DNA of 64,000 bases from a virus: IMG/VR virus record IMGVR_UViG_3300046171_000138. The stretch is one strand, 5' to 3'. The position numbers and the translations under genes are program-made. This document shows positions 1-64,000 of this stretch, piece by piece. Each line of letters opens with the position of its first letter. The stretch's first letter is position 1. The notes under the pieces were generated by a model that was given only the letters and a program-made list of their open reading frames with translations, ran no database searches and was not told the DNA's origin.

Positions 1-1683
1 TCTGTTATTGTTTCGGTCGCCCGTGGTCATAACGGGAGTACGACTTTGTTGGTTGATGGCAAGGTAGTATTTTATCTGGAGGAGGAGCGACTGTCTCGCT
101 TTAAGTATGATGGTTCTCCTCTACTTGGTTTGCAGAAAGTATTTGATTATGTAGATCACATTGATCATCTAGTAGTCTGTCATACCCATCGTCATGGTCC
201 TGTTCTTGATTGGTCTGGCGAAGGTGCATATCAAGGATGGGTAAGAAAACTAGCTAGGAAAAGATTTGAGTTTCAGACTCACGAAATTGATACTATCCAT
301 CACGAGATGCATGCTGCATGTGGTTTCTATAACTCTGGGTTTGAAACTGCTGCTTGTGTAATTGCTGATGGTGCTGGTAGTTTCCTACAGATTGGAGAAA
401 TTGAAGATACCTGCTATGAGTTTGAAACTATTTTCAATGCATCATATCCTGGTGATTTTGATACTGTCTATAAGCATGTAGGTACAAAACAATCAATTGG
501 TATGTCGGAACCAGAAGATAACATCTTTGTTACCGAGTACCCTGGTCATACTAAAATGTATGAAGCAGTAACACAATATTGTGGATTCCCCGCCATTGAG
601 GCAGGTAAGCTCATGGGTCTTGCTCCATACGGCAACCCCAATGAAGACCTACCATCATTCTTTAATGGCGAGTGGGGTAATCGAAATCTGATTATTCCTA
701 CTTATCCTAATGCAGCAATGCTTAATGTTTCTCGTTATGATGTCCTCAAAGAGGACGTTAAGAATCATGTTCAGGGTGAGTATACGGATGTTCAAAAGGA
801 TCTCGCTTACAAGATTCAGGAACAAACTTCCGACCGTATGGTTCAGTTGATTCGCAAAGCACACGAATTGACTGGTGAAAAGAACATTGTAATTTGTGGT
901 GGTTACGGTCTCAACTGCGTTGCAAACTACAAGTATTGGAAGGAGTTTCCTGATCTCAATATCTACTGTGAGCCTATCTCACATGACGGTGGTACTTCTA
1001 TTGGTGGAGCCAAATATGTCTACAACAAACTGAAGGAAACCGAGAAACCCAGTAAGCAAGAGTCTGTTTATTATGGTCCTCAATATGATCCTACTGGTTA
1101 CGAGGCAGACCTAGAAGGTCTAGAAGTTACCGACACTTCATATGATGATGTTGCTAAACTAATTCGTGAAGGTAGCATCGTAACAATCTATCAGGGTCGT
1201 TCCGAGGGTGGTCCTCGTGCATTGGGCAACAGATCTATTCTGTTCGATCCTACTATCAAAGATGGTAAAGATCATGTCAATGCAGTCAAGCACCGTGAAT
1301 GGTTCCGACCATTTGCTTGTTCCATTAAGAAAGAAGCAGTTCATGACTGGTTTGATCTAGCAGGTCGTGATGAGACACCTCACATGATGTATGCAGTCAA
1401 GTGTCATGATGGAGTAGAAGAAAAGATTCCTTCTGTTATTCATGTTGATAACACTTGCAGAATCCAGACAGTGACTCCAGAACAGAATGAACACTATTAT
1501 AATCTCATTGATGCATTTGATAAGATTTCAGGTGTTCCTATTCTGTTCAACACTTCTTTTAATCTTGGTGGAGACCCTCTGGTCGAGACAATCGAAGATG
1601 CAGTCAACACTTTGAGTAAGAGTGATATTGAATGGATGTATCTTCCAGAAATTCAGAAACTTGTTCATGTACCAAACGAATGA
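1..1683 (+). CDS. Carbamoyltransferase (NodU/CmcH/TobZ family), 5' end truncated by window edge
   Basis: Frame is open from base 1 (SVIVSVARGHNGSTTLLVDG), so the true start lies upstream of the TTG at 46. Motifs EEERLSR, HHEMHA, DGAG, GKLMGLAPYG, GGYGLNCVAN, GPRALGNRSI, RPFA and NTSFNLGG are present. Confidence 0.92.
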   Translation, partial: SVIVSVARGHNGSTTLLVDGKVVFYLEEERLSRFKYDGSPLLGLQKVFDYVDHIDHLVVCHTHRHGPVLDWSGEGAYQGWVRKLARKRFEFQTHEIDTIHHEMHAACGFYNSGFETAACVIADGAGSFLQIGEIEDTCYEFETIFNASYPGDFDTVYKHVGTKQSIGMSEPEDNIFVTEYPGHTKMYEAVTQYCGFPAIEAGKLMGLAPYGNPNEDLPSFFNGEWGNRNLIIPTYPNAAMLNVSRYDVLKEDVKNHVQGEYTDVQKDLAYKIQEQTSDRMVQLIRKAHELTGEKNIVICGGYGLNCVANYKYWKEFPDLNIYCEPISHDGGTSIGGAKYVYNKLKETEKPSKQESVYYGPQYDPTGYEADLEGLEVTDTSYDDVAKLIREGSIVTIYQGRSEGGPRALGNRSILFDPTIKDGKDHVNAVKHREWFRPFACSIKKEAVHDWFDLAGRDETPHMMYAVKCHDGVEEKIPSVIHVDNTCRIQTVTPEQNEHYYNLIDAFDKISGVPILFNTSFNLGGDPLVETIEDAVNTLSKSDIEWMYLPEIQKLVHVPNE

Positions 1684-2078
1684 AAATATCTTTCGTAAAC
1701 GGATGTTTTGATGTGCTCCATCCTGGACACATCGAACTTCTAAAGTACGCTAGGTCTTTTGGAGACTATCTCATTGTTGCTATTGATTCCGATAGGAAGG
1801 TAGCAGAAATGAAAGGTCCCGAGAGACCTATTTTTTCGCAATTCGATAGACGGATGATGCTAGATGCCATCAGATATGTTGATGTAGTTCATGTGTTTGA
1901 TACCAGACAAGAACTAGAGGAGTTGCTGGAATCGCTTAAACCTGATACAATGGTAGTCGGTTCCGACTGGAAAGGAAAAGAAGTAGTAGGTTCACACTAT
2001 GCAAAATCAGTTCGGTTTTTTGATCGACAAGGAGACTACTCCACAACCCAAACAATTCAAGGTACTCCTTATCGGTGA
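1680..2078 (+). CDS. Heptose-1-phosphate adenylyltransferase / cytidylyltransferase-like (HldE/RfaE domain II)
   Basis: NGCFDVLHPGH (HIGH-type), AIDSD, KGPERP, VVGSDW and C-terminal YSTT. ATG at 1680 overlaps the upstream TGA (ATGA). Confidence 0.88.
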   Translation: MKISFVNGCFDVLHPGHIELLKYARSFGDYLIVAIDSDRKVAEMKGPERPIFSQFDRRMMLDAIRYVDVVHVFDTRQELEELLESLKPDTMVVGSDWKGKEVVGSHYAKSVRFFDRQGDYSTTQTIQGTPYR

Positions 2079-2784
2079 TACCTGTACCGACAAGTATGTG
2101 TATGGTACAGTCACCAGAATCAGTCCTGAAGCACCAGTACCAGTCATGGTATACGATAGGGTAGAGACTGCCAAAGGCATGGCTTATAACGTCAGAGAGA
2201 ACCTGATGTCTTTTGGTAGTGAGGTTTATATGATGACTCATGAGTCTTCTATCACAAAGACTCGTTATGTAGATTCAAAATCTAATCAACAAATTATGAG
2301 ATTGGATGAAAATGATACTGCAGAAGATTTTGGATGGGAGTTACCAGAAGAACAATTTGATGTCATGGTCATCTCTGACTACAACAAAGGATTCCTTTCC
2401 GAAGAAAAGATTCAAGAACTGGTAGACTGGTTTAAGGGTCCTGTCTTTATCGATAGTAAGAAGACTCGATTACCTAAAGAGTGTTATATTAAAGTCAATG
2501 ATCGAGAAGCACAAAAATTAGAAGGAGACTACCCCAATCTAATTGTAACTAAAGGATCACAGGGATGTACTTATGATGGTATGTCTTTTCCTGGTATTAA
2601 TGTACCTGTATTTGATGTAGCAGGTGCTGGTGATACATTTCTAGCAACATTAGTTCATTTTTATCTGCTTTTAGGAACTATTGATCGTGCTATTCCATAT
2701 GCAAATAAAGCAGCAGCAATTGCCGTCACACACTTCGGCACCTATGTCCTATCCCAAGATGATGTAAATGAAATACGTTGTTGA
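1999..2784 (+). CDS. PfkB-family heptose-7-phosphate kinase (HldE/RfaE domain I)
   Basis: VLLIGD, RISPEAPVPV, ISDYNKG, KVNDRE and DVAGAGDTF. Start uncertain (ATG 1999 or TTG 2020). Confidence 0.88.
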   Translation: MQNQFGFLIDKETTPQPKQFKVLLIGDTCTDKYVYGTVTRISPEAPVPVMVYDRVETAKGMAYNVRENLMSFGSEVYMMTHESSITKTRYVDSKSNQQIMRLDENDTAEDFGWELPEEQFDVMVISDYNKGFLSEEKIQELVDWFKGPVFIDSKKTRLPKECYIKVNDREAQKLEGDYPNLIVTKGSQGCTYDGMSFPGINVPVFDVAGAGDTFLATLVHFYLLLGTIDRAIPYANKAAAIAVTHFGTYVLSQDDVNEIRC

Positions 2785-3094
2785 TATTGATAATACTATC
2801 TGCACACCAACTGTAGGTAGAAACTATGAAGATGCTCAACCTTGGCATACCAGAATTGATAAAATAAATAAGTTGTATGATGAAGGTCATACAATAGTAT
2901 ACTTCACTGCTAGAGGAATGGGTAGGTTTGATGGAGATCCTGATGCAGCCTGGAAAGCAGCTCAACTCCTAACAGACTTAACCAGAGAACAATTAAATAC
3001 TTGGGGATGTAAGTATCACGATTTGATACTGGGAAAACCACACGCTGATTATTTTATTGACGACAAAGGAATTAATTCTAATGACTTCTTTTAA
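2768..3094 (+). CDS. Small HAD-superfamily phosphatase (capsule-biosynthesis phosphatase-like; may serve the GmhB step)
   Basis: DIDNT (DxDxT motif I), YFTAR (motif II), GKP...IDDK (motifs III/IV). Confidence 0.75.
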   Translation: MKYVVDIDNTICTPTVGRNYEDAQPWHTRIDKINKLYDEGHTIVYFTARGMGRFDGDPDAAWKAAQLLTDLTREQLNTWGCKYHDLILGKPHADYFIDDKGINSNDFF

Positions 3095-3431
3095 ACACGT
3101 ACCTAAAGGTTGGGGATACGAAAAGTGGATTGTCAATAATGACAAATACTGTGGAAAACTTTTATTCTTTGAACCAGGGAAGAAATGTTCTTGGCACTAT
3201 CATCAGTTAAAAGAAGAAACATTCTACATTCACTCGGGTAAGATACAATTAGTATATGGATATGAGGATGATTTTGCTGATGCAGATACAGTAATATTAA
3301 AACCTGGAGACAAATTTGAAGTCCCCAGGTTATTGCGTCATCAGATGTTAGGTTTAGAAGAGACGGAAATGTATGAGTTCTCTACGACACACTTTGACTC
3401 TGATTCCTATCGAGTAGTGAAAGGTGACTGA
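3081..3431 (+). CDS. Cupin-fold sugar isomerase-like protein
   Basis: KGWGYE, SWHYH..KEETF and RHQM cupin metal motifs. ATG at 3081. Confidence 0.75.
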   Translation: MTSFKHVPKGWGYEKWIVNNDKYCGKLLFFEPGKKCSWHYHQLKEETFYIHSGKIQLVYGYEDDFADADTVILKPGDKFEVPRLLRHQMLGLEETEMYEFSTTHFDSDSYRVVKGD

Positions 3432-4206
3432 TGTATGTCTCAATTGAGATGAACTCTTTGTTCTCCCACTTAAAATTAGCAACAGTATTGTATTGATACT
3501 TGTCCTTCAAATGTTCGGGGAAGGGGATCTCTTTGATCTCCGCCCCGAATTTTTTTGCGATAATTTCTGCTACCTGTCTGAATGAATAACATCTACCAGA
3601 TCCAAGATCATAGATGCCAGACTCTTCTCCATTGTTATCTACAATATCTACAACGTCATCTACCCATATAAAATCTCGGAACATCTTTTCAGATCCCTCA
3701 AAAATTTCAATCACACCTTTCTCTACTGCTTGCTCTGCAAACTTGCTTACAGGACTGCGTTGATTACCTTTGTGTTCTTCACCTAGACCATATACATTGA
3801 AGAATCTAAATCCTTGAATAAGCTCAAACCTATCAATATTTTCAGACACCCAAAGATCTACAGCAACCTTTGACTTTGCATACAGGTTGAGAGGATCTAG
3901 TCCACCATCATGCTTGTTACCATATACAGAAGCAGATGAAGCATACTTAACTGGGATGCCATGTTCGATAGCAATCTCAAATAATCTAATAGAAAATTCT
4001 ACGTTAAAGCAATTAAGTCTTTCTTCGTCAGTACATGTCGTGGAAGAGATAGCTCCCATGTGAATAATTTCATCAATGTCTTTCCATCCATGGAAGTTCT
4101 CAAGCATTGCCCATGCATTGTAATCCTCTACACCAATGAATGGTTTATGTTTTTCTGCAAACTTCTTACCAATAAATCCATTGCACCCAGTAATCAGTTT
4201 AGGCAT
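3382..4206 (-). CDS. hldD: ADP-L-glycero-D-manno-heptose 6-epimerase (HldD/RfaD-like extended SDR)
   Basis: LITGCNGFIG, HMGAISSTT, YASSASVYG, PLNLYAKSK (YxxxK), FRFFNVYG.GEEHKG and RDFIWVDD. ATG at 4206 preferred over 4239. Confidence 0.85.
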   Translation of the reverse strand: MPKLITGCNGFIGKKFAEKHKPFIGVEDYNAWAMLENFHGWKDIDEIIHMGAISSTTCTDEERLNCFNVEFSIRLFEIAIEHGIPVKYASSASVYGNKHDGGLDPLNLYAKSKVAVDLWVSENIDRFELIQGFRFFNVYGLGEEHKGNQRSPVSKFAEQAVEKGVIEIFEGSEKMFRDFIWVDDVVDIVDNNGEESGIYDLGSGRCYSFRQVAEIIAKKFGAEIKEIPFPEHLKDKYQYNTVANFKWENKEFISIETYISHLSLLDRNQSQSVS

Positions 4207-4221
4207 AGTATTGTAGACAGG

Positions 4222-4229
4222 TATAAATA
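4222..4229 (+). promoter_or_regulatory. T4-type late promoter TATAAATA
   Basis: Exact T4 late consensus 34 nt upstream of the ATG at 4263. Confidence 0.75.
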
Positions 4230-4258
4230 AGTATAACACAGAAGGACTATAGCGACAA
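4230..4258 (-). promoter_or_regulatory. sigma70-like promoter for hldD
   Basis: Minus strand reads TTGTCG-17 nt-TATACT with a TG extended -10. Confidence 0.5.
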
Positions 4259-4262
4259 CCAG

Positions 4263-4994
4263 ATGTCTAATCCCACCTTTGGATATTTAGCGTCTCTTGT
4301 AACACCCCTAAAAACGAGAGTCGCATTACACACTGCAGAAGCAGGCAAGGTCGTAGAGGGTAAACTTGTTATTACACATAAAGACCCTTATCCTGTTAGG
4401 GTTAGGATCGGTGTATCCACTGGTGGAGTTCTTGACTTCAATCCAGAAAACTACATTCTCTATGATTATGAAATTGGTGAAGGTGAAAGTTACGAAAGTG
4501 ATACGATCTACTACGGTAACAATCAGACTCTAGTTGTCTGGTCAACATGTGCGAGCACTACATTTGTCTTGCACGGTCAGATTAAAACTGACCCAACCGC
4601 TACTGGATTTGTAGCAGCAGCAATGCTGAATCCTACAAAAACAAATACTACAATCTACTCTGTACCAACAGACGAAGAAGCTCTATTGAGTTTGTTTGTT
4701 GCTAACCAAAGTTCTAGCAACGCAAGATTTAGAATTGCAGTTGTTGATTCTAGTGTTGCACCTGCGGTTACTTCAGACCAATACATTGAATACAATCAAG
4801 ATCTACTACCGAGAGTTTCTTATCAAAGAAAAGATATTAAGGTAAGAGGCGATCAAAGTATTGTAGCATACTCCGATAACCCAGATGTTTCCATTTCAGT
4901 TTATGCAAAATTTAACTACAGTGTAGTTGATACTGACTTCACAATCGGCGGTCAGTTAACTGTTGGTGGCGCAGCAATTCTGCAAGACACTTAG
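4263..4994 (+). CDS. Putative virion structural protein, N-terminal part (apparently frameshifted from 4997-5401)
   Basis: Late promoter upstream, two similar beta-rich domains, ends in G/T/V-rich fibre-like sequence. Confidence 0.6.
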   Translation: MSNPTFGYLASLVTPLKTRVALHTAEAGKVVEGKLVITHKDPYPVRVRIGVSTGGVLDFNPENYILYDYEIGEGESYESDTIYYGNNQTLVVWSTCASTTFVLHGQIKTDPTATGFVAAAMLNPTKTNTTIYSVPTDEEALLSLFVANQSSSNARFRIAVVDSSVAPAVTSDQYIEYNQDLLPRVSYQRKDIKVRGDQSIVAYSDNPDVSISVYAKFNYSVVDTDFTIGGQLTVGGAAILQDT

Positions 4995-4996
4995 AA

Positions 4997-5401
4997 GTGA
5001 GGCAGACAGCAACATTCAAAGAAACTCTGGATGCAGAAAAAGCAGTTACGATTGGCACTGATGCTGTACCAGCCAATCTGACAGTGAAAGGTGATGTTGC
5101 TGTTGGATCTGCATCCATAGCACAATCAACAGGTAACATTTCTACTCCAGGCATTCTAACAGCAAACACAATTGCAACCAGTGGTGATATTGTTGCTGGA
5201 TCCAATAAAGTAGTTTTGGATGGATCTGCAGGGGACCTTACCATGCAAGGACAATTGACTGTAGTAGGAGGATTCGCAGGTGATCTGAATCTTCTAAATA
5301 ATAAAGTAACGAATCTGGCAGATCCTGCTGCCGCAACGGACGCTGCAAATCGCAAGTACGTTGATAGTAAGGTTGTAGCATTCTCTATCGCATTAGGATA
5401 A
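4997..5401 (+). CDS. Fibre-like structural protein, C-terminal part
   Basis: LTVxG repeats and LNNKVTNLADP..TDAANRKYVD, a phage fibre trimerisation-type motif. GTG start with no clear SD. Confidence 0.6.
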   Translation: MRQTATFKETLDAEKAVTIGTDAVPANLTVKGDVAVGSASIAQSTGNISTPGILTANTIATSGDIVAGSNKVVLDGSAGDLTMQGQLTVVGGFAGDLNLLNNKVTNLADPAAATDAANRKYVDSKVVAFSIALG

Positions 5402-5415
5402 TACGGAGTTTATAA

Positions 5416-8400
5416 ATGGCAAAAAGACAAATTAGAGACTATGTATTCTCCCCAGGAATTGCTGGTGCAGGTACGCTAAAGATTCTTGACAAGGTAGATG
5501 TTGATCAAATTTTGATCATCAGTAACGCTACTAAAAACATTTTCTTATATAATTTTAGTGATCCATCACTACCAGTTTCAGTTGATTTTACATCAACAAC
5601 AGATGGATCAGATCCTGATTTTCCATACAGTAACACATTGTCTAATGGTGTAACTACCATTACATTTTTGTATGATACTTCTTCGCATTTTGCATCTGAC
5701 AAGATTCTAATTTTTGTCGAAGCAGAAGAACAGAGAACTAGACCATACGACTTCGGTACTGATGCTATCGAACGTATGAGGATGGCAACACCTCAATCGA
5801 TGCTTGACGCTGACTTTGAGTATGGCATCCAACCCACCAAGTGGCAGTCTCTTGACTTGCTACGTGGTTATCCTTCTATCTACGAAGTTCCTGGATCTGA
5901 TATCGGTATCGAAAGTGTAACGACCGATGCATCTTCTGGTTCTGGTTCAATTGGTCCTTCTAAAATTACTATTGATTCAACTCTAGATCATGGTTTGGTT
6001 GTTGGAGATCCTATCTCTATCAAAGGTCTCGATGATGCTGTTCCAGGTTTTGCTAAAGCAGAGGGTTCATTTATTATCGACTCTGTTCCATCAGCAACAC
6101 AGTTTACTTATTATGCCAAAGCAAAAGTAGGTACAACACCTGCTACTGCACTAAAATCTTCATTCACAATCCTGAAGCAAGCAGGTTTCTACACTGGCGC
6201 TGCAATCGGTACAAGCCCAACGTTTACTGTAGTAACACAGGGTGCTAGTGGTAACTTCGCAACTAGAGGATCTGCTACTCAAGGTGCTACTAAACTTGGT
6301 GTATCAGCAGTTTCTGTATTGCCACCGATTGGTGCTCCTCTTGGAGGCACAGGTATTGCAACAGGCACCCAGGTAACTGCTGTTGTTGATACTAATGCAA
6401 CACTAAACATTACTGATTCATTCACTGCTCCAGTATCTGAAATTACTTTCAATGATACTGCAAACATTGAGGTTGGTGCTGGTCTAGACAATGGAGCTGG
6501 TGAAACAGTTTTTGTTACTAATATTAATGGCAATGTAGTTACTCTATCTGCTCCATATACTGTAAATAAAACTGGTAACAGTTTTGTATCTCAACCAATT
6601 GCAGCTGCAGGTCTTAACTTTGGTAATGGTAGTGGCGCATCCTTTGATATCACAAGAACAGACGGTGCTTATAGCACCGTAATTGTAAACCCACAAAACT
6701 TTTATAATAGTGTTAACACTGGTGCATACTCTGGTCTAGGATCAGGGGCAACGTTTACCGTAGAAAGGATTGGTGGTGCATCCCCTTCATATCAGAATGT
6801 ATTCCCTGCTAATGCTGGTAGTGGATATTCTGCTACAGAAACAATTGTCATTCCTGGTTCTTCACTAGGTGGTGATGATACTACTAACGATCTTACTATT
6901 ACTATTGCTGGTGTCGATGCTTTTGGTGTCATCACATCTATCAATTTTTCAGGTACTCCATCTAATTCACAAACCCGAGCGGGTATTGATTTTGCTGTAG
7001 GAGAAGATCTGGTCATCTATGGTAATGCACTTGGTGGTACATCGCCAACAAATGATCTCAACATTCACATCACTGGTGTTACTGCTTCGGGAGGTATTGA
7101 TACATTTAATGTTACTGGTACTGCGGTTCCTTCCAGTCAAACATACAACGGTGTTGAACAGTCATCCACAACTGGATCTGGTATCAATGCTGGATTCCAA
7201 ATTGAAAGAGTTGGTGCTGGTCAGAATACTGCACAGGTAGATGAGGTCATCATTGGTGGTACAGTCGAAGTTGATGATACATTCAAGATTACTCTTAATG
7301 GTACTACAGACTTTACATACACAGCTTTAGCAGGTGATACCACTACAGCAGTTAGAAATGCATTGATTGGTTTAGTCAATGCGTCTTCAGTTGTTTATGC
7401 GGCTAGTGGATCAACTAGTGGTAGTTTAGATATTACCGCATTGTCCCCAGGAACTTCATTTACACTTTCTGTTCTTACAGAAGATGCTGGTGGTAACGCA
7501 GCTGATACACAAACAATGGTTACAAATAATGTAACCCCCAACTTCAGCGCCAGCACAACTCCTGCATACAATGTTACTATTGGAAACCCTGGTCAGAACT
7601 ATGCCAACCTAGACGACATCGTTATTAATGGTGATGTTCTTGGTGGAACAGCTGGGGTCAATGATCTAACCATTACAGTACAAACAGTTGATGCACAAGG
7701 TGGCATTACTGGTATCACTCTTGCTGGTACGCCTTGGGACGGTAATCAAACGTATATAAACTATACTGCTAACCCAACGGCATTTAATGCAACGTTCACA
7801 CCGAGAATTTCTTCGGGTAGTTATTCACCAGAAATTACTAATGGTGGTACTGGATACAAAATTGGATATCAATTCTCAATTTCTGGTGCTTCTCTAGGTG
7901 GTTCTCCAACTACAAATGACATGACGATTACCGTCAGTAATGTTGACGTTGCAGGAACTATTACAGAGGTTACGGCATCTGGTACTCCAGTTTCTGGAGA
8001 TACAATTGCATTCTTCAAAGCAGTATCTTTGAGTGCTCCTACCACAAGCACTGTAGGAAATGGAACCACAGTTACATACTCCGCTATTGCGAAGATTAAT
8101 GTAACATTTTCAACTAACCATGGTCTAGTACCTGGCGACACGATTCTGGTATCAATTACATCTAACTCTCCTGGTCATGATCTAGCATCTGGACCATTCT
8201 TTGTAGATGAAGTACCTGGTCTAGACAACTTTACTTATACAGCAAGAACAACTGGTACTGTTACCGAAAGCGGTATTGTTGGTTCTGTATATCCAAGAAC
8301 TGATTCATTCTATACACACAGACCATTTGATGGTGGTGTTCAGTTGGGTACAGGTTCTCCTGCACACGGCGCACAAGCAGTTCGTCAATCCAAGAAGTAT

Positions 8401-10428
8401 ATCAGATATCAGTCTGGTAAAGGTATCATGTATACCACTGGTGCTTTGTTCGCACCTTCTTACGACTTGAGAAGTGTGGATGCTGATGGAACTTCAATTG
8501 GTAGTATCATTACTTGTGTTACTGATGACCTTAATCACGGTCTACAGGTTGGTGCAGAAGTTCAGCTAGTTGGTTTGACCACAGCAGGATATAATGATCA
8601 CTACACTGTAGCGTCGGTTATTGATGAAATTACATTTACTGTTCTTGCACAGAATAACCTAGCATCTACATCAGCAGCATTTGGCGATCAGCCAGTTGTT
8701 GCTCTGTATAGATGGCAGGGTGCTACGGTTCGTGCTGGTGCATTTGATGATCAGAATGGTATCTTCTTCCAGTATGACGGATCTAACATTGCTGTCGGAT
8801 TGAGATCTTCTACATTCCAGATTGCTGGTGTAGTAACAGCAACTTCAGACTCTAACGAACTTACTGGAACTAACACCAAGTTTACTGAACAGTTATCTGT
8901 TGGTGACAGAATTGTCGTTCGTGGTATGTCTCACGTTATCACCAAAATTGATAACAACACTAGACTGTATATGAACCCAGACTTTAGAGGAGTTTCTAAT
9001 GCAGTTAACGTCAAAGCAGCACTGACTAAAGAAATTATTATCCCACAAAATCAGTGGAACATTGATAGATGTGATGGAACTGGTAAGTCTGGATATGACA
9101 TCCAAATCAACAGGATGCAGATGATTGGATTCCAATACACCTGGTATGGTGCTGGATTCATTGACTGGATGTTCAGAGGTCCCGCTGGTAACTTCACATT
9201 CTGCCACAGACTGAAGAACAACAACAGAAACAACGAAGCATTCATGCGTTCTGGTAACCTACCAGTTCGTTATGAGGTCATTAACGAAGGTGCTAAAGGT
9301 AGACTAGCAACTCAATTGGCTGATACAGAACTTGATACGATTGCACTTAAAGATGCATCTTTGTTCCCCAACAACGGAACTCTATTAATCAATAATGAAA
9401 TTGTAAGATACACTAATAGAGCAACTAATAATCTAACAGGTCTTACTAGATCTGCAAATTACACTAACTTTGCTGCAGGTTCTCAAAGAACATACAAAGC
9501 AGGTAGTGCTGCACAACACGCAGAAAACACTGGTGTTATTCTACTATCAAACACAGCAACACCACAGATTAATCACTGGGGTTCTGCATTCCTAACTGAT
9601 GGTGGATTCGATGAAGATCGTGGATACCTATTCAACTACCAAGAAAAAGAAGTTGAACTTACAACTACCAAGTCTACAATCTTCTTGATCAGACTATCTC
9701 CTAGTGTTTCTAATGCTATCACTGGTGACCTAGGTGAGAGAGAACTAATCAACCGAGCACAGTTGCTACTCAAGAACATTGAGATTACTGCACAGGGTGG
9801 ATCAAGTTCGCAAGGTATCATTATTGAGGGTGTTCTTAATCCTAAAAACTATCCAACCGATCCAAACGATGTTACCTGGGCAGGTCTGAATACAGGTGGT
9901 TCTGGTGGACAACCATCGTTCGCACAGATTGCATCTGGTGGTGATATCACATTCATCGGTGGTATCTCTCCAGTTTCAGCATCAAACGCTGGCACACAAA
10001 ACTATAATTCCAACTATGTCTTCTTTAATACCTCTGACATCTCTGGTGTGCAGATTGGTTTTGAGGTAACTGGTGGTGACTTGAGAGGAGGAACTACTGT
10101 TGCTAACATCTTTAGAAGAAATAGTAGTACGACCTGGGTTCAGTTCTCTGACAGAACTAGAGCTGGTTCTGCAGGATCTTCTACCTATGTGTTCGCACCT
10201 CTAACTGGTGCAGCAACTCCTGGAGAGCAGGTCTTTGCATTCACTGCAGCACCTGGTTCCAGAGATAACATCGATCTATCAGAACTGAAGGAACTTACTA
10301 ACACTCCTATCGGTGGTAGAGGTACATTCCCCAACGGTCCAGACGTACTAGCGATCAACGCTTATCTAACTTCTGGTAGCGCAGTTAATGCGACGATTAA
10401 CATTCGTTGGTCTGAAGCACAGGCATAA
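5416..10428 (+). CDS. Large virion structural protein (1670 aa) with internal repeats
   Basis: G/S/T-rich with repeated LGG..NDLTI modules. The RMRMATPQSMLDADFEYG segment is typical of cyanomyovirus structural proteins, and the gene lies directly before gp13. Confidence 0.75.
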   Translation: MAKRQIRDYVFSPGIAGAGTLKILDKVDVDQILIISNATKNIFLYNFSDPSLPVSVDFTSTTDGSDPDFPYSNTLSNGVTTITFLYDTSSHFASDKILIFVEAEEQRTRPYDFGTDAIERMRMATPQSMLDADFEYGIQPTKWQSLDLLRGYPSIYEVPGSDIGIESVTTDASSGSGSIGPSKITIDSTLDHGLVVGDPISIKGLDDAVPGFAKAEGSFIIDSVPSATQFTYYAKAKVGTTPATALKSSFTILKQAGFYTGAAIGTSPTFTVVTQGASGNFATRGSATQGATKLGVSAVSVLPPIGAPLGGTGIATGTQVTAVVDTNATLNITDSFTAPVSEITFNDTANIEVGAGLDNGAGETVFVTNINGNVVTLSAPYTVNKTGNSFVSQPIAAAGLNFGNGSGASFDITRTDGAYSTVIVNPQNFYNSVNTGAYSGLGSGATFTVERIGGASPSYQNVFPANAGSGYSATETIVIPGSSLGGDDTTNDLTITIAGVDAFGVITSINFSGTPSNSQTRAGIDFAVGEDLVIYGNALGGTSPTNDLNIHITGVTASGGIDTFNVTGTAVPSSQTYNGVEQSSTTGSGINAGFQIERVGAGQNTAQVDEVIIGGTVEVDDTFKITLNGTTDFTYTALAGDTTTAVRNALIGLVNASSVVYAASGSTSGSLDITALSPGTSFTLSVLTEDAGGNAADTQTMVTNNVTPNFSASTTPAYNVTIGNPGQNYANLDDIVINGDVLGGTAGVNDLTITVQTVDAQGGITGITLAGTPWDGNQTYINYTANPTAFNATFTPRISSGSYSPEITNGGTGYKIGYQFSISGASLGGSPTTNDMTITVSNVDVAGTITEVTASGTPVSGDTIAFFKAVSLSAPTTSTVGNGTTVTYSAIAKINVTFSTNHGLVPGDTILVSITSNSPGHDLASGPFFVDEVPGLDNFTYTARTTGTVTESGIVGSVYPRTDSFYTHRPFDGGVQLGTGSPAHGAQAVRQSKKYIRYQSGKGIMYTTGALFAPSYDLRSVDADGTSIGSIITCVTDDLNHGLQVGAEVQLVGLTTAGYNDHYTVASVIDEITFTVLAQNNLASTSAAFGDQPVVALYRWQGATVRAGAFDDQNGIFFQYDGSNIAVGLRSSTFQIAGVVTATSDSNELTGTNTKFTEQLSVGDRIVVRGMSHVITKIDNNTRLYMNPDFRGVSNAVNVKAALTKEIIIPQNQWNIDRCDGTGKSGYDIQINRMQMIGFQYTWYGAGFIDWMFRGPAGNFTFCHRLKNNNRNNEAFMRSGNLPVRYEVINEGAKGRLATQLADTELDTIALKDASLFPNNGTLLINNEIVRYTNRATNNLTGLTRSANYTNFAAGSQRTYKAGSAAQHAENTGVILLSNTATPQINHWGSAFLTDGGFDEDRGYLFNYQEKEVELTTTKSTIFLIRLSPSVSNAITGDLGERELINRAQLLLKNIEITAQGGSSSQGIIIEGVLNPKNYPTDPNDVTWAGLNTGGSGGQPSFAQIASGGDITFIGGISPVSASNAGTQNYNSNYVFFNTSDISGVQIGFEVTGGDLRGGTTVANIFRRNSSTTWVQFSDRTRAGSAGSSTYVFAPLTGAATPGEQVFAFTAAPGSRDNIDLSELKELTNTPIGGRGTFPNGPDVLAINAYLTSGSAVNATINIRWSEAQA
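6856..7990 (+). repeat. Four diverged ~35-aa repeats G-x2-LGG-x4-ND(L/M)TI-x-V-x5-G-I-x5-GT(P/A)
   Basis: Copies start near 6856, 7021, 7630 and 7885. Confidence 0.8.
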
Positions 10429-10438
10429 GGAGTAACTA

Positions 10439-11269
10439 ATGGCAGAACCCTCAAGTAGACAAGAACTCAAAGATTATTGTTTGAGGCGTCTCGGTCATCC
10501 AGTTCTTGAAATTAACGTAGATGATGATCAACTGGATGACTTGATTGATGATGCTTTCCAATACTATAGAGAGCGTCATTTTGATGGCGTTGAACAAATG
10601 TATCTCAAACATGAGATTACAGCAGACGATGTAACACGTTTTGATAGTGCTGATGAAACGTCATCAACACCAGCTCCTGATGCATCTACCTGGTTGACTA
10701 GAAAGAACTTTATTGAAATTCCAGAACATATAGTTGGCATCTCTAAAGTGATGGGTATCTCATCTAACTTTGCGAGAAACAATCTCTTTGGTATGAATAA
10801 CCAATACTTCCTGATGGACATCTTTTCGTTCTCATCAGGATTTGCTTTTGGTAATTTTGATATGTCAAATTACTATATGCTCAAGCAATATTTTGAGACA
10901 CTTGACATGATTGTCCAGACTGGATCATTGGTTCAGTATAGATTTAATCAAAGATCAGACAGGTTGTATCTTGATATTGATAAAGCAAGAATGATTGAAG
11001 GTAATTATTTGTTGATTGATTGTCAACGTTATCTCAATCCAGATGATTTTAGTCAAGTCTATAACGATAGTTTTGTCAAGCAATATCTAACTGCACTGAT
11101 CAAGAGACAGTGGGGTCAGAACCTAATCAAGTTTAACAACGTACAACTACCTGGTGGTGTATCACTCAATGGTAGACAGTTGTTTGAGGATGCACAAAAA
11201 GAAATTGATGCTCTCATGGCGAAGAGTTCTTCTTACTATGAACTTCCCCCAATGGATATGATCGGATGA
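10439..11269 (+). CDS. gp13: Neck protein gp13
   Basis: LKDYCLRRLGHPVLEINVDDDQ, KRQWGQNLIKF and LPGGVSLNG. Confidence 0.93.
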   Translation: MAEPSSRQELKDYCLRRLGHPVLEINVDDDQLDDLIDDAFQYYRERHFDGVEQMYLKHEITADDVTRFDSADETSSTPAPDASTWLTRKNFIEIPEHIVGISKVMGISSNFARNNLFGMNNQYFLMDIFSFSSGFAFGNFDMSNYYMLKQYFETLDMIVQTGSLVQYRFNQRSDRLYLDIDKARMIEGNYLLIDCQRYLNPDDFSQVYNDSFVKQYLTALIKRQWGQNLIKFNNVQLPGGVSLNGRQLFEDAQKEIDALMAKSSSYYELPPMDMIG

Positions 11270-12144
11270 AAAGTATTTACTTTCCTCAACACGGTGGTGT
11301 CAGTACAGAGCAATCACTTATCCAAAGTTTAGTGGATGAGCAAATTAGATTGTTTGGTAGTGATGTCTACTATCTTCCTCGGAAGATGATTAAAGATGTA
11401 GCACTAGATGATATTTTGTATTCCGAGTTTAATACTCAATACATGATTGAGATGCTATTGATTAATGTTGAGGGATTTGGATCACCATCTGAATTCATTA
11501 GTAAGTTTGGTCTACGTATCACCGATGAGATCACGATGGTGGTATCGCAGAACAGATGGAGTCAGGTATTCCAAGAGTTTGCTGATGTTACAACTGTAGA
11601 TGGCAGACCTAATGAGGGAGACCTTATCTATCTACCACTTACTAAAGATCTATATGAGATCAAGTTTGTAGAAAGAGAAGCACCGTTCTACCAGCTAGGT
11701 AAGAACTATATCTACACGATGACTGCAGAGATCTACGAGCTTGGTAATGATGAGTTCGAGACAGGCATCGAAGAGATTGATGTCATCGAAGAGATCTTTG
11801 CTCCTTCAATTACTCTTGCTATGGATACTGATGCAACAACTCATTATTCATTGGGCGAGATTGTAACTGGTGGAACCACAGGAACTACAGCAGAAGTATC
11901 GTTCTGGGATAGAGATACTCACGAACTCAAACTTATTAATAGGAATGGTAATTTTACACCAGGAGAATCTATCACTGGTGGTACTAGCGGAACAGTACAG
12001 AACAGTGTCACTGTAGATAATCTATCACTAGAAAACGTCCAGTACGCCGACAATAAATACATTGAGACTACAGGTAATGATTTACTTGATTTTACTGAAG
12101 TGAATCCATTCGGAGAGTATGGCAACGTTACTGGTGAATTTTGA
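11266..12144 (+). CDS. gp14: Neck protein gp14
   Basis: EQIRLFGSDVYYLPR, RPNEGDLIYLP, PFYQLGK and synteny. Confidence 0.93.
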   Translation: MKSIYFPQHGGVSTEQSLIQSLVDEQIRLFGSDVYYLPRKMIKDVALDDILYSEFNTQYMIEMLLINVEGFGSPSEFISKFGLRITDEITMVVSQNRWSQVFQEFADVTTVDGRPNEGDLIYLPLTKDLYEIKFVEREAPFYQLGKNYIYTMTAEIYELGNDEFETGIEEIDVIEEIFAPSITLAMDTDATTHYSLGEIVTGGTTGTTAEVSFWDRDTHELKLINRNGNFTPGESITGGTSGTVQNSVTVDNLSLENVQYADNKYIETTGNDLLDFTEVNPFGEYGNVTGEF

Positions 12145-12944
12145 TGTTAGGACCACATTTTTATAACGAAGCGATTAGAAAAACAGTAATCGGTTTCGGT
12201 ACACTATTCAATAATATTGAAATTAGAAAGAAAGATCCTTCTACTGGGGAAATATTAGAAGCAGAAAAAGTCCCGCTTGCTTATGGACCCAAGCAAAAAT
12301 TTCTAACACGTATAGAGCAAAATCCAGACGTTACTAATAAAGTAGCAATTACTGTACCTCGTCTGTATTTTGATATGACTAATATTACATACGACACTAC
12401 TAGAAAAATTGCTCCTACTCAACGTCTCAAGAAGACTATTGATTCTGATGGAGAATCTCTTTCTGTACAATATGTACCAGTGCCTTATAACATAGAGTTT
12501 GAGCTAGGTATCATTGCCAAGTCTCAAGATGATGGTCTGCAAATTCTTGAACAGATATTACCATACTTCCAACCTAACTTCAATATTACATTGAATATGA
12601 TCCCTGAAATGGGAGAAAAGAAAGACGTTGCTATCAACTTAAATGGTATCAACTATGAAGATGAATGGGATGGTGATTTTTTAGATAGAAGAAGTATTGT
12701 ATGGACTCTTAACTTTACTGCCAGATCTTATATCTACGGTCCATTCACCAAAGCAGGTGTTATCAAGAAAGCAATTGTATACGAATCAATTGGAGACAAG
12801 AACGATTCGCCAGACAACAGAAATACAAAACTTTCATACACACCTAAAGCATTGGAAGATAAAAATGCTGATGGTGTAATCAATGCTGCTGACGATGCAC
12901 TTGTTATCAGTACAGATGACTTCGGATTTAATGAGGGGAATTGA
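12144..12944 (+). CDS. gp15: Tail sheath stabilizer / terminator gp15
   Basis: FYNEAIRKTVIGFGTLFNNI, VPLAYGPKQKF, PVPYNI and QILPYFQP. Confidence 0.93.
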   Translation: MLGPHFYNEAIRKTVIGFGTLFNNIEIRKKDPSTGEILEAEKVPLAYGPKQKFLTRIEQNPDVTNKVAITVPRLYFDMTNITYDTTRKIAPTQRLKKTIDSDGESLSVQYVPVPYNIEFELGIIAKSQDDGLQILEQILPYFQPNFNITLNMIPEMGEKKDVAINLNGINYEDEWDGDFLDRRSIVWTLNFTARSYIYGPFTKAGVIKKAIVYESIGDKNDSPDNRNTKLSYTPKALEDKNADGVINAADDALVISTDDFGFNEGN

Positions 12945-12950
12945 ATTGCT

Positions 12951-13385
12951 ATGAAAGAATTTGAAAAGAACATGGAAGATATCTTTGATATCGAAGTCGA
13001 AAAAGAAGATAATGCAATTGAACAATCACAACCATCCAAGCCTGTTCCCAAGAAACAAGAGCAGGATCACCAGGATAAAGATTATGATTATACCAGAGCA
13101 CAACTATACAACCTCATAGACAAGGGTCAGGAGGCGTTCAACGGGGCGTTAGAGGTTGCACAGGAGTCAGGGCACCCTAGAGCGTATGAAGTCGCTGTGA
13201 ACGCCATGAAGCAGGTAGCAGACACCACTGATAAACTGATTGATTTGCAGAAGAAGATGAAGGATCTCGATGCTCCTACGAAAAACTCTGTGAATACAAA
13301 GACCACAAACAACTTATTTGTTGGTAGTACAGCAGATCTACAAAAGATGCTGAAGCAAATAAATAAACAAGAAGATTCGGATTGA
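12951..13385 (+). CDS. gp16: Terminase small subunit gp16
   Basis: DYDYTRAQLYNLI, HPRAYEV and NNLFVGSTADLQKML. Confidence 0.92.
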   Translation: MKEFEKNMEDIFDIEVEKEDNAIEQSQPSKPVPKKQEQDHQDKDYDYTRAQLYNLIDKGQEAFNGALEVAQESGHPRAYEVAVNAMKQVADTTDKLIDLQKKMKDLDAPTKNSVNTKTTNNLFVGSTADLQKMLKQINKQEDSD

Positions 13386-13390
13386 TAAAT

Positions 13391-13789
13391 ATGAAGTCCT
13401 TCAAACAACTACGTATTGACATCACCGAAGCAGCAGAAAAACGTTACTGCCCTGGATGTGAAAAGTGGGAGACTAGAGCAGTCTGCCGATTCGGAGTTGA
13501 ATACTGGGACAAGTACGCCGTCAAAAACTTTGAAGAATCAGTGCTCGAAGGAGCAGCCTGGACCAAAAAGTCAGGAAAGAAAAAGTCAGGAGGACTCAAT
13601 GAAAAAGGACGAAAGTCTTATGAAAAGGAAAATCCAGGATCTGACCTTAAAGCACCGTCAAAGAAGGTTGGAAATCCCAGACGGGCATCCTTCTGCGCTA
13701 GAATGAAAGGCATGAGGAAGAGGCAGAAGAAATCAAACAATACAGGTGATGATCGCCTATCAAAATCATTACGTGCTTGGAATTGCTGA
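13391..13789 (+). CDS. Basic conserved phage protein (possible head-internal protein)
   Basis: GGLNEKGRKSY..RRASFCARMKG..SLRAWNC. ATAAATA immediately upstream. ATG at 13391. Confidence 0.65.
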   Translation: MKSFKQLRIDITEAAEKRYCPGCEKWETRAVCRFGVEYWDKYAVKNFEESVLEGAAWTKKSGKKKSGGLNEKGRKSYEKENPGSDLKAPSKKVGNPRRASFCARMKGMRKRQKKSNNTGDDRLSKSLRAWNC

Positions 13790-13850
13790 CATAACTTGTG
13801 AAAAGAATGTTAAAATACTGAAATACCCCTTATTAGATCTATAATTAGTT

Positions 13851-14018
13851 ATGAGTTTTAAGAATGAAATGCGTCTAAACGACACTGATGTATACCGCCT
13901 AATCAAAGCGTGTCAAGTCTATCAAGACAAGACAGGCTCGGAATACATGTGGGATGAATACCACGAGTTGATTGAAAAACTTAAAACATATCAAGAACAA
14001 CATTCGACAAGCAAATGA
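13851..14018 (+). CDS. Small hypothetical protein (55 aa, not in ORF track)
   Basis: MSFKNEMRLNDTDVYRLIKACQ..., read manually. Stop overlaps the petE ATG (ATGA). Confidence 0.65.
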   Translation: MSFKNEMRLNDTDVYRLIKACQVYQDKTGSEYMWDEYHELIEKLKTYQEQHSTSK

Positions 14019-14338
14019 AAATTTTATGTGCGTTTCTAATTACGCTATTTTTTGCTGCTCCAGTATGGGCAGTTGATGTCTCAATGGGTGCTGGTGGTAA
14101 CCTAGTATTTGAACCTAATGAGATTACAATCTCTGCAGGGGACACAGTTCACTTTATTAACGAAGCACTACCCCCTCACAATATTATTGTAGAAGGTCGT
14201 GCAGATCTCTCTAGAGAAGCACTATTGTTTGCTCCTGGAGAATCACAAGACGTTGTATTTGCTGACGCAGGAGATTATAATTTCTTCTGTGGTCCTCATC
14301 AGGGTGCAGGTATGACTGGCGTAGTTCATGTGGAATAA
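14015..14338 (+). CDS. petE: Plastocyanin
   Basis: Signal peptide, LVFEP, PHN and C-GPH-GAGM copper ligands. Confidence 0.95.
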   Translation: MKILCAFLITLFFAAPVWAVDVSMGAGGNLVFEPNEITISAGDTVHFINEALPPHNIIVEGRADLSREALLFAPGESQDVVFADAGDYNFFCGPHQGAGMTGVVHVE

Positions 14339-14522
14339 AGATTACATAACCAAAAAACAAGCACAGGAGATGATTGACGATGCAATACGAAAACATAATC
14401 GTAATGCTGGAATTATCTCTATGTGTGTTGGTTGGGTTGTCCTTGCACTTTTTGCTGAAGGTCTCCTTCGACTTGTTGGAGTAATACCACCACTATTACC
14501 TTGGTTAAAAATTAGTTTATAG
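14328..14522 (+). CDS. Small membrane protein
   Basis: Hydrophobic C-terminal helix, overlaps the end of petE. Confidence 0.6.
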   Translation: MWNKDYITKKQAQEMIDDAIRKHNRNAGIISMCVGWVVLALFAEGLLRLVGVIPPLLPWLKISL

Positions 14523-14529
14523 GAAAATT

Positions 14530-15564
14530 ATGAAAGTTGGAATGATTGGTTTGGGTCGTATGGGCGAGGGTATGTCTCGCCGTATGATCAAAGAAGGAAT
14601 TGAAGTCTGGGGTTATAGAAATAACTACGAGAAGGCTTGTGAACAATATGAAGCAGGTTATATTAGTGGATGTGCCACTTCACTAGAGTACCTTGTTCAA
14701 TCAGTTAAAACTGATTCTGTTGCTGGTGAAGTTCCTGGTATCTTTCAACTTGTCATCCCCGCAGAACTAGTAGAGGAAACTATTAATGAGCTATTACCAC
14801 TACTTGGCGACGGAGATATTATTATTGATCATGGCAATAGCAATTTTAAGGACAGTCGGAGGAGGGCGGAACGTCTTTCAAAACTGGGTATCCAGTATAT
14901 TGATTGCGGTACTTCTGGTGGAGTTTATGGTTTGGACCGTGGATTCTGTCTTATGGTTGGTGGTTCAGATACTGCAATATCCATCTGCTCTCCTATCTTC
15001 AGGGCACTTGCACCTGGTATTGCCGCAGCAACCCGTACAGACCCATATAGTCATGCAACCAGTGCTGAATATGGTTGGCTACATTGTGGACCATCAGGCG
15101 CAGGTCACTTTGTAAAAATGGTTCACAACGGAGTCGAATATGGAATCATGCAAGCGTATGCAGAAGGGTTTAATATTCTCCATTCTAGTAACCTTGGTTC
15201 CCAATATGTTAAGGAAGGGGATGCTGAAGTTGCTCCAATGTCAGATCCAGAAAATTACCAATACGACATTGATTGTGCTGAAGTGGCTGAGCTATGGCGT
15301 AGGGGTAGTGTGGTTGGCAGTTGGTTACTTGATCTTACTGCTGATGTATTTCGGAGCGATTCAGAACTTAAACAATTCTCTGGCGGAGTTTCCGATAGCG
15401 GTGAGGGTCGTTGGACTGTTAATGCCGCTGTCGATTTGGGTGTCCCCGCTCCTGTTATTACTGCAGCGTTGTATGAACGTTTTAACTCTCGTTCATTGGG
15501 CGCATTCGGAAGCAAGGTATTGAATGGTATGCGGTTTATGTTTGGCGGACACAACGTAAGATGA
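14530..15564 (+). CDS. gnd: 6-phosphogluconate dehydrogenase (short form)
   Basis: IGLGRMG, IDHGNS, DCGTSGG, GHFVKMVHNGVEYG and DSGEGRWTV. Confidence 0.95.
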   Translation: MKVGMIGLGRMGEGMSRRMIKEGIEVWGYRNNYEKACEQYEAGYISGCATSLEYLVQSVKTDSVAGEVPGIFQLVIPAELVEETINELLPLLGDGDIIIDHGNSNFKDSRRRAERLSKLGIQYIDCGTSGGVYGLDRGFCLMVGGSDTAISICSPIFRALAPGIAAATRTDPYSHATSAEYGWLHCGPSGAGHFVKMVHNGVEYGIMQAYAEGFNILHSSNLGSQYVKEGDAEVAPMSDPENYQYDIDCAEVAELWRRGSVVGSWLLDLTADVFRSDSELKQFSGGVSDSGEGRWTVNAAVDLGVPAPVITAALYERFNSRSLGAFGSKVLNGMRFMFGGHNVR

Positions 15565-15692
15565 CTTTAGCACATGTCCTACTTTTCGGATCACTACCCT
15601 TTATATGTGCCACCGCATATTTCGGGCACAGAAAGGGTGAGAATAACTATTATGAAACCGACGCCTACACAGGAAATGGAACAGCGCATTAG
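15561..15692 (+). CDS. Membrane microprotein (43 aa)
   Basis: MTLAHVLLFGSLPFICATAYFGHRKGENNYYETDAYTGNGTAH, with ATGA overlap on the gnd stop. Confidence 0.65.
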   Translation: MTLAHVLLFGSLPFICATAYFGHRKGENNYYETDAYTGNGTAH

Positions 15693-15894
15693 GATGAGGT
15701 TTGCATTTGCAATGTCCTCCTTCGGTAGAATGTTTGGTCCAGGTCGCATCACCTTGGAGATGAGAGATATCTGTAGGTGTTGGTCTGAAGACATAGATAC
15801 TAATACACCCCCTCGATCTAACTTGTACGAAGTCGATCGATACTTCCTGGAGTTATGGAAAAACCGATATGAATCTGAACCTGAATCTAATTGA
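15676..15894 (+). CDS. Hypothetical protein
   Basis: MEQRIRMRFAFAMSSFGRMF. Start uncertain (15652 or 15676). Confidence 0.55.
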   Translation: MEQRIRMRFAFAMSSFGRMFGPGRITLEMRDICRCWSEDIDTNTPPRSNLYEVDRYFLELWKNRYESEPESN

Positions 15895-16033
15895 AAAATT
15901 AAGACATGAGATCTATATGTTGAAACTCGAAAATAACATGCTCAAGTTGACACTAGAAGAAGTAAATAGTAATTGGGTACATCCCAAATCTTGCCTTCAC
16001 AACGAAGATCCATGGAAAAAGTTCAAAACGTAA
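15869..16033 (+). CDS. Hypothetical microprotein (54 aa)
   Basis: MNLNLNLIEKLRHEIYMLKLENN..., read manually. Fills the gap in the ORF track. Confidence 0.5.
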   Translation: MNLNLNLIEKLRHEIYMLKLENNMLKLTLEEVNSNWVHPKSCLHNEDPWKKFKT

Positions 16034-16110
16034 AGATTTCAAGTTTATTCATTTTTAGTTTCGTTATTTCATTTGTTGCTTGGGGGTTGGACAATGCTTA
16101 TCCTCATTAG
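16012..16110 (+). CDS. Membrane microprotein (32 aa)
   Basis: MEKVQNVKISSLFIFSFVISFVAWGLDNAYPH. Confidence 0.5.
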   Translation: MEKVQNVKISSLFIFSFVISFVAWGLDNAYPH

Positions 16111-16117
16111 ATATACG

Positions 16118-16243
16118 ATGGAACATCAGTGGAGCCTAGGTCTCCTATCAATGATTTTAATAGTAGTTCCTATTATAGGAATGGATCTTGTCCATAAATA
16201 TGGATGGGAACATTGGGAACCATTCGCGAGGAATCATAAATGA
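16118..16243 (+). CDS. Membrane microprotein (41 aa)
   Basis: MEHQWSLGLLSMILIVVPIIGMDLVHKYGWEHWEPFARNHK. Stop overlaps the next ATG. Confidence 0.6.
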   Translation: MEHQWSLGLLSMILIVVPIIGMDLVHKYGWEHWEPFARNHK

Positions 16244-16449
16244 ATCCAGTAATTTTAATCAGTTGCTTCACACCACTGGTTATTATTTTTATAGTAATGA
16301 AACTTGCTGTATGGGTATCTGCAGTTAATACAGAAAACTCTTATGTCGGAAAAGAACCTTTACGAAAGAGAGGACCCTTCGTGGCAGATGCATATGCAGA
16401 CGTTGATGAAGAGGAAGAGGAGTATGGAGATCGCACAGACTATCGATGA
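16240..16449 (+). CDS. Small membrane protein
   Basis: N-terminal TM helix, acidic tail, ATGA overlap. Confidence 0.65.
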   Translation: MNPVILISCFTPLVIIFIVMKLAVWVSAVNTENSYVGKEPLRKRGPFVADAYADVDEEEEEYGDRTDYR

Positions 16450-16573
16450 TGCTCTCCATCAACACTATGTTGTAGAGCAAGGAAAACCTGTACCAAATTG
16501 GAGGTATGTAAAAGATGCTGATTGGTGGATAGAGTATTTAAAAAATTTAGGAATCGATCCGAGAAACCCATGA
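16424..16573 (+). CDS. Hypothetical microprotein (49 aa)
   Basis: MEIAQTIDDALHQHY...DWWIEYLKNLGIDPRNP. Confidence 0.6.
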   Translation: MEIAQTIDDALHQHYVVEQGKPVPNWRYVKDADWWIEYLKNLGIDPRNP

Positions 16574-16647
16574 GTGCTTTATTTGTATTTTCCTTTGTGT
16601 TGTTACTAACCATAGGAATGGAACTTACTTGGCCTGTTAAAAAATGA
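16570..16647 (+). CDS. Membrane microprotein (25 aa)
   Basis: MSALFVFSFVLLLTIGMELTWPVKK, with ATGA overlaps at both ends. Confidence 0.55.
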   Translation: MSALFVFSFVLLLTIGMELTWPVKK

Positions 16648-16850
16648 ATCTATTGTTAAGACCACACGAAAATTTTAACGATCCTGTATGGTCAGTGATC
16701 TTTATGGTATTCCTTTCTGTTTGTGGAGCTCTTTATGTCATTTACTATATACTAGGAGTTGATAAAAGAGAATCCCATGGGATCCATGACACCACCGAGC
16801 AGGAAGAGTTGCTACAACTTCCGAGTGACGGAGATCAACCGTGTCCTTGA
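16644..16850 (+). CDS. Small membrane protein
   Basis: MNLLLRPHENFNDPVWSVIF with one TM helix and an ATGA overlap. Confidence 0.6.
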   Translation: MNLLLRPHENFNDPVWSVIFMVFLSVCGALYVIYYILGVDKRESHGIHDTTEQEELLQLPSDGDQPCP

Positions 16851-17235
16851 TGGTGATACTATTGATGTCACCATTGATCTGGGGTTCGATCTATACAAGA
16901 AAGAAAGAGTTAGAGTTGCAGGAGTTGATACGCCAGAGAAGAGAACGAGAAATCTAGAGGAGAAAGCCCTTGGAATCGACGCAACAAACTGGCTCAAAGA
17001 AAAACTGGAAGGCACGTTGGCTGGTGATGATGAGTTGTCTGTTAGGACTGAACTTGTTGGTGGCACTGGCAAATACGGGCGTCTTCTGGGTTGGCTTTAC
17101 ATTGGGGACGGAGACGTGTCGCTTAACGAACAAATGATTGAAGAAGGATATGCTCACCCCTATGATGGCGGCACCAAAGATATGAATTTAGAAACCCTAC
17201 GAGAGATAAGGAGAAAACATGGAACCCTCATCTGA
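16777..17235 (+). CDS. Staphylococcal-nuclease-like (SNase/thermonuclease) protein
   Basis: RVLDGDTIDV, RVRVAGVDTPE, GKYGRLLG and SLNEQMIEEGYA. Start at 16777 or 16759. Confidence 0.85.
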   Translation: MGSMTPPSRKSCYNFRVTEINRVLDGDTIDVTIDLGFDLYKKERVRVAGVDTPEKRTRNLEEKALGIDATNWLKEKLEGTLAGDDELSVRTELVGGTGKYGRLLGWLYIGDGDVSLNEQMIEEGYAHPYDGGTKDMNLETLREIRRKHGTLI

Positions 17236-17425
17236 AGAAAATCAATGGCTTTGTACTATGACATTAGGAATCGATGAAGTTCGATATCTGTATGATCACT
17301 ATGATTATTCTATCAAGATGTGGCCAGGTTCCCCTGCACGTCCTGCTGAAGAGCAAGTTCTTTTAGAGATAATGAAGAAAAGAATGTTTGCTATGATGGC
17401 AGAATACAATTTTACGGAAATGTAG
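17219..17425 (+). CDS. Hypothetical protein
   Basis: ORF in series with its neighbours, WPGSPARPAEEQ. Confidence 0.6.
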   Translation: MEPSSEENQWLCTMTLGIDEVRYLYDHYDYSIKMWPGSPARPAEEQVLLEIMKKRMFAMMAEYNFTEM

Positions 17426-17505
17426 ACAATACACAAATTGTTAGCATTCGTTACACTATTTTTTCCTACATAGTCCTATAATACTTTGTAGCGTAGTGTA
17501 ACACA

Positions 17506-17727
17506 ATGCTCGGACTCTATGTATTAATCACTTGTTTTATTCTACTTGTAGCATATGCAGGTATGGAAGAAACGGTACGTCTATTTGCTTATATCGATCT
17601 CGTGATCAGATGGCGATGGGTTCAATTCAGAATGTATATGATGCGTCGTAAACTTGAACAACAACTCATAAAAGATCTACCTGATTACAATAAACTTATA
17701 AAGGAATTAAAAGATGACCAACGATAA
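17506..17727 (+). CDS. Small membrane protein
   Basis: N-terminal TM helix, TATAAT upstream. Confidence 0.6.
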   Translation: MLGLYVLITCFILLVAYAGMEETVRLFAYIDLVIRWRWVQFRMYMMRRKLEQQLIKDLPDYNKLIKELKDDQR

Positions 17728-18013
17728 GGAACTGTCTAATCTCAAACTTGAGAGAAAAGAATGTCCTAAATGTGGTGCTACTTGGATCAACGGCAAGCAT
17801 GTCTTTAGAGGCACTGCCGCATCATATGACAAGAGTGAACTAGACCTTGCTGGTCTTGTTTGTAATAAACTAGGTGACGAGCAATGTATTAACCCCAGGA
17901 AAGGACAAGATGGTGGAACCACTTGGGAATACAGGTCTGGATACATTGATGGTGTCTATGCCTCAAAGAAAAAATCAATGGAAGAAATGCGTGATCAGTT
18001 TGGAGATCTCTAA
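17714..18013 (+). CDS. Hypothetical Cys-containing protein
   Basis: CPKC and LVCNKLGDEQCINP. Confidence 0.6.
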   Translation: MTNDKELSNLKLERKECPKCGATWINGKHVFRGTAASYDKSELDLAGLVCNKLGDEQCINPRKGQDGGTTWEYRSGYIDGVYASKKKSMEEMRDQFGDL

Positions 18014-18016
18014 ATA
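18010..18016 (+). promoter_or_regulatory. Late promoter CTAAATA (gp17)
   Basis: Consensus 23 nt upstream of the gp17 ATG. Confidence 0.65.
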
Positions 18017-18038
18017 CTAGTGGTGAACTAGTTTTCTT

Positions 18039-19688
18039 ATGGCAACCGATCAGATTTATCTTGGTAATCCGCTACTAAAAAAAGCGAACGTCAAGCAAGA
18101 CTTTACCAAAGAACAAATTGCAGAGTATGTAAAGTGTCAACAAGATCCAATATACTTTACAAAAAACTATGTAAAAATTGTTTCTCTTGATGAAGGTCTG
18201 GTGCCATTTAAGATGTGGGACTTCCAAGAGGAGTTAATTGAAAAATTTCACAGAAGCAGATTCAACATTGCGAAGCTACCTCGTCAGACTGGAAAGTCTA
18301 CGACAGTGGTTTCGTATTTGTTACATTATGCTTTGTTCAACGATAGCGTAAACATCGGTATCCTTGCTAACAAAGCAAGTACGGCAAGAGATCTACTTGG
18401 TAGATTACAAACAGCATATGAGAATCTACCAAAGTGGATTCAACAGGGTGTGGTATCATGGAACAAAGGTTCTATGGAGCTAGAGAATGGCAGTAAGATA
18501 TTGGCAGCTTCTACATCTGCAAGTGCTGTCCGAGGTATGTCGTTTAACATCATCTTCCTCGATGAGTTTGCGTTCGTTCCAAACCATATTGCAGAGTCCT
18601 TCTTTGCCTCTGTTTATCCTACTATTACTTCTGGTAAATCAACGAAAGTAATTATCATCTCTACCCCACAGGGTATGAACCACTTCTATAAGTTGTGGAC
18701 TGATGCACAGAATGATAGGAATGGATATACTTGGCATGAGGTACACTGGTCACAGGTGCCTGGACGTGATGAGAACTGGAAAGCAGAAACAATTAAGAAC
18801 ACGTCAGAGAGACAGTTCACACAAGAGTTTGAGTGTGAGTTTCTTGGATCTGTTGACACACTAATCTCTGCTGCTAAACTTCGAGCACTGACTTTTATTG
18901 ATCCCATCTCTACAAACAAGGGACTTGACATATATGAAAAACCAGGAACCAACGCAGAATATATTATTACGGTGGATGTTTCTCGCGGTATTGGGGGAGA
19001 TTACTCTGCTTTCATTATTTACGATATTACTACAGTTCCATATAGAATAGTAGGAAAGTATAGAAACAACGAAATCAAACCGATGTTGTTTCCTAACGTC
19101 ATTAATGATGTTGCCCGAGCCTATAACAATGCATGGGTTATGTGTGAGGTGAACGATGTAGGAGACTCTGTGGCGTCGATTCTAAATTATGACCTTGAGT
19201 ATCCTAACGTGCTTATGTGTGCCATGAGAGGGCGTGCAGGGCAGATTGTAGGGCATGGATTCTCTGGATCTAAAACACAGCTCGGTGTCAAGATGAGCGT
19301 CACCGTGAAGAAGGTTGGTTGTGCCAACCTCAAACAAATTATTGAAGATGACAAACTTATCTTTAATGACTACGAAATTATATCAGAACTTACCACATTC
19401 ATTCAGAAGAAGCAATCCTTTGAGGCTGATGAAGGATTCCATGATGACTTGGTAATGTGTATGGTGATCTTTGCCTGGTTAGTTCAGCAAGATTACTTTA
19501 AAGAACTTACTGATAACGATGTTCGTAAACGTATCTACGATGAACAAAAGAATCAGATCGAACAAGACATGGCACCATTCGGATTTATTACTACAGGTCT
19601 AGAAGGTGATGAAGGATTTGTAGAAGATGGATCTCATTGGGAGTATGGTGATACACAGGAAGATGTATCATATATGTGGAGTATCTAA
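18039..19688 (+). CDS. gp17: Terminase large subunit gp17
   Basis: PRQTGKST (Walker A), IIFLDEFAF (Walker B), IISTPQG, FTQEFEC, TVDVSRG and HDDLVM. Confidence 0.97.
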   Translation: MATDQIYLGNPLLKKANVKQDFTKEQIAEYVKCQQDPIYFTKNYVKIVSLDEGLVPFKMWDFQEELIEKFHRSRFNIAKLPRQTGKSTTVVSYLLHYALFNDSVNIGILANKASTARDLLGRLQTAYENLPKWIQQGVVSWNKGSMELENGSKILAASTSASAVRGMSFNIIFLDEFAFVPNHIAESFFASVYPTITSGKSTKVIIISTPQGMNHFYKLWTDAQNDRNGYTWHEVHWSQVPGRDENWKAETIKNTSERQFTQEFECEFLGSVDTLISAAKLRALTFIDPISTNKGLDIYEKPGTNAEYIITVDVSRGIGGDYSAFIIYDITTVPYRIVGKYRNNEIKPMLFPNVINDVARAYNNAWVMCEVNDVGDSVASILNYDLEYPNVLMCAMRGRAGQIVGHGFSGSKTQLGVKMSVTVKKVGCANLKQIIEDDKLIFNDYEIISELTTFIQKKQSFEADEGFHDDLVMCMVIFAWLVQQDYFKELTDNDVRKRIYDEQKNQIEQDMAPFGFITTGLEGDEGFVEDGSHWEYGDTQEDVSYMWSI

Positions 19689-19906
19689 TGGACGTAGAAG
19701 ATATGTTCGATCTAGGTACTATTCTTTTTAAACAAAGAAAGTGTAGATCTTGTGGAAAAACTAAAGACTTAACTACAGACTTCTACAGATCCAGACCAGA
19801 TAGAACATCATTGTCTGCCTGGTCCTATGAATGTAAGGAATGTACGAAGAAGAGAGTAACCAATAAAAGAAGAAAATACAAGGAAGATATCTATCCAGAC
19901 TGGTAG
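19688..19906 (+). CDS. Small Zn-finger-like protein
   Basis: CRSC...CKEC, with TAATG coupling to gp17. Confidence 0.65.
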   Translation: MDVEDMFDLGTILFKQRKCRSCGKTKDLTTDFYRSRPDRTSLSAWSYECKECTKKRVTNKRRKYKEDIYPDW

Positions 19907-19947
19907 AGGGTTCGTGCATTGTTTCCCCACTTGAAGTTTCCAAAAAT

Positions 19948-19954
19948 CTAAATA
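19948..19954 (+). promoter_or_regulatory. Late promoter CTAAATA (gp18)
   Basis: Consensus upstream of gp18, followed by the SD AGGAG. Confidence 0.65.
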
Positions 19955-19990
19955 CCTATAGATCAAAATTGGTTACTCAAGGAGAACAAT

Positions 19991-22417
19991 ATGGCAAGTC
20001 AAGTCTCGCCTGGAATTAGATTGAGAGAGCGTGACCTATCCAATGCTGTTGTTGTAGGTGCATCGGAAATTACCGCTGCTCATGCATCGACTTTTCAAAA
20101 AGGTCCTATTGGAAAGGTCGTGAATATCGCTTCACAAAAAGAACTTATTTCAGTTTTCGGTGCTCCCACCGACGCAAACGCCGAGGATTTTTTCGTAGCA
20201 TCGGAATTCCTAGGATACGGCGGTCGCCTAGCAGTCGTTCGTGCTGCTACTGGCGTAAATAGTGCATCCGTTGCTGGCGGTACTGTCGTAGTCAAGAACG
20301 ATGACGACTGGGCAGCAGGTAATGGTGCAGGCAACATGTTTGTTGCAAGAACAGCTGGTACACATGGCAACGCACTTAAGGTTGTTGCTGTTGACCGTGG
20401 TGCTGATCAACTAGCAACACTCACCGCAGCACCTGCTGGTCTCGCTGCTGGTGATACAGTCACTTTCACTGGTGGTAAGAAAGCAGTCGTTTACAGCTGG
20501 GATGCTGGAACACTCACCGCTGCGCTGATCCTCGACGATCCTACTAGCAGACTAACCACTGCTGACAGCATCGACACACCTGACACTGGTGTTGTTTCGG
20601 GTCTTACTGCAGTCACCGCTGGTGGTACTCTTTACGAGACCGCATCTGGTGTTGCAACATCTGGTGGATCTGGTACTGGACTTACTCTAGACCTCACAGT
20701 TTCTGCAGGTATTCCTCTGACACTAAACGGTGGTGCTGGTGGTTCTTCCTATGTTACAGCAACTGCTCAAGCAACCACAACTAATGGCACTGGTACTGGA
20801 CTCACTGTTGATATCACTGCTTCTGGCGGTTCCATTGTTTCTATCGCAATCAATGCCGCAGGTACTGGTTATGCAGTAGGAGACACGATCACCGTTGCTG
20901 GTGGTGGTAACGACGGTACTGGTTCTATCGCTACTGTACGTGGTGGCGTTACTAGCGTTGCCGTAGCAACAGGTGGATCTGGATACGTTAGTGGCGATAC
21001 AATCACAATTTCTGGTGGTGGCGCAGACGCAACTGTTGATATTGCAACTGTAACTGATACCGCAATCACAATCACTACAGTCAAAGATTGGTACACCAAC
21101 ACCCTAATCCCTGGCACAAGTCTAACACTTGGTGCTATCGGTCCTCGTCCTGGCACTTCCCAGTTCGCTGCTGACAGAAGTGTTTCTTATGATGAAATGC
21201 ACTTTGCAGTTATTGATTCTGATGGATCAGTTTCTGGCGCAGTAGATACTGTACTAGAAAGAGTTCTGTTTGTTTCCAAACTGTCTGACGGTAGAAACAC
21301 TGAAGGCGCTGCTAACTTCTACAGAGATGTAATCGAACAGCAATCATCCTTCTTCTTTAACGGCACAGTAATTCCTGCTTCAACACAAGCTGCATCTGCT
21401 GGTGGTTCTACTTCACTAGATCAAACTGCAGCATCTTCTGCTGGTAAGTTGCTCCTAATTGGTGCAAAAGCATGGGACCTTCAAGGTGGTGTTGACGACT
21501 ATACATACACCCCTGCTGAAATTGAAGCAGCATTTGACGAGTTCTCTGATACCGAACTAGTTCCTACCTTGAACTTTGTTCTCATGGGTGGTTCGCTCGC
21601 TACCGAAACTGACACCAAAGCGAAAGCAAATAAGGTTATCAGTATCGCAGCAGCAAGAAAGGATTGCATCGCATTCGTTTCTCCACACAAAGGCAACCAA
21701 GTTGGAACTGCTGGCGCACTAACTGCGATCCAGCAAAGAGAGAACACTCTCAACTTCTTTAACGGCATGACTTCCACGTCATACGCCGTATTTGATAGCG
21801 GTTACAAGTATTTCTACGATCGCTTCAATGACAAGTATCGCTACATTCCTTGCAATGGCGATATCGCTGGTCTATGTGTTGCTACTAGTAGCCTCCTCGA
21901 TGACTGGTATTCCCCTGCTGGTGTCAACAGAGGTTCCCTACGTAATGCTATTAAACTAGCATACAACCCAAGCAAGGCAGACAGAGACGAACTCTATCAG
22001 TCCAGAATCAACCCCGTTGTTGTATTCCCTGGTAGCGGCGTTACCCTGTTTGGCGACAAGACTGCACTTGCGTCTCCTTCTTCCTTCGATCGTATCAACG
22101 TTCGTCGCCTCTTCCTCAATGTTGAGAAGAGAATTGGAGATCTTGCCAAGACAGTTCTATTTGAGCAAAACGATCCGACAACCCGTTCTTCATTCCTAGC
22201 AGCTGCAAGCAGCTACATGTCCGAAGTTCAGGCACGTCGTGGCGTAACTGATTTCCTCGTGGTATGTGATGAGTCCAATAACACCCCTGACGTAATTGAT
22301 CGTAACGAGTTTGTTGCAGAACTATTCCTGAAACCAACTCGCTCTATTAACTACATCACAGTTACATTCACTGCAACGAAGACTGGCGTCTCGTTCAGCG
22401 AAGTAGTCGGTTCCTGA
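19991..22417 (+). CDS. gp18: Tail sheath protein gp18 with internal insertion
   Basis: SPGIRLRERDLS, ARKDCIAFVSP, DSGYKYFYDRFND, WYSPAGVNRG, FDRINVRRLF and KPTRSINYI. Confidence 0.97.
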   Translation: MASQVSPGIRLRERDLSNAVVVGASEITAAHASTFQKGPIGKVVNIASQKELISVFGAPTDANAEDFFVASEFLGYGGRLAVVRAATGVNSASVAGGTVVVKNDDDWAAGNGAGNMFVARTAGTHGNALKVVAVDRGADQLATLTAAPAGLAAGDTVTFTGGKKAVVYSWDAGTLTAALILDDPTSRLTTADSIDTPDTGVVSGLTAVTAGGTLYETASGVATSGGSGTGLTLDLTVSAGIPLTLNGGAGGSSYVTATAQATTTNGTGTGLTVDITASGGSIVSIAINAAGTGYAVGDTITVAGGGNDGTGSIATVRGGVTSVAVATGGSGYVSGDTITISGGGADATVDIATVTDTAITITTVKDWYTNTLIPGTSLTLGAIGPRPGTSQFAADRSVSYDEMHFAVIDSDGSVSGAVDTVLERVLFVSKLSDGRNTEGAANFYRDVIEQQSSFFFNGTVIPASTQAASAGGSTSLDQTAASSAGKLLLIGAKAWDLQGGVDDYTYTPAEIEAAFDEFSDTELVPTLNFVLMGGSLATETDTKAKANKVISIAAARKDCIAFVSPHKGNQVGTAGALTAIQQRENTLNFFNGMTSTSYAVFDSGYKYFYDRFNDKYRYIPCNGDIAGLCVATSSLLDDWYSPAGVNRGSLRNAIKLAYNPSKADRDELYQSRINPVVVFPGSGVTLFGDKTALASPSSFDRINVRRLFLNVEKRIGDLAKTVLFEQNDPTTRSSFLAAASSYMSEVQARRGVTDFLVVCDESNNTPDVIDRNEFVAELFLKPTRSINYITVTFTATKTGVSFSEVVGS

Positions 22418-22443
22418 TCAAATATCCATAGAGGCATAAAAAA

Positions 22444-23025
22444 ATGGCAGGCATTAATTCTTTTATTCAGAAAATCGGTGAGGGCGTCAAGCCCAATATG
22501 TTCCTTGTACAAATCCCCTTTCCTGGGGGCAATGAAGATGATCTCACCAATCTACTCTGCAAATCTACAGCACTCCCAGCATCCAACCTGGGTGTGATTG
22601 AGGTTCCTTTCAGAGGAAGAACCGTTAAGATCGTTGGTGATCGTACATTCGACACCTGGTCCGCAACCTTCTTCAATGATAAGAACATGAGTGTTCGCTC
22701 CAAGTTTGAGTCTTGGTTGGCTTCGATGAACTCTCACGAACCCAACACAGCACCTCTCTTCGAGCCAAGCGAATCTGATGGTTACATGCAGAAGATGATT
22801 GTCCAGCAACTCCGTAAGGATGGTACATCTGGTGATGACGCAACTGGCAAAGGCAACACGGTTCTCCGTGAGTACACCCTACGCCATGCATTCCCAACCA
22901 GCATCTCCCAGATCGATCTTGCTTATGACAGCAACGATCAGATCGAAGAGTTCACAGTTGAGTTCCAGTATTCTTACTGGACAGTTACTGGTGGCAATTC
23001 TGACACTTCTGACTCAAACCTTTGA
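22444..23025 (+). CDS. gp19: Tail tube protein gp19
   Basis: LPASNLGVIEVPFRGR, GDRTFDTWS, FPTSISQIDL and EEFTVEFQY. Confidence 0.96.
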   Translation: MAGINSFIQKIGEGVKPNMFLVQIPFPGGNEDDLTNLLCKSTALPASNLGVIEVPFRGRTVKIVGDRTFDTWSATFFNDKNMSVRSKFESWLASMNSHEPNTAPLFEPSESDGYMQKMIVQQLRKDGTSGDDATGKGNTVLREYTLRHAFPTSISQIDLAYDSNDQIEEFTVEFQYSYWTVTGGNSDTSDSNL

Positions 23026-23073
23026 TTTTTTGACCTGATAAATAGTATTATCAGGTAATCAGATCGATTAATT

Positions 23074-24771
23074 ATGAGTCAACTATTTGGTTTTTTAATC
23101 AAAGACGGCGGGGGGAATAAGGGACAATCCCCTGTTCCCCCTAATAGTGATGACAGTGTAGCCACCGTAGCAGGTGGCTATTTTGGTACATATGTAGATG
23201 TTGAAGGCGTCTCCAAGAATGAGTATGAACTACTCAAGCGATATAGAGACATGTCGCTACACCCAGAGGTAGACACCGCCATCGATGAAATTGTAAACGA
23301 GTTTGTTGTCAGTGATGCTGACGATTCACCCGTTGAAATTGAGTTGTCAAATTTAGGTATGGGTGCAGGGGTCAAGAAAAAGATCCGTGATGAATTCGAT
23401 CACATCCTAAAGATGTTGAACTTTGACAAGAACGCTCATCAGATTATTCGTAATTGGTATGTGGATGGTAGGGTATATTACCACAAGGTCATTGATCTTG
23501 AAAACCCAAAGCAAGGAATTTTAGAACTACGAAATATTGATGCAGTCAAGATTCGTAAAGTTCGTCAAAAGATTGTTAATCCAGAAGTAGCAGCAAATCC
23601 TCAAGCAGTCAAAGGTACTGCACTGCAGTATGACTGGGGTGATTACGTAGAGTATTACATCTATCAACCAAAGGGTTTCTCTGGTTCGATGACGATGCCA
23701 CATAACAGTGCATCAGATTTCTCAACTAATAATGGAATCAAGATTGCTTCAGACTCTATCGCCACAGTAAACTCTGGCGTTATGGATCTTAACAAGAAGT
23801 ATAGTTTGTCCTTCTTGCATAAAGCAATCAAGTCTCTCAATCAACTACGAATGATTGAAGACTCTCTTGTTATCTACAGACTGTCACGCGCACCAGAACG
23901 TAGAATCTTTTACATTGACGTTGGTAATCTTCCCAAAGTAAAAGCGGAACAGTACCTACGTGATGTCATGGCACGTTATCGTAACAAGCTTGTATACGAT
24001 GCTAGCACTGGCGAGATTCGTGACGACAAGAAGCATATGAGTATGCTTGAGGATTTCTGGTTGCCCCGTCGTGAAGGTGGTCGTGGTACAGAAATCACAA
24101 CTCTACCTGGTGGTCAGAACCTAGGTGAACTCAAGGACGTTGAGTATTTCAGAAAGAAACTATACAACTCACTAAACCTACCACCCTCTCGTCTTACTGA
24201 CGACAACAAAGCATTCAACCTTGGCAAGTCTACAGAGATCCTGCGCGATGAACTGAAGTTCAGTAAGTTCATTGGTCGTCTCCGCAAACGTTTCTCTCGT
24301 TTGTTCCATGACATTCTTAAGACTCAACTGATCCTCAAGGGCGTTATCGCTCCTGAAGATTGGGATGACATGGAAGAGCATATTCAGTATGACTTCCTGT
24401 TTGACAACCACTTCAATGAACTGAAGGAACAAGAGATGATGATGCAGCGCATCACTCTCGTCACACAAATGGATCCTTTTGTTGGTAAGTATTTCTCTAC
24501 CGAGTATATCCGTCGTCAGGTTCTCATGCAGACCGAGAAGGAATACAAGGAAATCGATAAGCAGATGCGTGTTGATATTGACAGCGGTATGGTAATTGAC
24601 CCTGTTGATGTTACATCTATGGATATGATGGATCGTCAAAACGATGCTTTCAAACCTGAACTAGATGCACAGTCTGCGGAAGACGATGCTACTAGAGAAC
24701 TAGACAAGGCAAAGGAAATGGAGAAGTTAAAACCTGCTCCTGCGCCTACAAAACCTAAAGCTGATAAATAA
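23074..24771 (+). CDS. gp20: Portal protein gp20
   Basis: YRDMSLHPEVD, WYVDGR, IYRLSRAPERRIFYIDVGN and EDFWLPRREGGRGTEI. Confidence 0.98.
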   Translation: MSQLFGFLIKDGGGNKGQSPVPPNSDDSVATVAGGYFGTYVDVEGVSKNEYELLKRYRDMSLHPEVDTAIDEIVNEFVVSDADDSPVEIELSNLGMGAGVKKKIRDEFDHILKMLNFDKNAHQIIRNWYVDGRVYYHKVIDLENPKQGILELRNIDAVKIRKVRQKIVNPEVAANPQAVKGTALQYDWGDYVEYYIYQPKGFSGSMTMPHNSASDFSTNNGIKIASDSIATVNSGVMDLNKKYSLSFLHKAIKSLNQLRMIEDSLVIYRLSRAPERRIFYIDVGNLPKVKAEQYLRDVMARYRNKLVYDASTGEIRDDKKHMSMLEDFWLPRREGGRGTEITTLPGGQNLGELKDVEYFRKKLYNSLNLPPSRLTDDNKAFNLGKSTEILRDELKFSKFIGRLRKRFSRLFHDILKTQLILKGVIAPEDWDDMEEHIQYDFLFDNHFNELKEQEMMMQRITLVTQMDPFVGKYFSTEYIRRQVLMQTEKEYKEIDKQMRVDIDSGMVIDPVDVTSMDMMDRQNDAFKPELDAQSAEDDATRELDKAKEMEKLKPAPAPTKPKADK

Positions 24772-24792
24772 AATATAACTCTTGATTATAAT

Positions 24793-24978
24793 ATGGACAC
24801 ACCATTAGAGTCTGAACTCGTTGACATTGTTGATTTGATTGCTGACAAGAAGCGCGGCGATGCGTTAGATAAGATTAACGATTATCTATACGGCAAAGCA
24901 CAAGACGTTATTGATCAGTACAAGCAAAGTGTAGCATCTAGCTACTTTGATGAACCTACAGATACTCCAGAAGAATGA
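24793..24978 (+). CDS. Small acidic prohead-region protein
   Basis: Lies between gp20 and gp21 with ATAAATA at 24764. Confidence 0.6.
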   Translation: MDTPLESELVDIVDLIADKKRGDALDKINDYLYGKAQDVIDQYKQSVASSYFDEPTDTPEE

Positions 24979-25619
24979 AACTCATTACAGAAAACATTGA
25001 GGAGGTCAAACTTTTGACCGAAGAAAAAGACGGTCAAAAGTGTCTCTACATTGAAGGTGTATTCCTCCAATCGGAAGTAAGAAACCGTAACGGAAGAGTA
25101 TATCCATTTTCTGTTCTGGAAAAAGAAGTAGGTCGTTACAATGAAGAGTACGTATCGAAAGGTCGTGCGCTAGGAGAACTCGGTCACCCCGATGGTCCTA
25201 CTGTAAACCTTGATCGTGTATCCCACAGGATCACAACACTCAAGGCAGAAGGTAATAACTTCGTGGGTAAGGCAAGAATTCTTGACACACCAATGGGCAA
25301 CATTGCCAAATCTCTCCTTGGTGAGGGTGTGAAACTTGGTGTTTCTTCTCGCGGCATGGGTAGCATTGATAAGCGTGAAGACGCTAACTATGTTATGGAT
25401 GACTTTATGCTTGCGACTGCTGCTGATATCGTAGCAGATCCTTCTGCCCCTGATGCATTTGTAAACGGCATCATGGAAGGAAAGGAGTGGGTATGGGACA
25501 ACGGACTCCTAAAGGAGAAAACCGTGTCTAAATACCAGGGATACATTAGTGAATCATCCAAGAAAGATTTGGAAGCGAGGACCCTACAGGTCTTTGAACA
25601 CTTCCTGTCAAATCTCTAA
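24975..25619 (+). CDS. gp21: Prohead protease gp21
   Basis: IEGVFLQSE, NRNGRVYP, ALGELGHP, GVSSRGMG and DIVADPS. Confidence 0.96.
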   Translation: MKLITENIEEVKLLTEEKDGQKCLYIEGVFLQSEVRNRNGRVYPFSVLEKEVGRYNEEYVSKGRALGELGHPDGPTVNLDRVSHRITTLKAEGNNFVGKARILDTPMGNIAKSLLGEGVKLGVSSRGMGSIDKREDANYVMDDFMLATAADIVADPSAPDAFVNGIMEGKEWVWDNGLLKEKTVSKYQGYISESSKKDLEARTLQVFEHFLSNL

Positions 25620-25669
25620 CTTAATAAATAATCATAGAAATAGCTATAGAAATTCAAGGGGAAACTCAC

Positions 25670-26848
25670 ATGTCAGATATGTTAAAGGAAAAATTTGAGG
25701 AGTTTGTAACTGAATCAGGTCTAGTTGTTGAAGCTGGCGATCCAATGCCAACAGTATCTGCAGCAGTTATTCCTGGTGGTGGCGGTTACGAAGCGTCTAG
25801 TCAGTCCAAGACCGAAGTCAACTCCAAAGCTGGAGCTGGTGAAGGTAAGGCAACTGTAGGCACTGATGCTGTCAATGGTTACGGTGCTCAACAGTCAGTA
25901 ACCGATAATGGTGGTCCACGTCCAGACGGAAACGATGAGGGCGAAGACAATCCTGGTGCTAAAGCATCAGCTCCTGTTGGTGCTAAAGGCGCACAGAGCG
26001 ATGGTACTGCACAGACAGCAAACATCAATGATCCTGGCGACCAAGGCAAGACTCAAACCGTTGGTGCTGACGCAGCATATGCTACCAGCACTGGTCCTGA
26101 TGTATCTTACCCCATTAAACCTTCCTTCGAGTCCCTTGACATGAGTGCAGATGTTGCAGCACTTACAGAAGGTACAGAACTCACAGAAGAGTTCAAAGAA
26201 AAAGCAACTACAATTTTTGAAGCAGCAGTCAAATCCAAACTATCTGAAGAGTGGGCAAAACTCGAAGAGCAGTTTGAGACTCGTGTCTCCGAGCAAGTAA
26301 CATCTGTTAAGGCAGAACTTGCAGAAGAGGTAGGCGGTACTATCAAGTACGCCATTCAAACATGGTTGGAAGAGAACCAAGTATCCATCGATCGTGGTAT
26401 TCGTAACGAAATTACTGAAGACTTCATCGCTGGACTCAAGAATCTCTTCCAAGAACACTACATTAATATTCCCGATGACAAAGTTGATGTTGTCGAAGGA
26501 ATGACTGAAGATATTCGTAAGATGGAAGACAGCCTCAACGAACAGATTGAGCGCAACGTGAAACTTCAAGGTCGTCTAGATGAGTCTGCAAAGACTGTAA
26601 TTCTGAACATCGTTTCGGAAGGTCTGGTAGACACACAAAAAGACAAGTTGGCATCTCTAGCAGAAGGCGTAGAGTTTGAGTCGGAAGAGAAGTTTGCAGA
26701 GAAGGTTAAGACCCTCCGCGAATCATACTTCCCAGCAAACCCTGCAACACCTGCAGCAGAAGCTACTGATGAAGCACCAGTTGAAGGTGGAGAAGTAACC
26801 CCAGCAATGGCGGCATACCTCAACGCTATTAGTCGCTGGAACTCATAA
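25670..26848 (+). CDS. gp22: Prohead core scaffold gp22
   Basis: EEFKEKATTIFEAAV, acidic coiled coil, synteny between gp21 and gp23, ATAAATA at 25624. Confidence 0.9.
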   Translation: MSDMLKEKFEEFVTESGLVVEAGDPMPTVSAAVIPGGGGYEASSQSKTEVNSKAGAGEGKATVGTDAVNGYGAQQSVTDNGGPRPDGNDEGEDNPGAKASAPVGAKGAQSDGTAQTANINDPGDQGKTQTVGADAAYATSTGPDVSYPIKPSFESLDMSADVAALTEGTELTEEFKEKATTIFEAAVKSKLSEEWAKLEEQFETRVSEQVTSVKAELAEEVGGTIKYAIQTWLEENQVSIDRGIRNEITEDFIAGLKNLFQEHYINIPDDKVDVVEGMTEDIRKMEDSLNEQIERNVKLQGRLDESAKTVILNIVSEGLVDTQKDKLASLAEGVEFESEEKFAEKVKTLRESYFPANPATPAAEATDEAPVEGGEVTPAMAAYLNAISRWNS

Positions 26849-26877
26849 TAATTTAACTCCCTAATCCAACAAAGAAA

Positions 26878-28284
26878 ATGTTTAACGCAGAACATCTTCA
26901 GGAAAAGTGGGCACCTGTTCTTGGTCACGAAGGCTCCTCGCCTATCGATAACCGTTACAAGAAAGCTGTCACCTCCGTCCTCCTGGAGAACCAAGAAAGA
27001 TTCATGCGCGAAGAGCGCGGTATGCTAAACGAAGTTGCAGTTAACAGCCTAGGTGCTGGTACTGTTTCTCCTGCTGGCAGCGCACTCGGCAACGCTAACA
27101 CCGCTGGTCTTGCAGGTTTCGACCCTGTACTCATCAGCCTCGTCCGTCGTGCAATGCCTAACCTAATGGCATATGACGTTTGTGGCGTCCAACCAATGAG
27201 CGGTCCTACTGGACTAATCTTCGCAATGCGCTCCCGCTACGAGAACCAAGGCGGCGAAGAGGCATTGTTCAACGAGCCTGACAGTGCATTCTCCACAGCA
27301 CACGACGCTACAGTAGGTGCTTATACACCTAGAACTGGCGCTGGTGTCGGTGGCGATTCCGAAGGCAACAACCCTGCACTCCTTAACGACTCCTCACCTG
27401 GAACCTACGAAGTAGGTCGTGGCATGAGCCGTGAGAACTTGGAGAAGATGGGCGAAGCTTCCCGTCTGTTCCGTGAGATGTCCTTCAGCATTGAGAAGAC
27501 TTCTGTGACTGCAAAGTCCAGAGCTCTCAAAGCAGAGTACACCTTGGAACTGGCACAAGACCTCAAGGCGATCCACGGTCTAGATGCAGAGCAAGAACTT
27601 GCTAACATCTTGTCTAGTGAAGTCCTTGCAGAGATCAACCGCGAAGTCGTTCGTACTGTATATCAGGTTGCTAAAGTTGGTGCTCAAAACAACGTAGCAA
27701 ACGCTGGTATCTTCGACCTCGACGTTGACTCCAACGGCAGATGGTCTGTTGAGAAATTCAAGGGTCTTCTCTTCCAAATCGAGCGTGATGCTAACGCAAT
27801 CGCACAAGAGACTCGTAGAGGAAAGGGCAACTTCTTGATCTGTTCTGCTGATGTTGCTTCGGCACTCGCAATGGCAGGCGTTCTTGACTACAGCAGCGGT
27901 CTAACTGGTGCTGGTGGTCCTTCCATCGGTGATGTTGATGACACTGGCAACCTTTCGGTTGGTACAATCAACGGTCGCATCAAGGTCTACGTCGATCCTT
28001 ATGCTGCTAACCTTTCCGACAAGCACTACTACGTCATCGGATACAAAGGTACATCACCTTATGACGCAGGACTATTCTACTGTCCTTACGTTCCCCTCCA
28101 GATGGTTCGCTCGATCGACCCCGAGACCTTCCAACCAAAGATTGGTTTCAAGACTCGCTACGGCATGGTCAGCAACCCCTTCGTCACCACCAACGGTGCA
28201 TACAACGGCACCCCCGATGGCGAAACCCTCTCGGCAAACGCCAACATGTACTACAGAAGAGTACAAGTTATCAACCTCATGTGA
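26878..28284 (+). CDS. gp23: Major capsid protein gp23
   Basis: EKWAPVL, LVRRAMPNL, GVQPMSGPTG, SRALKAEYTLELAQDL, YCPYVPL and GFKTRYG. Confidence 0.98.
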   Translation: MFNAEHLQEKWAPVLGHEGSSPIDNRYKKAVTSVLLENQERFMREERGMLNEVAVNSLGAGTVSPAGSALGNANTAGLAGFDPVLISLVRRAMPNLMAYDVCGVQPMSGPTGLIFAMRSRYENQGGEEALFNEPDSAFSTAHDATVGAYTPRTGAGVGGDSEGNNPALLNDSSPGTYEVGRGMSRENLEKMGEASRLFREMSFSIEKTSVTAKSRALKAEYTLELAQDLKAIHGLDAEQELANILSSEVLAEINREVVRTVYQVAKVGAQNNVANAGIFDLDVDSNGRWSVEKFKGLLFQIERDANAIAQETRRGKGNFLICSADVASALAMAGVLDYSSGLTGAGGPSIGDVDDTGNLSVGTINGRIKVYVDPYAANLSDKHYYVIGYKGTSPYDAGLFYCPYVPLQMVRSIDPETFQPKIGFKTRYGMVSNPFVTTNGAYNGTPDGETLSANANMYYRRVQVINLM

Positions 28285-28305
28285 TTCATCACCCAGGTTT
28301 CTTAC

Positions 28306-28335
28306 AGACCTCCCAGCAATGGGGGGTCTTTTTTT
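28306..28335 (+). terminator. Intrinsic terminator after gp23
   Basis: AGACCTCCCA-GCAA-TGGGGGGTCT followed by a T-run. Confidence 0.9.
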
Positions 28336-28370
28336 GTCTAAATAATTAAAGACTATACCATGGGGTTATT

Positions 28371-29057
28371 ATGCCATCCCTAGATGAGGCAGCTGCGAAA
28401 AGAGAACAAGCAGCAACACAAAAAGAAAAAATTAAATCAGAAAAAACAGAACCTGTTATCCAGCAGGCACCAAGCAAGTCACCAGTCAAAACGATTGCGT
28501 TAACACTAGGTGGTCTCTTTGCCTTGGCACATATCGGTTTGTTGGGTTATGTGTTTAATAGACCAGAGCAACAACAGGTTCCCCAAGTACCTACAATCAA
28601 TATCCCCCGTGGAGATTATTCTTCATATCGAATCAAAGCAGGGAAAGATGGATACGAGATTGAGTATCGTGCAAACGATCCTGCTATTCTTGAGTCGCAA
28701 AAATCTTTATCATTGGATAAAGAAAAGAAAGGATTCTTTGGTGGTGGTGGCACCGAGAGACGCCGTGAGTGGCGTCAAGACCAATTCACTATGGAAGGCA
28801 CACGCAACCTGGGAGGTGTTGGAGGAGACGGCGAGGGAAAGTTGACTGCAAAAGAAGAAGAGTGTTTAGTGGCGGACGCTGGCGCACGGTCACAAGGTGC
28901 AATGGCAGGTAGTGCTATCGCTGCTGGTGTTGCTGTTCCTGCTGCTATGAGCATACCCTATGTGGGTTGGTTGGCAGGTGGATGGGCTCTACTCCTCGGT
29001 CAAAAAGCAGGGTCCAGTCTAGGTTCTACCGTAGGTACAGTCTTCAATGACTGCTAA
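28371..29057 (+). CDS. Membrane protein with C-terminal Gly/Ala-rich hydrophobic hairpin
   Basis: TM near aa 45-62 and glycine-zipper-like C-terminus. Own late promoter CTAAATA at 28338. Confidence 0.65.
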   Translation: MPSLDEAAAKREQAATQKEKIKSEKTEPVIQQAPSKSPVKTIALTLGGLFALAHIGLLGYVFNRPEQQQVPQVPTINIPRGDYSSYRIKAGKDGYEIEYRANDPAILESQKSLSLDKEKKGFFGGGGTERRREWRQDQFTMEGTRNLGGVGGDGEGKLTAKEEECLVADAGARSQGAMAGSAIAAGVAVPAAMSIPYVGWLAGGWALLLGQKAGSSLGSTVGTVFNDC

Positions 29058-29080
29058 ATAGTAGTGCTTGGGAAGTTGAC

Positions 29081-29593
29081 ATGTCTGCTGATTGGTACAA
29101 AAAATTACCTCAAAATAGAAACTTTCTAACACCCACAGGGTTTAAGTTTACCTTGGAAAGATTCGGTGGTGTAGATTTCTTTTGCCAATCAGCAAGCATT
29201 CCAGAAGTTAATATGCCAACCATTGAAGTGGCAACACCGTTTAGAGGTATACCCATTATTCCTGGTGGTGGTGTAGAATACGGTGATCTAACGGTTCGTT
29301 TTATTGTTGACGAAGATCTATCCAACTACATGACAGTATGGAACTGGATCAGAGACAATGGTAATGGGGAATCATTTGATGGAGAAGGAGAAGGATATTC
29401 CGATGGTATCTTACAGATATTAACGTCCAACTTCAATCCAAAATTTAGTGTAAGGTTTGAAAGATTAATGCCAGTGCAACTCACTAGTATTCCATTTGAT
29501 TTTTCAGTGGGAGAAGTCGAGTTCTTTACAGCTAACGTTACTTTCAAGTACACACGTTATACAATATGTGATTTAGGATTGCAACCTCTATGA
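29081..29593 (+). CDS. gp3: Tail tube terminator / completion protein gp3
   Basis: NFLTPTGFKF, FFCQSASIP, YGDLTVRFIVDEDL and FKY. CTAAATA at 29054. Confidence 0.85.
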   Translation: MSADWYKKLPQNRNFLTPTGFKFTLERFGGVDFFCQSASIPEVNMPTIEVATPFRGIPIIPGGGVEYGDLTVRFIVDEDLSNYMTVWNWIRDNGNGESFDGEGEGYSDGILQILTSNFNPKFSVRFERLMPVQLTSIPFDFSVGEVEFFTANVTFKYTRYTICDLGLQPL

Positions 29594-30063
29594 ATTTTAG
29601 TTCATTACATCAACGCTTCCAAAAAATTAAGGAAGAGTGGAACAAAGATACACAAATCGATTTTCAATTTAAGAACAAACAATACTCCGAAGATCTAGCA
29701 CGGCTTGCGTTGGAGATTCCTTTCCAGCACAACAAATATTTAAATCATTACACAGATCTTTCTCAAATTAAAACCTCATTAGAATTTGAGTATCGAAGAC
29801 TGTTAAGAGATAAAAGAGAATACTACGGTGGCGAAGCAGATGCAAAAACATATGCCGAGAAACCTTTTGGCAACAGTATTAAAACTGCAGAGAAGATGAA
29901 AGTCTACTTGGAGTCAGATGACGAACTTATCAACACAGAAGCAAAGGTAAAGTACATCGACCAGATGCTTTACTTTCTCGATCATGTGATGAAACAAGTT
30001 TCTAATCGTGGGTTCCAAATCAAGAGTGCTATTGAATGGGAAAAATTTATTAATGGAAACTAA
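29590..30063 (+). CDS. uvsY: Recombination mediator UvsY
   Basis: KREYYGG, KPF, YLESD and NRGFQIKSAIEW. Confidence 0.9.
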   Translation: MNFSSLHQRFQKIKEEWNKDTQIDFQFKNKQYSEDLARLALEIPFQHNKYLNHYTDLSQIKTSLEFEYRRLLRDKREYYGGEADAKTYAEKPFGNSIKTAEKMKVYLESDDELINTEAKVKYIDQMLYFLDHVMKQVSNRGFQIKSAIEWEKFINGN

Positions 30064-31523
30064 TGTCACATCTAGTTGTCAAGAAAAAGAATGAGGTCTA
30101 TCTACAGATCTCATCAGAGCCTCACGTTCATCGTGAGTTGGCAGACTACTTCTCCTTTGAGTTACCAGAGGCAAAGTTTCTAAAACGCCAACCAAGATTT
30201 AGATATTGGGATGGTATGATCCATCTGTATTCTCCTGGTACAGGTGAACTGTATCATGGTCTCCTACCTCACTTGAAAGAGTGGTGTAGAGAAAGAGAGT
30301 ATGGTATTAAATTCGAGAACAATGATTGGTACGGGGAAGTAGAGGTAAGTAACGATTTCGTTTCTCCACCTGCTGTTGCAGATTGGATGAAACATATCTG
30401 TAAGTACAAACCAAGAGACTACCAGTACATGACTGTGTATAAGGCTCTCAAAAATAACAGAGGTTTGTTCCTGTCTCCAACAGGATCTGGCAAATCCCTT
30501 ATGATTTATTCTATCGTTCGCTACTACGTAGCGTCAGAAAAAAAGATTCTACTGATCGTTCCTACGACATCATTGGTAGAACAAATGATAAAGGATTTCA
30601 AAGACTATGGATGGAATGCAGATGAGTTCTGTCACACCATATATTCAGGCAAAGATAAGAATACTGACAAACCAGTTGTCATCTCAACATGGCAGTCAAT
30701 CTACAAGTTTCCGAAAAGATACTTTGATGACATTGATTGTGTTATCGGAGATGAAGCACACCTATTTAAGGCGAAGTCCCTCACAGGTATCCTCACCAAG
30801 CTCCACAACGCGAAGTATCGCTTCGGGTTCACGGGTACACTTGACGGTAGCAAGACTCATAAGTGGGTCTTGGAAGGATTGTTTGGTGCATGTGAACAGG
30901 TTACGAAGACGGATTCTCTTATTAAGAAAGGGTTCCTTTCTAACTTAAGAATTAAAATCCTAGTCTGTAAACATGACTACAAATACTTCGCTGACTTTCA
31001 TGAGGAAATGGAGTACATTGTAACACATGAAAAGCGAAACAACTTAATTAAAAATATTGTTAACGACATTGAAGGCAACACACTAGTGTTGTTTAACTAT
31101 GTGGAAAAGCATGGCGAACCTTTGTATGAGTTAATAAATAATTACATCAGTGACGACAGAAAAGTATTCTTCGTCCATGGTGGCACTGATACCGAGGATA
31201 GGGAACAAGTAAGAGCAATCACAGAATGCGAATCTAACGCTGTCATTATCGCATCTTACGGTACGTTTTCCACAGGCATCAATATTAAAAAATTACATAA
31301 CATCGTATTTGCTTCTCCCTCCAAATCCCGAGTTAGAAATCTACAATCTATTGGTAGAGTTCTACGTAAAGGAGATGGAAAAGATATTGCTACCTTGTAT
31401 GATATCGCTGATGATATCTCTGGGCGTAACTATAACTATACTTTAAAACATCTTATTGAAAGGATTGCAATATATCAAGAAGAGAACTTTAAGTACGAAA
31501 CTATAAACATAGACTTAAGGTAA
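30063..31523 (+). CDS. uvsW: SF2 helicase UvsW
   Basis: PTGSGKS, GDEAH, GTFSTGINI and QSIGRVLR. Confidence 0.96.
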   Translation: MSHLVVKKKNEVYLQISSEPHVHRELADYFSFELPEAKFLKRQPRFRYWDGMIHLYSPGTGELYHGLLPHLKEWCREREYGIKFENNDWYGEVEVSNDFVSPPAVADWMKHICKYKPRDYQYMTVYKALKNNRGLFLSPTGSGKSLMIYSIVRYYVASEKKILLIVPTTSLVEQMIKDFKDYGWNADEFCHTIYSGKDKNTDKPVVISTWQSIYKFPKRYFDDIDCVIGDEAHLFKAKSLTGILTKLHNAKYRFGFTGTLDGSKTHKWVLEGLFGACEQVTKTDSLIKKGFLSNLRIKILVCKHDYKYFADFHEEMEYIVTHEKRNNLIKNIVNDIEGNTLVLFNYVEKHGEPLYELINNYISDDRKVFFVHGGTDTEDREQVRAITECESNAVIIASYGTFSTGINIKKLHNIVFASPSKSRVRNLQSIGRVLRKGDGKDIATLYDIADDISGRNYNYTLKHLIERIAIYQEENFKYETINIDLR

Positions 31524-31526
31524 AGA

Positions 31527-31913
31527 ATGGAAGAAGAATTTTATGCAACGTTAAAACTAACATCAAATGAGGAACTACTTGCTAAAGTATGTTACTTGAC
31601 TGAAGAAGAATGTTTACTTGTGGAAAAACCCTTGTTGGTTATTCGTGCCACTCAAAAGAAAAGTGGTAGGCTTGTGGAAGGATTCTCATTAAGTGACTGG
31701 GTAATGTCTTCTTATGAAGAACTATACGTTATAAAGATGGAACAAGTAGTAACCATTACTGAAATGGATAAGAAGATAAAAGGATTCTATACCAATCACT
31801 TATCTAGAGAAGATGATGATACACCTACAGATAAGATGTCAAAAGAAATGGGGTATCTAGGATCAGTAACAGATCAAAAAAGTAAATTAGAAGATCTCTT
31901 TAATAAAAGCTAG
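31527..31913 (+). CDS. Conserved hypothetical protein (Sm-like beta fold possible)
   Basis: YATLKLTSNEELLAKV. Usual position between uvsW and gp55. Confidence 0.65.
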   Translation: MEEEFYATLKLTSNEELLAKVCYLTEEECLLVEKPLLVIRATQKKSGRLVEGFSLSDWVMSSYEELYVIKMEQVVTITEMDKKIKGFYTNHLSREDDDTPTDKMSKEMGYLGSVTDQKSKLEDLFNKS

Positions 31914-31940
31914 TATGTCTCTTGAACCCTTAACAGAGTT

Positions 31941-31969
31941 ATTCTATAGGTGTTAGGTGTATTTGTCAA
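31941..31969 (-). promoter_or_regulatory. Near-consensus sigma70 promoter, antisense, no downstream ORF
   Basis: Minus strand reads TTGACA-17 nt-TAGAAT. Confidence 0.65.
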
Positions 31970-31991
31970 GCCCCTGTGGAAAACTATTGAC

Positions 31992-32020
31992 TTGACACCA
32001 TGACAGAATTGTAGTATACT
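31992..32020 (+). promoter_or_regulatory. sigma70-like promoter of gp55
   Basis: TTGACA-17 nt-TATACT, 21 nt before the ATG. Confidence 0.8.
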
Positions 32021-32041
32021 GTATAAAGCAAACAGAACATT

Positions 32042-32536
32042 ATGGTAAGAAAACCAAAAACGGAATACTATGTAAATAACAAAGAGTTTTTGGAAGCCCT
32101 TGTTGCCTATAAGTTCCGTGTGAATAGAGCAAAGGATGCTGGAGAAAGCAGACCTATTGTTCCTAACTATGTTGGTGAGTGTTTCCTTAAGATCGCCACA
32201 CACCTATCATACAAACCTAATTTTGTCAACTACATGTTCCGTGAGGACATGATCTGTGATGGCATTGAGAACTGCCTGCAGTACATTGACAACTTTAATC
32301 CAGAGAAGTCTTCTAACCCGTTTGCTTACTTCACTCAAATTATCTATTATGCTTTCCTTCGTAGGATTCAAAAAGAGAAGCGTCAACTAGAGATCAAGAG
32401 TAAGATCCTAGAGAAGTCTGGTCACCAAGAGATCATGCATACTGACACGTATGATGGAGATATGGCTGGTATGAATGCTTCTTACTCTGACATGGGTAGT
32501 ATTAAAGAAAACATTGAGACGAGAATGAACCGATGA
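32042..32536 (+). CDS. gp55: Late transcription sigma factor gp55
   Basis: YVNNKEFL, FVNYMFREDMICDGIENC and NPFAYFTQIIYYAFLRRI. Confidence 0.96.
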   Translation: MVRKPKTEYYVNNKEFLEALVAYKFRVNRAKDAGESRPIVPNYVGECFLKIATHLSYKPNFVNYMFREDMICDGIENCLQYIDNFNPEKSSNPFAYFTQIIYYAFLRRIQKEKRQLEIKSKILEKSGHQEIMHTDTYDGDMAGMNASYSDMGSIKENIETRMNR

Positions 32537-33576
32537 CAGTAGCACTTATTACAGATCAGCATTTAGATGGTCGTAAAGGTTCTCTGGTATTTTGGAATTA
32601 CTTTCGTAAGTTCTATGATGATGTTTTCTTTCCTACGTTAGAGAAGAAAGGTATCACGGAGATCATTGACCTTGGTGATACGTTTGATAACCGTAAAGGC
32701 ATTGACTTCAATGTCTGGAATAGAATCCGTGCGTCTTACTTTGATCGCTTGAGCGATATGGGTATCACAGTGCATACTATTCTTGGTAATCACTGTGTCT
32801 ACTACAAGAATACAAACGCTATCAACTCTCCTGATCTGTTGCTAGGTGACTATGATAATATTCGTGTCTACGATGAGACTTGTACTGTTACTATTGAGGG
32901 TACGAAAATTTGTTTTGTCCCTTGGATCAATAGGGAGAACGAAGAAGCGACAATGGAGCATCTCAAAAATACAGATGCAGAAATAGTCATGGGACATCTT
33001 GAGCTTGATGGGTTTGAAATGACTCCAGGCATGAAGATGGAGCATGGCATGGATCCCAAGATCTATAAGAATTTTAAGCAGGTCTATTCGGGACATTTCC
33101 ATCACAAGTCAAGCAAGGGTAACATTACATACCTTGGTAATCCTTACCAGATGTTCTGGAATGACTACGCTGACACTAGAGGGTTTCATCTTTACGAACC
33201 AGCATCTAATAAACTGCGTATGGTAAAAAATCCTTATGACATCTTTAAAAAGATCTACTATAACGATGTAGATAAGGACATGGTTCTAGACTACACCCAG
33301 TTCAAGGATACTTTTATTAAAGTCATTGTTGAAGAGAGGCGTGACTATTACAAGTTTGAAAAAATGATTGACCAGTTGTATAACTTTGGCGCTCATGACA
33401 TCAAAATTGTAGAGACTCTAGTTGATGAAGACAATGTAGAGGAACCAGACCTGGAAGTCAAAGACACATTGACACTACTCAATGAGTATATCGATGAGGT
33501 AGAGATGTCCGTAGAGAAGTCTGACCTGAAGAAACTTATGAGATCGCTATATATTGAGAGCTGCGAAATGGTTTGA
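32533..33576 (+). CDS. gp47: Recombination nuclease gp47 (Mre11/SbcD-like)
   Basis: TDQH, LGDTFD, LGNH, GHLE and SGHFH. Confidence 0.95.
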   Translation: MTVALITDQHLDGRKGSLVFWNYFRKFYDDVFFPTLEKKGITEIIDLGDTFDNRKGIDFNVWNRIRASYFDRLSDMGITVHTILGNHCVYYKNTNAINSPDLLLGDYDNIRVYDETCTVTIEGTKICFVPWINRENEEATMEHLKNTDAEIVMGHLELDGFEMTPGMKMEHGMDPKIYKNFKQVYSGHFHHKSSKGNITYLGNPYQMFWNDYADTRGFHLYEPASNKLRMVKNPYDIFKKIYYNDVDKDMVLDYTQFKDTFIKVIVEERRDYYKFEKMIDQLYNFGAHDIKIVETLVDEDNVEEPDLEVKDTLTLLNEYIDEVEMSVEKSDLKKLMRSLYIESCEMV

Positions 33577-33845
33577 TGTCTTTCATCTTAACTCTCAAAG
33601 ACATGCCAGAAGGAGTTTTTTCTGTTGTCGATAAAGACACAGGAGATCATGTCATTCCTATCTTTGATGATAGAGATGATTGTGAACGATATGCTGAACA
33701 ACTATCCAGTTCGGAATCTCAACTGGACTTGCAGATGATTCAGATTGAAAAACAACTAATTGTTTTCGCTTGCGAGCAGCGAGAGCAAAGATATGCTATA
33801 ATCACTATAGACGATTTCATTATACCACCTGACGACTTAACATGA
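33576..33845 (+). CDS. Conserved hypothetical protein
   Basis: Coupled between gp47 and gp46. Confidence 0.65.
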   Translation: MSFILTLKDMPEGVFSVVDKDTGDHVIPIFDDRDDCERYAEQLSSSESQLDLQMIQIEKQLIVFACEQREQRYAIITIDDFIIPPDDLT

Positions 33846-35572
33846 TTACGTTTGAAAAAGTTCGCTGGAAGAATTTTCTTTCTACTGGCAACACATATAC
33901 TGAAGTCGATCTGACCGCTAGTAAGACTAACCTTATTATTGGTACGAACGGAGCTGGTAAGAGTACCATCTTGGATGCTCTTACCTTTTCTTTGTTTGGC
34001 AAACCTTTTCGTAAGGTCAACAAACCGATGCTGGTCAACAGTGTCAACGAAAAAGATTGCCTGGTTGAGATTGAATTTACTATAGGACCAAATAAATTTC
34101 TTGTTAAGCGTGGTATCAAACCAGGTGTGTTTGAGATTTGGCAAAATGGAGCTATGCTAGATCAATCTAGTAATGTCTCTGACTACCAGAAGCAACTGGA
34201 ACAGAACATCCTGAAGATGAACTATAAGTCTTTCACACAAATTGTTGTGTTAGGTTCTTCCACGTTCGTTCCTTTCATGCGACTGCCTCTAGCACAGCGT
34301 AGAGAAATTATTGAAGACATCTTGGACATTCAGATCTTCTCTGTGATGAACACAGCACTGAAGGACAAGATGAAAACTTCTAACGAAGAGATGCGTGACG
34401 CTGACTACAGTGTTGATATGGCGGAGCAAAAGATTTCTATGCAACGTCAGATGATTGAACAATTGTCTACTCGTGACGAAGCAAATATCAAAGAGAAACA
34501 ATCACGTATTGAAGAATTGTTGGTAGAAGAAGAAACCTGTCAGCAATCTATATCCACACTATGTGAAGAATCTAAAAGACTTTGTGAAGATATGAAAAGT
34601 CTTTCAGCAGCAAATAAAAAATTGATCACTTTAAATAACTTGAAAGGAAAACTAACAAACAAGTTTTCTACTTATAAGAAACAACATGAGTTTTTTGCTC
34701 ACAACGATACATGTCCTACGTGTAGTCAATCAATCACACAGGAGTTGAAAGAACAAAAGACTAGTGAGATTACTTCAAAGTATAAAGAACTTGTCTCGGC
34801 AATTGAAGAAATTCATTCTAACATTGAAGACGAACAGGCAAGAGACCAGCAGCACACTGCAAAAAATCAAGAGGTGAATGGTATCCAACAGCAGATTGCT
34901 GGGCATAATGCTACTGTTAATCGTATCCATAAGAATGTCAAGCAACTTTTTCTGGATGTAGAAACATTACAAAATTGCAAGGATGATAAGTCTGAAGAGT
35001 ATGAGAAGTTAAAATACTTGGAGAAAGAACATGATGATCTGAAAAAACAGATTGCTGTTGTCAAGAAAGAACGAAACACTTTACTTGCAGCTGGACAACT
35101 ACTTAAAGATAATGGTATCAAAACCAGAATCATTAAAAGGTATTTGCCAGTGATGAATAAACTCATCAATCAGTATCTTCAGAACATGGACTTCTACATC
35201 AACTTCGCATTGAATGAGAATTTTGAGGAAACGATCAAGTCAAGGTTCAGGGATATCTTTTCCTACGAGTCTTTCTCGGAAGGAGAGAAAGCTCGTATTG
35301 ATATCGCTCTGCTGCTTACTTGGCGTTCTATTGCTAAACTTAAGAATTCTGTTGATACTAACATCTTGATCCTGGATGAGATCTTTGATGGATCTCTTGA
35401 CAACAATGGTACAGGAGAACTTGGGTGGATACTACGCAACTTTGATGACAACACAAACGTCTTTGTCATCAGTCATAAGGAGAGTTTGGAAGGAAAGTTC
35501 GACCGAACACTCACCGCAATCAAAGAAAAGAACTTCAGCATCATGCAGGAGACACTTTCCGAAGCGGCATAG
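33842..35572 (+). CDS. gp46: Recombination ATPase gp46 (Rad50/SbcC-like)
   Basis: GTNGAGKST, CPTC zinc hook, FSEGEKARID and LILDEIFD. Confidence 0.96.
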   Translation: MITFEKVRWKNFLSTGNTYTEVDLTASKTNLIIGTNGAGKSTILDALTFSLFGKPFRKVNKPMLVNSVNEKDCLVEIEFTIGPNKFLVKRGIKPGVFEIWQNGAMLDQSSNVSDYQKQLEQNILKMNYKSFTQIVVLGSSTFVPFMRLPLAQRREIIEDILDIQIFSVMNTALKDKMKTSNEEMRDADYSVDMAEQKISMQRQMIEQLSTRDEANIKEKQSRIEELLVEEETCQQSISTLCEESKRLCEDMKSLSAANKKLITLNNLKGKLTNKFSTYKKQHEFFAHNDTCPTCSQSITQELKEQKTSEITSKYKELVSAIEEIHSNIEDEQARDQQHTAKNQEVNGIQQQIAGHNATVNRIHKNVKQLFLDVETLQNCKDDKSEEYEKLKYLEKEHDDLKKQIAVVKKERNTLLAAGQLLKDNGIKTRIIKRYLPVMNKLINQYLQNMDFYINFALNENFEETIKSRFRDIFSYESFSEGEKARIDIALLLTWRSIAKLKNSVDTNILILDEIFDGSLDNNGTGELGWILRNFDDNTNVFVISHKESLEGKFDRTLTAIKEKNFSIMQETLSEAA

Positions 35573-35573
35573 G

Positions 35574-35598
35574 GAGGGTCTTCGGACCCTCTTTTTTT
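35574..35598 (+). terminator. Intrinsic terminator after gp46
   Basis: GAGGGTC-TTCG-GACCCTC followed by T7. Confidence 0.9.
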
Positions 35599-35631
35599 GT
35601 ATATAATATATGCATCAACGCAAGAGACCCG

Positions 35632-37743
35632 ATGAACACCGCAGAAATCAAAGGTAACCTCGCTCGTCTGCTAGCCACCGAGAACCTGGTGGTTGAGCAT
35701 CGTAAGGTCTCCACTGCATCTTTCAACGTAGATACCCGTGTTCTCACCCTGCCCCTCTGGAACGCCTCTAACAGCGTCTATGACCTGCTTGTAGGACACG
35801 AGGTAGGTCATGCCCTCTACACCCCCAACATTGACTGGTCCGAGGTCGCACAGGTCCCCAAAGATTACATCAACGTGGTGGAAGATTCTCGCATCGAGAA
35901 GTTGATGAAGAGAAAGTATCCTGGTTTGTCCAAGACTTTCTTTAAAGGATATCAAGAACTTGATAACGAAGACTTCTTCTCAATCAATGACGAAGAACTG
36001 GATAACATCTCTTTCATTGACCGTATCAATCTTCACTGCAAGATTGGTGCTTTTTCTGTCATGCCTTTCGATGATGAGGAGCGTGTGATGGTTAAGGAAG
36101 TAGAGAACTGTGAGACTTTTGATGAAGTCATTGCTATTTGTCAAAAAATTTATGACTATTCACAGCAAGAGAAAATTGATGATGTAAATCAAAATGCTGC
36201 TGCTCAAGGCACTACAGAAAAGGTTGAGTCTTCAGACACTACAGAACCATCTAATACTGAAACCACTGATGAGGGGCAAACCATACAAAAAGATGGTGAT
36301 GATGAAGGTGAACAGTTAGATGAAAACATTTCTGCTGGTGGAAATGCTGGTGGTGATAGAGCTGAAACACAACGTGCGTTTGATGAAAACGTGCAGGACT
36401 TAACTGAAACTGCTCCATACTTTAGAGATCCTGTATACGTAGAGATTCCCAAGATTAATCTTGAGAACATTATTGTGGACCAGGCAGTGCTCCAAAAACA
36501 TATTGATGCCCACTATGGTTGCCGTGATCACAAACGTTACGACAATCCTCTAGAATTTGCTGACAATAGTTTTGATGTATTTAAAAAAGAATCCCAGAAG
36601 GAAGTCAACTACCTAGTCAAAGAGTTTGAGTGCAAGAAAGCAGCAGACTCTCATGCTCGTACATCATCTGCACGTACTGGTGTTCTTGACTGTGCCAAGC
36701 TTCACACTTACAAGTACAATGAAGATCTGTTTAAGAAAGTCTCTGTAATTCCTGATGGTAAAAACCATGGTATGATCTTCATTCTTGACTGGTCTGGGTC
36801 TATGTCGAACTATCTTCAGGATACAATCAAGCAATTGTTGTCTCTTGTGATGTTCTGTCGTAAGGTAAACATTCCTTTTGAGGTCTATGCTTTCACTTAT
36901 GAATGGAACAATCGTTTTCTCGATCCTGAAGAGCATGACTATGATCCAGATGAAGTACAAGATAAATGTGTTCGTGAAGAAAATAAATTCATGTTCCATA
37001 AACGATTCTCTCTCCTGAATTTGTTGTCATCTCGTACAAACAGTAAGAATTTTGATCGCCAGTGTCGTAATATTTTTCGCATTGGTTTCTTTATGAACTC
37101 TTATGGCGTTATTACACCCCCTGGTCTGGATTTGAGTGGCACTCCGCTTAATGAATCTATCATTGCGATGCATGAAATCATTCCAATGTTCAAGAAAATG
37201 ACTGGTGTTCAGAAAATTAACACTGTAATTCTCACTGATGGTGAGTCAAATAATATCAGCTACAATGTTTGTATTGGTAAAGGTAGTGAGTATACTTACT
37301 GGGGTCAACGTGCTGTTGATGGTGATGTTCATCTTCGTGATCGCAAGACTGGTCATGTCTACAGACGACGTGGATCCAATTTTAACGACTGCATCACTAC
37401 CATTTTGCTTGAGAACTTAAGTCATAATTTTCCTGAAGTGAACTTTCTTGGTTTCCGAATTCTAACTGGGGGTGATTTTTCATACCTGTATAGAAATACA
37501 TATAATGAAAGTTCTGATAACGTTCTTAAGAAGTGGAGGAAAGATAAATCTTTTGTGTTTAAGAAACAACTTGGGTATAATTCTCTGTACTTAATTGCAT
37601 CTACTTCAATGAATAAATCAACAGATTTTGAGGTTTCTAATGATGCTACCAAAGCACAGATTGCTAAAGCATTTAAGTCCATGCTGAAAGCAAAGACCAC
37701 GAACAAGAAAATCTTGTCCTCCTTTGTCGATATGGTCGCCTGA
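35632..37743 (+). CDS. Metallopeptidase-like (HExxH) + vWA domain protein (CobT/CoxE-like partner)
   Basis: HEVGH, NVVEDSRIE, MIDAS DWSGS...T...LTDGES and an acidic linker. Confidence 0.8.
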   Translation: MNTAEIKGNLARLLATENLVVEHRKVSTASFNVDTRVLTLPLWNASNSVYDLLVGHEVGHALYTPNIDWSEVAQVPKDYINVVEDSRIEKLMKRKYPGLSKTFFKGYQELDNEDFFSINDEELDNISFIDRINLHCKIGAFSVMPFDDEERVMVKEVENCETFDEVIAICQKIYDYSQQEKIDDVNQNAAAQGTTEKVESSDTTEPSNTETTDEGQTIQKDGDDEGEQLDENISAGGNAGGDRAETQRAFDENVQDLTETAPYFRDPVYVEIPKINLENIIVDQAVLQKHIDAHYGCRDHKRYDNPLEFADNSFDVFKKESQKEVNYLVKEFECKKAADSHARTSSARTGVLDCAKLHTYKYNEDLFKKVSVIPDGKNHGMIFILDWSGSMSNYLQDTIKQLLSLVMFCRKVNIPFEVYAFTYEWNNRFLDPEEHDYDPDEVQDKCVREENKFMFHKRFSLLNLLSSRTNSKNFDRQCRNIFRIGFFMNSYGVITPPGLDLSGTPLNESIIAMHEIIPMFKKMTGVQKINTVILTDGESNNISYNVCIGKGSEYTYWGQRAVDGDVHLRDRKTGHVYRRRGSNFNDCITTILLENLSHNFPEVNFLGFRILTGGDFSYLYRNTYNESSDNVLKKWRKDKSFVFKKQLGYNSLYLIASTSMNKSTDFEVSNDATKAQIAKAFKSMLKAKTTNKKILSSFVDMVA

Positions 37744-37812
37744 CAAACCGTCCATCGCCCCTGGTTTCAGGGGCACCATGCTCTATAATAAGTTCATCAA
37801 CACAAGAGACCA

Positions 37813-38868
37813 ATGCCTCGTTCCGCTAACATCGATCCCGCTGCTCTCACACAGTATCTCTCTGATAATTATGGCAATGAGTTTGGTAGTCAAGCAGTTC
37901 TGAAAGCTGCTGATGAGTTTGGAGTATCCTACCCCACCATTTGCAAACGTCTTGAGAAGTATAAAGTTAGTTACGGTAAATGGAGTCTCACTGCCGAGCA
38001 ACTTGAGCAACAATACCAAGCACCTACCGCACAACCCGCTGTCGAACTGAACCTTATTCCTGAAAAAGATGATTCCTTCATCCAGTTTGGTGACTTCTCT
38101 GATATTAAAAAAATTATTAAGTCCCGTCTCTTCTACCCTACGTTTATCACGGGTCTTTCGGGCAACGGTAAAACGTTTGGTGTCGAACAAGCGTGTGCTC
38201 AACTTGGACGAGAACTCATTCGAGTCAACATCACAGTAGAAACAGATGAAGATGATCTTATTGGCGGTTTCCGTTTGGTTGACGGTAATACTGTCTGGCA
38301 CAATGGTCCTGTCATTGAAGCTCTTGAGCGGGGTGCTGTTCTCCTTCTGGATGAAATTGATCTGGCATCCAACAAAATCCTTTGTCTCCAATCTATCCTT
38401 GAGGGTAAAGGTATCTTCTTGAAAAAGATTGGTAAGTTTGTGCAACCTACAGAAGGATTTACTGTTCTTGCTACTGCTAATACCAAAGGTAAAGGTAGTG
38501 ATGATGGTCGTTTCATCGGTACTAACGTATTGAACGAAGCATTCCTTGAGCGTTTCTGTGTCACCTTTGAGCAAGAGTATCCTACTCCTGCTGTGGAGGC
38601 AAAGATTCTTTTGAAACTCTGTGATGATGGACAGTTCGTTGAAAAACTAGTAGACTGGGCAGACATCATTCGCAAGACTTTTAAAGACGGTGGTATTGAT
38701 GAGGTCATCAGCACCCGTCGCCTGGTCCACATCGTCCAAGCTTTCAAGATCTTCGGTAAGCGTATGAAGTCTATCGAAGTCTGCACCAATCGTTTCGACG
38801 AAGAAACTAAAACATCATTCATTGAACTCTATGACAAAATTGATGAAAATGCCGAACAAGATTCATAA
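37813..38868 (+). CDS. cobS: MoxR/CobS-like AAA+ ATPase
   Basis: GLSGNGKT, LLLDEID, TANTKG and LNEAFLERF. Confidence 0.88.
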   Translation: MPRSANIDPAALTQYLSDNYGNEFGSQAVLKAADEFGVSYPTICKRLEKYKVSYGKWSLTAEQLEQQYQAPTAQPAVELNLIPEKDDSFIQFGDFSDIKKIIKSRLFYPTFITGLSGNGKTFGVEQACAQLGRELIRVNITVETDEDDLIGGFRLVDGNTVWHNGPVIEALERGAVLLLDEIDLASNKILCLQSILEGKGIFLKKIGKFVQPTEGFTVLATANTKGKGSDDGRFIGTNVLNEAFLERFCVTFEQEYPTPAVEAKILLKLCDDGQFVEKLVDWADIIRKTFKDGGIDEVISTRRLVHIVQAFKIFGKRMKSIEVCTNRFDEETKTSFIELYDKIDENAEQDS

Positions 38869-39013
38869 TTACATCGGCAGTATTGCAATGCTGGATACTG
38901 GTAATTCAGTCAAAATCCTCGGTGGTACGGGTCGTGAACTCTATGTTCAGACCCTTGACGGATCCATTCAGAGGTGCTATCATAGTCAATTGAGGTACAT
39001 CTACAAAGCATGA
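38849..39013 (+). CDS. Small hypothetical (SH3-like beta protein possible)
   Basis: ORF coupled by ATGA to the next gene. Start uncertain. Confidence 0.55.
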   Translation: MPNKIHNYIGSIAMLDTGNSVKILGGTGRELYVQTLDGSIQRCYHSQLRYIYKA

Positions 39014-39297
39014 CTTTGAAATATAATGAAGAAGCTCTTCTCAAAGAGCTACGTGACTACATTACTGGAACCTATGGACAACACTATTCAGCAGGTAATG
39101 ACGCAATTCAGACGTTAGATCTAATTGAAGCTTGTGGTGATGCAGAAGCATTCTGCCGCTCTAACATTCTGAAGTATGCTTCACGGTATGATAAGAAAGG
39201 AACTGCCCGTCGTGACATCATTAAGATCCTTCACTACGGTCTTCTCCTCCTTCACTTCTCCGACAAATCTCAAATTACTGAAACATATTCTCAATGA
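39010..39297 (+). CDS. DUF3310/SaV-like protein
   Basis: HYS, QTLDLI, FCRSNILKYASRYDKKG and DIIKILHY. Confidence 0.65.
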   Translation: MTLKYNEEALLKELRDYITGTYGQHYSAGNDAIQTLDLIEACGDAEAFCRSNILKYASRYDKKGTARRDIIKILHYGLLLLHFSDKSQITETYSQ

Positions 39298-39959
39298 GCA
39301 AACTCATTTTATCTAATGACACTCACGCAATCCTGAAGAACTTTGCTACAATCAATAGTTCTATCATGATTCGTCAAGGAAATACTCTGAAGACTATTAG
39401 CGTGGGTGAGAACTCTATTGCAGAGTTCAATTGTGAAGAGACTTTTCCACAGAGCTTTGGTATCTATGATCTGTCAGAATTTCTGACTGGCATGAGCTTG
39501 TTTGATTCTCCTGTTCTGGAGTTTGCCGAGCAGCATGTCAATATCATTGGTAATGGTCGTAAGGCACGTTACTATTTTTCTAACCCAGAGATTACTCTCA
39601 AGGCAGCTCCAGAAAAGAATGTCCAATTCCCTGGTGCTGATATTGAGTTCAACATTTCTGCTGAAGATATCAAGGCATTGAAGACTGCCAGCATGGTATA
39701 CAGTCTCCCAGATTTGTCTTTCACTTCTGATGAAAGTGGAAGCATTGCAATCAAACTCTTCAACAAAGAAGATGAGACTAGCAATGTATACGAGCAAACT
39801 GTCACTGGAAACTCCACAGGCATTCATAATCTTTGTATGAAGATGGATAACCTCCGACTTCACAACGGTGATTATCATGTAGAAGTCTCCGATAAACTAG
39901 TGAGCATGTGGAAGCATCAACGTCTTGACTTGAAGTATTTTATTGCACTTGAACCTTGA
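39294..39959 (+). CDS. gp45: Sliding clamp gp45
   Basis: ILKNFATINSSI, FGIYDLSEFL and YFIALE. Confidence 0.93.
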   Translation: MSKLILSNDTHAILKNFATINSSIMIRQGNTLKTISVGENSIAEFNCEETFPQSFGIYDLSEFLTGMSLFDSPVLEFAEQHVNIIGNGRKARYYFSNPEITLKAAPEKNVQFPGADIEFNISAEDIKALKTASMVYSLPDLSFTSDESGSIAIKLFNKEDETSNVYEQTVTGNSTGIHNLCMKMDNLRLHNGDYHVEVSDKLVSMWKHQRLDLKYFIALEP

Positions 39960-40903
39960 TGAACAAGAAATTTTTATGGGTGGAAGAGTATCGTCCTCGT
40001 ACAATTGATGATTGTATTCTTCCTGCGAGCATTCTCAACGTGTTCAAAGGTTTTGTTGAACAGGGTGAACTCCCTAACCTGCTGCTACCTGGTACTGCAG
40101 GCATCGGCAAGACCACTGTTGCGAAAGCATTGTGTGAAGAAATTGGAGCTTCATACATTGTAGTTAATGGTAGTGACGAGGGTCGCTTCCTAGACACCAT
40201 TCGACAGAAGGTGCGTACATTTGCTAGCACTGTCTCTCTGTCCTCTAGCAGCGCCCACAAGGTCGTTATTATCGATGAGGCAGACAACACCACTAGTGAT
40301 GTTCAACTGTCCTTGAGGACCGCTATCGAAGAGTTCCACAGTAACTGTCGGTTCATCTTCACCTGCAACTTCCCGAACAAGATCATTGAACCACTGCATT
40401 CTCGATGCACTGTGGTTGATTTCAGGATCAAGAACGAGGATAAGATGCAGATGCAAGGCAGGTTCTTCCATCGTCTTAAGTATATCCTTGATCAAAATGA
40501 GGTAAAGTATGACGATAAAGTTCTTGTCAAGCTTATTCAGAGATACTATCCTGACTGGCGTCGTCTGATCAATGAGTGTCAGCGTCATGCTGCTGGTGGT
40601 AAGATTGATGTAGATATCCTATGTGATATTGCAGATATCAAACTGGATGACCTCGTTAAGGCGATGAAGAAGAAAGAGTTTACTACTATCAAAAGGTGGG
40701 TAGTAGAAAATACTGACAATGATCCAAACATTGTCATGCGTAAAATTTATGATATCCTTTATGATAATCTTAAAGGAACATCTATACCTGAAGCAGTTCT
40801 GGTCCTTGCCAAGTACCAGTATCAAATTGCTTTTGTTGCCGACCAGGAGATCAACCTGTTGGCATGTTTAACAGAAATTATGCTAGGATGCGAATTTAAA
40901 TGA
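39956..40903 (+). CDS. gp44: Clamp loader large subunit gp44
   Basis: LWVEEYRP, GIGKTT, IIDEAD and PLHSRC. Confidence 0.96.
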   Translation: MMNKKFLWVEEYRPRTIDDCILPASILNVFKGFVEQGELPNLLLPGTAGIGKTTVAKALCEEIGASYIVVNGSDEGRFLDTIRQKVRTFASTVSLSSSSAHKVVIIDEADNTTSDVQLSLRTAIEEFHSNCRFIFTCNFPNKIIEPLHSRCTVVDFRIKNEDKMQMQGRFFHRLKYILDQNEVKYDDKVLVKLIQRYYPDWRRLINECQRHAAGGKIDVDILCDIADIKLDDLVKAMKKKEFTTIKRWVVENTDNDPNIVMRKIYDILYDNLKGTSIPEAVLVLAKYQYQIAFVADQEINLLACLTEIMLGCEFK

Positions 40904-41181
40904 CTGTACTAATGCGACTCTACTCTGGTGAAGATATTATCTGCCAGATCAAAGAAGAAAATGACGAACGCTACATCGTAGAAAATGTTGTAGTTGCTGT
41001 TCCTATGGAACGTGGACAACTGTCTTTTGCTCCATGGTCTCCTCTCGCCAAAGAAGGTATTCCTCTGACTATCACCAAGAATTATGTGGTGTATCAGACA
41101 GAGCTGAATGAAGACCTGGTGGTGCAATATGAAGGACTCTTTTCTAAAGTAATTACTCCTCAAAAGAAACTGATTGTCTGA
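40900..41181 (+). CDS. Sm-like hypothetical protein
   Basis: LYSGEDIIC and FAPWSP. Confidence 0.6.
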   Translation: MTVLMRLYSGEDIICQIKEENDERYIVENVVVAVPMERGQLSFAPWSPLAKEGIPLTITKNYVVYQTELNEDLVVQYEGLFSKVITPQKKLIV

Positions 41182-41399
41182 TGCAAGTACCAAGCAAAGA
41201 AGAGCTCACACATTTTAAGATTCAAGCAGCAATGCGAGAAAACTTATTCCCTGAAGATCAAATCAAATATCTTGGTGAACGCGCAGGTCATCATTGGTAT
41301 TTGATTGCTGGTGAGCATGAAGTATCTGCAAATCAAATAGAGGATTTTGAAAATGTCCATGAAGAAGACAACCCCACAGAACGTTCAGGAAGCAAATGA
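41181..41399 (+). CDS. Hypothetical protein
   Basis: ORF in series, GHHWYLI. Confidence 0.55.
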   Translation: MQVPSKEELTHFKIQAAMRENLFPEDQIKYLGERAGHHWYLIAGEHEVSANQIEDFENVHEEDNPTERSGSK

Positions 41400-41619
41400 A
41401 GCATTGTTTCATGCTACAATGAACCTACCCCATGCTGCTGCTCATTGTGGAATGACAGAGCGTGAAATGAAAATGATCTTTCGTGAGTACCTTAAATATC
41501 ATGCCCCAGACATTGAAGTCGTTAAAGACACCGTTGAGGTATCCAGGAGGAAAGAGCAGAGCGTTAAGCAAACTGTTCCAGTACCTCCCAGACCTTTCCC
41601 AGGCAAAAGAGTATCGTGA
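41353..41619 (+). CDS. Hypothetical protein (overlaps dam)
   Basis: MNLPHAAAHCGMTEREMK, helix-turn-helix-like. Confidence 0.5.
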   Translation: MSMKKTTPQNVQEANEALFHATMNLPHAAAHCGMTEREMKMIFREYLKYHAPDIEVVKDTVEVSRRKEQSVKQTVPVPPRPFPGKRVS

Positions 41620-42340
41620 ACCATTCATTGGTGGTGGTTCTGTTGCCATTGAAATTGGTAAACGATATCCAAACCTAGACATCTGGGTCAATGATCTGTA
41701 CGAACCACTCTATAACTTTTGGAGAGAACTCCAGGAGAATGGTAGAGAGATGCGGGATCAGTTGGTACAACTGAAGCAACGTTATTGTGAACCAGTATCA
41801 GCTAAAGTATTATTTCAGCAAGCTAAAGGAAAAGTAAACGATGATCAGACATCCAATTTATCTCGTGCTGTTGCTTTTTACGTTGTTAACAAGTGCTCTT
41901 TTTCTGGTCTCACTGAATCCAGTTCCTTCTCAAAGCAGGCTTCAGAGAGCAATTTCTCAATGCGAGGCATTGATAAACTCCCAGACTATTCGTTGATGAT
42001 CAAGAAGTGGAAAATTACTAACTTATCTTATGAAGAGCTCTTCACCGACAATCGAGATACCTTCATCTATCTCGACCCCCCATATGATATTAGAGATAAC
42101 CTCTATGGACGGCGGGGGAATATGCACAAGTCCTTCTGTCATGATACCTTTGCTAGTGACTGTGATCGTTTCATCTGTCCTCAACTTGTATCTTACAATT
42201 CGTCTCAACTGGTCAAAGATCGGTTCCAAGGGTGGACAGTAGGAGAATTTGCACACACTTACACCATGAGGAGCGTGGGGAGTTATAATACAGATCAAGC
42301 AGCTCGCAAGGAACTCGTCCTAACCAACTATGAAATGTGA
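41501..42340 (+). CDS. dam: DNA adenine methyltransferase (D12 class)
   Basis: PLRYPGGKS, EPFIGGGS, WVND and IYLDPPY. Confidence 0.92.
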   Translation: MPQTLKSLKTPLRYPGGKSRALSKLFQYLPDLSQAKEYREPFIGGGSVAIEIGKRYPNLDIWVNDLYEPLYNFWRELQENGREMRDQLVQLKQRYCEPVSAKVLFQQAKGKVNDDQTSNLSRAVAFYVVNKCSFSGLTESSSFSKQASESNFSMRGIDKLPDYSLMIKKWKITNLSYEELFTDNRDTFIYLDPPYDIRDNLYGRRGNMHKSFCHDTFASDCDRFICPQLVSYNSSQLVKDRFQGWTVGEFAHTYTMRSVGSYNTDQAARKELVLTNYEM

Positions 42341-42470
42341 AGTCACCCTATTCATCGCAGGCACCATCTTCAAAGAAGAGGTGATTGCACGTAACTATGA
42401 AGACGCACGTCGGACTGCGCTTGCCAGAAATCCTACCGCTAAAGTGATGAGTGTTAATGTTAAATTATGA
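42330..42470 (+). CDS. Hypothetical microprotein (46 aa, not in ORF track)
   Basis: MKCEVTLFIAGTIFKEEVIARNYEDARRTALARNPTAKV. Stop overlaps the gp62 ATG. Confidence 0.65.
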   Translation: MKCEVTLFIAGTIFKEEVIARNYEDARRTALARNPTAKVMSVNVKL

Positions 42471-42853
42471 GTTATAAACTTACTGATTATTTGTATTCAA
42501 TTAATCAGTCTAAAAAGAATATAATGCGTGAAGATAAGGATGCTGTGAAAGGTTATCCTCCCTTCATCATTAACAAGTGCATGTCGCATCATATCGATTC
42601 GATACTGTACGCCAATGAAATGAATATGCATCCTGAATTAGACAAAGAGATGCAATATGATTTTTTTATAAATAGTTTGAAACCTAGGAAGCGTTTCGCT
42701 CCTTGGGCGAAGAAGGAAACTCTTGAGCATCTTGACTTGGTGAAGCAATATTATGGATATAACCATAACAAAGCACTTGCCGCTTTAAGAATTCTCACGA
42801 ATTCTGATCTTGAAAAAATAGCAAAACTATTAGATACAGGCGGAACAAGATGA
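42467..42853 (+). CDS. gp62: Clamp loader small subunit gp62
   Basis: YPPFIINKCMS, ANEMN, RKRFAPW and VKQYYGY. Confidence 0.92.
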   Translation: MSYKLTDYLYSINQSKKNIMREDKDAVKGYPPFIINKCMSHHIDSILYANEMNMHPELDKEMQYDFFINSLKPRKRFAPWAKKETLEHLDLVKQYYGYNHNKALAALRILTNSDLEKIAKLLDTGGTR

Positions 42854-43272
42854 GCACTGAAATTGAAGTACAATGGCAACCTTCTGATATGGTGGAAGTG
42901 AGTCTGTCTGAACCAGACGATTTTCTGAAGGTTCGTGAGACACTAACCCGTATTGGTGTTGCTTCAAGAAAAGAACGCAAGCTATATCAATCATGTCATA
43001 TTCTGCACAAGCAGGGTAGATATTACATCGTTCATTTTAAAGAGTTGTTTGCATTGGATGGCAAAAAAACAAACTTTACTGTTAATGATGTTCAACGAAG
43101 GAATCGTATTACCCAACTGTTGTCAGACTGGGGTCTCGTATCTGTAGTCGAAGCAGAACGCATTGAAGACATTGCACCCTTGAATCAAATTAAGGTGCTA
43201 TCATTTAAAGATAAAGACGATTGGATCCTAGAATCCAAATACAATATCGGTCGCAAGAAAACCGAGGTGTAG
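42850..43272 (+). CDS. regA: Translational repressor RegA
   Basis: DDFLKVRETLTRIG, QSCHILHKQGRYYIVHFKELF and KYNIG. Confidence 0.96.
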   Translation: MSTEIEVQWQPSDMVEVSLSEPDDFLKVRETLTRIGVASRKERKLYQSCHILHKQGRYYIVHFKELFALDGKKTNFTVNDVQRRNRITQLLSDWGLVSVVEAERIEDIAPLNQIKVLSFKDKDDWILESKYNIGRKKTEV

Positions 43273-43284
43273 TAAACTAATCTT

Positions 43285-43316
43285 AAAAGTGTGGTAAATA
43301 CTACCACACTTTTTTT
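43285..43316 (+). terminator. Terminator after regA with late promoter TAAATA across the loop
   Basis: Perfect 12-bp stem AAAAGTGTGGTA-AATAC-TACCACACTTTT plus T-run. Confidence 0.8.
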
Positions 43317-43427
43317 ATGTGCTTTTATAATTAATATTGTAGAAGGAGAGGGACCTAGGTCCCCCTTTTACGCCAACGGATGCCTTCGGGGTCCACACAA
43401 AAACACTCGCTAATATAGGAGTTACTA

Positions 43428-43862
43428 ATGGATAAGTTTGCATGGGATTTATATTCCCCACACTTTGTAGGGCTCGATGATATCTTTCATCGTCTAGATA
43501 GTATGTCAAATCATAATACAAACTACCCCCCTTACAATTTAATCAAGCATGACAACAGTAAGTATACTATTGAAATCGCTTTGGCAGGATTTAAACCAGA
43601 GGAGATTGAAGTATCTACAGAATCAAACATTCTCAAAGTTGCCACGAAAAATACAAGAAGAGATCCTGATGTCCAGTATCTCCACCGTGGAGTATCAAAG
43701 CGTTCCTTTATTAATACGTGGCAACTCGCGGACGATGTTAAAATTGGAGAGGTTACGTTCCTAGATGGTCTATTAATTGTTCACTTGAACAAATATATTC
43801 CAGAGCATCAAAGAAAAATTGTTTATGATATTGCTGGTACTAAAGAATTATTGTTAGAATGA
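43428..43862 (+). CDS. hsp20: Small heat-shock protein (Hsp20/IbpA family)
   Basis: NYPPYN, IEIALAGF, YLHRGVSKRSF and DGLL. Confidence 0.95.
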   Translation: MDKFAWDLYSPHFVGLDDIFHRLDSMSNHNTNYPPYNLIKHDNSKYTIEIALAGFKPEEIEVSTESNILKVATKNTRRDPDVQYLHRGVSKRSFINTWQLADDVKIGEVTFLDGLLIVHLNKYIPEHQRKIVYDIAGTKELLLE

Positions 43863-44050
43863 AATCATTAATTATCCACTTGGTAGCCTTCTGGAATGTT
43901 GCGGTAGTTAACTGCGTCCAACCACCCAATTGGCAGTATTGTTATCGAGTGGATCAATGGTTGATACCTGAAATGATTGAAGGATATAAACTTTGGTCTG
44001 GTCAAACTAAAATATATGAGAACGAAAAAGAATATCTCATTACTAAATAA
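43859..44050 (+). CDS. Small hypothetical protein
   Basis: ATGA overlap with hsp20, two Cys, hydrophobic N-terminus. Confidence 0.6.
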   Translation: MKSLIIHLVAFWNVAVVNCVQPPNWQYCYRVDQWLIPEMIEGYKLWSGQTKIYENEKEYLITK

Positions 44051-44069
44051 AGACATATCGTCGCCGCAC

Positions 44070-44110
44070 GGGGGTAACTGGCAAAATCCAGTTGACACCC
44101 CCATTTTTTT
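44070..44110 (+). terminator. Hairpin + T7 overlapping a sigma70 promoter
   Basis: GGGGGT-AACTGG-caaaat-CCAGTT-gac-ACCCCC followed by ATTTTTTT. Confidence 0.75.
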
Positions 44111-44120
44111 GTGGTAAAAT
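44092..44120 (+). promoter_or_regulatory. sigma70-like promoter of the gp43 operon
   Basis: TTGACA-17 nt-TAAAAT with a TG extension. Confidence 0.8.
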
Positions 44121-44144
44121 AAAGCAGTTCAATACTTTTCTATT

Positions 44145-44552
44145 ATGGCAAACGCAATCGTAGTCCTGTCTGGTTCACACGAACGTCTCATTTGTGACCT
44201 TCAGGAAGTACGTGAAGGAGATGACAAAGAGGGTAAGCCCATTTGTCTCATCATGATTCGACCATACACTTTGAACCTAGAACCAGGAAATGGGACAGGT
44301 AATCAAGAAGTGCAAGTTCGATTCAATAAGTGGCTTCCATTCTCTATTGATACACAATTTAAAATTCCATTCTCTTCAGTAACATGTGTTGGAGCAGTGG
44401 ATCCTGGTTTGGAAGAAGCTTATACAAGAACTGTAGAGCAAGCAGTAGCACAAGAACAAGCACAGATGGAAGCGATGGCAGCAGCTGCTGCTGACACTGG
44501 ATTTGTTCCAGCAGTTGAGGAGGTAACTAATGCTGAAGCTCCTGCGGTTTGA
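44145..44552 (+). CDS. Conserved hypothetical protein
   Basis: ORF downstream of the promoter, VRFNKWLPFS. Confidence 0.65.
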   Translation: MANAIVVLSGSHERLICDLQEVREGDDKEGKPICLIMIRPYTLNLEPGNGTGNQEVQVRFNKWLPFSIDTQFKIPFSSVTCVGAVDPGLEEAYTRTVEQAVAQEQAQMEAMAAAAADTGFVPAVEEVTNAEAPAV

Positions 44553-44775
44553 GAGTCGCTGGTTAGTCAGCGAAGTTGAAGAGATTCCTGGAGTTGAGTT
44601 CGGGGATCCCGATTGTGTGCTAAAATACCCCTGTGAGGTGACGGAAGATGGTCTTACTACCTTCCCACCTTTCTCCGATGACCGTGAGTTGGCGGTCAGG
44701 TCTTCAGACATCACCTTGATTGCTGAACCTGACAGCAAAACCGCATCGCTTTTTTACGAAATCAAATCTGAATGA
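44530..44775 (+). CDS. Conserved hypothetical protein
   Basis: GDPDCVLKYP, with ATGA overlap on gp43. Confidence 0.65.
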   Translation: MLKLLRFESRWLVSEVEEIPGVEFGDPDCVLKYPCEVTEDGLTTFPPFSDDRELAVRSSDITLIAEPDSKTASLFYEIKSE

Positions 44776-47264
44776 AGTTTTACACCAGTGTTGAGCAAAC
44801 AGGCAATACGATCCTAGTCCGTGGGTATGACCACGGTCTGCCTTTTGAGGATCGTGTCAAGTTTAATCCTACACTGTTTCTTCCTTCTAGAGTGAAGGAA
44901 GAATGGAAAACACTTGACGGTCGAAGTGTGCGCCCCGTAAAGCAGGGCAGCATTGTAGATGCAAAGTCCTTTATGGAAGCACACCGAGACCTGGAAGACT
45001 ATGAAATCTGTGGTCAGACTCGTTTCCTTAATCAGTACATCTTTGAGACGTACCCTGATGAGGACATGAAGTTTGATATGAATCAGATTCGTATCTTCAC
45101 TCTTGATATTGAGACGGGTGCCGAGAATGGTTTCCCTGACATCGAGTCTGCAGACCAGGAGATCCTTCTGATTAGCATTAAAGACTCTACAACGGGCAAG
45201 ATCACAGTGTATGGTTCACGTCCCTTCATGAACACAGAGAAGGACGTGCAATACCTACAGTTCCAGACCGAGGAAGGTCTGCTGAAAGCATTCATTCACG
45301 ACTGGCAGGCAAACTGCCCTGACGTGATCACTGGATGGAACGTACAACTGTTCGATATGCCGTATATTATTCGTCGCATAGAGCGTATCCTTGGTGAGAA
45401 AGAAGCAAAGCTTCTCTCGCCTTGGAAGAACATCTATCCACGTAGGATCTTTATCAAGGGTCGTGAGCAACTTGCTTATGATATCACTGGTGTGGCAACA
45501 CTAGACTATCTTGAGTTGTATCGTAAGTTCACTTACACCAACCAAGAGTCTTATCGTCTAGATCATATTGCATTCGTAGAACTAGGTCAGAAGAAACTAG
45601 ACCACAGTGAGTATGACACCTTCAAAGAGTTCTATACAAATGACTGGCAGAAGTTTGTAGAGTACAACATCATTGACGTTCGCCTGGTTGACAGGTTGGA
45701 TGACAAGATGAAACTACTAGAACTAGCTGTCACCATGGCATATGATGCCAAAGTAAACTTTGAGGATGTGTATTCACAGGTCCGTATGTGGGATAACATC
45801 ATCTATGTGTATCTTGCACGTCAGAAGATTGCTATTCCACCTAAACGTAAATCACAAAAGGATGCAAAGTATGCTGGAGCGTATGTTAAGGAACCTATTC
45901 CAGGGATCTATGACTGGGTGGTCAGTTTTGACCTCAACTCCCTATACCCTCACCTCATTATGCAGTACAACCTCTCGCCAGAGACGCTGCTACCGACTCG
46001 TCACCCCAGTGCAAACGTCGAGAAACTACTTGCCAAGGAAATAGACACAAGCTCCCTGGAGGGCGTCACAGTGTGCCCTAACGGCACCTATTACAACACC
46101 AATAAGCAGGGGTTCCTTCCCAAGTTGATGGAGAAGATCTATCAGGAACGAACTATCTACAAAAAGAAGATGCTCGCTGCCAAGCAGCAGTATGAGAAGA
46201 CACCTACCGTTGCATTACAGAAAGAAATTTCTCGCTGTAATAACATTCAGATGGCAAGGAAGATCCAACTCAACTCTGCTTATGGTGCTATTGGCAATGA
46301 ACACTTTCGATACTTTCGTTTGGAGATTGCTGAAGCAATCACACTATCAGGTCAGTTGTCTATCCGTTGGATTAGTGACAAGACCAATGCATACTTGAAC
46401 AATATTCTGAAGACAAATGACATTGATTACGTTATTGCTTGCGACACCGATTCTATGTATCTTAACCTCGGTCCTTTGGTGCAGAAGGTATTCGCGGGAC
46501 GAGAGGCAGATGATGAAGTCATTGTTGGGTTCCTTAACAAGGTGTGTGAGGTGGAATTTGAGAAGTTTATTGAAAGTTCTTACCAAGAACTCGCCACTTA
46601 TGTTCGGGCATACGCGCAGAAGATGAAGATGAAGCGGGAGAACATCGCTTCCAAGGGCATCTGGACCGCCAAGAAACGATATATCCTCAACGTCTGGGAC
46701 AGTGAGGGTGTTCGTTACTCTGAACCCAAGATGAAGATCTGTGGTATGGAGACGGCACGTTCATCTACTCCTGCGTTCTTCCGAGACAAGCTTCTGAAGG
46801 CATACACTATCATTATCAACGGTAGTAACGATGATGTTATTAAATTCATCGATGACGTGCGAGAAGAAACCAAGAAACAAGACTATCAGAACATTGCATT
46901 CCCTCGTGGTGTAAACAATCTGTCCAAGTACAAGTCAAGAACTGACATCTATTCCAAAGGTACACCTATTCACGTTAGGGGTGCTCTTTTGTACAATTTT
47001 TACGTGAGAAAACATAAGATCGAGAACAAACATGCGTTGATACAAGAGGGTGAGAAGATTAAGTTCTTATATTTGAGAACTCCTAATCCTATCATGGAGA
47101 ATACTATCTCCTTTATGGGTAGAATACCCACAGAGTTTAATATCGAGAAGTACATCGATCACAAGATGCAATTTGAGAAATCATTCTATGAACCTCTCAA
47201 AAATGTGCTAAACTGTATCGGTTGGGACTCGGAAAAAACTATTTCACTACTATCATTTCTTTAA
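44772..47264 (+). CDS. gp43: Family B DNA polymerase gp43
   Basis: LDIET (ExoI), [30 protein letters not shown] and KKRY. No intein seen. Confidence 0.98.
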
Positions 47265-47266
47265 TT

Positions 47267-48298
47267 ATGGACTTCTTATCCTCTATTCTCAAGGACACCA
47301 AGAATGAGTTTGCTTCTCGTGCATCTGACGGCATTGCTGCTGGTGACGTTGAAGATTTTGTTGATACTGGCAGTTATATCTTTAATGCCCTGGTTAGTGG
47401 CAGCATTTTTGGAGGTATTCCTTCCAATAAAATTACAGCCCTGGCAGGAGAATCGGGGACTGGAAAGACTTTCTTTTGCCTTTCTGTCGTTCGTAATTTC
47501 CTTGATATTGATCCTGATGCTGGCGTCCTTTATTTTGAAACCGAGTCTGCCATTAGTAAGCAGATGATTGAGAGTCGTGGCATCGACTCTAAACGTATGA
47601 TCATCTTCCCTGTCAATACAGTGGAGGAGTTCAGGACACAGGCAGTCAGGATCATCGACAAATATATGGAAACGCCTAAACAGGATCGCAAACCCCTGAT
47701 GTTTGTGCTAGACTCTCTTGGTATGCTAGCCACCAACAAAGAAGTGCAGGACGCTACGGACGATAAACAAGTTCGTGACATGACAAAATCTCAATTGATT
47801 AAGTCTTGTTTCAGAGTGCTCACCCTGAAGTTGGGAATGGCTAACATACCTATGTTAGTTACTAATCATACCTATGATGTCATCGGTTCTTACGTTCCTG
47901 CAAAAGAAATGGGAGGAGGAAGTGGTCTCAAATATTCCGCCTCTACAATCGTTTATCTCGGAAAGAAAAAGGAGAAAGATGGAACGGTACTCGTCGGAAA
48001 CATTATCAAATGCGAGGCTAAAAAGTCTCGTTTGACACGAGAAGGTTCCAAGATTGAAACAAGACTCTTCTTTGATGAACGTGGTCTAGAAAAATACTAT
48101 GGATTGCTTGAGCTCGGTGAGACAGCAGGTCTGTGGAAGAATGTTGCTGGTCGATATGAAATTGACGGCAAGAAAGTCTATGCCAAACAGATCTTGAAAG
48201 ACCCCGAGCACTATTTTACACCCGAAGTTCTTGCCCAACTAGATAAACAGGCACAGAAGACATTCTTGTACGGAGCAGATAATGACGGAGAAGCTTGA
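47267..48298 (+). CDS. uvsX: RecA-like recombinase UvsX
   Basis: [17 protein letters not shown] and MGGGSG. Confidence 0.95.
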
Positions 48299-49679
48299 AC
48301 ACTCTGTATTGAGAAATCTGCTTTGCAATGAGGAGTATTTTCGTAAGGTAGTTCCCTTTATTAAAGGTGAATACTTTCAGGAACCATCGGAGCGAGTTCT
48401 CTTTGAAGAGATTCAAGAATTCTCTAACAAGTATGATAAGTATCCGACTAAAGAAGTCCTAATCATTAATTTAACTCAACGTAATGATCTTACTGAAGAA
48501 ACTTATACGCAAACTGTATCGTATGTTAACTCGCTTGGTACAGAGTTTATTGAGACGAAGTGGCTTGTCGATGCGACGGAGAAATGGTGCCAGGAGAGGG
48601 CAGTCTACAACGCCCTCCTTGAATCTATCAAAATCGCAGAGGGATCAGGTGAACAGGAAGTATCAAAGGGGGCGATCCCAGGTATCCTACAAGAGGCTCT
48701 CGCAGTATCGTTTGATGAACACATCGGACACGACTACATACAGAATGTAGACGAAAGATACGACTATTATCACCTTGAAGAGCACAAGATTCCCTTTGAT
48801 ATTGATAAGTTGAATCTGGTAACCAAGGGTGGTATTCCTAACAAGACACTCAACGTTGCTCTTGCTGGTACAGGTGTTGGTAAGTCACTATTCATGTGTC
48901 ATATGGCAGCAGCATGTCTTTCTATTGGATATAATGTCCTCTACATCACACTAGAGATGGCAGAAGAAAAGATTGCTGAACGTATTGATGCTAATCTTTT
49001 GAATGTCAACATCCAAGAGATTGGTGAGATGCCCGAAGCAATCTTTAAAAGCAGAGTCAATGAGATTGGTAGGAAGTCTCAAGGTAAATTGATTATCAAA
49101 GAGTATCCTACTGCTGCTGCACACTCTGGACATTTCAAGTCATTGTTGAGTGATCTCTCACTTAAGAAAGACTTCAGACCTAATATAATCTTCGTTGATT
49201 ATCTGAACATCTGTGCTTCATCGCGATACAAAGGACATATTGTTAACTCTTACACCTATGTTAAAGCGATTGCAGAAGAGTTACGTGGTCTTGCAGTCGA
49301 GCATGATCTCCCTGTTGTCACTGCTACTCAAACTACTAGGAGTGGTTTTGGCAATAGTGATGTTGACCTCACAGATACTAGTGAATCTTTTGGTCTTCCC
49401 GCTACTGCCGATCTTATGCTTGCTCTTATATCTACTGAAGAACTAGAGCAGTCAGGTCGTATCATGATCAAGCAGCTCAAGAACAGATACAACGATGCTG
49501 CCTATTACAGACGCTTCACTGTAGGCATTGACAGATCAAAAATGAAGCTGTATAATGTCGATGACTCCGAAGGTGATATCTTATCTTCTGACTCTCCTGA
49601 AGAGGAGACCATGGACCGCCTAGATGATATCTCTGACAGGCAATCTAGACTAGACAAATTTTCCCAATTCGTAATTTAA
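48282..49679 (+). CDS. gp41: Replicative helicase gp41
   Basis: [27 protein letters not shown] and LKNRY. Confidence 0.96.
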
Positions 49680-49681
49680 AC

Positions 49682-50086
49682 ATGACCGTTCAATTTGACC
49701 GCTATGAAGAATTTGTGGCAGCAGTTACTTCAGAGTGCTCTACAAACTTTGTTGACTTTGCTGATCGTATTGGTGCTCTTGATAGACAAGGTGCCAATAT
49801 TGAGAGACTTCTTACTGCTGGTGTTGGAATTAATGCTGAAGGGGGTGAGTTCCTTGAGATCATTAAGAAGATGGTCTTCCAAGGAAAACCGTGGAACGAA
49901 GATAATCGTGAGCATCTCATTATTGAGTTGGGTGACGTTATGTGGTATGTTGCTCAAGCTACAATGGCACTTGATATTTCCTTCGATGAGGTAATCGAAA
50001 CCAATGTCAACAAACTGAAGAAGCGTTACCCTGGTGGTGAGTTTAACGTTCATAATTCAGAAGTTCGTGCAGCAGGTGATCGTTAA
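49682..50086 (+). CDS. mazG: MazG-type NTP pyrophosphohydrolase
   Basis: EGGEFLEIIKK, ELGDVMWY and NVNKLKKRYP. Confidence 0.92.
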   Translation: MTVQFDRYEEFVAAVTSECSTNFVDFADRIGALDRQGANIERLLTAGVGINAEGGEFLEIIKKMVFQGKPWNEDNREHLIIELGDVMWYVAQATMALDISFDEVIETNVNKLKKRYPGGEFNVHNSEVRAAGDR

Positions 50087-50155
50087 AATATTATGAAGAA
50101 CCCTCCATTTGTGAGGGTTTCATGATAATATAGATATGTCAGCAACAAACTGCTC

Positions 50156-50353
50156 ATGATCAATCTACATGAAAAATTTAATCATTACCTCCACACTGAT
50201 AAGACACCCGATTGTGGAAATATTGATGATGGTTTGATCGGGTATGGGTGGCGTGACGATGGTAAACAAATCGTAGGATACTATCTCTTGACCAAACGAC
50301 ATAGGCATCATTACACCTTGACTCACGAGTATGTTGGTAAAGAATCTAACTAA
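50156..50353 (+). CDS. Small hypothetical protein
   Basis: ORF preceded by an inverted repeat and TGATAAT. Confidence 0.55.
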   Translation: MINLHEKFNHYLHTDKTPDCGNIDDGLIGYGWRDDGKQIVGYYLLTKRHRHHYTLTHEYVGKESN

Positions 50354-50360
50354 CTTTTAT

Positions 50361-50390
50361 ACCTCCTCTAAATACTAGGGGAGGTTTTTT
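50361..50390 (+). promoter_or_regulatory. Hairpin containing late promoter CTAAATA and sequestering the SD of 50394; also terminator-like
   Basis: ACCTCCTCTA-AATAC-TAGGGGAGGT followed by a T-run. GGAGG lies 9 nt before the ATG. Confidence 0.75.
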
Positions 50391-50393
50391 CGT

Positions 50394-51617
50394 ATGAAGT
50401 TAGCAGATCTCTGCCGCAATGGCAAAGAGTATGACATGCGTATCACCAAGATGATCAGGAAGATCGCTTCGGGTGGTAGATTTTTGCTTGCCGATAGCAT
50501 GGGTGACATTAACATCTATGAAATTACAGTCACTTTCAAGGACGGCACCCAGTCTGGATACGACGTTGACCACCTACAAGATGCTGCAATACAGAGGTAT
50601 CTGCGCCAGGACATTTTGTCGCTAGCAAACAATGGTGGTTTTCGTGGCAAGGGAAACATTGAGGTGTTTGGTGGCATCAGCGACACACATCTCACCGCTA
50701 CCTTTGACTTCCAAGATCTAGTAAAGACAGCAGAATTTGGTGGTCAAGGTAAGAAGGGTGGTAAAACAAATAAAGGTAATGACTACGAGAAAGATCTCTT
50801 CGAGAGTTGCGAGCACTATTTTGAGGGGGGTGGTCCTTACCCAGAGCATGCGAAACAGATCATTGACAAGATAAGTAAGGCAACGAAGCTCACATTTAAG
50901 GGTGCTAAACATGCTGGTGGTGACAACAGTTCTAGACCATTGAGGATGAGAGGTGCTAACGACATCTACATCTCTGCTGGTGGTTCTACTACCCTAGATA
51001 TGGGTAAAACACTGACAGATATTACACTTCTTTTTGGACCAGCGGGAGGTAAACCAACAAAGGAAATCTACCTGTCAGTTAAGATGGGAGACACACTGTC
51101 TTTCTTTAACTGTGGTGTCCGAGGTGGTGGTAAAGATAACCTATCACTGTTCCCCACTACTTCTTTCAAGACAGGAGATATTCCACCTGCTGGTCTAGTA
51201 TACCTGAACATGTTTGGTATTGATTCTGAAGATTTTCAGACAGTATTCAAAGAATATGTTGGTAAGGATGCTGGTAAAACGACAGTAAATAACCACCGAA
51301 GGAAAGTAACTTTAAAACCTTCTGGTGTCAGAGGATTGAAGAGACTCATTGCATCTGGTGTAGGTTATGGATATTGGATGGTCCATTACACGGGCACCGA
51401 TGTACATTGCTATGAAGTTGACAGAAGATACATGGCAAATTCTTCTGCTCTGATTGGTAATGAGATTGAGATTCACTATGGTGGTGTCAACGGCAAAGGA
51501 AAGCGAGTTGACATCCTATTTGAAACAAAGAACTATGAGTTCAAATTTAATATCAGATCAAAGAGTGGAGGAGAGACATTCCCAACACACACCAACGGGG
51601 ATTACTATAAGAAGTAA
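50394..51617 (+). CDS. Putative PD-(D/E)XK restriction-endonuclease-like protein
   Basis: NKGNDYE helix, TDITL...IYLSVK (D...SxK) arrangement. Inference from motif spacing only. Confidence 0.5.
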   Translation: MKLADLCRNGKEYDMRITKMIRKIASGGRFLLADSMGDINIYEITVTFKDGTQSGYDVDHLQDAAIQRYLRQDILSLANNGGFRGKGNIEVFGGISDTHLTATFDFQDLVKTAEFGGQGKKGGKTNKGNDYEKDLFESCEHYFEGGGPYPEHAKQIIDKISKATKLTFKGAKHAGGDNSSRPLRMRGANDIYISAGGSTTLDMGKTLTDITLLFGPAGGKPTKEIYLSVKMGDTLSFFNCGVRGGGKDNLSLFPTTSFKTGDIPPAGLVYLNMFGIDSEDFQTVFKEYVGKDAGKTTVNNHRRKVTLKPSGVRGLKRLIASGVGYGYWMVHYTGTDVHCYEVDRRYMANSSALIGNEIEIHYGGVNGKGKRVDILFETKNYEFKFNIRSKSGGETFPTHTNGDYYKK

Positions 51618-52813
51618 TGGCAAACATTAAGCAATTAAAACATCTAGAACACATAGAAGATGAAATGCTAAACTATGGTACAGAAGGATGTACTGCAGCA
51701 GTTGCTTTCCTGAAGGAACTTCGTAAGATGCTGGGTCACCAGGAGTCTCAAGGTTTCATGCAAACCAAGTGGGATGGTGCTCCATCAGTCATCTGTGGTG
51801 TGCATCCATACACGAAAAGATTCTTTGTTGGCACTAAATCTGTGTTCAACAAAACAGAACCAAAACTATGCTTCTTACCTGGTGATGTAGACGCATACTA
51901 TTCAGGTGATTTGGCAGAGAAACTTAAGTTCTCTCTAGAATATTTTAGTAAACTAGGTATCGATGGAGTCGTGCAAGGCGACCTCATGTTTACTAACAGC
52001 ACATTGAAAACAGAGACGGTTAATGGTGAGAGACTGTACACATTCAGACCTAACACTATTACCTATGGCATTCCAGTAGATCATCCTATCGGCAAATCAG
52101 CAGGTAGAGCAAAGATTGGTGTAGTATTCCACACTCATTACACTGGTGATGACCTTGCAGACATGCAAGCTCGTGCAGGTGCTGATGTTACTGGTTCACA
52201 AGATGCATTGGTGATCAAAAATGACACACCAATGGATCAAGTTGGTTTTAGTAAGCAAGAATTACAACGCTTTGACAACCATGTACAAAAGATCGAACGT
52301 ATGTGTGCCATTACTGGTCCTTTTCTTGACGATCTGGTTTCCAATATGGGCAGCACTGGTGATAAGAAATTTCATATCTCAACCTTCGTCAAACAGTTCT
52401 TCAACAGCGAGGTTAAAGCTGGAGTACAGATTACAAACGTGGACGAAACGATCCATGCCCTGGTAAATTTCTACGATGCCAAGATGCAGAAGGAGTTAGC
52501 AAAGATCAAGACAGTTGCTAACAGAACAAAGAAGTGTGCGCTGGTATATGAGAGTGAGAACTATCTCCTAGATAATGTCTACAAGTTTAAGATGATGATT
52601 GCTCTGTACAAAGAGTTGCAAAATCTTAAGCAAATGGTTATAGATAAACTGGACCACCTTGAGGAGTTCAGAACCTATGTCCAGACAGAGAATGGATATA
52701 AGGTGACGACACCTGAAGGATATGTTATGCACAAAGATGGCAGCATGATTAAGTTTGTCAATCGCTTTGAGTTTGCGTTCAACAACTTTACTCTACAAAA
52801 GCAATGGCGTTAA
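51617..52813 (+). CDS. ATP-dependent ligase-like nucleotidyltransferase (KxDG family), conserved in marine T4-like phages
   Basis: TKWDG (motif I), VVQGDLMF (III), PEGYV (IV) and IKFV (V). Confidence 0.65.
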   Translation: MANIKQLKHLEHIEDEMLNYGTEGCTAAVAFLKELRKMLGHQESQGFMQTKWDGAPSVICGVHPYTKRFFVGTKSVFNKTEPKLCFLPGDVDAYYSGDLAEKLKFSLEYFSKLGIDGVVQGDLMFTNSTLKTETVNGERLYTFRPNTITYGIPVDHPIGKSAGRAKIGVVFHTHYTGDDLADMQARAGADVTGSQDALVIKNDTPMDQVGFSKQELQRFDNHVQKIERMCAITGPFLDDLVSNMGSTGDKKFHISTFVKQFFNSEVKAGVQITNVDETIHALVNFYDAKMQKELAKIKTVANRTKKCALVYESENYLLDNVYKFKMMIALYKELQNLKQMVIDKLDHLEEFRTYVQTENGYKVTTPEGYVMHKDGSMIKFVNRFEFAFNNFTLQKQWR

Positions 52814-53367
52814 ATTGTAAGACCTGCTACTTTACGTTTGGCAGATTCCAACCACCTACTACTGGTCACAAAGAAAACTTTGACGGAGTGAAACGTGCAT
52901 CAGGACGACACGATTATCGCATTTATATTTCTCAATCCCACGACACTAAAGGAAAGAATCCCCTCGCACCTCATCGTAAACTATTCTACATGGAGAAGAT
53001 GTTCCCAGAGCATAAGGGTAAAATCTTTTCGGGTCCTAAACAACCCGTGGAGATCTTACAGGAGCTTATGATGGATGGGTATAATGAAGCAGTGTTTCTT
53101 GTAGGATCTGATAGGGTATCAGCCATGTCATTCCTCCATAAATATAACGGCACGGAGTTTTCTTTTAGAAAACTAGAAATTCAATCTTCAGGCAGCAGAG
53201 ATGCTGATGGAGATACCTTTGCTATTTCTGGAACAAAGATGAGACGTGCTGCTTTTGCTGCCGACTTCAAAACATTTAGGTCTGGTATACCCAGAGCACT
53301 GAATGATAAAGATTGTATGGCAATGATGATGGAAATTAAAGGAGCACTCCCCGCTAATTTTAAATGA
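52804..53367 (+). CDS. HIGH-superfamily nucleotidyltransferase (NMNAT/PPAT/cytidylyltransferase-like)
   Basis: FGRFQPPTTGH, VGSDR and ISGTKMR. Confidence 0.85.
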   Translation: MALNCKTCYFTFGRFQPPTTGHKENFDGVKRASGRHDYRIYISQSHDTKGKNPLAPHRKLFYMEKMFPEHKGKIFSGPKQPVEILQELMMDGYNEAVFLVGSDRVSAMSFLHKYNGTEFSFRKLEIQSSGSRDADGDTFAISGTKMRRAAFAADFKTFRSGIPRALNDKDCMAMMMEIKGALPANFK

Positions 53368-53639
53368 AAGACTTCAAAAAATTGAGAGAGCAAGCAGTTC
53401 GTCAGCAGCATAGACAAACTGATACATTTGCTGAAGGTGATATTATTATGAATGCATTGACTGGACAGAAAGGTAGTATACATAGGTCTGGAGTCAACTA
53501 TGTTATTGCAATTACCGAGTCTGGTGAGATGTTTAGAGCGTGGGTAAAAGACATCCGCGCCGTACAAGTAATTGATACCATAAATAAAGACAGGAAAAGT
53601 AGTATTTTCAATAATGGAAAGACAGAAACCAGTCAATAG
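53364..53639 (+). CDS. Conserved hypothetical protein (SH3/KOW-like possible)
   Basis: MKDFKKLRE, GVNYVI and FRAWVKDI, with ATGA coupling. Confidence 0.65.
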   Translation: MKDFKKLREQAVRQQHRQTDTFAEGDIIMNALTGQKGSIHRSGVNYVIAITESGEMFRAWVKDIRAVQVIDTINKDRKSSIFNNGKTETSQ

Positions 53640-54342
53640 TGTGCAGCATAATGATGCCTATTCCCAGGCACTTATTAATTCGTATTCAAAGTGGATGGGT
53701 GGAGATGGATTCCAACAGTCTACTATCAGTGAAGAGTCTGCTACCATCCCAGCACCAGAGAAGAAAGAACTAGGAGCTCCTGGTCCTGCTGGTGGTACTG
53801 ATGCATCCACTTCTATCCCTGACCTTTCTGGTAAGGAAAAGAAAGAGGATGACTTCTCGACTAAAGATCCTAAAACAAACGCTGCTCCCCCTGATCCTGC
53901 TGCTAACCTGCGTACAGGTCAAGGTATGAAGTATTCTGTTGGAGCACAGATCAAAGATACTACTAAAGTTGCTACAGAGACACTTTCTTTTGAACTTGAT
54001 GGTGCAACATACATCTTTGAAGTCAAGATGGATGGCAAAGATGACAATGGTAACACCTCTTGCTGGAAAGGATATAAGAAGCAAGGCACCAAGAAGAAAG
54101 GTGGTAAGGAAGTCAACAACTGTGTCAAGGCAGGATTTGAGCCTACTGGCGAAGAGATCAAAGAGAAGAAACTTGATCCCGTAGGCAAGGAAGATAAGGA
54201 CATCGACAACGATGGTGACCACGATAAGTCTGATAAGTATCTGCTTGCTCGCCGCAAGAAGGTCTCCAAGATTGTCAACACCAGCAAGAAGATGAAAGAG
54301 CAGGCAGAACTTCGCAAGGAGATCGAAGAAGAAAAAAAGTGA
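53614..54342 (+). CDS. Charged low-complexity protein, likely head-internal
   Basis: CWKGYKKQG..NCVK and LDPVGKEDKDIDNDGD modules. ATAAATA at 53580. Confidence 0.6.
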   Translation: MERQKPVNSVQHNDAYSQALINSYSKWMGGDGFQQSTISEESATIPAPEKKELGAPGPAGGTDASTSIPDLSGKEKKEDDFSTKDPKTNAAPPDPAANLRTGQGMKYSVGAQIKDTTKVATETLSFELDGATYIFEVKMDGKDDNGNTSCWKGYKKQGTKKKGGKEVNNCVKAGFEPTGEEIKEKKLDPVGKEDKDIDNDGDHDKSDKYLLARRKKVSKIVNTSKKMKEQAELRKEIEEEKK

Positions 54343-54464
54343 AAGCGGCACACGTCGAAGTGATGCCTGACATCAAAGACGGTGCTGCCGAGGATAAAGA
54401 GAATAATAAAAAGAATAAAAAGTATATTCTCAAGGCAATGAAGAGTCAGAAAAAGGCAGACTAA
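54339..54464 (+). CDS. Hypothetical microprotein (41 aa)
   Basis: GTGA overlap, VEVMPDIKDG. Confidence 0.45.
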   Translation: MKAAHVEVMPDIKDGAAEDKENNKKNKKYILKAMKSQKKAD

Positions 54465-54493
54465 ATAAGGGCGTATACTATGCCCCTAAAATC

Positions 54494-54694
54494 ATGCTAG
54501 CATTTCTACTTCCCCTGGCGTCAAAAATTATTACCGATGCCATTAACAAAATCCCAGAGAATGAAGAACTCGGTGAGAAGATGGTTGAGATCTGTCTTGT
54601 TATTCTTGCTAAAGCGGTTAAGCTGACCAAGACTGACATGGATGATCAACTACTTGAAGTTGTCACCAAAGCGATTAAGAATAGAGAAGAGTGA
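54494..54694 (+). CDS. Small hypothetical protein
   Basis: CTAAATA at 54461, TKTDMDDQLLE. Confidence 0.65.
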   Translation: MLAFLLPLASKIITDAINKIPENEELGEKMVEICLVILAKAVKLTKTDMDDQLLEVVTKAIKNREE

Positions 54695-54700
54695 TAATAT

Positions 54701-54730
54701 AGGGAGGGGATAGTGCCTCTCCCTTTTTTT
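54701..54730 (+). terminator. Intrinsic terminator followed directly by TATAAATA (54731-54738)
   Basis: AGGGAGGGG-atagtg-CCTCTCCCT followed by a T-run. Confidence 0.8.
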
Positions 54731-54771
54731 TATAAATACATATTAGGTAAATATAAACGCGCTGAAAACTC

Positions 54772-55356
54772 ATGTCCCTATACGGAAAGGATGACAGCAA
54801 TGCTAACAAAGCCAAAGCAGGCATTGGCATTGCTGCATCATCGCAAGCAAAACAAACAATTTTTATTGACGACACCGAAGCAGCACTTGCCGAGAATAAG
54901 GCTCGTGGTCTGAATGCTCCTGGTTGGTGGTCTTACTACACCTTCACTGATTGTGATGGTCACACTCGCCATAAGGCAGAGATGCTAGTAACAATCGCTG
55001 GTCCTGAAGCTAACTCTAACGAGACACAATCGGATGATGCACAGGCAGCAGACGTAAGCGTAGCAATCACCATCAGCACACAACCTGCAAATACTGCAGT
55101 TGCTGTTGATGCTGCTCTGACACTTACTCTTGCCTCTATTGCAACTCCTCCTGGAGATGCTTCCGTCCTCACGTATCAGTGGCAGAAATTGTCTGATGCA
55201 AATCGTTGGGCAAACATTTCTGGAGCGACTGCAACAACCTTTGAGGTTGCAGAATATGCAACAACTGACGCTGGTTCCTACCGTGTCAAGATTAACTCCA
55301 CTAATGGTGCTACTGAAGTTATCTCCGCTACCGCAGTAGTTACTACCGCCGAATAA
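54772..55356 (+). CDS. Virion protein with C-terminal Ig-like domain
   Basis: ITISTQP, LTYQWQK, GATATT and DAGSYRVKI form an I-set-like pattern. Late promoter upstream. Confidence 0.75.
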   Translation: MSLYGKDDSNANKAKAGIGIAASSQAKQTIFIDDTEAALAENKARGLNAPGWWSYYTFTDCDGHTRHKAEMLVTIAGPEANSNETQSDDAQAADVSVAITISTQPANTAVAVDAALTLTLASIATPPGDASVLTYQWQKLSDANRWANISGATATTFEVAEYATTDAGSYRVKINSTNGATEVISATAVVTTAE

Positions 55357-55359
55357 TAA

Positions 55360-55716
55360 ATGAAGTTCGATGAGTTGAACCAGGACAACTGGTTGATGTT
55401 TGCTATACGTAATTATAATAACCCGAACTCCGCCACGTATGATGACTTTAAAAAAGATCTAAATAAGATTAAGTGCGTCAAACGTTTATTTCGTCGTTAT
55501 GAAATGCACGGTGAGTTGAAAGTTCATCTCATTTTAAATCATATCATCGTCATGTATAATGTATTTGATGATGCTGCAACGCCTCTATTATTTTATAAAA
55601 TAGAGGCGAAACACTGGTCAAAATTAAAAGCTTTTATGCTGACCCTTAACCGCTTACCAGAAAGTCTAAACCTCGACGTTGATCAAGAATGTCTGAAGAA
55701 TCTAAATCTACTGTGA
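55360..55716 (+). CDS. Conserved T4-like phage hypothetical protein
   Basis: FAIRNYNNP and HLILNHIIVMYNVF. Confidence 0.7.
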   Translation: MKFDELNQDNWLMFAIRNYNNPNSATYDDFKKDLNKIKCVKRLFRRYEMHGELKVHLILNHIIVMYNVFDDAATPLLFYKIEAKHWSKLKAFMLTLNRLPESLNLDVDQECLKNLNLL

Positions 55717-56408
55717 ATGAAATGATGGCTGGCGATGGCGCTGCTTTGTCAATGCCACCTGCTTTCGTATTTGTTAACCCAAAGTCTCAACGTAGATATA
55801 AGAAAGCCAATCAAGACAAGGTAGATGGTCGCACCAAGGGTGCAAAAACAATGCTCTCTCGTATACAGTCCCGCAAGAAAATGAAAGAAGAATTAGAAAC
55901 ACAAATTGTTGAAGCAGCTCCTTCTGAAACAGAGAGAGCACAGAAACAAATCGGTCAGATGAAAAAACTTGGCCGTTCTAAAGATCTGCAGAAGAAGCGT
56001 GACGAAGCGAAGAAGAAAATGCAGTCCAAGACGAAAGAAATGGACGTGCTAATGAAGGCTCGTATGTCTGACTTTAAAAAGAAGGCATCTGACCAAACAA
56101 AAAAACTTAAGAAAGAAGAAACTGAAGTGACTAAAGAAATTATGACTGAATCCACTGCACAACAAGATGCCCTGGACGTTGCACTCCAAGTTGCAACCTC
56201 CGAACTCAATCCTTCTGGTGAGTCTTCCTTTGCGAAGATTACATTTGGTGATGGATCTCAACAGAACCTTGATAACTTTTCTGCAAAGAGAATTGCTGCA
56301 TGTTATGCACAACTCCCTAATGAGCACCAGACACAGTTTCGTTATATGCTCAACAAAGATGCTGCTACGTATCAGTCGGCTCTTGATTTCGCTGTAAGGA
56401 ACGTATAG
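55689..56408 (+). CDS. Charged hypothetical protein (possible head-internal)
   Basis: DGRTKG, Lys-rich coiled coil, LDNFSA. Start at 55689 or GTG 55713. Confidence 0.6.
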   Translation: MSEESKSTVNEMMAGDGAALSMPPAFVFVNPKSQRRYKKANQDKVDGRTKGAKTMLSRIQSRKKMKEELETQIVEAAPSETERAQKQIGQMKKLGRSKDLQKKRDEAKKKMQSKTKEMDVLMKARMSDFKKKASDQTKKLKKEETEVTKEIMTESTAQQDALDVALQVATSELNPSGESSFAKITFGDGSQQNLDNFSAKRIAACYAQLPNEHQTQFRYMLNKDAATYQSALDFAVRNV

Positions 56409-56410
56409 GT

Positions 56411-56869
56411 ATGGCATTCGGTCTTGGTAGATTAGCAGTATTAGAATCAAAACTGGATATTTATGAAGACCTCTCGAAAGAGATGCTTGACAAGCTCGAA
56501 AGAGCAGTAGGAACAATCTCTGATAACAGTAATAAGATTGCTGTTATCTTGGAGCGTCATGAGAACAGACTGGATGAGAGCGAACGCGCTGACAAGTTGA
56601 TCCTCAAGATGCTTGAGGAGATGAAAGAGAAGCAGAGTAAAGATAATGAAGTCTTGCACGAAAGAGTCTCTCTAGTTCAGAAGAAAGTTGACGCCAACGC
56701 AAAGTTTGTTGTCGGTGCAGGAGCAGTTCTTGTAACCCTTGCGACAATATTACAAGTGGTCCCACCTTTCATGAAAGCATTGACACCCATCAAAGCATCT
56801 GGTATCATGGGTACAATGATGAATTCAGTCGATGAGCTATCTGGACAGCAAATACGTAAGTTTAGTTAG
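56411..56869 (+). CDS. Coiled-coil protein with C-terminal TM
   Basis: Long heptad region followed by FVVGAGAVLVTLATILQVV. Confidence 0.6.
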   Translation: MAFGLGRLAVLESKLDIYEDLSKEMLDKLERAVGTISDNSNKIAVILERHENRLDESERADKLILKMLEEMKEKQSKDNEVLHERVSLVQKKVDANAKFVVGAGAVLVTLATILQVVPPFMKALTPIKASGIMGTMMNSVDELSGQQIRKFS

Positions 56870-57818
56870 CCCTCAACTACAACGATTTGCCAAGAAGAAA
56901 GAGCACCTGTATAACTTCAGGTGTCCTTACTGTGGTGATAGTAAAAAGAAGAAGAACCTAGCGCGTGGGTATATCTTTCGTGTAAAAAATGACTATGTTT
57001 ATAAATGCCACAACTGTGGTGTTGGTAGAACCTTCACTAATTTTTTAAAGGATCAAAACCCTGGTCTTTATAATGATTATGTCATGGAGAGATACCGTGA
57101 TGGTCTGACTGGGAAGGGAAGTAATACACCTGAACCAAAGTTTAATTTCAAAAAACCAGTCTTCAAATCATCTCATAATTTACAGAAGATTTCGGAGCTA
57201 AATAACTCTCACCCAGCGAGGCAATATCTAGAGCAACGAAAAATTAAAGATCTCGATTACTTCTTATACGCTCCTAAATTTAAAGAGTGGACCAACACAC
57301 AAACGCCTACATTCGATGACATGAGAGGCGATGGTCCACGTATTATTCTGCCATTATACACAGCAGACAAAGTAATGTTTGGTTTTCAAGGGAGGTCACT
57401 CTCACCTAGAACCAAGTTGCGATACATTACTATCATACTAGACGAATCGCAACCTAAAATATTTGGTCTTGATAAAATAAATGCTAATGAAAGAGTATAC
57501 ATCACAGAAGGTCCCTTCGACAGCACGTTCCTTCGCAATTCGATTGCTATGTGTGGAAGCGACGTTTATGTCCCTAGTGGGACTGCTGACGATTGCTGCT
57601 ATGTTTACGATAATGAACCCCGTAACACAGAAATCGTCAAGCGAATTAGTAAAACAATCGATAGTGGCGACTCCGTAGTTATCTGGCCATCATCTGTTAA
57701 GGAAAAGGACATAAACGACATGTACCTTGCTGGACATGCCGTGCAAAATATGGTAGAATCAAACACCTACCGTGGGCTAGAAGCTAAACTTAAACTGAAC
57801 ACATGGAAGAAAGTATGA
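56832..57818 (+). CDS. gp61: DNA primase gp61
   Basis: CPYCGD...CHNC zinc finger, ITEGPFDS and YDNEPRN (TOPRIM). Confidence 0.95.
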   Translation: MSYLDSKYVSLVSPQLQRFAKKKEHLYNFRCPYCGDSKKKKNLARGYIFRVKNDYVYKCHNCGVGRTFTNFLKDQNPGLYNDYVMERYRDGLTGKGSNTPEPKFNFKKPVFKSSHNLQKISELNNSHPARQYLEQRKIKDLDYFLYAPKFKEWTNTQTPTFDDMRGDGPRIILPLYTADKVMFGFQGRSLSPRTKLRYITIILDESQPKIFGLDKINANERVYITEGPFDSTFLRNSIAMCGSDVYVPSGTADDCCYVYDNEPRNTEIVKRISKTIDSGDSVVIWPSSVKEKDINDMYLAGHAVQNMVESNTYRGLEAKLKLNTWKKV

Positions 57819-60124
57819 GCATCAATGTACAAAAGAGAGATGGAACGGTTGAGTCTCTCAACCTAGAAAAGATTCATAAGATGGTTGAAGAGGCATGTCA
57901 AGGTCTCGGTGGAGTTTCTTCTAGTCAAGTGGAGATGAACTCTGGTATTCAATTCTTTGATGGCATCACTACAATCCAGATCCAGGAGATCCTGATTCGC
58001 TCTGCAAGCGATTTGATTGACCTGGACCACCCCAACTATCAGTTTGTTGCTGCTCGCCTGCTCCTGTCCTGCCTACGCAAGGAAGCATTCCATAAGAACA
58101 TCTGGAAGGAGGGTATGCCTTCGGTGTTTGACGTGACTGCATATAATGCTACGGTCAATAGAGTCTATGATGAAGAAATTCTAGACAAGTATACTGATGA
58201 AGACTGGATGAAGATTAATTCTTGGATTGATCATGATCGCGACTACCTATTCACTTATGCTGGTCTACGTCAGGTTACGGATAAATACCTAGTACAAGAT
58301 AGAAGTGCTGGAGAAGTCTACGAGACTCCACAGTACATGTACATGCTTATTGCATTAACTCTCTTTGCAGAATACCCACTTGCTACAAGACTCGATTATG
58401 TCCGAAGATACTACGACGCAATCAGCAAGCACAAAATCAACATTCCCACACCTATCATGGCAGGGGTGCGAACTCCACTTCGACAATTTGCTAGCTGTGT
58501 TCTTGTTGATAGCGATGACACCCTCGATAGTATCTTTTCTAGTGACATGGCGATTGGCCGCTACGTTGCTCAACGTGCAGGAATCGGTATCAACGCAGGC
58601 AGAATCCGTGGAGTCAACAGTAAGATCCGAGGTGGAGAAGTTGCACACACAGGTGTTATCCCATTCCTCAAAAAGTTTGAAGCAACTGTCAGATGCTGTA
58701 CTCAAAATGGCATCCGTGGTGGATCAGCAACTGTCCACTTCCCAATCTGGCACCAAGAAATAGAAGACATTATTGTTCTCAAGAACAATAAAGGTTCAGA
58801 AGACAATCGAGTGAGGAAACTTGACTACTCAATCCAAATTTCAAAACTTTTCTACGAACGTTTCATGCAGGCTGGAGAGATTAGCCTATTCTCACCGCAT
58901 GACGTACCAGGTTTGTATGATGCTTTTGGTACTGATTCATTTGACGATTGCTATGTGGGCTATGAATCAGACGAGTCTATTCCGAGAAAGACTGTCGCTG
59001 CACAGGAACTGATTCTCAATCTCCTGAAGAATCGTGCAGAAACTGGTCGTGTGTATCTGATGAACATCGACCACTGCAATTCACATTCATCCTTCCTGGA
59101 TAAGGTGAACATGAGTAACCTATGTCAGGAGATTACTCTTCCTACAGATCCTATTCAACATATTGATGGGTCAGGTGAGATTGCTTTGTGCATTCTATCT
59201 GCTATCAACGTAGGTAAGCTGAAGCAATTTGATGACCTTGAGGATCTATGTGACCTTGCTGTTCGTGGTCTAGAAGAACTCATTGATTACCAGGAGTACC
59301 CCGTCAAGGCGGCGAGAGAGTCCACAATTAATCGTAGGTCACTTGGTGTCGGATACATTGGTCTAGCACACTTCCTGGCGAAGCAGGGGCACAATTATGA
59401 TTCTCCTGAAGCAGTTAAGTCTGTTCATGATCTGACTGAAGCATTCCAATACTACTTGCTTAAGTCATCTAATCAGATCGCTAAAGAAAAAGGTGCTTGT
59501 GGATACTTTAATCGCACAAAATATTCACAGGGTATTCTTCCGATTGATACATATAAAAAGGACGTTGACGAACTAGTACCAAATGACCTATCGCTTGATT
59601 GGGGAACTCTACGGGAAACAATTCAGGAATTCGGACTACGACATAGCACGTTGTCCGCTCAAATGCCAAGCGAGAGTAGTTCCGTTGTGTCAAACGCAAC
59701 AAATGGAATCGAACCACCTAGAGGGTATCTGTCCGTTAAGAAGAGCAAGAAGGGACCACTTAAACAGATTGTCCCGCAATACACGTCTCTTAAAAACAAT
59801 TATACCCTTCTGTGGGATATGCCTAGCAACGCTGGCTATATTAATATTGTTGCTGTGATGCAGAAGTTCTTCGACCAGGCAATCTCTGGTAACTGGAGCT
59901 ACAATCCATTGAACTATCCTGATAATGAGATCCCTGTGTCTGTTATGGCAACTGATTTCTTAACTACATACAAGTACGGTTGGAAGACTTCTTACTATCA
60001 AAACACCTATGATGTAAAGGAAGATCCTGAAGACGATGATAAGAAACAAAGCATAGAAGACCTATTAACTCAAATTCTAGAAACACAAACCGAGGAAGAA
60101 GACTGTGACAGTTGCAAAATTTAG
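57815..60124 (+). CDS. nrdA: Ribonucleotide reductase class Ia alpha
   Basis: ATP cone VQKRDG, PTPIMAG, ASCVL, SNLCQEI, GVGYIG, MPSESSS and TSYY. No intron seen. Confidence 0.97.
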   Translation: MSINVQKRDGTVESLNLEKIHKMVEEACQGLGGVSSSQVEMNSGIQFFDGITTIQIQEILIRSASDLIDLDHPNYQFVAARLLLSCLRKEAFHKNIWKEGMPSVFDVTAYNATVNRVYDEEILDKYTDEDWMKINSWIDHDRDYLFTYAGLRQVTDKYLVQDRSAGEVYETPQYMYMLIALTLFAEYPLATRLDYVRRYYDAISKHKINIPTPIMAGVRTPLRQFASCVLVDSDDTLDSIFSSDMAIGRYVAQRAGIGINAGRIRGVNSKIRGGEVAHTGVIPFLKKFEATVRCCTQNGIRGGSATVHFPIWHQEIEDIIVLKNNKGSEDNRVRKLDYSIQISKLFYERFMQAGEISLFSPHDVPGLYDAFGTDSFDDCYVGYESDESIPRKTVAAQELILNLLKNRAETGRVYLMNIDHCNSHSSFLDKVNMSNLCQEITLPTDPIQHIDGSGEIALCILSAINVGKLKQFDDLEDLCDLAVRGLEELIDYQEYPVKAARESTINRRSLGVGYIGLAHFLAKQGHNYDSPEAVKSVHDLTEAFQYYLLKSSNQIAKEKGACGYFNRTKYSQGILPIDTYKKDVDELVPNDLSLDWGTLRETIQEFGLRHSTLSAQMPSESSSVVSNATNGIEPPRGYLSVKKSKKGPLKQIVPQYTSLKNNYTLLWDMPSNAGYINIVAVMQKFFDQAISGNWSYNPLNYPDNEIPVSVMATDFLTTYKYGWKTSYYQNTYDVKEDPEDDDKKQSIEDLLTQILETQTEEEDCDSCKI

Positions 60125-61292
60125 AGTAAGCGAAGATATGCCAAAGAAATCTGTTGAAGGCATGACTGTCTTTAATACAAATAAAGTGAATGCCATGAAA
60201 CAACCTATGTTCTTTGGTGCTCCTCTGGGAGTGCAACGTTATGATCAATACAAATATCCCGTCTTTGAGAAACTCACACAGCAACAACTGGGTTATTTCT
60301 GGAGACCAGAAGAGGTATCCCTCCAGAAAGATCGTGCCGACTATCAGACACTTCGTCCAGAACAGAAACACATCTTCACTAGTAACCTTAAGTACCAAAT
60401 CCTCTTGGATTCTGTACAAGGGCGTGGTCCTGGGATGGCTTTTAGTCCTTACTGCTCACTACCCGAGCTTGAGGCTGCAATGAATATCTGGCAGACTATG
60501 GAGATGATTCATAGTCGCTCGTACACATACATCATTAAGAATGTGTACCCAGATCCTACCGAAGTTCTTGACACAATCATTGATGATGAGAAGATCATTG
60601 AACGTGCTCAAAGTGTCACCAAGGCATACGATGACTTCATCAATGCTGCACAGGAGTATGGCACTGGTAACTGGTGGAAGGAAGACTGGAGAGATTCTCC
60701 TAGTGCTGAATGGACACTGCGTGATCTGAAGCGTAAACTCTATCGTGCAGTCATGAACGTTTATATCCTAGAAGGTATTCGTTTCTATGTTTCTTTCGCA
60801 TGTTCGTTTGCTTTTGGTGAACTCAAGATGATGGAAGGCAATGCAAAGATCATCGGTCTGATTGCTCGTGATGAGTCACAGCACATGACTATCACCATGA
60901 ACATGATCAAGAACTGGCAGAAGGGTGATGACCCTGACATGCTGAAGATCATTGAGGAAGAAGAGCAGAATGTCGTTCAGATGTTCCGTGACTGTGTGGA
61001 AGAAGAGAAGAACTGGGCAGAGTATTTGTTCAGAGATGGTAGCATGATTGGATTGAATGACAAACTACTCAAGAACTATGTTGAGTGGGTTGCTAACCGT
61101 CGCATGAAATCTATCAACATGAAACCTGTATTCGATCAACCTATCTCTAACAATCCTCTCCCCTGGACAGAGCACTGGTTGAACTCCAAGTCTATGCAGG
61201 TGGCACCACAAGAGACAGAGGTTGAGTCTTATGTTATTGGTGGTATCAAACAAGATGTTGGTGAAAAAACATTCTCTGGATTTAAACTATGA
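60105..61292 (+). CDS. nrdB: Ribonucleotide reductase class Ia beta
   Basis: FWRPEEV, LLDSVQGR, EMIHSRSY, LEGIRFY, RDESQH and APQETEVESY. Confidence 0.97.
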   Translation: MTVAKFRVSEDMPKKSVEGMTVFNTNKVNAMKQPMFFGAPLGVQRYDQYKYPVFEKLTQQQLGYFWRPEEVSLQKDRADYQTLRPEQKHIFTSNLKYQILLDSVQGRGPGMAFSPYCSLPELEAAMNIWQTMEMIHSRSYTYIIKNVYPDPTEVLDTIIDDEKIIERAQSVTKAYDDFINAAQEYGTGNWWKEDWRDSPSAEWTLRDLKRKLYRAVMNVYILEGIRFYVSFACSFAFGELKMMEGNAKIIGLIARDESQHMTITMNMIKNWQKGDDPDMLKIIEEEEQNVVQMFRDCVEEEKNWAEYLFRDGSMIGLNDKLLKNYVEWVANRRMKSINMKPVFDQPISNNPLPWTEHWLNSKSMQVAPQETEVESYVIGGIKQDVGEKTFSGFKL

Positions 61293-61957
61293 CAAATGAG
61301 TGGAGTGCGGTTCACCATAAGAGTGACCCACCCCAGTCTCCTTTTGCTCCCACTTGGGACTATACTATTGGTGAAAAGCAAATTGATATTGACTGCGGTG
61401 AACTAACTAAAATTATTCTACAGAAAGAACAAGAGATCAAAGACCAATTCCCTGCTAGTAGTGACGGGAACACTGGTCTAGGTCCTAATAGTCTTACCTC
61501 TAGGTTCAGGCATTTTAATGTCTTGACCTGGGGGTTTCCTGCTACAGATCAGTTGCATAAAGAGATTAAAAAATTTCATGGGCAATACTCTAATAGTATT
61601 TTTGGTCTTCTTTCTCCCGTACCTAAAGTACAAATTAGATGTTGGGCTAATGTATTGAGGAAAGGTGAGAGGATCAAAAAACATTGGCACTCTGTTCACC
61701 CACATACATACTTGGGAGGACATCTAACTGTTGCTGCTGTAGACACCAAGACTATCTACGAACATCCGTATGATGATATTGGTAGAAATTATGAGGCAGA
61801 GAATGTGCCAGGTAAACTGACACTATTCCCTAACTATCTTCCTCACTATACTACAGTTAATCAACAGGATAGTCCTAGAATTACTATTGCTTTTGATCTT
61901 ACTAGTTTAGATAAGATCTTTACGGATGATGATGACCACACGCTTATAAGATTATGA
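61289..61957 (+). CDS. 2OG-Fe(II) oxygenase-like protein (HxH type)
   Basis: WANV...HWH...GH, LFPNYLPH and RITIAFD. Confidence 0.75.
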   Translation: MTNEWSAVHHKSDPPQSPFAPTWDYTIGEKQIDIDCGELTKIILQKEQEIKDQFPASSDGNTGLGPNSLTSRFRHFNVLTWGFPATDQLHKEIKKFHGQYSNSIFGLLSPVPKVQIRCWANVLRKGERIKKHWHSVHPHTYLGGHLTVAAVDTKTIYEHPYDDIGRNYEAENVPGKLTLFPNYLPHYTTVNQQDSPRITIAFDLTSLDKIFTDDDDHTLIRL

Positions 61958-62220
61958 ATCCTGATAATCAATTACCTGTGCCCATGAGGGCAGATCCTAA
62001 TCAACCCAGGGCAGTCCAGAAATATCTGGAGGTAATGAAACAAGTTGATCGCAATGAACAGTATACGATATACTGGTGGACTAGGATGAATGAAGAAGAA
62101 CTGATGCAGGTAATGCAAAAGTTCTGTTGGGATAACAGTATTGATTATAATACTGTCAACTGGGGTAAGTTTCTACGTGGTGAAAACATCCCAGGTTTCT
62201 GGGAGAATGCTGCACAATGA
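61954..62220 (+). CDS. Hypothetical protein
   Basis: ATGA-coupled ORF. Confidence 0.55.
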   Translation: MNPDNQLPVPMRADPNQPRAVQKYLEVMKQVDRNEQYTIYWWTRMNEEELMQVMQKFCWDNSIDYNTVNWGKFLRGENIPGFWENAAQ

Positions 62221-62241
62221 ATATATTTTATAGGTGGTTAC

Positions 62242-62412
62242 ATGGCATTAAATTGGAGAGAGCAGCTGCTCGCAACAAACCTACCCAGTCAGGAGGAGAG
62301 AGACCTTCTGTCAAGAGGACCGAGCAGTCTGGCACAAGCGTGGAAACTCGGAGCAATGAAGTACAGATACAGATACCTGATCCGTGGGACCGATGAAGAC
62401 ACAAAGTGCTAA
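62242..62412 (+). CDS. Hypothetical microprotein (56 aa)
   Basis: MALNWREQLLA...RGPSSLAQAWKLGAMKY, read manually. Confidence 0.55.
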   Translation: MALNWREQLLATNLPSQEERDLLSRGPSSLAQAWKLGAMKYRYRYLIRGTDEDTKC

Positions 62413-62725
62413 AGCGAAAGGTCGTAACTTACAAAAGTGGGTGAGACAAATGTTGATCGAGATGCTAGATGTTCATCCAGAGGACATCGAGTCTCGGTCT
62501 ATGGGTGCAGGTGGGGAAGACCTGATAATGGCAAGAGCAGCTAGACAAAAGTTCCCACACTCTGTAGAATGTAAGAACGTTGAACGACTCAATGTCTGGG
62601 ATGCATACGAACAGGCAGCATCAAACTGTGGTGACTATGAACCTATCGTAGTCATGAAAAAGAATAGAAAGAAACCTTTGGTTGTTGTTGATGCAGAATA
62701 TTTCATCGGACTCTTTAATAAATAA
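62393..62725 (+). CDS. Holliday-junction-resolvase-like PD-(D/E)XK protein
   Basis: AKAKGRNLQ, GEDL, VECKN and PLVVVD. Confidence 0.7.
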   Translation: MKTQSAKAKGRNLQKWVRQMLIEMLDVHPEDIESRSMGAGGEDLIMARAARQKFPHSVECKNVERLNVWDAYEQAASNCGDYEPIVVMKKNRKKPLVVVDAEYFIGLFNK

Positions 62726-62744
62726 TAGAATACAGGATTACATT

Positions 62745-62909
62745 ATGCCGAGATCACAATTGACCAAGAATGATATCCTGGCAAAAGTTTATCAAATGAA
62801 AACAGAATTGTATTCTGACGGTCATAAAGATAAGACAGGTCAATGGCATGATGGTGCTCATCATTTTCTAAACAAAGTATTAGATGCCCTCAATGAATAT
62901 AGATGTTGA
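62745..62909 (+). CDS. Small hypothetical protein
   Basis: ATAAATA at 62718, WHDGAHHFLNKVLD. Confidence 0.6.
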   Translation: MPRSQLTKNDILAKVYQMKTELYSDGHKDKTGQWHDGAHHFLNKVLDALNEYRC

Positions 62910-63033
62910 GATTAAAAAACTATTAGAACGAGTTAGACGTATGAAAAACGATACGCTCTTTGAAGAACCATGTCCCATTTATGAAGCAGACGTTGACGAT
63001 TGGGAAGATTTCTGGTACAATGAGGACAAATAA
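62893..63033 (+). CDS. Hypothetical microprotein (46 aa)
   Basis: MNIDVEIKKLLERVRRMKNDTLFEEPCP, read manually. Confidence 0.55.
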   Translation: MNIDVEIKKLLERVRRMKNDTLFEEPCPIYEADVDDWEDFWYNEDK

Positions 63034-63044
63034 GTAATCACTTC

Positions 63045-63713
63045 ATGATCAAAACATTATTTGCTGCACTTGCTGCAGCTGCGATTGTTATTCCTGCACA
63101 AGCAGAACCGATTAGAGAAACTGACTACAATACACCACATGCGATGGGGTGTATGCTGCTAGGTGAATGCACCGATGATGTGGTAAAGGTAACTTCTATG
63201 CTTGACATCTCATCCAATTACAATGATATGGAAGACTTTACTAGTGTGACTGGTGAGTTCCATAACATCCTACACTCACTCAATCAAGTTGGCGTGAATG
63301 TATTCCTTGCTGATGAGAAGTATTTTCCTGCAGGGCATCGTGGTGTATACCATACTGTCTCCAATAACTTCTTCCTCAATAAGGATCACATGGGTAGTCC
63401 TGGAGTCCTGATGATGGTAATGCGTCATGAAGGATGGCATGCAGCACAAGATTGTATGGCAGGAACGATTGACAATAGTCTGATTGCTATCATCAAACCA
63501 GAGGATGAAGTTCCTATGATCTGGCGTGTTTTAGCAGAACGTACCTATCCTGATTCTGCTGTACCTTGGGAAGCAGAAGCACAGTGGGCAGGTAGAACAG
63601 AGAACATGACTATGGATGCTCTTGCTGCTTGTGCTGGTGGCAAGATGTGGGAAGTCTATGAACCAACACCTTTGACTAGAGAATACCTAGAGAAAGAAGG
63701 TTATATCAAATAA
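63045..63713 (+). CDS. Secreted HExxH metallopeptidase-like protein
   Basis: Signal peptide ending AQA, RHEGWH and downstream WEAEA. Confidence 0.65.
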   Translation: MIKTLFAALAAAAIVIPAQAEPIRETDYNTPHAMGCMLLGECTDDVVKVTSMLDISSNYNDMEDFTSVTGEFHNILHSLNQVGVNVFLADEKYFPAGHRGVYHTVSNNFFLNKDHMGSPGVLMMVMRHEGWHAAQDCMAGTIDNSLIAIIKPEDEVPMIWRVLAERTYPDSAVPWEAEAQWAGRTENMTMDALAACAGGKMWEVYEPTPLTREYLEKEGYIK

Positions 63714-63737
63714 ATAGTTTTGCCTAACTCTTTACTC

Positions 63738-64000
63738 ATGGACTCAAATCCAAAGAAAGAGGAAGCCAAAAAGGAAAGCAAATTTGAGTGGGCGGATGAG
63801 GGTGTATCAACTCTTGTCCGAGTTATTATACTTGGTTGGTCAGCAACAATTCTGACCCTTAATTATGTAACTGTTCCTGGTATTCCTCAAAAAAACATCG
63901 ATCCAACTTTCATAGCCAGCGTCTTCACGGGGACGCTTGCGACGTTCGGTGTCGTTCCTGCTAAAAAGAAAGACGATTCAAAACAAGAACCTCCAAAGGA
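63738..64000 (+). CDS. Membrane protein, truncated at window end
   Basis: MDSNPKKEE...two hydrophobic segments. ATAAATA at 63710. No stop codon before base 64000. Confidence 0.6.
   Translation, partial: MDSNPKKEEAKKESKFEWADEGVSTLVRVIILGWSATILTLNYVTVPGIPQKNIDPTFIASVFTGTLATFGVVPAKKKDDSKQEPPK

Follow-up and report, generated by a model that had tools for sequence, protein, structure and literature searches.

The window analyzed here, a whole stretch of 64,000 nucleotides (IMG/VR record IMGVR_UViG_3300046171_000138), is from an S-CAM1-like Synechococcus myovirus and carries, within its replication module, a block of coupled plus-strand ORFs that raises the question of what their products do together. 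An earlier note, made from the sequence alone, had described four such ORFs, and all four are present: a nuclease-like gene of 407 aa (50394–51617; phrog_8438), a gene for a 398-aa protein of the Pfam family DUF6267 (51617–52813; PF19782, E = 1e-130), a gene for a HIGH-superfamily transferase of 187 aa (52804–53367; phrog_3041) and a gene for a small, probably SH3/KOW-like protein of 91 aa (53364–53639; phrog_4808 and phrog_395). The junctions were likewise found as described, with TAATG at 51615–51619, a 10-nt overlap at 52804–52813 and an ATGA overlap at 53364–53367. The balance of the evidence tilts toward the block being a conserved, previously undescribed and probably late-expressed module for cut-and-seal repair or maturation of nucleic acids.

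The same note had read the genes as a four-gene operon bounded by late promoters. The coupling of the four genes stands, but the block extends further: a plus-strand gene for a Lys/Glu-rich protein of 242 aa (53614–54342; phrog_4359, weak DUF7201 match) is kept downstream of the block in related loci, making its product a possible fifth member. A plus-strand terminator-like hairpin at 54701–54724 (9-bp stem with 6 GC pairs, followed by T8; a consensus match only) probably marks where the transcription unit ends, suggesting that this unit runs beyond 53639 and takes in the 242-aa gene. As for the promoters, ATAAATA is present at 53580 and the upstream CTAAATA box is conserved, but CTAAATA is not enriched across the window (12 matches versus 9.4 ± 3 expected). 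The upstream box (50368–50374) lies within the 5' arm and loop of a plus-strand hairpin with a 10-bp stem and a T-run (50361–50385), whose 3' arm holds the nuclease gene's Shine-Dalgarno sequence, GGAGG (50380–50384). Of 30 distinct, diverged loci with a nuclease homologue, most keep CTAAATA (at −26 to −30), hairpin, GGAGG and T-run 5' of that gene, and the changes in the stem preserve pairing. The hairpin appears terminator-like for upstream transcripts, and in read-through RNA it would mask this Shine-Dalgarno sequence; from the sequence, we infer that the block is probably expressed late.

DUF6267 comprises about 2,200 clusters at 50% identity, and our literature search for DUF6267 or PF19782 returned no mention, in keeping with the remark of the earlier note that a ligase-plus-transferase pair is not known from the described phage systems for tRNA repair or for rebuilding NAD+. 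The ligase-type motifs listed for the 398-aa protein, K51-WDG, VQGD (D122), EGYV (E367 and G368) and K379, are all present and follow the canonical order: motif I at K51, III at D122, IIIa at F143/Y150, IV at E367-G368 and V at K379. K51, D53, G54, D122, Y150, E367, G368 and K379 are invariant in 107 relatives of 30–59% identity, and the same catalytic residues are retained in 25%-identical short forms (P-SSM7, XaC1 and Melnitz), in which the helical insert shrinks. In the AlphaFold model (pLDDT 94.5), a beta core is formed by residues 47–199 and 352–381, with motif I flanked by two strands, and adjacent strands formed by motifs IV and V; a five-helix insert (residues 213–348) separates motifs IIIa and IV, and the chain ends 19 residues past motif V. 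The model thus agrees with the long helical insert and the lack of OB and BRCT domains that had been read from the sequence.

Structural comparison of this model by VIA-align placed RNA ligases in 8 of the 12 best rows, namely 5cot (Z 8.1 over 182 residues), 6n0t (7.3), 9r3w (7.1), 9do4 (6.9), 1s68 (6.9), 2hvq (6.7), 1xdn (6.6) and 9qw7 (6.4), all in a range (8.1 or below) that is middling by the tool's own scale. At least 10 more ligases follow the leading rows, giving ∼20 among the top 50, and DNA ligases score Z 6.1–5.5, about 2 units under the best RNA ligases. Foldseek with the same model gave no ligase match, the DUF6267 profile found nothing significant in the PDB, and hhalign of DUF6267 against T4 gp30, Rnl1 and Rnl2 was not significant (probability 2% or less), its sole signal being an alignment of PEGFVA..G..VKL to motifs IV–V of T4 Rnl1.

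Like the RNA ligases NgrRnl/Rnl5, Trl1, T4 Rnl1, T4 Rnl2 and REL1, DUF6267 is predicted to have the adenylyltransferase fold (Z 8.1–6.4 over 159–197 residues) without a C-terminal OB domain, and it shares with them the motif order I, III, IIIa, IV, V and the invariant Lys, Asp, Glu-Gly and Lys. With T4 Rnl1 it further shares the spacing of motifs IV and V (12 residues) and local sequence, and with Trl1 and the T4 pair Pnk + Rnl1 a linkage to a P-loop kinase, seen in relatives. It differs from the RNA ligase families, to which neither its sequence nor its profile is significantly similar, in having an Asp for Glu in motif III, a single Lys in motif V, a HIGH transferase as obligatory partner and an insert (135 residues, five helices) inside the catalytic domain, whereas their additions are C- or N-terminal appendages. 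To ATP-dependent DNA ligases (T4 gp30, Chlorella virus and archaeal/eukaryotic Lig1/3/4) the likeness is in the superfamily fold, at the lower Z scores; unlike them, DUF6267 lacks an OB domain, motif VI, a DNA-binding domain, a PF01068 match and the Arg of KxDGxR in motif I. The motifs, the structural resemblance to adenylyltransferase domains of RNA ligases and the missing OB domain together bear out the label "ligase-like, as in RNA ligases", and the modeled architecture, in which a helical insert is the only addition to the adenylyltransferase domain, is RNA-ligase-like. As part of the reading that we favor, DUF6267 would be a new family in the lysine-nucleotidyltransferase (polynucleotide ligase) superfamily.

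The "nuclease-like" label of the upstream gene is upheld by the fold of its product. The model of the 407-aa protein (pLDDT 89.6) consists of a small N-terminal beta-barrel (residues ∼1–120) and a PD-(D/E)xK endonuclease domain (∼124–407), and E132, D209, S228 and K230 are invariant among homologues. An ESM Atlas lead to R-HINP1I was matched by Foldseek (HinP1I, 2fkc; E = 7e-4, probability 0.99) and by VIA-align (HinP1I, Z 8.4 over 177 residues; MspI, Z 7.9 over 216 residues; next match 5.7), with Hjc resolvases and Dna2 among weaker matches. The phage protein therefore shares the PD-(D/E)xK fold with HinP1I and MspI over 177–216 residues. Its E...D...SxK pattern, with 21 residues from Asp to Lys, also resembles that of HinP1I, in which we take D62 and K83 to be the corresponding pair, again 21 apart. 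Unlike these restriction enzymes, to which it is ∼10% identical, it has the extra barrel of ∼120 residues, belongs to a block without a methyltransferase, occurs in a lytic phage and without exception adjoins the ligase-like gene.

The 187-aa protein, annotated as a "cytitidyltransferase", reaches PF01467 only just (21.6 bits; cut-off 21) and matches phrog_3041 at 6e-68. The transferase motifs noted before, GRFQPPTTGH and ISGTKMR, are present, and all 46 relatives share G13, R14, P17, G21, H22, S142 and R147 without change. The description "NMNAT-like" also held, in that the best matches of the family profile among solved structures were the archaeal NMNAT MJ0541 (E = 0.0036) and NadR (0.0046), followed by NadD and NadM; these matches are weak (E ∼0.004) and cover the N-terminal 60–70 residues only. 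The protein shares with NMNATs (archaeal, NadR and NadM) the HIGH-superfamily Rossmann transferase class and the GRFxP..GH and ISxTxxR-type motifs, and some of its relatives carry a fused P-loop kinase, a feature also of NadR. It departs from NMNATs in having TxGH in place of HxGH, in falling far under the NadR model cut-off (TIGR01526; 17 bits versus 341) and in its coupling both to a ligase-like enzyme and to an SH3-like domain; unlike in NadR, the fused kinase is of the AAA_33 type and N-terminal. Phages can salvage NAD+ by NadV-NadM/NadR (PMC9503650), a route ruled out here because no NadV/Nampt was found in five phage genomes; the transferase also lacks a Nudix domain. The 91-aa protein has a conserved core of ∼45 residues and matches positions 208–278 of phrog_395; the "RNR alpha" label that comes with phrog_4808 is spurious. 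Its profile weakly matches the SH3-like domain of uL2 and the KOW domain of Spt5 (E 0.14–0.3); the probable fold is an SH3/KOW-like beta-barrel. Many phages carry this domain as the C-terminal part of the transferase chain.

A functional link between the ligase-like protein and the transferase, as the pairing in the earlier note implied, is upheld by synteny and by fusions in two orders. Among viral loci, 62 of 66 have the transferase gene downstream of DUF6267; in the genome collection 37 of 45 loci do, and eight have no transferase within 1.5–6 kb downstream. All 75 nuclease homologues with enough flanking sequence have DUF6267 directly after them. DUF6267 and the transferase occur as single chains in both orders (P0129, P0172, P0230, P0236 and P0252 versus P0150, P0179 and P0234), with further fusions in L044, L069 and a cluster of 760-aa proteins in the Atlas. 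In addition, DUF6267 (P0238) and the transferase (L065) each occur joined to an AAA_33 kinase, a Pol-beta nucleotidyltransferase is fused to the transferase in L037, L041, L052, L076 and L081, and AAA_33 occurs in 12 of 130 neighboring ORFs; the neighboring kinases were not assignable to polynucleotide kinases.

Under the cut-and-seal reading, the chemistry that we infer would begin with K51 of DUF6267 taking AMP off a nucleotide donor; the AMP would then be passed to a 5'-phosphate end and the break sealed, with the helical insert possibly holding the substrate. The NMNAT-like transferase and its SH3-like partner domain would act in the same pathway, the transferase most likely making or recycling the donor on site (NMN + ATP → NAD+ + PPi) or acting on the 5' end once it is adenylated. 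Breaks would be supplied or processed by the HinP1I/MspI-like nuclease, and in relatives the P-loop kinase and the Pol-beta nucleotidyltransferase could add end-healing steps. Of the first interpretation as a whole, the nuclease, ligase and NMNAT likenesses and the link between ligase-like protein and transferase survive, but not the limit of four genes. Replication-module position, lack of a canonical ligase and late control point at DNA/RNA end-joining at least equally with counter-defense.

Two narrower forms of the cut-and-seal reading differ in the nucleic acid on which the module would act. The first, which we regard as a tentative possibility, is that DUF6267 is the "missing" DNA ligase of cyanomyoviruses, a gp30 analogue that would work with the nuclease late in maturing replicated or recombined DNA by nick sealing and branch trimming before packaging, or by Okazaki-fragment joining. 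DUF6267 corresponds to the core gene "T4-like GC 71" (468 phage records, nearly all cyanomyoviruses), and its locus between gp43/uvsX/gp41/mazG and gp61/nrdA would fit such a role; in P-SSM7, denV is two genes upstream. The nuclease has a DNA-cutting fold, and the hairpin upstream of its gene is comparable to the late hairpin design of T4 gene 49. Cyanomyoviruses are documented to lack gp30 and rnh (PMC2984593); consistent with this gap, searches with PF01068 and PF01653 gave no match in S-CAM1, S-PM2 or Melnitz, nor did PF09414 in S-CAM1. However, the OB domain and motif VI of DNA ligases are missing from DUF6267, RNA ligases outscore DNA ligases structurally, the jumbo phage XaC1 carries a canonical ATP-dependent DNA ligase plus DUF6267, and there is no obvious reason for a DNA ligase to require the HIGH transferase, kinase and Pol-beta nucleotidyltransferase.

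The second form, somewhat doubtful in our view, is repair of RNA from the phage or its host, for instance tRNA cleaved by host anticodon nucleases, in the manner of T4 Pnk + Rnl1. The ranking of Rnl5, Trl1, Rnl1, Rnl2 and REL1 as top structural matches and the absent OB domain argue for it, and the P-loop kinase and Pol-beta nucleotidyltransferase fused to or near these genes in relatives match the domain set of RNA-repair systems (PMC7824862). The insert resembles a YqeY/GatB-type helical domain (VIA-align Z 6.8 over 82 residues) and the 91-aa domain RNA-binding uL2 and KOW barrels, but both matches are weak. RNA repair is less readily reconciled with a nuclease partner of DNA-restriction fold, with a core gene set that sits in the replication module and not at a variable, defense-island-like site, with the lack of tRNA genes in the window and with the lack of a phosphoesterase for 2',3'-cyclic phosphate ends in the block.

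Outside the cut-and-seal reading, it is improbable that, as in the more exotic proposals of the earlier note, the lysyl-NMP of DUF6267 serves in (NAD-type) RNA capping, in protein or DNA nucleotidylation or, with the transferase, in making a dinucleotide signal or decoy. Such a role would accommodate the fusion of two nucleotide-transfer enzymes without an OB domain, the departures of motifs I and V from classic ligases and the adenylate kinase that adjoins DUF6267 in four relatives. Against this, the top 50 structural matches hold zero capping enzymes versus the ∼20 ligases, a PADLOC defense-system search gave zero matches, and no known signal-synthase or decoy family was detected. Least probable, and already disfavored, is that the transferase is a stand-alone auxiliary metabolic gene (for NAD salvage or as a cell-envelope cytidylyltransferase), as which genome papers list it, with an unclear function (PMC9146016, PMC7238727), and with which its threshold match to the Pfam cytidylyltransferase-like family would agree, but which sits poorly with the recurrent two-order fusions, the near-universal synteny across 30–99% identity, the missing NadV/Nampt partner and the finding of the transferase in virions. 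CsCl-purified virions of S-SZBM1 contain both the transferase, SSZBM1_140, and SSZBM1_139, the product of the gene immediately after it (PMC9146016).

The four-gene block (50394-53639, plus strand) encodes, in order, a 407-aa nuclease-like protein, a 398-aa protein, a 187-aa transferase and a 91-aa protein. The four open reading frames and their junctions were as the earlier note gave them, with a TAATG at 51615-51619, a 10-nt overlap at 52804-52813 and an ATGA overlap at 53364-53367. Over its 3.2 kb, the block shares 96% DNA identity with Synechococcus phage S-CAM1 (Kyanoviridae), in which its genes are annotated as three hypothetical proteins and one 'cytitidyltransferase'. The order in S-CAM1 is gp43 polymerase, uvsX, gp41, mazG, a 65-aa ORF, the four block genes, several small genes, gp61 and nrdA, and the block is located in the replication module of that phage. 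Searches of NCBIfam and PADLOC returned nothing for three of the four block proteins.

The 398-aa protein was found to be a full-length member of the Pfam family DUF6267 (PF19782; 436.9 bits against a cut-off of 27, E 1e-130), for which an exhaustive search yielded 2,223 clusters at 50% identity and of which we found no mention in the literature searched. By tblastn, DUF6267 was detected in 468 phage records, nearly all from Synechococcus or Prochlorococcus myoviruses, the remainder being a few phages of Methylophilales, Pelagibacter, Vibrio, Stenotrophomonas, Pseudoalteromonas and Xanthomonas; the S-PM2 gene is labeled 'T4-like gene cluster 71' (T4-like GC 71). An alignment of 107 relatives (30-59% identity) revealed that H12, K51, D53, G54, G61, F70, K74, D122, Y150, H172, E367, G368, K379 and F386 are invariant. 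Motifs I, III, IV and V of the covalent lysine nucleotidyltransferases, which the earlier note had read in this protein, all fall within the invariant set, and the alignment adds the aromatic motif IIIa. Motif I reads T-K51-W-D53-G54, and its K, D and G are invariant not only in the 107 relatives but also in the forms from phages P-SSM7 (309 aa, 25% identity), XaC1 and Melnitz, which keep the motif residues and have a shorter stretch between motifs IIIa and IV. The P-SSM7 genome has denV (endonuclease V) two genes upstream of its 309-aa DUF6267 gene, with a 465-aa hypothetical protein (T4-like GC 533) between them (locus L312, 2013-4921).

The AlphaFold model of DUF6267 (pLDDT 94.5, pTM 0.91) consists of a beta core (residues 47-199 and 352-381) and five long helices (213-348). 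Motif I lies at the end of strand 47-51, and motifs III-V, assigned by order and secondary structure and not by residue-level superposition, follow collinearly on the beta core: QGD122 on strand 118-126, F143..Y150 on strands 138-153, E367-G368 on strand 368-373 and K379 on strand 376-381. In an exhaustive VIA-align search with this model, RNA ligases accounted for 8 of the 12 best rows (Z 8.1-6.4, the individual values being middling by the tool's own standard). The top row was the Naegleria RNA ligase 5cot (Z 8.1, 182 residues, rmsd 4.0), and further matches were to the Trl1 ligase domains 6n0t (Z 7.3) and 9r3w (Z 7.1), T4 Rnl1 9do4 (Z 6.9), T4 Rnl2 1s68 (Z 6.9) and 2hvq (Z 6.7) and REL1 1xdn (Z 6.6), with DNA ligases (archaeal, human, Prochlorococcus and Chlorella-virus) lower in the list (Z 6.1-5.5). 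Altogether, the 50 best rows contained ∼20 ligases, all of them aligned over the split beta core (model range ∼5-393). This enrichment of ligases, taken together with the invariant motif residues, makes a ligase-type nucleotidyltransferase (adenylyltransferase-domain) fold the only coherent reading of the model.

The modeled chain stops 19 residues past motif V, a stretch holding one short helix, and contains no OB domain (or motif VI), BRCT or other C-terminal domain. DUF6267 differs in this respect from the ATP-dependent DNA ligases, in which an OB-fold with motif VI follows the nucleotidyltransferase domain, and from the NAD+-dependent LigA, of whose domain Ia and OB, Zn finger, HhH and BRCT domains none is present in the 398-residue model; NAD+ as the donor would still be compatible with the missing LigA domains. 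The helical insert alone resembles YqeY/GatB-type helical domains (Z 6.8 over 82 residues, which for helices is a lead only).

Sequence methods did not connect DUF6267 to any ligase family. Searches of PDB sequences with phmmer and with the family profile gave low-complexity matches in the helical insert only, and hhalign comparisons with T4 gp30, Rnl1 and Rnl2 (single sequences, and alignments of 42 and 35 relatives) were not significant, with probabilities of 1.5% for gp30 and, profile against profile, 2.2% for the Rnl1 and 0.1% for the Rnl2 alignment. The sole signal from hhalign, a weak one, placed PEGFVA..G..VKL of DUF6267 on motifs IV-V of T4 Rnl1. Foldseek of the model against the PDB returned no ligase and noise only (carbonic anhydrase, TM 0.1), an ESM Atlas shape search retrieved the protein's own family only, and PF09414 emerged as a weak lead (score 0.76) from a feature search of the same Atlas. 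Overall, we conclude from the predicted structure that DUF6267 represents a new family in the polynucleotide-ligase superfamily with an RNA-ligase-like architecture; by the PF09414 and hhalign results it lies outside the RNA ligase families Rnl1 (PF09511) and Rnl2/Rnl3/Rnl5 (PF09414), yet is predicted to act like them.

The 187-aa protein is a clear member of phage families labeled 'cytidyltransferase' and matched PF01467 (CTP_transf_like) at threshold (21.6 bits against a cut-off of 21), with relatives scoring up to 35 bits. It carries the motifs PPTTGH and ISGTKMR, with G21, H22, S142 and R147 invariant, and 46 relatives conserve GRF.P(P)T.GH, GSDR, SxGxR and (M/I)S(A/G)(S/T)KMR, that is, HIGH and ISxTxxR-type signatures, which assign it to the HIGH-superfamily nucleotidyltransferases. 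Its family profile matched, among PDB sequences, the archaeal NMNAT MJ0541 (E 0.0036) and NadR (E 0.0046), followed by NadD, a NadR-family enzyme and NadM, in alignments confined to the N-terminal part (60-70 positions; profile 1-72), and its score against the NadR model TIGR01526 was 17 bits for a cut-off of 341. 'NMNAT-like' is, on these matches, the best available label for the transferase and does not denote family membership. Phage NAD+ salvage pairs NadM with NadV (PMC9503650); no NadV/Nampt (PF04095) was found in S-CAM1, S-PM2, Melnitz, S-SZBM1 or P-SSM7.

Conservation in the 91-aa protein centers on a core of ∼45 residues. This core resembles an SH3/KOW barrel, as judged from weak profile matches (E 0.14-0.3) to the Spt5 KOW domain and to ribosomal protein uL2 in its SH3-like barrel, and in many phages the 91-aa protein forms the domain after the transferase within one polypeptide. 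Its homologues are named 'ribonucleotide reductase alpha subunit' or 'NrdB' in RefSeq and phrog_4808 (window 53364-53639; S-PM2p144, locus L167, 8525-8800). This seems to be a propagated annotation error, the protein having no resemblance to ribonucleotide reductase.

Among 80 viral contigs found with the DUF6267 alignment, 66 had enough sequence to be scored, and in 62 of these a transferase homologue lies downstream of DUF6267 on the same strand, followed by the 91-aa protein in at least 34. An independent set of 63 DUF6267 loci from a genome collection, almost all of them aquatic metagenome bins resembling mis-binned phage contigs, had the transferase downstream in 37/45 (counted from HMM hits). 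The two enzymes are also found in one chain, with DUF6267 first in the relatives P0129, P0172, P0230, P0236 and P0252, in loci L044 and L069 and apparently in S-PM2, and with the transferase first in P0150, P0179 and P0234; a cluster of 760-aa proteins in the ESM Atlas likewise has both domains. Such independent fusions, in either order, provide strong evidence that DUF6267 and the HIGH transferase act in one pathway. In S-PM2, the DUF6267 match is split across two annotated genes (L167, 4992-6771): S-PM2p141 (192 aa) corresponds to N-terminal DUF6267, and S-PM2p142, a 390-aa 'cytidyltransferase', to the C-terminal half of DUF6267 plus the transferase. This arrangement looks like a 591-aa fusion of the kind present in L044 and L069 that a frameshift or a sequencing error has interrupted.

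The 407-aa protein had no match in Pfam, NCBIfam or PDB sequences. Its model (pLDDT 89.6) matched the restriction endonuclease HinP1I (2fkc) in Foldseek (E 7e-4, probability 0.99), and VIA-align placed HinP1I (Z 8.4, 177 residues) and MspI (Z 7.9, 216 residues) ahead of the next row (Z 5.7), with other PD-(D/E)xK nucleases (I-Ssp6803I, HhaI, SwaI, Hjc, Dna2 and EcoRV) among the lower rows. An ESM Atlas feature search agreed with a nuclease of the HinP1I type. The protein is thus predicted to have a PD-(D/E)xK restriction-endonuclease fold of the HinP1I/MspI type; E132, D209, S228 and K230 are invariant in 35 relatives, and residues 1-120 of the model form a separate small beta-barrel. No methyltransferase was found among the scanned neighbors (mazG, the 65-aa ORF, DUF6267, the transferase, the 91-aa protein and the 242-aa protein encoded downstream of the block at 53614..54342, plus strand). 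DUF6267 directly follows the nuclease in all 75 nuclease-found contigs with enough flank, and is itself followed by the transferase, the 91-aa protein and the 242-aa protein. DUF6267 occurs far beyond the range of the nuclease, which seems to be an accessory. In summary, we conclude that DUF6267 works with the NMNAT-like HIGH transferase, including its SH3-like domain, and, in many cyanophages, with the HinP1I-like nuclease, and that the most likely function of this module is the sealing of breaks in nucleic acid.

T4-like cyanophages count among the ocean's most abundant viruses. In S-CAM1, S-PM2 and Melnitz, no match was obtained to the profiles of ATP-dependent (PF01068) or NAD-dependent (PF01653) DNA ligases, and PF01653 had no match in XaC1 either. 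PF01068 found nothing at E <= 1 anywhere in the S-CAM1 genome, in a search that detects T4 gp30 at 9e-35, and the RNA_ligase profile PF09414 had no match in S-CAM1; as a positive control, the same ligase profile searches recovered gp30, Rnl1 and Rnl2 in T4. That T4-like cyanophages are without homologues of gp30 and rnh (RNase H) has been noted since their first genomes, host enzymes being assumed to substitute and distant, unidentified gp30/rnh homologues being raised as one possibility (PMC2984593).

The evidence cannot decide between DNA and RNA as the substrate of the module. If it is DNA, DUF6267 would seal nicks late in infection or replace gp30, a reading favored by the ligase gap of the cyanomyoviruses, the core-gene status of DUF6267, the position of the block in the genome and the fold of the nuclease. 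A one-for-one replacement of gp30 in every phage is weakened by the jumbo phage XaC1, which keeps a canonical ATP-dependent DNA ligase beside DUF6267, with the transferase 3.5 kb downstream of the latter. If the module instead seals breaks in RNA, this would fit the RNA ligases at the top of the structural ranking, the architecture of DUF6267 without an OB domain and the kinase and Pol-beta neighbors seen in relatives. Specifically, an AAA_33 P-loop kinase is fused to DUF6267 in P0238 and to the transferase in locus L065, and it also occurs as a separate gene immediately ahead of that of the transferase; AAA_33 was present in 12 of 130 neighboring ORFs, and the matches of neighboring kinases to zeta toxin and dephospho-CoA kinase cover the P-loop only. 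A Pol-beta-type nucleotidyltransferase is fused to the N terminus of the transferase in loci L037, L041, L052, L076 and L081. A ligase with a kinase and a template-independent nucleotidyltransferase is the combination of domains known from end-healing and sealing systems for polynucleotides, which have been reviewed for jumbo phages (PMC7824862). No tRNA genes were found in the window.

An adenylate kinase (PF00406, best E 2e-43) follows DUF6267 in four loci of the neighborhood tally and would recycle the AMP released by a ligase. Four non-cyanophage marine myovirus contigs have a four-member protein cluster (169-201 aa) downstream of DUF6267 (L052, 6651-7253; L054, 7525-8031; L061, 5362-5931; L080, 4464-5045), directly adjacent in L052, which we take to be the four bona fide adenylate kinase hits.

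For the transferase, the simplest ideas are that it would synthesize or recycle a donor on site (NMN + ATP -> NAD+) or would act on an adenylated 5' end. A more far-reaching proposal, that DUF6267 and the HIGH transferase constitute one two-enzyme ligation machine with previously undescribed chemistry, we regard as improbable. In one version, the enzyme with RNA-ligase architecture would use NAD+ that its NMNAT-like partner regenerates on the spot from NMN and ATP; sealing would then not draw on the host NAD+ pool and would resist NAD+-depleting defenses. In another, the HIGH transferase would act on polynucleotide 5'-phosphates, by adenylation or by a pyrophosphorolysis that reverses abortive App-ends, and would thereby substitute for step 2 of ligation or proofread it. 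A role in capping, in signal synthesis or as a decoy is conceivable, but nothing in the evidence points there.

The folds concerned are already known; the apparent novelty lies in DUF6267 as a family, in the helical insert within it and in its obligate pairing with a HIGH transferase. With a core 'hypothetical' gene (T4-like GC 71) given a predicted ligase fold and tied to a restriction-like nuclease and an NMNAT-like transferase, the ligase gap of the cyanomyoviruses becomes a testable proposal. If confirmed, DUF6267 would be a new ligase-superfamily family whose helical insert is internal and whose obligatory partner is novel, and possibly a new ligase for laboratory use; confirmation would also correct widespread annotations, namely the listing of 'cytitidyltransferase' among auxiliary metabolic genes and the name 'ribonucleotide reductase alpha subunit' given to the 91-aa protein.

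The loci L249-L311, in which DUF6267 occurs in metagenome bins labeled Euryarchaeota, Woesearchaeota, Planctomycetota, Pelagibacter, Chloroflexota and others, in many cases keep the phage gene order, and such loci in cellular MAGs are probably mis-binned phage contigs. The sole isolate genome among them is that of Nonlabens xiamenensis.

Some support for a late, possibly virion-associated role comes by analogy from phage S-SZBM1, in whose CsCl-purified particles the transferase-91-aa protein (SSZBM1_140) and the next downstream product (SSZBM1_139) were detected (genes 139 and 140; L248, 2989-5478) and from whose particle protein list the DUF6267 homologue SSZBM1_141 is absent (PMC9146016). 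Given this detection, the transferase may be injected with the DNA, and the S-SZBM1 virion enzymes may be packaged and injected. In the window, a 10-bp hairpin encloses a CTAAATA box at 50368, carries the nuclease gene's Shine-Dalgarno sequence GGAGG in its 3' arm and is followed by a T-run; the heptamer shows no statistical enrichment in the window. Most of 30 distinct loci (proteins 45-98% identical) have this layout ahead of the nuclease homologue, with the box at -26 to -30 and with stems that differ in sequence yet still pair. Such a hairpin would terminate or silence read-through transcripts, and late transcripts starting inside it, from the predicted promoter, would become translatable; the conserved layout is compatible with a late-expression device of this kind. 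The layout (window 50361-50396; loci L082-L156) qualifies well as a candidate regulatory element supported by covariation. At 49528-49556, in the 3' end of gp41 and just upstream of mazG, there is a perfect sigma-70 consensus (TTGACA, 17 nt, TATAAT; 12/12), a possible early promoter from which transcripts would reach the hairpin at 50361-50385.
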